DNA of 11,159 bases, taken from contig CAYTEI010000057.1 in NCBI GenBank assembly GCA_964436705.1, positions 1 to 11,159 of the forward strand, in the 5' to 3' direction. Below the pieces are notes generated by a model. It saw only the letters and a list, made by a program, of their open reading frames with translations. It searched no databases and was not told the origin of the DNA. Shown here piece by piece: positions 1 to 11,159 of this stretch. Each line of letters opens with the position of its first letter. The stretch's first letter is position 1. This DNA is from an uncultured Thermococci archaeon (GTDB lineage: Archaea > Methanobacteriota_B > Thermococci > Thermococcales > CAYNOZ01). The translations under genes were made by a program, and so were the position numbers.

Positions 1-60
1 TCAGAATCATTACTAATAATCAAACCCCCAAATAATAACTAATAAAAAGAAATAAGAGAA

Positions 61-2001
61 TTACTTGAAGTATGAGAAGTAATCCTCCATGTGCGGGCTT
101 GTATCTCCTTTAAGCCATATCTCTATCGTGATATCGCCATCGCTAAATCCTAGGTCTATTTCTTTCCCGATTTGGCTTGATCCTATTGTCTTTGAGTCTC
201 CTGCTCCATCCTTAACCACGAACCAGAAATCATTATTACTTGTTTGATTCTTCACGGTTGCCTCGATCTGGACCTTGGCCGGTGTAAAACCTAATTGCTT
301 TGATTCTACTCCGTTTCCTTGCGGCTTACTACCGATTGAGTATTGATAGATTGCATTGCTTCCAGTTCCAGCGATCTCCATGACGGTTCCTCCATCATCA
401 AACCATACATCTACTGGGTTTCCATCCTCGCTTATTGAGTTGCTCCAATCTGATCCACTAGTAATAGTGCTGGCATCCCATGCTGTGCTTAGAGAGAATG
501 CTTTGATTGACCCTCCGTCATCGATGATGTAGGCTTCAGTTCCGTCTGGCCTAATATTTCCTCCTTGAATACTGCTACTTGCGTTATTGCTTAGGTATTC
601 AGAGACTGTTCCTTGGCTCATTGTAGTTATATCCCAGGCAGTTCCTAAACTCCATACACCAATGGATCCTTGTCCATGATCAAAGGTCATCAGTTTGGTT
701 CCATCCGGCTTAAACGCTATTGTTTTCGGATTATCCTCAACATAAGGAGTCATTCCTGTCATATCAAAAGTATTAAGGCTGCTTGCTGTGGTTACATCCC
801 AGGCAGTTCCTAGGGTAAATGATTCGATCTTGTTACTGTATTGATCCAGGATATACATCCTTGTTCCGTCTCTCCTGAACTCAATTGCCTGCGGAGTATT
901 ATAACTAATAGAATGAGTTCTTGGACTGCTTGGATTTACGACTGAGGCAATATCATGGGCTGTATTAAGATCGTATTCCTGTACCTGCGAACTTGTTAGC
1001 ACATATAATTTGTATCCTGAATCTCCTATGAATGAATCTAATGGAGCGCTGGTTGAACTATGACTGGTTTCGTAGGATTTACTCTGAATATTCCAGTATC
1101 CACCACTAGCTGTATGTTCAAGATAGTAGTCCGTAGTGTTTACGGATACGCTATTCTGTGTATCTAGTTTTGTGGCATCCAGGAAGGCATCCATCAATCC
1201 ATCATTATAGTTTAGCCTATCTAGGCCTCTGTCGAATAAGATCCTGGTCTGACCTCTAACCAGGTCTCCTCTTAGCTTGGCAATTGATTTGCTGTTTTCC
1301 TCTATTCTTTGGGCGTTGTTGACTGCTGTTTTGATATCGGCTTGGTTGACTCCTGCGTTGCTTACTTTTGCGTCTAGGTTGTCTAGGATTCTTTGGGCTA
1401 GGCTGTCTGCGGCTGGAGAATCATCACTCAGATCCTCTAATAATTTATTCTTCACCCATTGCTCGATCTCGGTTTGTGTGTTTTTGTCTGTGGCTGTTTT
1501 CCCTGCGTTACTGATCTTTGCGTCCAGATTATTGTATAATAGTTCGGCAATACTGTTACTATTAAGAGTATCATCGCCTAGAGGGTTGTTTAGTTCGTTA
1601 AATACCCAGGTCTCGATCTCTGACTGCGTATTCTTATCTCCACTTCCTCCTGCTTCGCTCACCTTAGCATCTAGGTTGTTGTATATTCTCTCTGCTATAC
1701 TATCGGTTGTTAATGTGTCATCGCTTAGATCATCATTCAGCTTATTCATTACCCAGGTTTCTATTTCGCTTTGAGTATTCTTTCCTCCATCGCTTACTGG
1801 AGCATCTAGGTAATCTATTATTCGCTGCGCTATACTATCCTGTGTAAGGCTTGCTCCACTTAGGTCTTCTAGGAGTTTGTTCTTTACCCAGTTCTCAATC
1901 TCTGCTTTGCTGGGTTTAAGATCGGTATCGTCGTGTTGTTCGCCATCTGCCCATATTATGCTTAGAATTTCTTCTTTTGTTAAATTATCTATATCTCCCA
2001 T
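61..2001 (-). CDS. 646 aa putative tail fibre / receptor-binding adhesin with three parts. N-terminal: 4 tandem ~45-50 aa repeats (K-N-T-Q-S-E-I-E-T-W-V..N.L...L.....SIA.R....NLDAKVS.AG). Central: 4 beta-propeller-like blades (..PDGT..Y...D....I..FSL.TAWD..T). C-terminal: beta-rich domain.
   Basis: A long ORF with no in-frame stops. ATG at 1999-2001 is preceded on the minus strand by GGGAGGG (plus 2007-2013) with a 5-nt spacer. It is the last gene in a co-directional structural operon. Internal repeat architecture read directly from the translation, PDGT/AWD motifs resemble PD40 (TolB-like) propeller repeats. Confidence 0.6.
   Translation of the reverse strand: MGDIDNLTKEEILSIIWADGEQHDDTDLKPSKAEIENWVKNKLLEDLSGASLTQDSIAQRIIDYLDAPVSDGGKNTQSEIETWVMNKLNDDLSDDTLTTDSIAERIYNNLDAKVSEAGGSGDKNTQSEIETWVFNELNNPLGDDTLNSNSIAELLYNNLDAKISNAGKTATDKNTQTEIEQWVKNKLLEDLSDDSPAADSLAQRILDNLDAKVSNAGVNQADIKTAVNNAQRIEENSKSIAKLRGDLVRGQTRILFDRGLDRLNYNDGLMDAFLDATKLDTQNSVSVNTTDYYLEHTASGGYWNIQSKSYETSHSSTSAPLDSFIGDSGYKLYVLTSSQVQEYDLNTAHDIASVVNPSSPRTHSISYNTPQAIEFRRDGTRMYILDQYSNKIESFTLGTAWDVTTASSLNTFDMTGMTPYVEDNPKTIAFKPDGTKLMTFDHGQGSIGVWSLGTAWDITTMSQGTVSEYLSNNASSSIQGGNIRPDGTEAYIIDDGGSIKAFSLSTAWDASTITSGSDWSNSISEDGNPVDVWFDDGGTVMEIAGTGSNAIYQYSIGSKPQGNGVESKQLGFTPAKVQIEATVKNQTSNNDFWFVVKDGAGDSKTIGSSQIGKEIDLGFSDGDITIEIWLKGDTSPHMEDYFSYFK
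1336..1917 (-). repeat. In-frame tandem coding repeat. There are 4 units of ~135-150 nt encoding ~45-50 aa helical-looking repeats in the N-terminal stalk of the 646-aa protein. The units are diverged at DNA level (about 70-75% identity by eye).
   Basis: Four consecutive peptide units begin KPSKAEIENWV / KNTQSEIETWV / KNTQSEIETWV / KNTQTEIEQWV, each ending ..NLDAKVS.AG. The matching nucleotide periodicity is visible (for example acccaggtctcgatctctgactgcgtattctt at ~1606 versus acccaggtttctatttcgctttgagtattctt at ~1752). Confidence 0.75.
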
Positions 2002-2013
2002 TTTTTCCCTCCC

Positions 2014-2313
2014 TTAGTGCTTAACTCCTGAGGTTGCAGTAATTGATTTATGTGTTCCTGCGTTCTGCCTTATCTCGATCTTTATTGGTTCGGATTGAGC
2101 TACTAATATATCTGCTATTTGTTTGATTGGTTCTTCCTGCGCATCTTGGTATTCGACTTTTCTATAGGTCTCGTAGTTTCCATCTTCATCTTCATCTATT
2201 CCTATATCTATCTCTAATTCATCTCCACTCGCCATATTCTCAAGATTAATATGGCAAAAGAAGAGACCAGTATCTGGGGAAATATCCAGTAAGGTTTGCC
2301 ATGTTCCATCCAT
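2014..2313 (-). CDS. 99 aa hypothetical protein, very acidic (stretch DELEIDIGIDEDEDGNYETY); virion-associated or assembly protein of unknown function
   Basis: Intact ORF within the operon, ATG start. Its stop lies 12 nt upstream of the next gene, whose SD sits in that gap. I cannot recognise any family motif. Confidence 0.45.
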   Translation of the reverse strand: MDGTWQTLLDISPDTGLFFCHINLENMASGDELEIDIGIDEDEDGNYETYRKVEYQDAQEEPIKQIADILVAQSEPIKIEIRQNAGTHKSITATSGVKH

Positions 2314-2358
2314 ACTAAGGCTATGGTCTGTAATAATTAATCACCTTCTAAGAAGATT

Positions 2359-2721
2359 TTAATAGGTCCATCCACATAATAAGCGGGTTTTTGATCCGTC
2401 ATAATACTTTATTTTGCCTGAATTATCTAGCCATTGTTGGCCTTTTACTGGTGAGGTAGGGTCGGTGCTCCTTGGCTCTATAACTACTGATTCTACTTCC
2501 CAGTTGGTGCCATTATCGTAGTACCATAGTTTTTGGTCAATTGCGAGAAATTTCCTACCTTCATCACCAGGTTCAGGTCTCTCATTAAGGGGTCCCGCAA
2601 TCACCATTTCAGTATCTATAACTTCAAAATTAGTGTTTAGTGGTATATGCCAGTCTGTACTTCCGGCTTCAGGCTTATCCAAACTATGATTATCCGTTTT
2701 AACCATAAAAAAACATCTCAC
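2359..2721 (-). CDS. 115-120 aa hypothetical structural-module protein. The likely true start is the ATG at 2704-2706 (MVKTDNHS...), not the GTG at 2719-2721.
   Basis: Intact ORF, co-directional, with a 13-nt gap to the upstream gene. Aromatic/Gly-rich C-terminus (GQQWLDNSGKIKYYDGSKTRLLCGWTY). No family recognised. Confidence 0.45.
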   Translation of the reverse strand: MRCFFMVKTDNHSLDKPEAGSTDWHIPLNTNFEVIDTEMVIAGPLNERPEPGDEGRKFLAIDQKLWYYDNGTNWEVESVVIEPRSTDPTSPVKGQQWLDNSGKIKYYDGSKTRLLCGWTY

Positions 2722-2734
2722 AAAAATAATTTAA

Positions 2735-3880
2735 TTAGAATGACCAGGTAGATAAACTATTATCGAGTGCTTGGATTTTAGTTTCGAAAAGATCTTTTTC
2801 TAAGTTCTCTATTTCTAGGTTAGAGGTCTCGTTGCCTGGTTCTAAGGTTAAAGTTGTGATCTTTGGCTCTACCTTGGCTAATCTGATTCTATAGTTTTCT
2901 AGGTGAATATCTTGATCTTTATGTTTGGCTGTGACGTGATCTCCTGGTTCTAGAGATTTTTTCAGATATTCTTCTGTGCTTATCTCTACTTCGGCGGTGA
3001 TAATTGAGGTATTTAGTTTTGATAGTTCAATATTTGATTTTGCTTTTAGAGAATTCTTAGAAGAGATATTATTGTTTACAATTGCTTTTTCTCTTATAAT
3101 TTCGTTTTTTATTAGTTCGTCTTCTTGGGTTGTTGTTTCTATTCTTTTTTCGTTAATTGATCCTGTTGACACGACTCTAGATATGAGATCTATATTTTTG
3201 GTGTATTTTATGTTTTGTACGGTTTTTAGTTTTCCTTTGTTTTTTCCTAGCATCTTTTTGAGGGTTACTGTTCTTGTTTGGTTGTTTGTTTTCCAGTCCG
3301 CTGTTTTTAGGTTTTCATTATTGATTATGTAGTAATAATTGTTTGCTAGAGCTTTGATCCAGTCTAGCTTTGTCCAGTATCTTCCAAGTATGCTTAGGTT
3401 AATGGTTGAGTCACTGTATTCTCCTTCTCCATAACCGAAGTATCCATAAAGCCACTGCCTATCAAGATCAGATCTCCATTTTGTGTTTCCTAATATATCT
3501 TCTAGGATCGTTCCAATATCTGTGTCTTTGTACTCTGTGATGTATTCGCTGGGGCTTTCCTCCCACTCATAACTCGACCCATCGCTCGTTCGGTGGAGTC
3601 TCTTATCTAGGGATATGTATTCATGGCTCATCGCATCTATAAAGATAAAATCATTAATGATTCGATAATCAGTTATAAAACCTTCCTCTATGGTTCTGTA
3701 TGCTTCTAGGCTTATCGGGCTGTAAAGAGTAGATTCAACAACGGACTTGTTATATAGGGTGAATGGAATAATAATTGTGAACTCGTTGATTTTATTGAGT
3801 TTTTTCTTTGCGCTAAAATCGTCTATACCTATGTCTGTCTCTTTTTCTGTTTCTTTGTATGTTTTTAGGGTTATCTTCAC
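2735..3880 (-). CDS. 381 aa hypothetical virion protein, N/K/T-rich and AT-rich coding sequence. Possibly a tail/baseplate or fibre-associated protein.
   Basis: GTG start at 3878-3880 preceded by AGGTGA (plus 3887-3892) with a 6-nt spacer. The SD overlaps the stop codon of the upstream 830-aa gene (10-nt intergenic gap), so the two genes are probably translationally coupled. The plus-strand shadow ORF 2976..3332 reflects the extreme T-richness. Confidence 0.6.
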   Translation of the reverse strand: MKITLKTYKETEKETDIGIDDFSAKKKLNKINEFTIIIPFTLYNKSVVESTLYSPISLEAYRTIEEGFITDYRIINDFIFIDAMSHEYISLDKRLHRTSDGSSYEWEESPSEYITEYKDTDIGTILEDILGNTKWRSDLDRQWLYGYFGYGEGEYSDSTINLSILGRYWTKLDWIKALANNYYYIINNENLKTADWKTNNQTRTVTLKKMLGKNKGKLKTVQNIKYTKNIDLISRVVSTGSINEKRIETTTQEDELIKNEIIREKAIVNNNISSKNSLKAKSNIELSKLNTSIITAEVEISTEEYLKKSLEPGDHVTAKHKDQDIHLENYRIRLAKVEPKITTLTLEPGNETSNLEIENLEKDLFETKIQALDNSLSTWSF

Positions 3881-3886
3881 TTGGTA

Positions 3887-3892
3887 TCACCT
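3887..3892 (-). promoter_or_regulatory. Shine-Dalgarno AGGTGA for the 381-aa gene, overlapping the stop codon of the upstream 830-aa gene
   Basis: Minus-strand sequence GTAGGTGATACCAAGTG: AGGTGA, then a 6-nt spacer, then the GTG start. Confidence 0.5.
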
Positions 3893-6383
3893 ACTTCACA
3901 CTGAGCTCTCTGATCACTTGATAGTCTCTGAGGAGGTTTCTACTAATATCTTGAACTCCATCTCCGTGGATTGGGATTAGAAGAAAATCTGAAATATAAA
4001 TAGTATTACTATTGGTACTGTTCTTTTCTAACTCGAATATCACGGGATCTGTTTCTCTTGGTACTCGTAGTGGTCTTATGTATTCTTTGTAGTTTTCTGT
4101 TAAGGTTATTGATCTTGTTAGTCCGGATCCGTTGAGGCTGAGTGAATTATTGTTACTATCTTTGATTCTGAATAGTAGATCATTCTCTACTTGGTTTTCA
4201 TCTTTGGCAAGGATTACTGTTAAGTATTCTCCGTGGGTTAGATTGCTATATTTTAGTTTTTCTATGGTCTCTGAGGTTGTTAGATTGGTTTTTATGGTTT
4301 GGTGGTGTTGGTGGTTGGTTGGAAGGGCTCCTATCCCGATCTTAGTACCTTTAGGTATGGAATGGGTTTTCATTTTGCTGGTGGCGTTGATCTTTTGGTT
4401 TGTTGTGATGAGATCTAGGTGGTCTTTGGTTTTTGGTATTCCTGTTAGGTAATTATCTCCTAGAGTTACATCGAATGTATTATTGTGATCCTTCGAGCTG
4501 ACTCTATGACCTACATTACTTTCAAGACATAGTGCGAAATCATTAGCTCCATAACTAATACTCCATAGATCTCCTGAGAACTCTTCCTTAAGTACCAGTC
4601 TTCCTTGATACTCTCCTCTCCTTAGCTTTAGAGACCATCTGCTAAGATCTTCCGAGCCAAGAACTAGTTCTACTATGGCTTTTTCAGGTGAATAATCCCT
4701 AACAACAACATCCCTAACCTCCACACTACTACCTGATTGAGGTTCAAAGTTGATGGTTTCAGAACTACTCCATCCCCCCTTGGTATACACCTGTACTTCA
4801 ACTGGATCCCTCAACAAAAACCGAACCAAAGAATTTCCAATACCAGGGTCCCCACTGAACCTATGATTAGGATCGTAGACCTGAACCCAATCACTAGGAT
4901 CATCACTATTCATATCATCATATATTTTAACCTTTCCAGTATTTTTCTCAACGAAATCACTTAGTTTGAAGCCTAGGAATGCGTTATAAACGGGATCTAA
5001 CCAGATAGAATCGATCTTAATTTCGTTACTCACTGATAGGTTCTTTTCTACTGATACCTCAATTTCATCTCCACTGTTTTCCTCACTTACTTCGAATTCC
5101 TGGGTTTCTATGATGGTGTATTCTGTATTGTTAGTTGTCTTTTGTTCTTGCAGAAGATTTAATCCATTATTTATGTCTTCAACTTTGACTAGGATATCTT
5201 CTTCTATGTTGTTGTCTTTTAGTCCTATTTTTGCTTTGTAGGTTCCTTTTGGTATTCCATTTTTTGATCCTATCTTGAATTTTGTGTTTGCTTTTTCTCC
5301 TTGGGATCTTAGGATATTGGCTGTCATCCCCAAGAAATCTTCTAGGTATATTTCAACTCCACCCACAAGATCTCCACATGAACCATAGGGAAAACGGAAT
5401 ACCTCCATTTCACCTGCGGCTGATCCATAACTTCCACTGGAACTCATTACAACCAAATCACCCGTCTCCGGATTAATAAAACGAACATCACCACAACCAA
5501 CCGGAAGACAAACCTCAGTACACCCAAAAAAACCAAAACCACCATCATCAAAAAGAACAGACCTCAAAAAATAAGATAATCCATAATTACCAGATTTCAA
5601 ATAAGTAACATCATCTAATACAACTTTTACCAAATTACAACGATCATCATCCCCCACCCTAATACTCTCTATACCTAGGTACCCCTCTAGTCCATCGATC
5701 CTGAACGAATTATAACCCGGGCCTCTTTCATCTAGAGTAAGCAGATCTTCTCTCTGCTGCTCAACACTCTTCCCATCACTATGCCCCATCTCAGATAAAT
5801 AACCAATGATCTTCCCAGAATCCAATCTCTGGCTGGAACTACTGATCCTAGCCGAAGCACTTACCCCACCAACAATCTCCTGTTCTGTTTCGCTAGTTAG
5901 ATCTTTTCCTCCGTAGATGGGTATCTCTATGTCACCAATGAATAGTTCTTTCTTATCAATTAGAGCTATTTCTGTCACTATTTGTGCTCTAAATATTTCC
6001 TCACGATCCTCGTATGGACCTACTTTGTTTATGTGAGAGTTTAGGATGATTCCACTTTCTAGTTCTGAAATGTTTTGTAAGGTTTCTAGTGCTTTGTCTC
6101 CATAATTTCTTAACGCCTCTCTATACTTCTCCGAGGCCTCCATATAGTTATTGAAATGTATTAAGATGTTTATGCTTAGTTCTAATATGTTCTTTATTGG
6201 TTTTGCTTCTTTTTTGGTTTGGTTTCTTTTTATGATGATTTGTGGGTAGTAATGTTTGCTGTATTCGTCTATGGTTTTATCTCTACTTCCATAGAGCTCC
6301 GAATAAACTCTACTGATTGATAGATTATTTTGTAGTAGATTCTTCACTTCTATTATGGTTTTGGTGGAGAATTGGTTATTCAT
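3891..6383 (-). CDS. 830 aa large structural protein. Candidate tail tube/nozzle, appendage or baseplate-like component of a short-tailed virion. Contains a Gly-rich middle segment with a 4-Cys cluster (GCTEVCLPVGCGD ... SCGD) and an N/T/K-rich C-terminal third.
   Basis: 2.5 kb uninterrupted ORF. ATG at 6381-6383 is preceded by GAGAGG ~10 nt upstream on the minus strand. It sits immediately after the head-completion genes, where podovirus-type tail genes normally lie. No recognisable tape-measure features such as long helical repeats. Confidence 0.7.
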   Translation of the reverse strand: MNNQFSTKTIIEVKNLLQNNLSISRVYSELYGSRDKTIDEYSKHYYPQIIIKRNQTKKEAKPIKNILELSINILIHFNNYMEASEKYREALRNYGDKALETLQNISELESGIILNSHINKVGPYEDREEIFRAQIVTEIALIDKKELFIGDIEIPIYGGKDLTSETEQEIVGGVSASARISSSSQRLDSGKIIGYLSEMGHSDGKSVEQQREDLLTLDERGPGYNSFRIDGLEGYLGIESIRVGDDDRCNLVKVVLDDVTYLKSGNYGLSYFLRSVLFDDGGFGFFGCTEVCLPVGCGDVRFINPETGDLVVMSSSGSYGSAAGEMEVFRFPYGSCGDLVGGVEIYLEDFLGMTANILRSQGEKANTKFKIGSKNGIPKGTYKAKIGLKDNNIEEDILVKVEDINNGLNLLQEQKTTNNTEYTIIETQEFEVSEENSGDEIEVSVEKNLSVSNEIKIDSIWLDPVYNAFLGFKLSDFVEKNTGKVKIYDDMNSDDPSDWVQVYDPNHRFSGDPGIGNSLVRFLLRDPVEVQVYTKGGWSSSETINFEPQSGSSVEVRDVVVRDYSPEKAIVELVLGSEDLSRWSLKLRRGEYQGRLVLKEEFSGDLWSISYGANDFALCLESNVGHRVSSKDHNNTFDVTLGDNYLTGIPKTKDHLDLITTNQKINATSKMKTHSIPKGTKIGIGALPTNHQHHQTIKTNLTTSETIEKLKYSNLTHGEYLTVILAKDENQVENDLLFRIKDSNNNSLSLNGSGLTRSITLTENYKEYIRPLRVPRETDPVIFELEKNSTNSNTIYISDFLLIPIHGDGVQDISRNLLRDYQVIRELSVK

Positions 6384-6387
6384 AGAT

Positions 6388-6744
6388 TTAAGCCTCTCTA
6401 CAACCGATTATGAAAAATATTTTTTCTTCTCTATAATTAATTGGCTTAACTCTTTTCACCACGTATTCTATTTCCCCGTCCAAGTCCCGATCAATTCTAT
6501 CTCCCGGGTTTAGTTCGGTATTGGTTCCGAAGGTGAGGTCATGGGTTTTTGCTATTCCTAGGTCTCCGTGGCTTAGCTCTTCTTCATCTGACATGGTTAT
6601 GATCTTAATTGTTTTGGTTTGGATTGTCCCAGTGTAGTCCTGATCAAATTCATCGGTGGTGCTGGTCTTTGTTACGTTTATCTCCACGGTTTCTCCGTAC
6701 CTCTGTAAGAATCTCTGAATTGAAGACTTATACAGTACTACCAA
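6388..6744 (-). CDS. ~100-118 aa hypothetical protein. Possible head-tail joining or head-closure protein, judged from position only.
   Basis: ORF directly downstream of the connector-like gene. The annotated TTG start at 6744 overlaps the upstream gene by 17 nt and has GGGG immediately adjacent (spacing 0). An alternative in-frame GTG at ~6687, with GGAG 5 nt upstream, would give ~99 aa. Confidence 0.45.
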   Translation of the reverse strand: MVVLYKSSIQRFLQRYGETVEINVTKTSTTDEFDQDYTGTIQTKTIKIITMSDEEELSHGDLGIAKTHDLTFGTNTELNPGDRIDRDLDGEIEYVVKRVKPINYREEKIFFIIGCREA

Positions 6745-7096
6745 CCCCTACACTTGGTCTACTCAGGTTTTCTAGTCTTCCTTTTAGTATTTCGTTTGCT
6801 CTTCTCCCGTACCATGTGGAGTTTATTCCTTTTCCTGATTCTTCCTGATATTTCACTGTGAAGCTTTGGACATTTGCTTCTCTTCCGGGTCTAGGCTCTC
6901 TTACGGCGATCAAGTGGCAGGCGTAATACTTTTCTCCAACCCGGAGCTCTTCAACGCCTAGATCTTCATAATTCTGCTCTAATCGATCTATCACTATTGC
7001 TGCATCCTCTATGAATTCTTGGATCTCTGTGTCACTTAGTTGGGTTTCGCCAAGAACTGTTTTCACATTATCTACATCTGTTCTTATAGGAATCAA
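6728..7096 (-). CDS. 122 aa putative head-tail connector / DNA-packaging adaptor (gp6-like)
   Basis: Size and position are right for the first gene after the major capsid gene. The N-terminal pattern VDNVKTVLGETQLSDTEIQEFIEDAAIVIDRLEQ resembles the conserved N-terminal helix of gp6-like head-tail connector proteins (..vK.hLri..d.dD.li..li.aA...ie..). The TTG start has GGGAG immediately upstream, so the exact start is uncertain. Confidence 0.5.
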   Translation of the reverse strand: MIPIRTDVDNVKTVLGETQLSDTEIQEFIEDAAIVIDRLEQNYEDLGVEELRVGEKYYACHLIAVREPRPGREANVQSFTVKYQEESGKGINSTWYGRRANEILKGRLENLSRPSVGVGSTV

Positions 7097-7113
7097 CTCC
7101 CAGAATAATCAAT

Positions 7114-7131
7114 AAAAGAGGGAAAAGAGGG
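7114..7131. repeat. Perfect tandem 9-mer AAAAGAGGG x2 on the plus strand (CCCTCTTTT x2 on the transcribed strand), in the 59-nt gap between the capsid and connector genes
   Basis: Read directly at 7114-7122 and 7123-7131. On the mRNA it is a pyrimidine/U-rich tract, CCCUCUUUUCCCUCUUUUAUUG. Confidence 0.6.
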
Positions 7132-7155
7132 CTTTATTAGAGCTTTAAATAGGAC

Positions 7156-8109
7156 CTATATTCCTGAGAACTCTAGAACAGCTGACTCATTATAAACCTC
7201 AAAAGAGGAGATTTCAAGCATTTTCTTTCTGGTTTCTATTTCGTTGTCCTTGTAGGTTAGTGTTGTTACTCCTTGTCCTATTGGTTTCCTCATAAATCTA
7301 TCATTAGTATTCGCCAACATGAAAGCCTCTCCCTCATCTAGTAGGTAGCTAGGCTTTATGCTGTTAAGTTCGTCAAGAGTATCTACGATTACTTGTCTGA
7401 ATAGTTCTGTATCATTGTTTACCCATTGTCTTAGTTGGCTCCACTGAGTACTCGAAACATAAAGGTTGTATCTTAGTCCTGTGGTTAGTGCATCGTCTAG
7501 TTTGTCTAGTCCACTCTGAATATCTTCTTGTATGTTGTCGAGGGTGCTCCAGTCGCTTCCTGATACGGTTAGGTTCTTTGATAGGTTTCTTAGTCCTGGG
7601 ACTTCGTATTTTTGGTCTCCGTTCACTATTAGGTCTTCTATTGATCTTCCTATGGCTTCTGCTGCTATCTGTATCTCCCTCTCATCAACATCGAACTGGT
7701 TCCTTGCGGAATCCCATCTCCAATTCGTTTGAAGTTCTAGATGGTGTACTGGTACCATTACGCTTCCCGGGACCAGATCAGATCTATCCAGGTTCTCACT
7801 CATACCATCCATATCCCTAACAGCTTCCCTCTCATTCTTATCCCAATACCACTTAGACGTAGTGATCGCAGGACCACTAAGTCTTTTAATGGACATATCA
7901 TCAGCAAAAACAGTGACATCACTGATAGCGCTTTTTATTTCTTTATCTATTTGTTCGAATGCGTCTTTGGGTATTCTGTCATTCGTTATTGGTTCACCGA
8001 TCTTTGTTTGGATTGCTTCATTTGTCATGAAAACAGAGTTGCTTAGATACTTGGATTTTTTAAGAGCTCTTCTCAGAGTGCCAGGATCCTTATCTCGATT
8101 AGCCTGCAT
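7156..8109 (-). CDS. 317 aa putative major capsid protein (HK97-fold type, no delta domain)
   Basis: Flanked upstream by the protease/scaffold and decoration-like genes and downstream by a connector-like gene. This matches the canonical lambda-like order C/Nu3-D-E-FII. The size is typical of scaffold-dependent MCPs. ATG at 8107-8109 with GGAG ~10 nt upstream. Assigned by synteny, not by recognisable sequence motifs. Confidence 0.6.
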   Translation of the reverse strand: MQANRDKDPGTLRRALKKSKYLSNSVFMTNEAIQTKIGEPITNDRIPKDAFEQIDKEIKSAISDVTVFADDMSIKRLSGPAITTSKWYWDKNEREAVRDMDGMSENLDRSDLVPGSVMVPVHHLELQTNWRWDSARNQFDVDEREIQIAAEAIGRSIEDLIVNGDQKYEVPGLRNLSKNLTVSGSDWSTLDNIQEDIQSGLDKLDDALTTGLRYNLYVSSTQWSQLRQWVNNDTELFRQVIVDTLDELNSIKPSYLLDEGEAFMLANTNDRFMRKPIGQGVTTLTYKDNEIETRKKMLEISSFEVYNESAVLEFSGI

Positions 8110-8126
8110 ACATAAACATCTCCAAA

Positions 8127-8597
8127 TTATTTGGTTAATACGTGGATTCTTTTAGCCTCAGAAGAAGCATCCACGCCTTCAAGTGCAACACCAACGACTG
8201 CCTCAGACTTCTCAACACTAGTCTCCCCACCAGTATCATTTTCCGTATGACTATGACCACTCCTAGGAGCTAAGTAACCATTACCAGCGCTCACCAACTC
8301 AGCCCCTTCAGAAACACTTTCACCAGAATCAAGCCAAAGAACAGCCGTACAACCAGAGACATCCATAACATTCACCGGCTCACCACCCTCATAACTCTCC
8401 GAGATATTACCAGTCAAAGGATCACTAACCACAGCAACACCAAGAGCCTCCTCACCAGCACCTCCATGTTTCTGCACCTTAGAATCTGTGTTTAGCCCTA
8501 CTAGCATGCCTGGGGTTATGGATTCGGCAGCCTCCGGATAACCTAAATCAACAGGATTTCCACCTGAAACAATCTTATTATCAGGTTTCTCTAACAC
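8127..8597 (-). CDS. ~157 aa Gly/Val/Ser-rich putative capsid decoration/cement protein (DUF2190-like). The track ORF extends to 8672, but its first ~25 residues are a hydrophobic artefact-like extension.
   Basis: Pattern G.LVGLNTD..V...GGAG.EALGVAVVS...G....YEGGEPV.VMDVSGCTAVLWLDSGESVSEGAELVSAGNGYL...EAVVGVALEGV...KRIHVL matches the G/V-periodic DUF2190 family found between scaffold and MCP genes. The GTG at 8595-8597 is preceded by GGAGG (8606-8610) with an 8-nt spacer. Confidence 0.55.
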   Translation of the reverse strand: MLEKPDNKIVSGGNPVDLGYPEAAESITPGMLVGLNTDSKVQKHGGAGEEALGVAVVSDPLTGNISESYEGGEPVNVMDVSGCTAVLWLDSGESVSEGAELVSAGNGYLAPRSGHSHTENDTGGETSVEKSEAVVGVALEGVDASSEAKRIHVLTK

Positions 8598-8664
8598 ACA
8601 AAAAACCTCCAAATATATACACAGAAAAGAACGAACCAAAAAAACAGACACAGAAATTAGATAA

Positions 8665-9114
8665 TTATTCATTTAATGCATAAGCTCCATCATGATGACG
8701 ATTCACTTCAGGATCATTTTCCTCGTTATTTGTTGGTGGCTTCTTCTCTTTCTTCCCCTCAAAGTTGTTACTGGTTCTAAGATCTTCTCTTATTGCCTCC
8801 AAATGATTAAGATCCATCTCCTCATAGAACTCCTTATCCCTATCAGTCTCATCAACCAACTCATTGACAATGGTCTCTTTTTTCTGTTTACTTTCTTTGA
8901 TCCTTTTTTCTTGTACTTCTTTTGCTTTTTTTAGTTCGTTGACTTCTCCAAGTTCTTCGTATTCTTCTAATTGTTGGTTGAGTTCCTGGTTTTCCTCCTT
9001 GATTTCCTGCTTCTTGTTTTGTAGTTCTTTTTTAGTTTCTTGGAGCTCGTTACGTTCTTGTTTTAGTTCATTTATTTGTTTCTCTAATTCTTCGATCTTT
9101 TCTTCTTCACACAT
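8665..9114 (-). CDS. Nested in-frame scaffold protein (149 aa, MCEEEKIEELEKQ...) initiated from an internal start within the protease-scaffold gene
   Basis: An in-frame ATG at 9112-9114 sits exactly at the protease/coiled-coil boundary. It is preceded on the minus strand by AAAAAAGGAGGTGAAAAAAGC-ATG (GGAGGTGA = plus 9122-9129, 7-nt spacer). The frame was checked: (9789-9114) = 675 = 3 x 225. Confidence 0.4.
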   Translation of the reverse strand: MCEEEKIEELEKQINELKQERNELQETKKELQNKKQEIKEENQELNQQLEEYEELGEVNELKKAKEVQEKRIKESKQKKETIVNELVDETDRDKEFYEEMDLNHLEAIREDLRTSNNFEGKKEKKPPTNNEENDPEVNRHHDGAYALNE

Positions 9115-9789
9115 GCTTTTTTCACCTCCTTTTTTGTCTAAATTTATGTCAGGGATCTGGGCTAGGATCATCGAATCAGTAGAATCACTGGAGTTGTTGG
9201 GGATGGGGCCCTTACAAGTGGAACAAGCACCCTCCTCCCCATCCAACAAAATAGCCAAATGATCAACATCATTCAACCGCCTCTCCACAAACTCATACTC
9301 CACACCATCGAACTCACCAGGATCCCTCACCTTATCCGCAAAAAACCCAATAGAAACAGGAAAACTAGAACCCATTAGAAACTCAGTAGCAACTCCTTCA
9401 ACGTCTTCTTTATTAAGATCTAGAACCATCTCAGCAACAATCCTATTCCTTTCCTCATCGAACTCCTGATTCCTCGTAAATCCTTTTTCGAATTCTGGCC
9501 GATTCATACCCCTGATCTTAACGTAATGACCATCTTTCCTCGGATGATTGAATACTACTGGAACATTTTCAAACAGGTTTCTTCTAGCTGCATCTCTGAT
9601 AGCGTTACCAGTCTTCAAATGATCATTATGAACTCCTTCTCGAGTTACTTCAACAGGAACCACTAAGAAACCATCCTCACGATAAACCTCCCTAGAAACA
9701 TCCCGATTCACAAAAACAGAACCCAAATCCACAATACCACAAACCAAATACCCTAAAGAACAGGCACAAAAACAAAGAAAATACATCAA
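8665..9789 (-). CDS. 374 aa prohead protease-scaffold fusion. The N-terminal ~225 aa are a prohead serine-protease-like domain (candidate catalytic His in VVFNHPRKDGH and Ser in GSSFPVSIGFF). The C-terminal ~150 aa are a K/E-rich coiled-coil scaffolding domain.
   Basis: Peptidase_S78 (HK97 gp4/XkdF-like) proteases share an H ... G.S.G.(F/G) arrangement with ~50-65 aa spacing, which is seen here. The C-terminal EEEKIEELEKQINELKQERNELQETKKELQNKKQEIKEENQELNQQLEEYEEL has the heptad-like charged periodicity typical of scaffold proteins. It is the first gene of the operon after an AT-rich intergenic region. The extreme N-terminus (MMYFLCFCACSLGYLVCG) looks artefactual, and the true start may be internal (for example the GTG at ~9709-9711). 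Confidence 0.6.
   Translation of the reverse strand: MMYFLCFCACSLGYLVCGIVDLGSVFVNRDVSREVYREDGFLVVPVEVTREGVHNDHLKTGNAIRDAARRNLFENVPVVFNHPRKDGHYVKIRGMNRPEFEKGFTRNQEFDEERNRIVAEMVLDLNKEDVEGVATEFLMGSSFPVSIGFFADKVRDPGEFDGVEYEFVERRLNDVDHLAILLDGEEGACSTCKGPIPNNSSDSTDSMILAQIPDINLDKKGGEKSMCEEEKIEELEKQINELKQERNELQETKKELQNKKQEIKEENQELNQQLEEYEELGEVNELKKAKEVQEKRIKESKQKKETIVNELVDETDRDKEFYEEMDLNHLEAIREDLRTSNNFEGKKEKKPPTNNEENDPEVNRHHDGAYALNE
9122..9129 (-). promoter_or_regulatory. Internal Shine-Dalgarno GGAGGTGA 7 nt upstream of the in-frame ATG that starts the scaffold domain
   Basis: Read directly. It is the strongest SD match in the window and it lies inside a coding region. Confidence 0.5.
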
Positions 9790-10053
9790 ATATATATCAA
9801 GGAAAAAGAGGGTATCCTACCTGTTCACCCAAAGAAACGGGTTAATAAAACATATATCCTCCTAATATAAAAGCATTATAGTATAACTTCCGAAAAAACC
9901 GATAATAGGTTAAAATCATTATAACAAAATAGAAAAATACAGCATTCAAACAATAAAAATCAATTACGACGAAATATACGTTTTTTAATAAAATAAATAC
10001 AAAAAACATGATAAATAATTGGATACTCATCCTTCAATTTATTCATCCACTCC
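9790..10053 (-). promoter_or_regulatory. AT-rich (~25% GC) intergenic region between the RM-like gene and the structural operon. Probably the operon promoter/leader, and probably the RM gene's terminator.
   Basis: 264 nt with no credible ORF (only a 62-aa hydrophobic shadow). Minus-strand oligo-T runs follow the RM gene stop (TCATGTTTTTTGTATTTATTTTATT). TATA-like stretches lie near the protease start (TTGATATATATTTG). No clean hairpin terminator found. Confidence 0.35.
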
Positions 10054-11159
10054 TCAATCCTCTAATTTATTGAATTTCTGAATAATTTCTCTTTTAATCT
10101 CTTCATTAGTATCTAAAGAATCCAGAACCGTTTCTACCTCATCCTCAGTAAGATCATAAAGATCAAATACAATAGCATCAATCTCATTATCAGTTTCTTG
10201 AATCTCTCTTTCCAGCTTTTCAGCCTTCTCTTTGTTTTCTATGAACTTTTCTAGTCCTGATTCCACGTCTTCAAGTTTCGGTAAAGTCAACTTCTCCAAC
10301 CTATCTATTAGGGAGTTAGTCTTAGTAGCTGTTTCTCTGAAGTTTGCGAATCCACCGGCCTCATCCAAAGCCAGAGAAACAAACTCCTCGATCAAAGGCC
10401 TCAACTTCTCATCAACATCAAACCTCATCGCAGGTACTTTCTCAGTCTTAAAGTAACCCCATTGATCCAACTCATCCTCATCGATACTTTCAGATTCATC
10501 AGGCTTGTAACGAGCAGAAACCTTCAAGACTAAATCATCGTTTCTTTCCTCAAACTCAACACCGCCAATCCTCAAACTATCCCGATCAGCAGAAGTATCA
10601 CTAACAACTTTGTCGGAGAGGCCTTCAACAGGCATATAGAGTTCTCCTAAAGTTTTTCCGTCAGGATCCTCAACTGAAGTTCCTAGATAGTCTAAAATTT
10701 CAAGGTTTATGCCATCCAAATTATCTCTCTTTTCTCTGGCTTCGGATACCAGTTTATTCAACCTCGTGATTTTTTCTTCAGAGTCCACAACAGGTACAGG
10801 ATTGAGATAAGAAGTTTTGAATCGGAAGAAACCTCCCCTCAATCTTGAACTGGTATTAGAAATGAAAAACCAGGTAATTTTGCTATTGAGCTGAGCTAGA
10901 TAATATCTCATTTTTTCTTTAACTTCTAACTCCACTCCGTAACCTGTATCTGCAAAGTAAATACCTCCCTCTCTGTCCAGAGTAAATTCACAGCCATTAC
11001 TTATATCCGGAGTTAGTATCTTCTTTGAATCAAATACTTCTTTTTCTCTCGGACACCACAGTGCGTACCATTTCTCATAATTCATAGAGGATGTCCCACG
11101 GGAAGATAATCGCTTCTTATTGACCTCAAGATAAGAATAAGTCTTTGGATACTCATTTT
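10054..11159 (-). CDS. C-terminal portion (>=368 aa, 5' end outside the window) of a Type IIG restriction-modification enzyme / N6-adenine DNA methyltransferase (BREX PglX-like is possible), with a TaqI_C-like target-recognition domain
   Basis: The reading frame stays open from the annotated ATG (11083-11085) to the window edge (..NEYPKTYSYLEVNKKRLSSRGTSSMNYEKWYALWCPREKEVFDSKKILTPDIS..). This matches the conserved E.YP.iy.YL....kL..R.......WyeL.rpRe...f...KIv.pdi. block. Further hallmarks are LAQLNSKITWFF (LNSK motif), RLRGGFFRFKTSYLNPVPV (RGG..EF....L..LPIP motif) and the C-terminal IDAIVFDLYDLTEDEVETV (vy.LYgLTeEEI..vE). Confidence 0.7.
   Translation of the reverse strand, partial: NEYPKTYSYLEVNKKRLSSRGTSSMNYEKWYALWCPREKEVFDSKKILTPDISNGCEFTLDREGGIYFADTGYGVELEVKEKMRYYLAQLNSKITWFFISNTSSRLRGGFFRFKTSYLNPVPVVDSEEKITRLNKLVSEAREKRDNLDGINLEILDYLGTSVEDPDGKTLGELYMPVEGLSDKVVSDTSADRDSLRIGGVEFEERNDDLVLKVSARYKPDESESIDEDELDQWGYFKTEKVPAMRFDVDEKLRPLIEEFVSLALDEAGGFANFRETATKTNSLIDRLEKLTLPKLEDVESGLEKFIENKEKAEKLEREIQETDNEIDAIVFDLYDLTEDEVETVLDSLDTNEEIKREIIQKFNKLED

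Follow-up and report, generated by a model that had tools for sequence, protein, structure and literature searches.

To our knowledge, hardly any host-recognition protein of an archaeal tailed virus has been characterised. Among bacteriophages, five-bladed receptor-binding modules similar to that of the staphylococcal phage phi11 are reportedly present in the Staphylococcus phages 80alpha and P68. Gp45 of phi11 (PDB 5EFV) is a homotrimer composed of a triple-helical stem, a platform of three five-bladed propellers and an intertwined beta tower, and a GlcNAc pocket has been proposed in the platform (PMC4901313). The one archaeal tailed virus of which a complete structure is available is HFTV1, and its description mentions no propeller in the text that was searched (PMC12494034). 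On the cellular side, the surface-layer protein of Methanosarcina mazei (PDB 1L0Q) combines a YVTN propeller with a subsequent Ig-like (PKD) domain. Propellers of the YVTN, lactonase and SGL types are built from seven (or six) blades of about 40–45 aa.

The locus described here lies in a window of 11,159 nucleotides, by which the whole stretch of DNA that was analysed is meant. The window is a structural module of a virus whose capsid is of the HK97 type. Along the minus strand, a protease/scaffold gene (DUF2213, phrog_530) is followed by genes for a cement protein, the HK97-type capsid protein (Linocin_M18/DUF6260, phrog_771/264), a DUF4054 connector and a head-closure protein, then by genes for four unrecognised proteins of 830, 381, 120 and 99 aa, for which no matches were found, and finally by the fibre gene, which is the last complete gene of the module and is translationally close-packed with the genes upstream. 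Searches of IMG/VR and of the GTDB genomes revealed no relatives of the capsid protein, and neither this protein nor the 830-aa protein gave a tblastn match in 50,697 phage records. The distal position in the head-to-tail module, together with the phage tail-fibre context of its homologues, fits the host-recognition role that the initial annotation had assigned to the product. With a probability of roughly 0.7, the product of the gene is the distal tail fibre, or receptor-binding protein, of a dsDNA virus with a tail and an HK97-type capsid, which most probably infects a halophilic archaeon; the location of the protein in the virion is suggested by gene position alone. The gene, its flanks and the modules of its product are as follows.

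61..2001, minus strand: fibre gene, a complete open reading frame of 646 aa plus stop codon, encoding a putative tail fibre or receptor-binding protein
2007..2013, minus strand: Shine-Dalgarno-like GGGAGGG of putative function, 5 nt 5' of the ATG and abutting the stop codon of the 99-aa open reading frame
31..60, minus strand: T-rich tract directly 3' of the stop codon, possibly an end of transcription
1918..2001, minus strand: N-terminal 28 aa preceding the repeats, modelled by AF2 with low confidence, a candidate virion-attachment segment
1336..1917, minus strand: four stalk repeats (repeat alignment and statistics, AF2 DSSP)
1090..1335, minus strand: long helix, neck/linker and a last linker, which reaches to aa ~304 and is of low confidence (AF2, sequence register)
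334..1089, minus strand: five-bladed beta-propeller, aa ~305–556 (blade HMM, AF2)
64..333, minus strand: Ig-like seven-stranded beta-sandwich, aa ~564–645, with a short linker (AF2, HMMER)

The contig ends only 60 nt past the stop codon of the fibre gene, and a scan of these 60 nt for hairpin terminators found none. The 646-aa protein is acidic (pI 4.29), with abundant S, D, T, G and N, and as a whole it has no match above threshold in Pfam, PHROGs or NCBIfam. A marginal similarity to the EspA coiled coil in a PDB sequence search (E 0.003) was taken as compositional or helical likeness, not as homology. The protein is a mosaic of four modules, namely the N-terminus with the repeats, the helix with the neck, the propeller and the Ig-like sandwich. 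The order of stalk, propeller and C-terminal beta domain read from the sequence by the initial annotation is upheld.

The stalk comprises four repeats of 45–50 aa each (aa 29–73, 74–122, 123–172 and 173–222) with the motif KNTQSEIExWV..L....(D)SIAxRI..NLDAKVSxAG. Pairs of repeats are 40–69% identical at the protein level and reach Smith-Waterman z-scores of 14–28 against shuffled sequences, so that the four units of about 48 aa noticed earlier are borne out by alignment. Their description as diverged at the DNA level is correct as well, since codon-aligned DNA identity amounts to just 53–64% and neither Tandem Repeats Finder nor a seed-based repeat finder detects the repeats in the DNA. The view that they are ancient and constrained also stands, with the units being old duplications kept by selection at the protein level. 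Each repeat is predicted to fold into a helix-loop-helix, i.e. two helices per repeat, albeit at low confidence (AF2 DSSP, pLDDT 45–60), and canonical heptad coiled coils are absent from the repeats. When the N-terminal 300 aa were compared with 5.8 billion proteins, a single distant relative of the stalk was found (P0121), which is likewise acidic and has NLDAKVSNAGKTATDKN in common with it. No relatives of the N-terminal region were found in IMG/VR or in the JGI metagenomes. Across all collections searched, neither the virus nor the stalk turned up a close relative in which the repeat number, proposed earlier to vary between strains, could be compared.

The stalk leads into a long helix (aa ~220–257) displaying a heptad-spaced hydrophobic stripe formed by A226, I233, I240, L247 and I254. 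Next comes the neck/linker (aa 257–289), which contains NYNDGLMDAFLDATKLDTQNSVSVNT. Six proteins that also share the C-terminal domain (P0123, P0125, P0126, P0129, P0131 and P0132) have the neck motif ..D.F.D.sKi.s...v.V.t in common. The match of aa 257–289 of the fibre protein to the neck of this P0123 family is weak (14.9 bits, a score equalled by 1 of 3000 shuffles), and homology between the two necks is a weak lead.

The central part of the protein is a beta-propeller, for which the initial annotation had counted four blades. An HMM derived from blades of the family locates five, at aa 318–358, 368–416, 423–471, 476–521 and 527–556, and AF2 places 20 strands within aa 309–555, corresponding to five blades of four strands each. 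Blades 2–4 strongly resemble each other (z 12–17); blades 1 and 5 are diverged. The N-terminal strand 309–315 probably closes blade 5, as judged from the order of strands in the model. The AlphaFold modelling that had been suggested as a check returned a confident propeller fold: in the full-length AF2 model, calculated from an alignment that included 28 propeller units taken from homologues, pLDDT is around 90 over aa 300–556. A second model of aa 297–646 has a mean pLDDT of 84 and a pTM of 0.74. The blades are about 52 aa long and follow the family motif F(K)xDGTK(M)Y......V.(Q)Y.LSTAWD.sTa. These conserved residues recur in every blade, none of them is tied to a ligand site, and they may be purely structural. 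The inter-blade loops of the query carry insertions relative to the family.

The kinship of the blades differs from the PD40/TolB type that was initially put forward. PD40 (PF07676) is absent at E<=10 from both the query propeller and a five-fold family blade consensus, no PD40 is found in the whole fibre protein at E<=0.1, and a precomputed PD40 match exists for just 3 of the best 120 homologues. The five-fold consensus instead matches SGL (73.7 bits), Lactonase (60.4 bits) and the YVTN repeat TIGR02276 (44.6 bits), all above threshold, and among solved structures the best sequence-profile match of the family profile is the YVTN propeller 1l0q (E 8.8e-17). Because of these consensus scores and the profile match to 1l0q, the blades appear to belong to the YVTN/lactonase/SGL type; the superfamily tie is seen for the family consensus, whereas the query propeller alone stays below every Pfam threshold (Lactonase 14 bits versus a cut-off of 21.7). 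The query departs from these propellers with their seven (or six) shorter blades: it has five, each some 52 aa in length and bearing an additional LSTAWD turn. The LSTAWD unit with five blades and 52 aa per blade is a distinct, unnamed family without a Pfam model.

A search of 5.8 billion proteins yielded at least 212 proteins matching the propeller, every one of which covers only aa ~300–560 of the query. Tandem copies inflate the full-sequence E-values, which reach down to 1e-102; within a single unit, identity is 27–39%. The relatives share the blade motif and the spacing, with a median of 52 aa among the best 120 of the 212, and are true sequence homologues of the query over aa ~305–556. 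Moreover, viral models from BFVD superpose with the query propeller at 2.2–2.7 Å over about 255 residues. Across the wider family, it is in how many propellers they contain that the proteins vary. Among the same best 120, blade numbers peak at 10 (42 proteins) and 15 (20 proteins), and a single five-blade unit is seen in two, one of which is the query. Most relatives thus carry two or three tandem propellers after a short N-terminus, whereas the query has one; it is also alone among the LSTAWD relatives in having a helical repeat stalk and an Ig-like end domain.

The homologues that were checked are located on phage or viral contigs, so the possibility of cellular surface proteins as homologues, which the initial annotation had allowed for, has not materialised. 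In the Lentibacter phage vB_LenP_ICBM2, the propeller homologue gp51 (A0A3G2YRG7) has genes for tail assembly chaperones on either side, and the region of gp51 has been described as a variable tail-fibre module of cobaviruses (PMC6775973). Gp43 of Roseobacter phage CRP-13 adjoins genes that carry the annotations putative tail fibre protein and putative tail structural protein, and further carriers of the propeller are the Roseobacter phages CRP-2, -9 and -738 and the Synechococcus phage S-SKS1. Of the metagenomic contigs with a homologue, one (L003) encodes a capsid protein, an SU10 adaptor and Phage_tail_APC chaperones, and on two others (L001 and L002) the homologue lies beside endolysin genes. 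The current annotation of the homologues is 'hypothetical' or YvrE/YncE-like lactonase. With at least 212 homologues, those checked lying in phage tail-fibre modules, and the precedent of phi11 (PMC4901313), the propeller is neither uncommon nor a novel receptor-binding fold, contrary to the initial suggestion.

The C-terminal domain was expected to be rich in beta structure and is modelled as a seven-stranded beta-sandwich (aa 564–645) at a pLDDT of 82–96, with homologues added to the AF2 alignment. It has no Pfam match at E<0.05. Nothing could be confirmed for its profile in IMG/VR, and the profile found nothing among 5.8 billion proteins, which is probably due to E-value scaling or a limit of the word index. 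An exhaustive HMMER search with aa 556–646 matched 12 proteins. In the six named above for their neck motif (257–562 aa long), the domain is situated at the extreme C-terminus, with 29–37% identity and a clear shared motif. The middle domains of these six differ: that of P0125 is a WD40/PQQ-like propeller, and others have lectin/CBM-like regions. The remaining matches are weak and are to giant proteins, where they fall on Ig-like tandem repeats of the He_PIG, Big_9 and DUF7743 types. The domain matches 19 tandem stretches of the He_PIG/Big_9 repeat protein P0122 (E 5e-22).

Like the query, the proteins sharing the Ig-like end domain are acidic (pI about 4.1–4.3). They are encoded on viral contigs, of which two possess genes of archaeal type: one has an SU10-like portal and capsid (L010), one a protein-primed PolB (L011), one an archaeal histone-fold gene (L012) and one haloarchaeal wHTH families (L013). 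On none of these contigs is there a homologue of another window protein; just the fibre modules are shared with them. Propeller, stalk and end domain each have separate sets of relatives, which, at the level of sequence comparison, is evidence for module exchange.

These archaeal marks bear on the host. All 11 proteins encoded in the window are acidic (pI 4.2–5.4), at a GC content of 38.9%, and 18 of 19 matches of a stand-alone TaqI_C open reading frame (10054..11085) are methylases of haloarchaeal tailed viruses. Together with the archaeal genes on the contigs sharing the end domain, these observations suggest, short of proof, that the host is probably a halophilic archaeon of low GC. Within the window, no open reading frame contains a reverse transcriptase domain, and direct or inverted repeats of at least 30 nt involving the 3' part of the fibre gene are absent. 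A DGR targeting the C-terminal domain, for which a search of the flanks had been suggested, is accordingly rejected for the window, where neither a reverse transcriptase nor a TR/VR-like repeat is present and the contig ends shortly downstream of the gene.

By analogy, the combination of stalk, five-bladed propeller and end domain can be regarded as a further example of an architecture for which staphylococcal phages offer the precedent. The parts follow one another in the same order as in phi11 Gp45, with the five-bladed platform positioned mid-chain in both proteins. However, 5EFV is not matched in a PDB sequence search at E<=10, and the structural alignment shows 10% identity. In monomer AF2 models, the stem of the query is predicted as helical at low confidence and the end domain as a self-contained seven-stranded sandwich. 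The M. mazei surface-layer protein 1L0Q, which is also among the top Foldseek matches, has its propeller followed by an Ig-like domain as in the query, but is a cellular protein whereas the query is viral.

The terminal position of the sandwich raises the question of whether the Ig-like distal tip is the actual receptor binder, leaving the propeller as a structural platform or as a secondary module for reversible binding. It is usually the distal tip that touches the receptor, cellular adhesins are made up of Ig-like repeats of this type, and the domain is kept across otherwise unrelated viral contigs, always in acidic proteins, which could mean a shared host surface. In mosaic fibres, however, it is the variable module that normally carries specificity, and among the proteins sharing the end domain the middle varies (propeller, WD40-like, lectin/CBM-like) while the end is conserved at the identity given above. 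In phi11 as well, the proposed GlcNAc site is located in the propeller and not in the tower (PMC4901313). Receptor binding by the tip is hence considered unlikely. A propeller acting as an enzyme, namely a glycoside hydrolase-like or lactonase-like depolymerase which degrades a surface polymer in the fashion of a tailspike, is improbable to a degree that leaves it little room: sequence identity to enzymes is 4–12%, the query scores below the Lactonase cut-off, and the relatives stack 2–4 tandem propellers, which is unusual for enzymes. Moreover, the same conserved positions (F.xDGT.xY, LSTAWD) are found in every blade and therefore point to structural repeats rather than to a single asymmetric active site.

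The attachment of the protein to a tail may itself be doubted, since none of the tail proteins of the virus is recognised. The protein could instead serve as a head fibre or as a decoration, or its gene could be that of a cell-surface adhesin carried as cargo, and the match of the family profile to the archaeal S-layer protein 1l0q with its propeller and PKD domain would suit such a non-tail role. Against a non-tail protein, the gene has a distal place in the structural operon and is close-packed with its upstream neighbours, the N-terminus (MGDIDNLTKEE...) displays, by eye, no evident signal peptide or membrane anchor, and the homologues checked are found in phage tail-fibre modules adjoining tail assembly chaperones. 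A role outside the tail is accordingly given very little credence.

For the favoured assignment as a distal tail fibre, the following mode of action can be proposed. The helical part would oligomerise, probably into a trimer, and anchor the fibre to the tail in analogy to phi11 Gp45, with the stalk setting the reach of the fibre. The propeller would be lectin-like and bind a sugar or glycoprotein of the host surface, e.g. S-layer glycans, by a binding face formed from the variable inter-blade loops. The Ig-like end domain could add adhesion of low specificity or cap the oligomer. Host range would then evolve by exchange of the middle module, while the neck and end domain on either side of it stay conserved.

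In this form the protein is an expected mosaic tail fibre and involves no new mechanism. Its interest lies in the probable archaeal host, in the evidence of module exchange and in the correction of a widespread mis-annotation: a fold is now assigned to a large phage propeller family of more than 200 members, which are mis-annotated as 'lactonase YvrE/YncE' or 'hypothetical'. The domain map is clean and well delimited, leading from the stalk repeats through the neck and one five-bladed propeller to the Ig-like end, and is suited to expression and to binding tests with glycans or S-layer. As a tentative and rather doubtful extension, the fibre could be an inter-domain mosaic, in which a propeller of bacteriophage type is set into a frame formed by the neck/Ig-like cassette within an archaeal halovirus. 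Elsewhere the propeller may be nearly confined to phages that infect marine and freshwater bacteria, and the frame may circulate among contigs with SU10-like capsids, protein-primed PolB elements and unclassified small contigs, whose hosts are probably halophilic archaea with acidic proteomes. Under this reading, each of the five near-identical blades might also bear a sugar site, in the manner of multivalent lectins like tachylectin-2. If true, viruses of halophilic archaea with low GC (e.g. Nanohaloarchaeota or Haloquadratum) would with this fibre have their first concrete candidate for receptor binding.

Between the head-closure gene and the gene of the fibre, the putative receptor-binding protein, two long open reading frames and a small one are of note, and further upstream two additional proteins accompany the structural genes of the window:

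2359-2721, minus strand: 120-aa ORF with the motif TDPTSPVKGQQWLDNSGKIKYYDGS at aa 86-110
2735-3880, minus strand: 381-aa protein, in the interval from head-closure gene to fibre
3891-6383, minus strand: 830-aa protein, also in this interval
8127-8672, minus strand: 181-aa protein, encoded after the protease/scaffold gene and before that of the capsid protein
10054-11085, minus strand: 343-aa ORF with a stand-alone TaqI_C specificity domain (Pfam) and an acidic helical tail

The motif TDPTSPVKGQQWLDNSGKIKYYDGS matches P0132 and P0126 at their N-termini (pairwise E-values of 7e-4 and 1e-3, respectively), two small acidic proteins which also have the C-terminal domain of the fibre in common. Whereas in these proteins motif and fibre form a single fused chain, in the window the motif resides in a separate small protein encoded two genes upstream of the fibre, suggesting that the 120-aa product may serve as a fibre adaptor. 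Its weak PHROG match is the head-tail adaptor Ad2.

For the 830-aa and 381-aa proteins nothing was found in Pfam, PHROGs or the PDB, nor for the 830-aa protein among 50,697 phage records; judged by these searches, the tail machinery of the virus is thus unrecognisable by sequence. A cemented capsid is hinted at by the 181-aa protein, which gives sub-threshold matches (24.3 and 21.9 bits; cut-off 27 bits) to cement/minor capsid protein families from the phages E217, Pam3 and XM1.

Propeller blades of the fibre type recur on L003, a metagenomic, podovirus-like contig, where the following arrangement looks like a multi-fibre arsenal, each DUF7483 protein being paired with a Phage_tail_APC chaperone:

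L003 11932-19336: three genes in a row that share the propeller blades of the fibre, then two DUF7483 proteins

Beyond the TaqI_C domain (aa 14-99; Pfam, E 5e-10) the 343-aa product continues as a very acidic helical tail, and the ORF is devoid of a methylase domain. Haloarchaeal tailed viruses, including HF1, HF2, HSTV-3, HCTV-7/9/11 and HRTV-5, account for 18 of its 19 tblastn matches in the phage collection; there, the matching region belongs to N6 methylases or type IIG enzymes.

Among viral contigs encoding relatives of the C-terminal domain of the fibre, L011 encodes a protein-primed family-B DNA polymerase, and two carry archaeal marks:

L012 7168-7380: archaeal histone-fold protein (CBFD_NFYB_HMF)
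L013 4890-6128: protein weakly matching winged-helix families, including the haloarchaeal HVO_A0261_N and DUF7343

What the first reader, a model, noticed from the sequence alone, without database searches (positions are those of the whole stretch)
7156..9789. Lambda-like head-gene order, with no portal or terminase upstream
The order protease/scaffold - small Gly-rich decoration-like protein - ~317 aa capsid - gp6-like connector mirrors lambda C/Nu3-D-E-FII. In such modules the portal and terminase genes normally sit immediately upstream of the protease. Here the upstream neighbour is an AT-rich spacer and then a host-type RM/methyltransferase gene. The head module has therefore either been rearranged or captured (GTA-like, satellite or PICI-like elements lack their own packaging genes), or the virus carries an RM-like gene inside its morphogenetic region. 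Either case is unusual.
Basis: partly seen in the sequence, partly recalled or inferred. Interest (0 to 1): 0.6.

Follow-up and report, generated by a model that had tools for sequence, protein, structure and literature searches.

The report
Archaeal virus head genes, contig cut short
This is an ordinary-looking capsid-gene cassette from a very rare tailed virus linked to salt-loving nano-archaea; portal and terminase cannot be called absent, because the 11-kb contig ends inside the upstream restriction-modification gene.

Summary
The head-gene order is real. On the minus strand lie a DUF2213 protease/scaffold, a beta-tulip-type decoration (cement) protein, an HK97-fold major capsid protein, a DUF4054/E217-gp27-like head-to-tail adaptor and an Hc1-like protein. 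Orphan tail- or fibre-like genes follow.

The upstream neighbour is the 3' part of a type IIG restriction-modification/methyltransferase gene. Its last 200 residues are 75-78% identical to chromosomal genes of Nanohaloarchaeota.

The window is an entire 11,159-bp NCBI contig, and the RM reading frame runs off its end. Only about 1.4 kb upstream of the protease can be seen. "No portal or terminase upstream" is therefore a limit of the contig, not a demonstrated absence.

In four more distant relatives with the same cassette, a portal lies upstream. Between it and the protease sit 1 to 7 intervening genes (Mu F alone in one case), so adjacency is not the rule.

The capsid gene is under strong purifying selection (dN/dS 0.017 against a 95%-identical contig from another sample). 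The lineage is extremely rare: three sequences among about 15 billion proteins.

Most likely this is a fragment of a nanohaloarchaeal tailed virus or provirus carrying, or lying next to, a host-type RM gene. A packaging-less captured cassette is not excluded, but nothing supports it.

The parts
10054..11159 (-). 3' part (at least 367 codons) of a type IIG restriction-modification/methyltransferase gene. It contains a TaqI_C specificity domain followed by a conserved C-terminal domain, and the reading frame is open at the window end.
   Evidence: There is no stop codon between 11157 and 11085. Pfam TaqI_C gives 5.4e-10. PADLOC MTase_II gives 3.8e-16 and REase_MTase_IIG 5.3e-14. The protein is 56% identical to the Nanohaloarchaea SG9 chromosomal protein. 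The C-terminal 200 aa are 75-78% identical to nanohaloarchaeal proteins, and 10101-10693 is about 79% identical in DNA (79.0-79.5%).
9712..10053 (.). AT-rich intergenic spacer (28% GC) and the only long non-coding gap in the window. It is probably the terminator region of the RM gene plus the promoter region of the structural operon (inferred).
   Evidence: Composition; sequence shows several T5-T6 runs and TATA-like stretches. No tRNA, no att-like repeat and no Rfam family. The 62-aa ORF at 9842-10030 is hydrophobic, AT-driven and probably spurious.
8665..9789 (-). Prohead protease/scaffold-type protein. The N-terminal part is a DUF2213 domain and the C-terminal half is an acidic coiled coil. 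The true start is probably 9786 (as in the NCBI protein) or GTG 9711.
   Evidence: Pfam PF09979 scores 25.3 bits against a cut-off of 22; PHROGs 530, 2229 and 3778 are 'head maturation protease'. The NCBI protein P0163 is 373 aa. Homologs in L001, L012, L013, L011 and L010 sit at the same position in their modules.
8127..8597 (-). Decoration/cement protein of about 156 aa, of the beta-tulip type seen in Sf11 gp40, TW1, E217 gp24 and XM1 gp53.
   Evidence: Pfam XM1_gp53_minor_capsid gives 3e-5 and Phage_cement 2e-4, both below their gathering scores. Profile A4 hits 9ocb_H at 2e-9 and 5wk1_X at 7e-7. The L001 homolog (61% identical) is called as 157 aa.
7156..8109 (-). Major capsid protein, 317 aa, of the HK97 fold in its encapsulin-like branch (DUF6260 / Linocin_M18 / Major_capside).
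   Evidence: Pfam hits above gathering score. NCBIfam encap_f1 gives 6e-12. PHROGs 771 and 264 match. Profile A1 against the PDB hits encapsulins at 3e-31, the Sf11 capsid protein at 1.4e-13 and the TW1 capsid protein at 2.3e-10. dN/dS is 0.017 against L002.
6728..7096 (-). Head-to-tail adaptor, 122 aa, DUF4054 / E217 gp27-like.
   Evidence: Pfam DUF4054 gives 1.8e-4 at 22.1 bits, against a cut-off of 23.9. PHROG 302 matches. It is 34% identical to the DUF4054 gene of L013 at 1.6e-7. E217 gp27 is the head-to-tail adaptor (PMC10329688). dN/dS is 0.02.
6388..6744 (-). Probable head-closure (Hc1-like) neck protein. The ORF is 118 aa; the L002 homolog is called as 99 aa.
   Evidence: PHROG 161 'head closure Hc1' gives only 7.6e-3, which is weak. 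The assignment rests on position after the adaptor and 98% identity in L002.
3891..6383 (-). Orphan 830-aa protein, presumed to be a tail or neck-proximal structural protein. It is not detectably a portal.
   Evidence: No Pfam, PHROG, NCBIfam, PDB or phage-database hit. hhalign against the Phage_portal_3 profile gives probability 0.07% (reported 0.07). The AlphaFold2 single-sequence model is unusable at pLDDT 32. The only homolog is the partial gene in L002 (93% identical).
2735..3880 (-). Orphan 381-aa protein, presumed to be a tail hub or baseplate-like protein (inferred from position only).
   Evidence: No family or PDB hit. hhalign against the portal profile gives probability 0.24% (reported 0.24). 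The AlphaFold2 model has pLDDT 29.
2014..2721 (-). Two small genes of 120 aa and 99 aa, function unknown.
   Evidence: ORFs. Only sub-threshold hits.
61..2001 (-). A 646-aa repeat protein, fibre- or receptor-binding-like. It has four N-terminal repeats of about 50 aa and C-terminal repeats of about 55 aa carrying a 'TAWD' motif.
   Evidence: Translation. DNA repeat family D2 has a period of about 150 nt. No significant family hit.

Best explanation
The window is a fragment of the structural (late) gene block of a rare head-tailed archaeal virus (Caudoviricetes), or of its integrated form, associated with Nanohaloarchaeota.

Transcription probably starts in the AT-rich spacer and runs through these genes:
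- a DUF2213 protease/scaffold, which would drive procapsid assembly and then be removed;
- a trimeric beta-tulip decoration protein, which would cement three-fold sites;
- an HK97-fold capsid protein;
- a gp27/gp6-type adaptor and a head-closure protein, which would dock on the portal;
- orphan tail and fibre genes.

The gene just upstream is a type IIG RM/methyltransferase of nanohaloarchaeal type. It is either an accessory gene the virus acquired from its host or the flanking host gene.

Portal, Mu F and terminase genes are not missing in any demonstrable sense. The contig ends inside the RM gene, and they most likely lie beyond it or elsewhere in the genome.

Shown: the gene identities, their order, the truncation, the host affinity of the RM gene, and purifying selection on the head genes. 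Inferred: the operon start in the spacer, the viral nature of the whole contig, and the location of the portal and terminase.
For: - Module identity.
- The window equals a whole contig and the RM frame is open at its end.
- Four relatives (L010, L011, L013, L014) have a portal upstream of the protease-small protein-capsid block (TerL also called in three of them, not in L014), with 1-7 genes between portal and protease.
- The closest protease relative, L012, also has a non-portal phage gene (phrog_5335) directly upstream.
- Strong purifying selection: capsid protein dN/dS 0.017 and adaptor 0.02 against L002, with dS about 0.2.
- Variants occur in two other samples, at 95% nucleotide identity (L002) and about 70% (L001).
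- All proteins are acidic (pI 4.2-5.4) and GC is about 40%, as for Nanohaloarchaeota and their viruses; bioRxiv 10.1101/2025.02.15.638363.
- The RM C-terminal domain is 75-78% identical to nanohaloarchaeal chromosomal genes, against 42-50% for named haloarchaeal proteins (Halorubrum, Haloplanus, Natrinema, Haloarcula).
- Nanohaloarchaeal viruses are reported to acquire host genes and carry methyltransferases.
- Haloarchaeal Hafunaviridae carry annotated type IIG RM genes.
Against: - No portal, terminase, Mu F, integrase or replication gene is visible, so the viral status of the whole contig rests on the structural genes alone.
- The closest RM homologs sit in cellular chromosomes with no viral neighbours. 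The RM gene could therefore simply be host DNA flanking an integrated or truncated element.
- No close RM homolog was found from the samples that hold L001 and L002, so the RM gene may not be a conserved part of the element.
- No relative was found in IMG/VR, JGI metagenomes or GTDB genomes, so the expected upstream genes could not be shown directly.
Confidence: 0.6

Rival explanations
1. The contig is nanohaloarchaeal chromosome. The RM gene is a host defence gene, and the head-tail block is the edge of an integrated provirus, or a 5'-truncated provirus remnant, whose boundary lies in the AT-rich spacer. In the remnant version the packaging genes really are absent.
For: The RM gene's nearest relatives are chromosomal, sit in variable defence-island-like contexts, and share about 79% DNA identity over roughly 590 nt. 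GC and GC3 do not differ between the RM fragment and the head genes. The source is an NCBI genome-type record. The cited preprint reports a provirus integrated in one nanohaloarchaeal genome and a tailed virus binned into a nanohaloarchaeal MAG.
Against: - There is no integrase, tRNA or att-like repeat in the window.
- A provirus boundary between the portal/Mu F genes and the protease would be atypical.
- Strong purifying selection on the capsid and adaptor genes, together with diverged copies in other samples, does not look like a decaying remnant.
- No related provirus occurs in 185,579 GTDB species genomes.
Confidence: 0.22
2. This is a captured or domesticated head-tail cassette (GTA-like), or a satellite that makes its own capsid and borrows the portal and terminase from a helper. 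That is the first reader's preferred reading.
For: No packaging gene appears in 11 kb. A host-type gene lies directly upstream. The structural genes are under purifying selection, as would be expected for a maintained element.
Against: - The absence is unproven because the contig is truncated.
- By general knowledge, known GTAs and capsid-forming PICIs encode their own portal, since the capsid protein, scaffold and portal co-assemble. The cited preprint notes the coupled evolution of capsid and portal proteins.
- The presence of adaptor, neck and fibre-like genes resembles a complete virion module rather than a satellite.
- Every relative with a long contig has a portal upstream.
Confidence: 0.08
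3. The portal is present but downstream, as in phi29-type gene orders, hidden in one of the orphan proteins (830 aa or 381 aa).
For: Both proteins are orphans with no family assignment. Their structures could not be predicted, so a portal fold is not formally excluded.
Against: - hhalign against the Phage_portal_3 profile from relatives gives probabilities of 0.07% and 0.24% (reported 0.07 and 0.24).
- No portal family of Pfam or PHROGs matches, even at E = 0.1 to 1.
- The low-confidence models suggest mostly beta structure for the 830-aa protein.
- The genes lie after the adaptor and head-closure genes, where tail proteins are expected, and in all relatives the portal is upstream.
Confidence: 0.05
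4. The contig is an assembly chimera, joining a host RM gene to a viral contig at the low-complexity AT-rich spacer.
For: The junction is a 340-bp stretch of 28% GC. Independent contigs (L001, L002) cover only 5208-9366 and never cross the junction. The contig breaks inside a gene whose 3' part is conserved across nanohaloarchaeal genomes.
Against: There is no direct evidence for a misjoin. Strand, codon composition and acidity are uniform across the junction.
Confidence: 0.05

Closest known systems
Head modules of E217 / Pam3 / XM1 / TW1 / Sf11-type tailed phages: DUF2213 protein, beta-tulip cement or decoration protein, encapsulin-like HK97 capsid protein, DUF4054 (E217 gp27) adaptor
   Same: The same four families occur in the same order. 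Pfam gives DUF2213, XM1_gp53/Phage_cement, DUF6260/Linocin_M18 and DUF4054. Both the capsid and decoration proteins pair with the same solved virions, 9ocb (Sf11) and 5wk1 (TW1). E217 gp24 is the cement protein, gp25 the capsid protein and gp27 the adaptor.
   Different: Sequence identity is only 20-30%. The host is archaeal and halophilic, and the proteins are acidic. No tube, sheath or tape-measure gene is recognisable downstream. The portal and terminase are not visible. An RM gene sits where Mu F or small genes sit in relatives.
Lambda head genes C/Nu3-D-E-FII
   Same: The functional order is the same: protease/scaffold, trimeric decoration protein, HK97-fold capsid protein, connector. Relatives of the decoration protein are described as structurally similar to gpD (PMC12724387).
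   Different: No sequence-family membership was found. There are no Peptidase_S49, lambda gpE or gpD family hits. The similarity is analogy of layout plus a shared fold class, not lambda lineage.
Nanohaloarchaeal tailed viruses (DNTVs, LTV2) described from metagenomes (bioRxiv 10.1101/2025.02.15.638363)
   Same: These share the inferred host phylum, low GC, acidic proteomes, carriage of methyltransferases and host-derived genes.
   Different: No sequence match was found to any record in the phage collection, nor to the IMG/VR viral contigs with the capsid- and protease-based scans. The capsid protein has only two close relatives among about 15 billion proteins, and the next nearest are 31% identical or less. 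It probably represents a separate, undescribed lineage.
Type IIG RM/methyltransferase genes of Nanohaloarchaeota (for example the SG9 chromosome) and of Hafunaviridae haloviruses (HF1, HRTV-21 gp39)
   Same: Both have a TaqI_C specificity domain and type IIG or type II methyltransferase profiles. The window fragment is 56% identical overall to the SG9 protein, rising to about 78% in the C-terminal domain. The halovirus genes match at 33-34% in the specificity domain.
   Different: Only the C-terminal 367 aa are present in the window. In haloviruses the gene lies among non-structural genes, and in cells it lies in defence islands, not next to head genes.
Family 1 encapsulin shell proteins
   Same: These give the best PDB and NCBIfam sequence similarity to the capsid protein.
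   Different: The gene is embedded between protease/scaffold, cement, adaptor and neck genes, and no cargo gene is present. This is a viral capsid context, not a nanocompartment operon.

Membership tests
Caudoviricetes head module of the DUF2213 / beta-tulip / DUF6260 / DUF4054 type | HK97-fold major capsid protein | tested here: met
   Sequence level only. Linocin_M18 and DUF6260 score above their gathering scores. The profile hits encapsulin and phage capsid structures at 3e-31 to 2e-10.
Caudoviricetes head module of the DUF2213 / beta-tulip / DUF6260 / DUF4054 type | Protease/scaffold gene directly upstream of the decoration and capsid genes | tested here: met
   DUF2213 scores above its gathering score and PHROG 530 matches. 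The C-terminal half shows coiled-coil-type matches (SMC/Rad50-like). Catalytic residues were not examined.
Caudoviricetes head module of the DUF2213 / beta-tulip / DUF6260 / DUF4054 type | Decoration/cement protein of the beta-tulip class | tested here: met
   The profile hits Sf11 gp40 at 2e-9 and TW1 at 7e-7. For the single sequence, the Pfam hits are below threshold.
Caudoviricetes head module of the DUF2213 / beta-tulip / DUF6260 / DUF4054 type | Head-to-tail adaptor (DUF4054 / E217 gp27) | tested here: inconclusive
   The score is 22.1 bits against a gathering score of 23.9. Support comes from 34% identity to the syntenic DUF4054 gene in L013 at 1.6e-7.
Caudoviricetes head module of the DUF2213 / beta-tulip / DUF6260 / DUF4054 type | Portal protein (Phage_portal_3 in relatives) and large terminase in the same genome | tested here: inconclusive
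   Neither is present in the 11,159 bases in any frame. However, the contig ends inside the upstream gene, and no longer relative could be retrieved.
Lambda-like head genes (lineage membership) | Homology to lambda C (S49 peptidase), D and E families | tested here: not met
   No such Pfam or PHROG family appears among the hits. The resemblance is one of order and fold class only.
GTA / capsid-forming satellite (PICI-like) | Element demonstrably lacks its own packaging genes (terminase; for a portal-less reading, also portal) | not testable with these tools
   This needs the complete element. The contig is truncated and no extension was found.
GTA / capsid-forming satellite (PICI-like) | Chromosomal residence with integrase or att sites (satellite), or fixed host locus (GTA) | tested here: not met
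   No integrase, tRNA or flanking direct repeats occur in the window. The flanks beyond the window are unknown.
Type IIG RM / gamma-class N6-methyltransferase with TaqI_C specificity domain | TaqI-like C-terminal specificity domain | tested here: met
   PF12950 scores 40 bits against a cut-off of 26.5. PADLOC type IIG and MTase_II profiles match.
Type IIG RM / gamma-class N6-methyltransferase with TaqI_C specificity domain | Methyltransferase catalytic domain (Eco57I/N6_Mtase) and nuclease domain | not testable with these tools
   These would lie upstream of base 11159. In SG9 and in the JGI contig they are in the same and the preceding ORF.
Family 1 encapsulin system | Shell gene paired with a cargo gene and no virion genes | tested here: not met
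   The shell-like gene is flanked by protease/scaffold, cement, adaptor and neck genes.

The most novel reading that the evidence does not exclude
The block is a self-contained head-tail cassette without packaging genes, lying in a nanohaloarchaeal chromosome directly downstream of a defence gene. It would be kept under purifying selection as a domesticated (GTA-like) or helper-dependent element. That would be the first such element in DPANN archaea.
Probability: 0.1. Interest if true: 0.75.

Novelty: new member of a known kind. Interest (0 to 1): 0.3.

Why it matters
Viruses of Nanohaloarchaeota (DPANN) have so far been described mainly from metagenomes. This contig adds a very rare capsid lineage: three sequences among about 15 billion proteins, with the next nearest relatives at 31% identity or less. 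It also shows a host-type type IIG RM/methyltransferase gene lying against the head genes. That pairing is a useful lead for host assignment and for studying gene exchange between viruses and their hosts. The specific claim of the finding, a head module without portal and terminase, would matter if true because it would point to a captured or helper-dependent element in DPANN archaea. The present data cannot show it, and the ordinary explanation, a truncated contig plus an intervening accessory gene, is more likely.

Tried and rejected
**Extending the contig or finding a longer relative**
- The exact-protein look-up of the window's capsid protein (as the window translation and as P0001) found nothing on record.
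- Close relatives L001 (2.4 kb) and L002 (3.3 kb) do not reach the junction.
- megablast and tblastn against 50,697 phage records found nothing for the whole window, the capsid protein or the 830-aa protein.
- Scans of IMG/VR, JGI metagenomes and GTDB genomes found nothing.

**Context of RM homologs**
- The contexts of P0006, P0007, P0008 and P0010 contain no viral genes.

**Testing the 830-aa and 381-aa proteins for a portal fold**
- The AlphaFold2 single-sequence models had pLDDT 32 and 29, so no fold search was run.
- phmmer against the PDB gave nothing.
- hhalign against a portal profile was negative.

**att sites, tRNA and RNA families**
- None found.
- The sigma-70 promoter and intrinsic-terminator scan of the spacer did not exceed the shuffled control and is not appropriate for archaea.

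**Readings rejected**
- Encapsulin operon: rejected on gene context.
- Lambda lineage: rejected because there is no family match.
- Composition-based discrimination of host from virus for the RM fragment: GC and GC3 are indistinguishable and 1.1 kb is too short.

Full report
**What is in the window**

All sizeable ORFs lie on the minus strand. Read 5' to 3' on that strand, the layout is as follows.

1. 11159..10054 is the 3' part of a large gene.
   - There is no stop codon between 11157 and the ATG at 11085 that the ORF list reports as the start. The gene therefore runs off the window.
   - It carries a TaqI-like C-terminal specificity domain (PF12950, 40 bits against a cut-off of 26.5).
   - It matches PADLOC type II methyltransferase and type IIG RM profiles and PHROG 16674 'DNA methyltransferase'.
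2. About 9712-10053 is a 28% GC spacer and the only long intergenic gap.
3. 9789..8665 is a DUF2213 protein with a coiled-coil, acidic C-terminal half.
   - PF09979 scores above its gathering score, and PHROGs 530, 2229 and 3778 are 'head maturation protease'.
4. 8597..8127 is a small protein of about 156 aa.
   - On its own it falls just short of the Pfam thresholds for XM1_gp53_minor_capsid and Phage_cement.
   - As a six-sequence profile with syntenic homologs, it hits the Shigella phage Sf11 decoration protein gp40 (9ocb_H, 2e-9) and the TW1 capsid-stabilizing protein (5wk1_X, 7e-7).
5. 8109..7156 is the 317-aa capsid protein.
   - Linocin_M18 and DUF6260 score above their gathering scores.
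   - NCBIfam encap_f1 gives 6e-12.
   - As a profile it hits encapsulins at 3e-31, the Sf11 capsid protein gp39 at 1.4e-13 and the TW1 capsid protein at 2.3e-10.
6. 7096..6728 is DUF4054 (the family Pfam now names after the E217 gp27 head-to-tail adaptor).
   - It scores slightly below threshold at 22.1 bits against 23.9.
   - It is supported by 34% identity to the syntenic DUF4054 gene of L013.
7. 6744..6388 is a weak Hc1-like hit.
8. Orphan proteins of 830, 381, 120 and 99 aa follow, then a 646-aa repeat protein that looks like a fibre.

So is the analogy with lambda's protease/scaffold, decoration protein, capsid protein and connector. Sf11 gp40, the closest solved relative of the small protein, is described as a beta-tulip trimer structurally similar to lambda gpD that binds all three-fold sites (PMC12724387). 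E217 gp24 (cement), gp25 (capsid) and gp27 (adaptor) form the same arrangement (PMC10329688). By sequence family, the module belongs to the DUF2213 / beta-tulip / encapsulin-like capsid / DUF4054 type. It does not belong to lambda's own families.

**The key limitation**

The 100%-identical capsid protein in the large protein collection comes from one NCBI contig of exactly 11,159 bp. The window is therefore the whole contig.

The contig ends inside the RM gene, so only about 1.4 kb upstream of the protease can be inspected. Within the window there is no portal, large terminase or Mu F signal:
- none in the called ORFs;
- none in any reading frame, when searched with the TerL, portal and Mu F proteins of relatives;
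- none in profile-profile comparison of a Phage_portal_3 alignment with the 830-aa and 381-aa orphans (probabilities 0.07% and 0.24%).

What lies beyond base 11159 cannot be seen. In two nanohaloarchaeal chromosomes the homologous RM locus is two ORFs, 792+526 aa and 812+579 aa. An intact locus here would extend about 3 kb further before any other gene.

**What relatives show**

The lineage is extremely rare.
- The word-indexed search of 5.8 billion cluster representatives found only the query cluster and one 77%-identical protein; a further member of the query cluster, P0003, came from the cluster look-up.
- An exhaustive HMMER search of 1.84 billion representatives found only 38 proteins at E < 1e-3, the nearest at 31% identity.
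- The two close relatives sit on short Logan contigs that do not reach the junction. L002 is 95% identical in DNA over window 5208-8521. L001 is about 70% identical.

More distant relatives on longer contigs give the baseline arrangement.

| Relative | Arrangement upstream of the capsid gene |
|---|---|
| L013 (Logan, 16.5 kb) | TerL, Phage_portal_3, Mu F, two small genes, protease-like protein, 158-aa protein, DUF6260 capsid protein, one gene, DUF4054, then a siphovirus tail |
| L014 | Portal, Mu F, DUF2213, 144-aa protein, capsid protein |
| Brevundimonas phage MaInes (L011) | TerL, portal, an opposite-strand endonuclease VII gene, DUF2213, 145-aa protein, capsid protein |
| Methanosarcinales virus vir525 (L010) | TerL, a 509-aa protein, seven genes over 3.4 kb (including a Mu F-like one), protease-like protein, 147-aa protein, 326-aa protein |
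| L012 (closest protease relative outside the immediate group) | A phrog_5335 protein of unknown function directly upstream of the protease |

A portal is always upstream in this module type, but it is not immediately adjacent. The space between portal and protease regularly holds extra genes. A large RM gene there would be an unusually big insert, but not a different kind of architecture.

**Host and nature of the upstream gene**

The RM fragment is a mosaic.
- Its specificity-domain part is only 30-48% identical to anything. The best matches are haloarchaeal.
- Its last 200 residues are 75-78% identical to proteins on the Nanohaloarchaea SG9 chromosome (P0007) and on large unnamed metagenome contigs with cellular gene contexts (P0006, P0008). 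The figure for named haloarchaeal proteins is 42-50%.
- DNA identity over about 590 nt is about 79%.
- Those homologs sit among cellular genes in variable, defence-island-like surroundings, with no viral neighbours.

All proteins in the window are acidic (pI 4.2-5.4) and GC is about 40%. The RM fragment and the head genes do not differ in GC or GC3. This fits Nanohaloarchaeota and their viruses, which are reported to mirror host GC and amino-acid usage, to carry DNA methyltransferases and to acquire host genes (bioRxiv 10.1101/2025.02.15.638363). Haloarchaeal Hafunaviridae (HF1, HF2, HRTV-21 and others) carry annotated type IIG RM genes with the same domain, though among non-structural genes.

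**Is the cassette alive?**

Measured against L002:

| Gene | dN/dS | dS |
|---|---|---|
| Capsid protein | 0.017 | 0.24 |
| Adaptor | 0.02 | 0.18 |
| N-terminal half of the 830-aa protein | 0.19 | 0.17 |

Against L001 the capsid protein keeps 77% amino-acid identity at 71% nucleotide identity. These genes were under strong purifying selection while the lineages diverged. That argues against a decaying remnant. It fits a replicating virus, or less probably a maintained domesticated element.

**Weighing the explanations**

- **Most likely (about 0.6).** This is a fragment of a tailed nanohaloarchaeal virus or provirus. Its late operon starts in the AT-rich spacer, and a host-derived type IIG RM/methyltransferase gene lies upstream. 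The portal and terminase lie further on.
- **Next (about 0.2).** This is host chromosome with an integrated or 5'-truncated provirus abutting a defence gene. No integrase, tRNA or att-like repeats are present in the window.
A captured, GTA-like or satellite element is not excluded. It has no positive support. The neck, tail and fibre-like genes and the general coupling of capsid protein and portal both count against it.
- **Portal hidden downstream (about 0.05).**
- **Assembly chimera at the low-complexity spacer (about 0.05).**

**What failed**

- Both structure predictions (the 830-aa and 381-aa proteins, single sequence) were unusable, with pLDDT 32 and 29. No fold search was run.
- The capsid protein itself was not modelled. 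Its HK97 assignment rests on sequence and profile evidence, which is strong.
- All attempts to find a longer relative in IMG/VR, JGI metagenomes, GTDB genomes and the phage collection failed.

**Verdict**

'No portal or terminase' is an edge-of-contig effect. The module is a new, very rare member of a known kind of head module. Interest is modest (0.3). It comes mainly from the rarity of the lineage, the probable DPANN host and the RM gene lying against the head genes.

Noticed in passing
window 10054-11159 (- strand): The RM fragment is a domain mosaic. The specificity-domain part (first 165 aa) best matches haloarchaeal proteins (48% to Halorubrum sp. AS12). The last 200 aa are 75-78% identical to nanohaloarchaeal chromosomal genes and about 79% identical in DNA. 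This suggests specificity-domain swapping on a conserved nanohaloarchaeal backbone.
   Followed up: partly
L009 7480-11581; L017 7492-11740: In Nanohaloarchaea SG9 and in a 282-kb JGI contig, the homologous type IIG locus is split into two consecutive ORFs (792+526 aa and 812+579 aa). The N-terminal ORF scores best on DISARM DrmMI and type IIG profiles. The split is conserved, so it may be a genuine two-gene arrangement rather than a frameshift.
   Followed up: no
window 61-2001 (- strand): The 646-aa protein has four N-terminal tandem repeats of about 50 aa (DNA period about 150 nt at 1454-1786) and several C-terminal repeats of about 55 aa containing 'TAWD', suggestive of a beta-propeller. 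It looks like a fibre or receptor-binding protein, but it has no family hit.
   Followed up: partly
window 2735-6383 (- strand): No tail tube, sheath, tape-measure or terminator gene is recognisable after the neck genes. Instead there are orphan proteins of 830 aa and 381 aa whose only known homolog is the partial copy in L002. The 830-aa N-terminal half evolves about ten times faster than the capsid protein (dN/dS 0.19 against 0.017). The tail type (short or otherwise) is unknown.
   Followed up: partly
window 7156-8109 (- strand): The capsid protein lineage is extremely rare. Only three sequences of 77% identity or more were found among about 15 billion proteins, and only 38 hits at E < 1e-3 among 1.84 billion cluster representatives, the nearest at 31% identity.
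   Followed up: yes
L012 1-396: In the closest outside relative of the protease (41% identical; Logan ERR11420198), the gene directly upstream of the protease is a beta-rich protein of PHROG 5335 (unknown function), not a portal or Mu F protein.
   Followed up: partly
window 9842-10030 (- strand) and 8598-8672, 9712-9789: The mechanical ORFs over-extend. The 62-aa hydrophobic ORF in the AT-rich spacer is probably spurious. The N-terminal extensions of the cement ORF (181 aa, against 157 aa called for the L001 homolog) and of the protease ORF (374 aa) are hydrophobic read-throughs and are probably not translated.
   Followed up: partly
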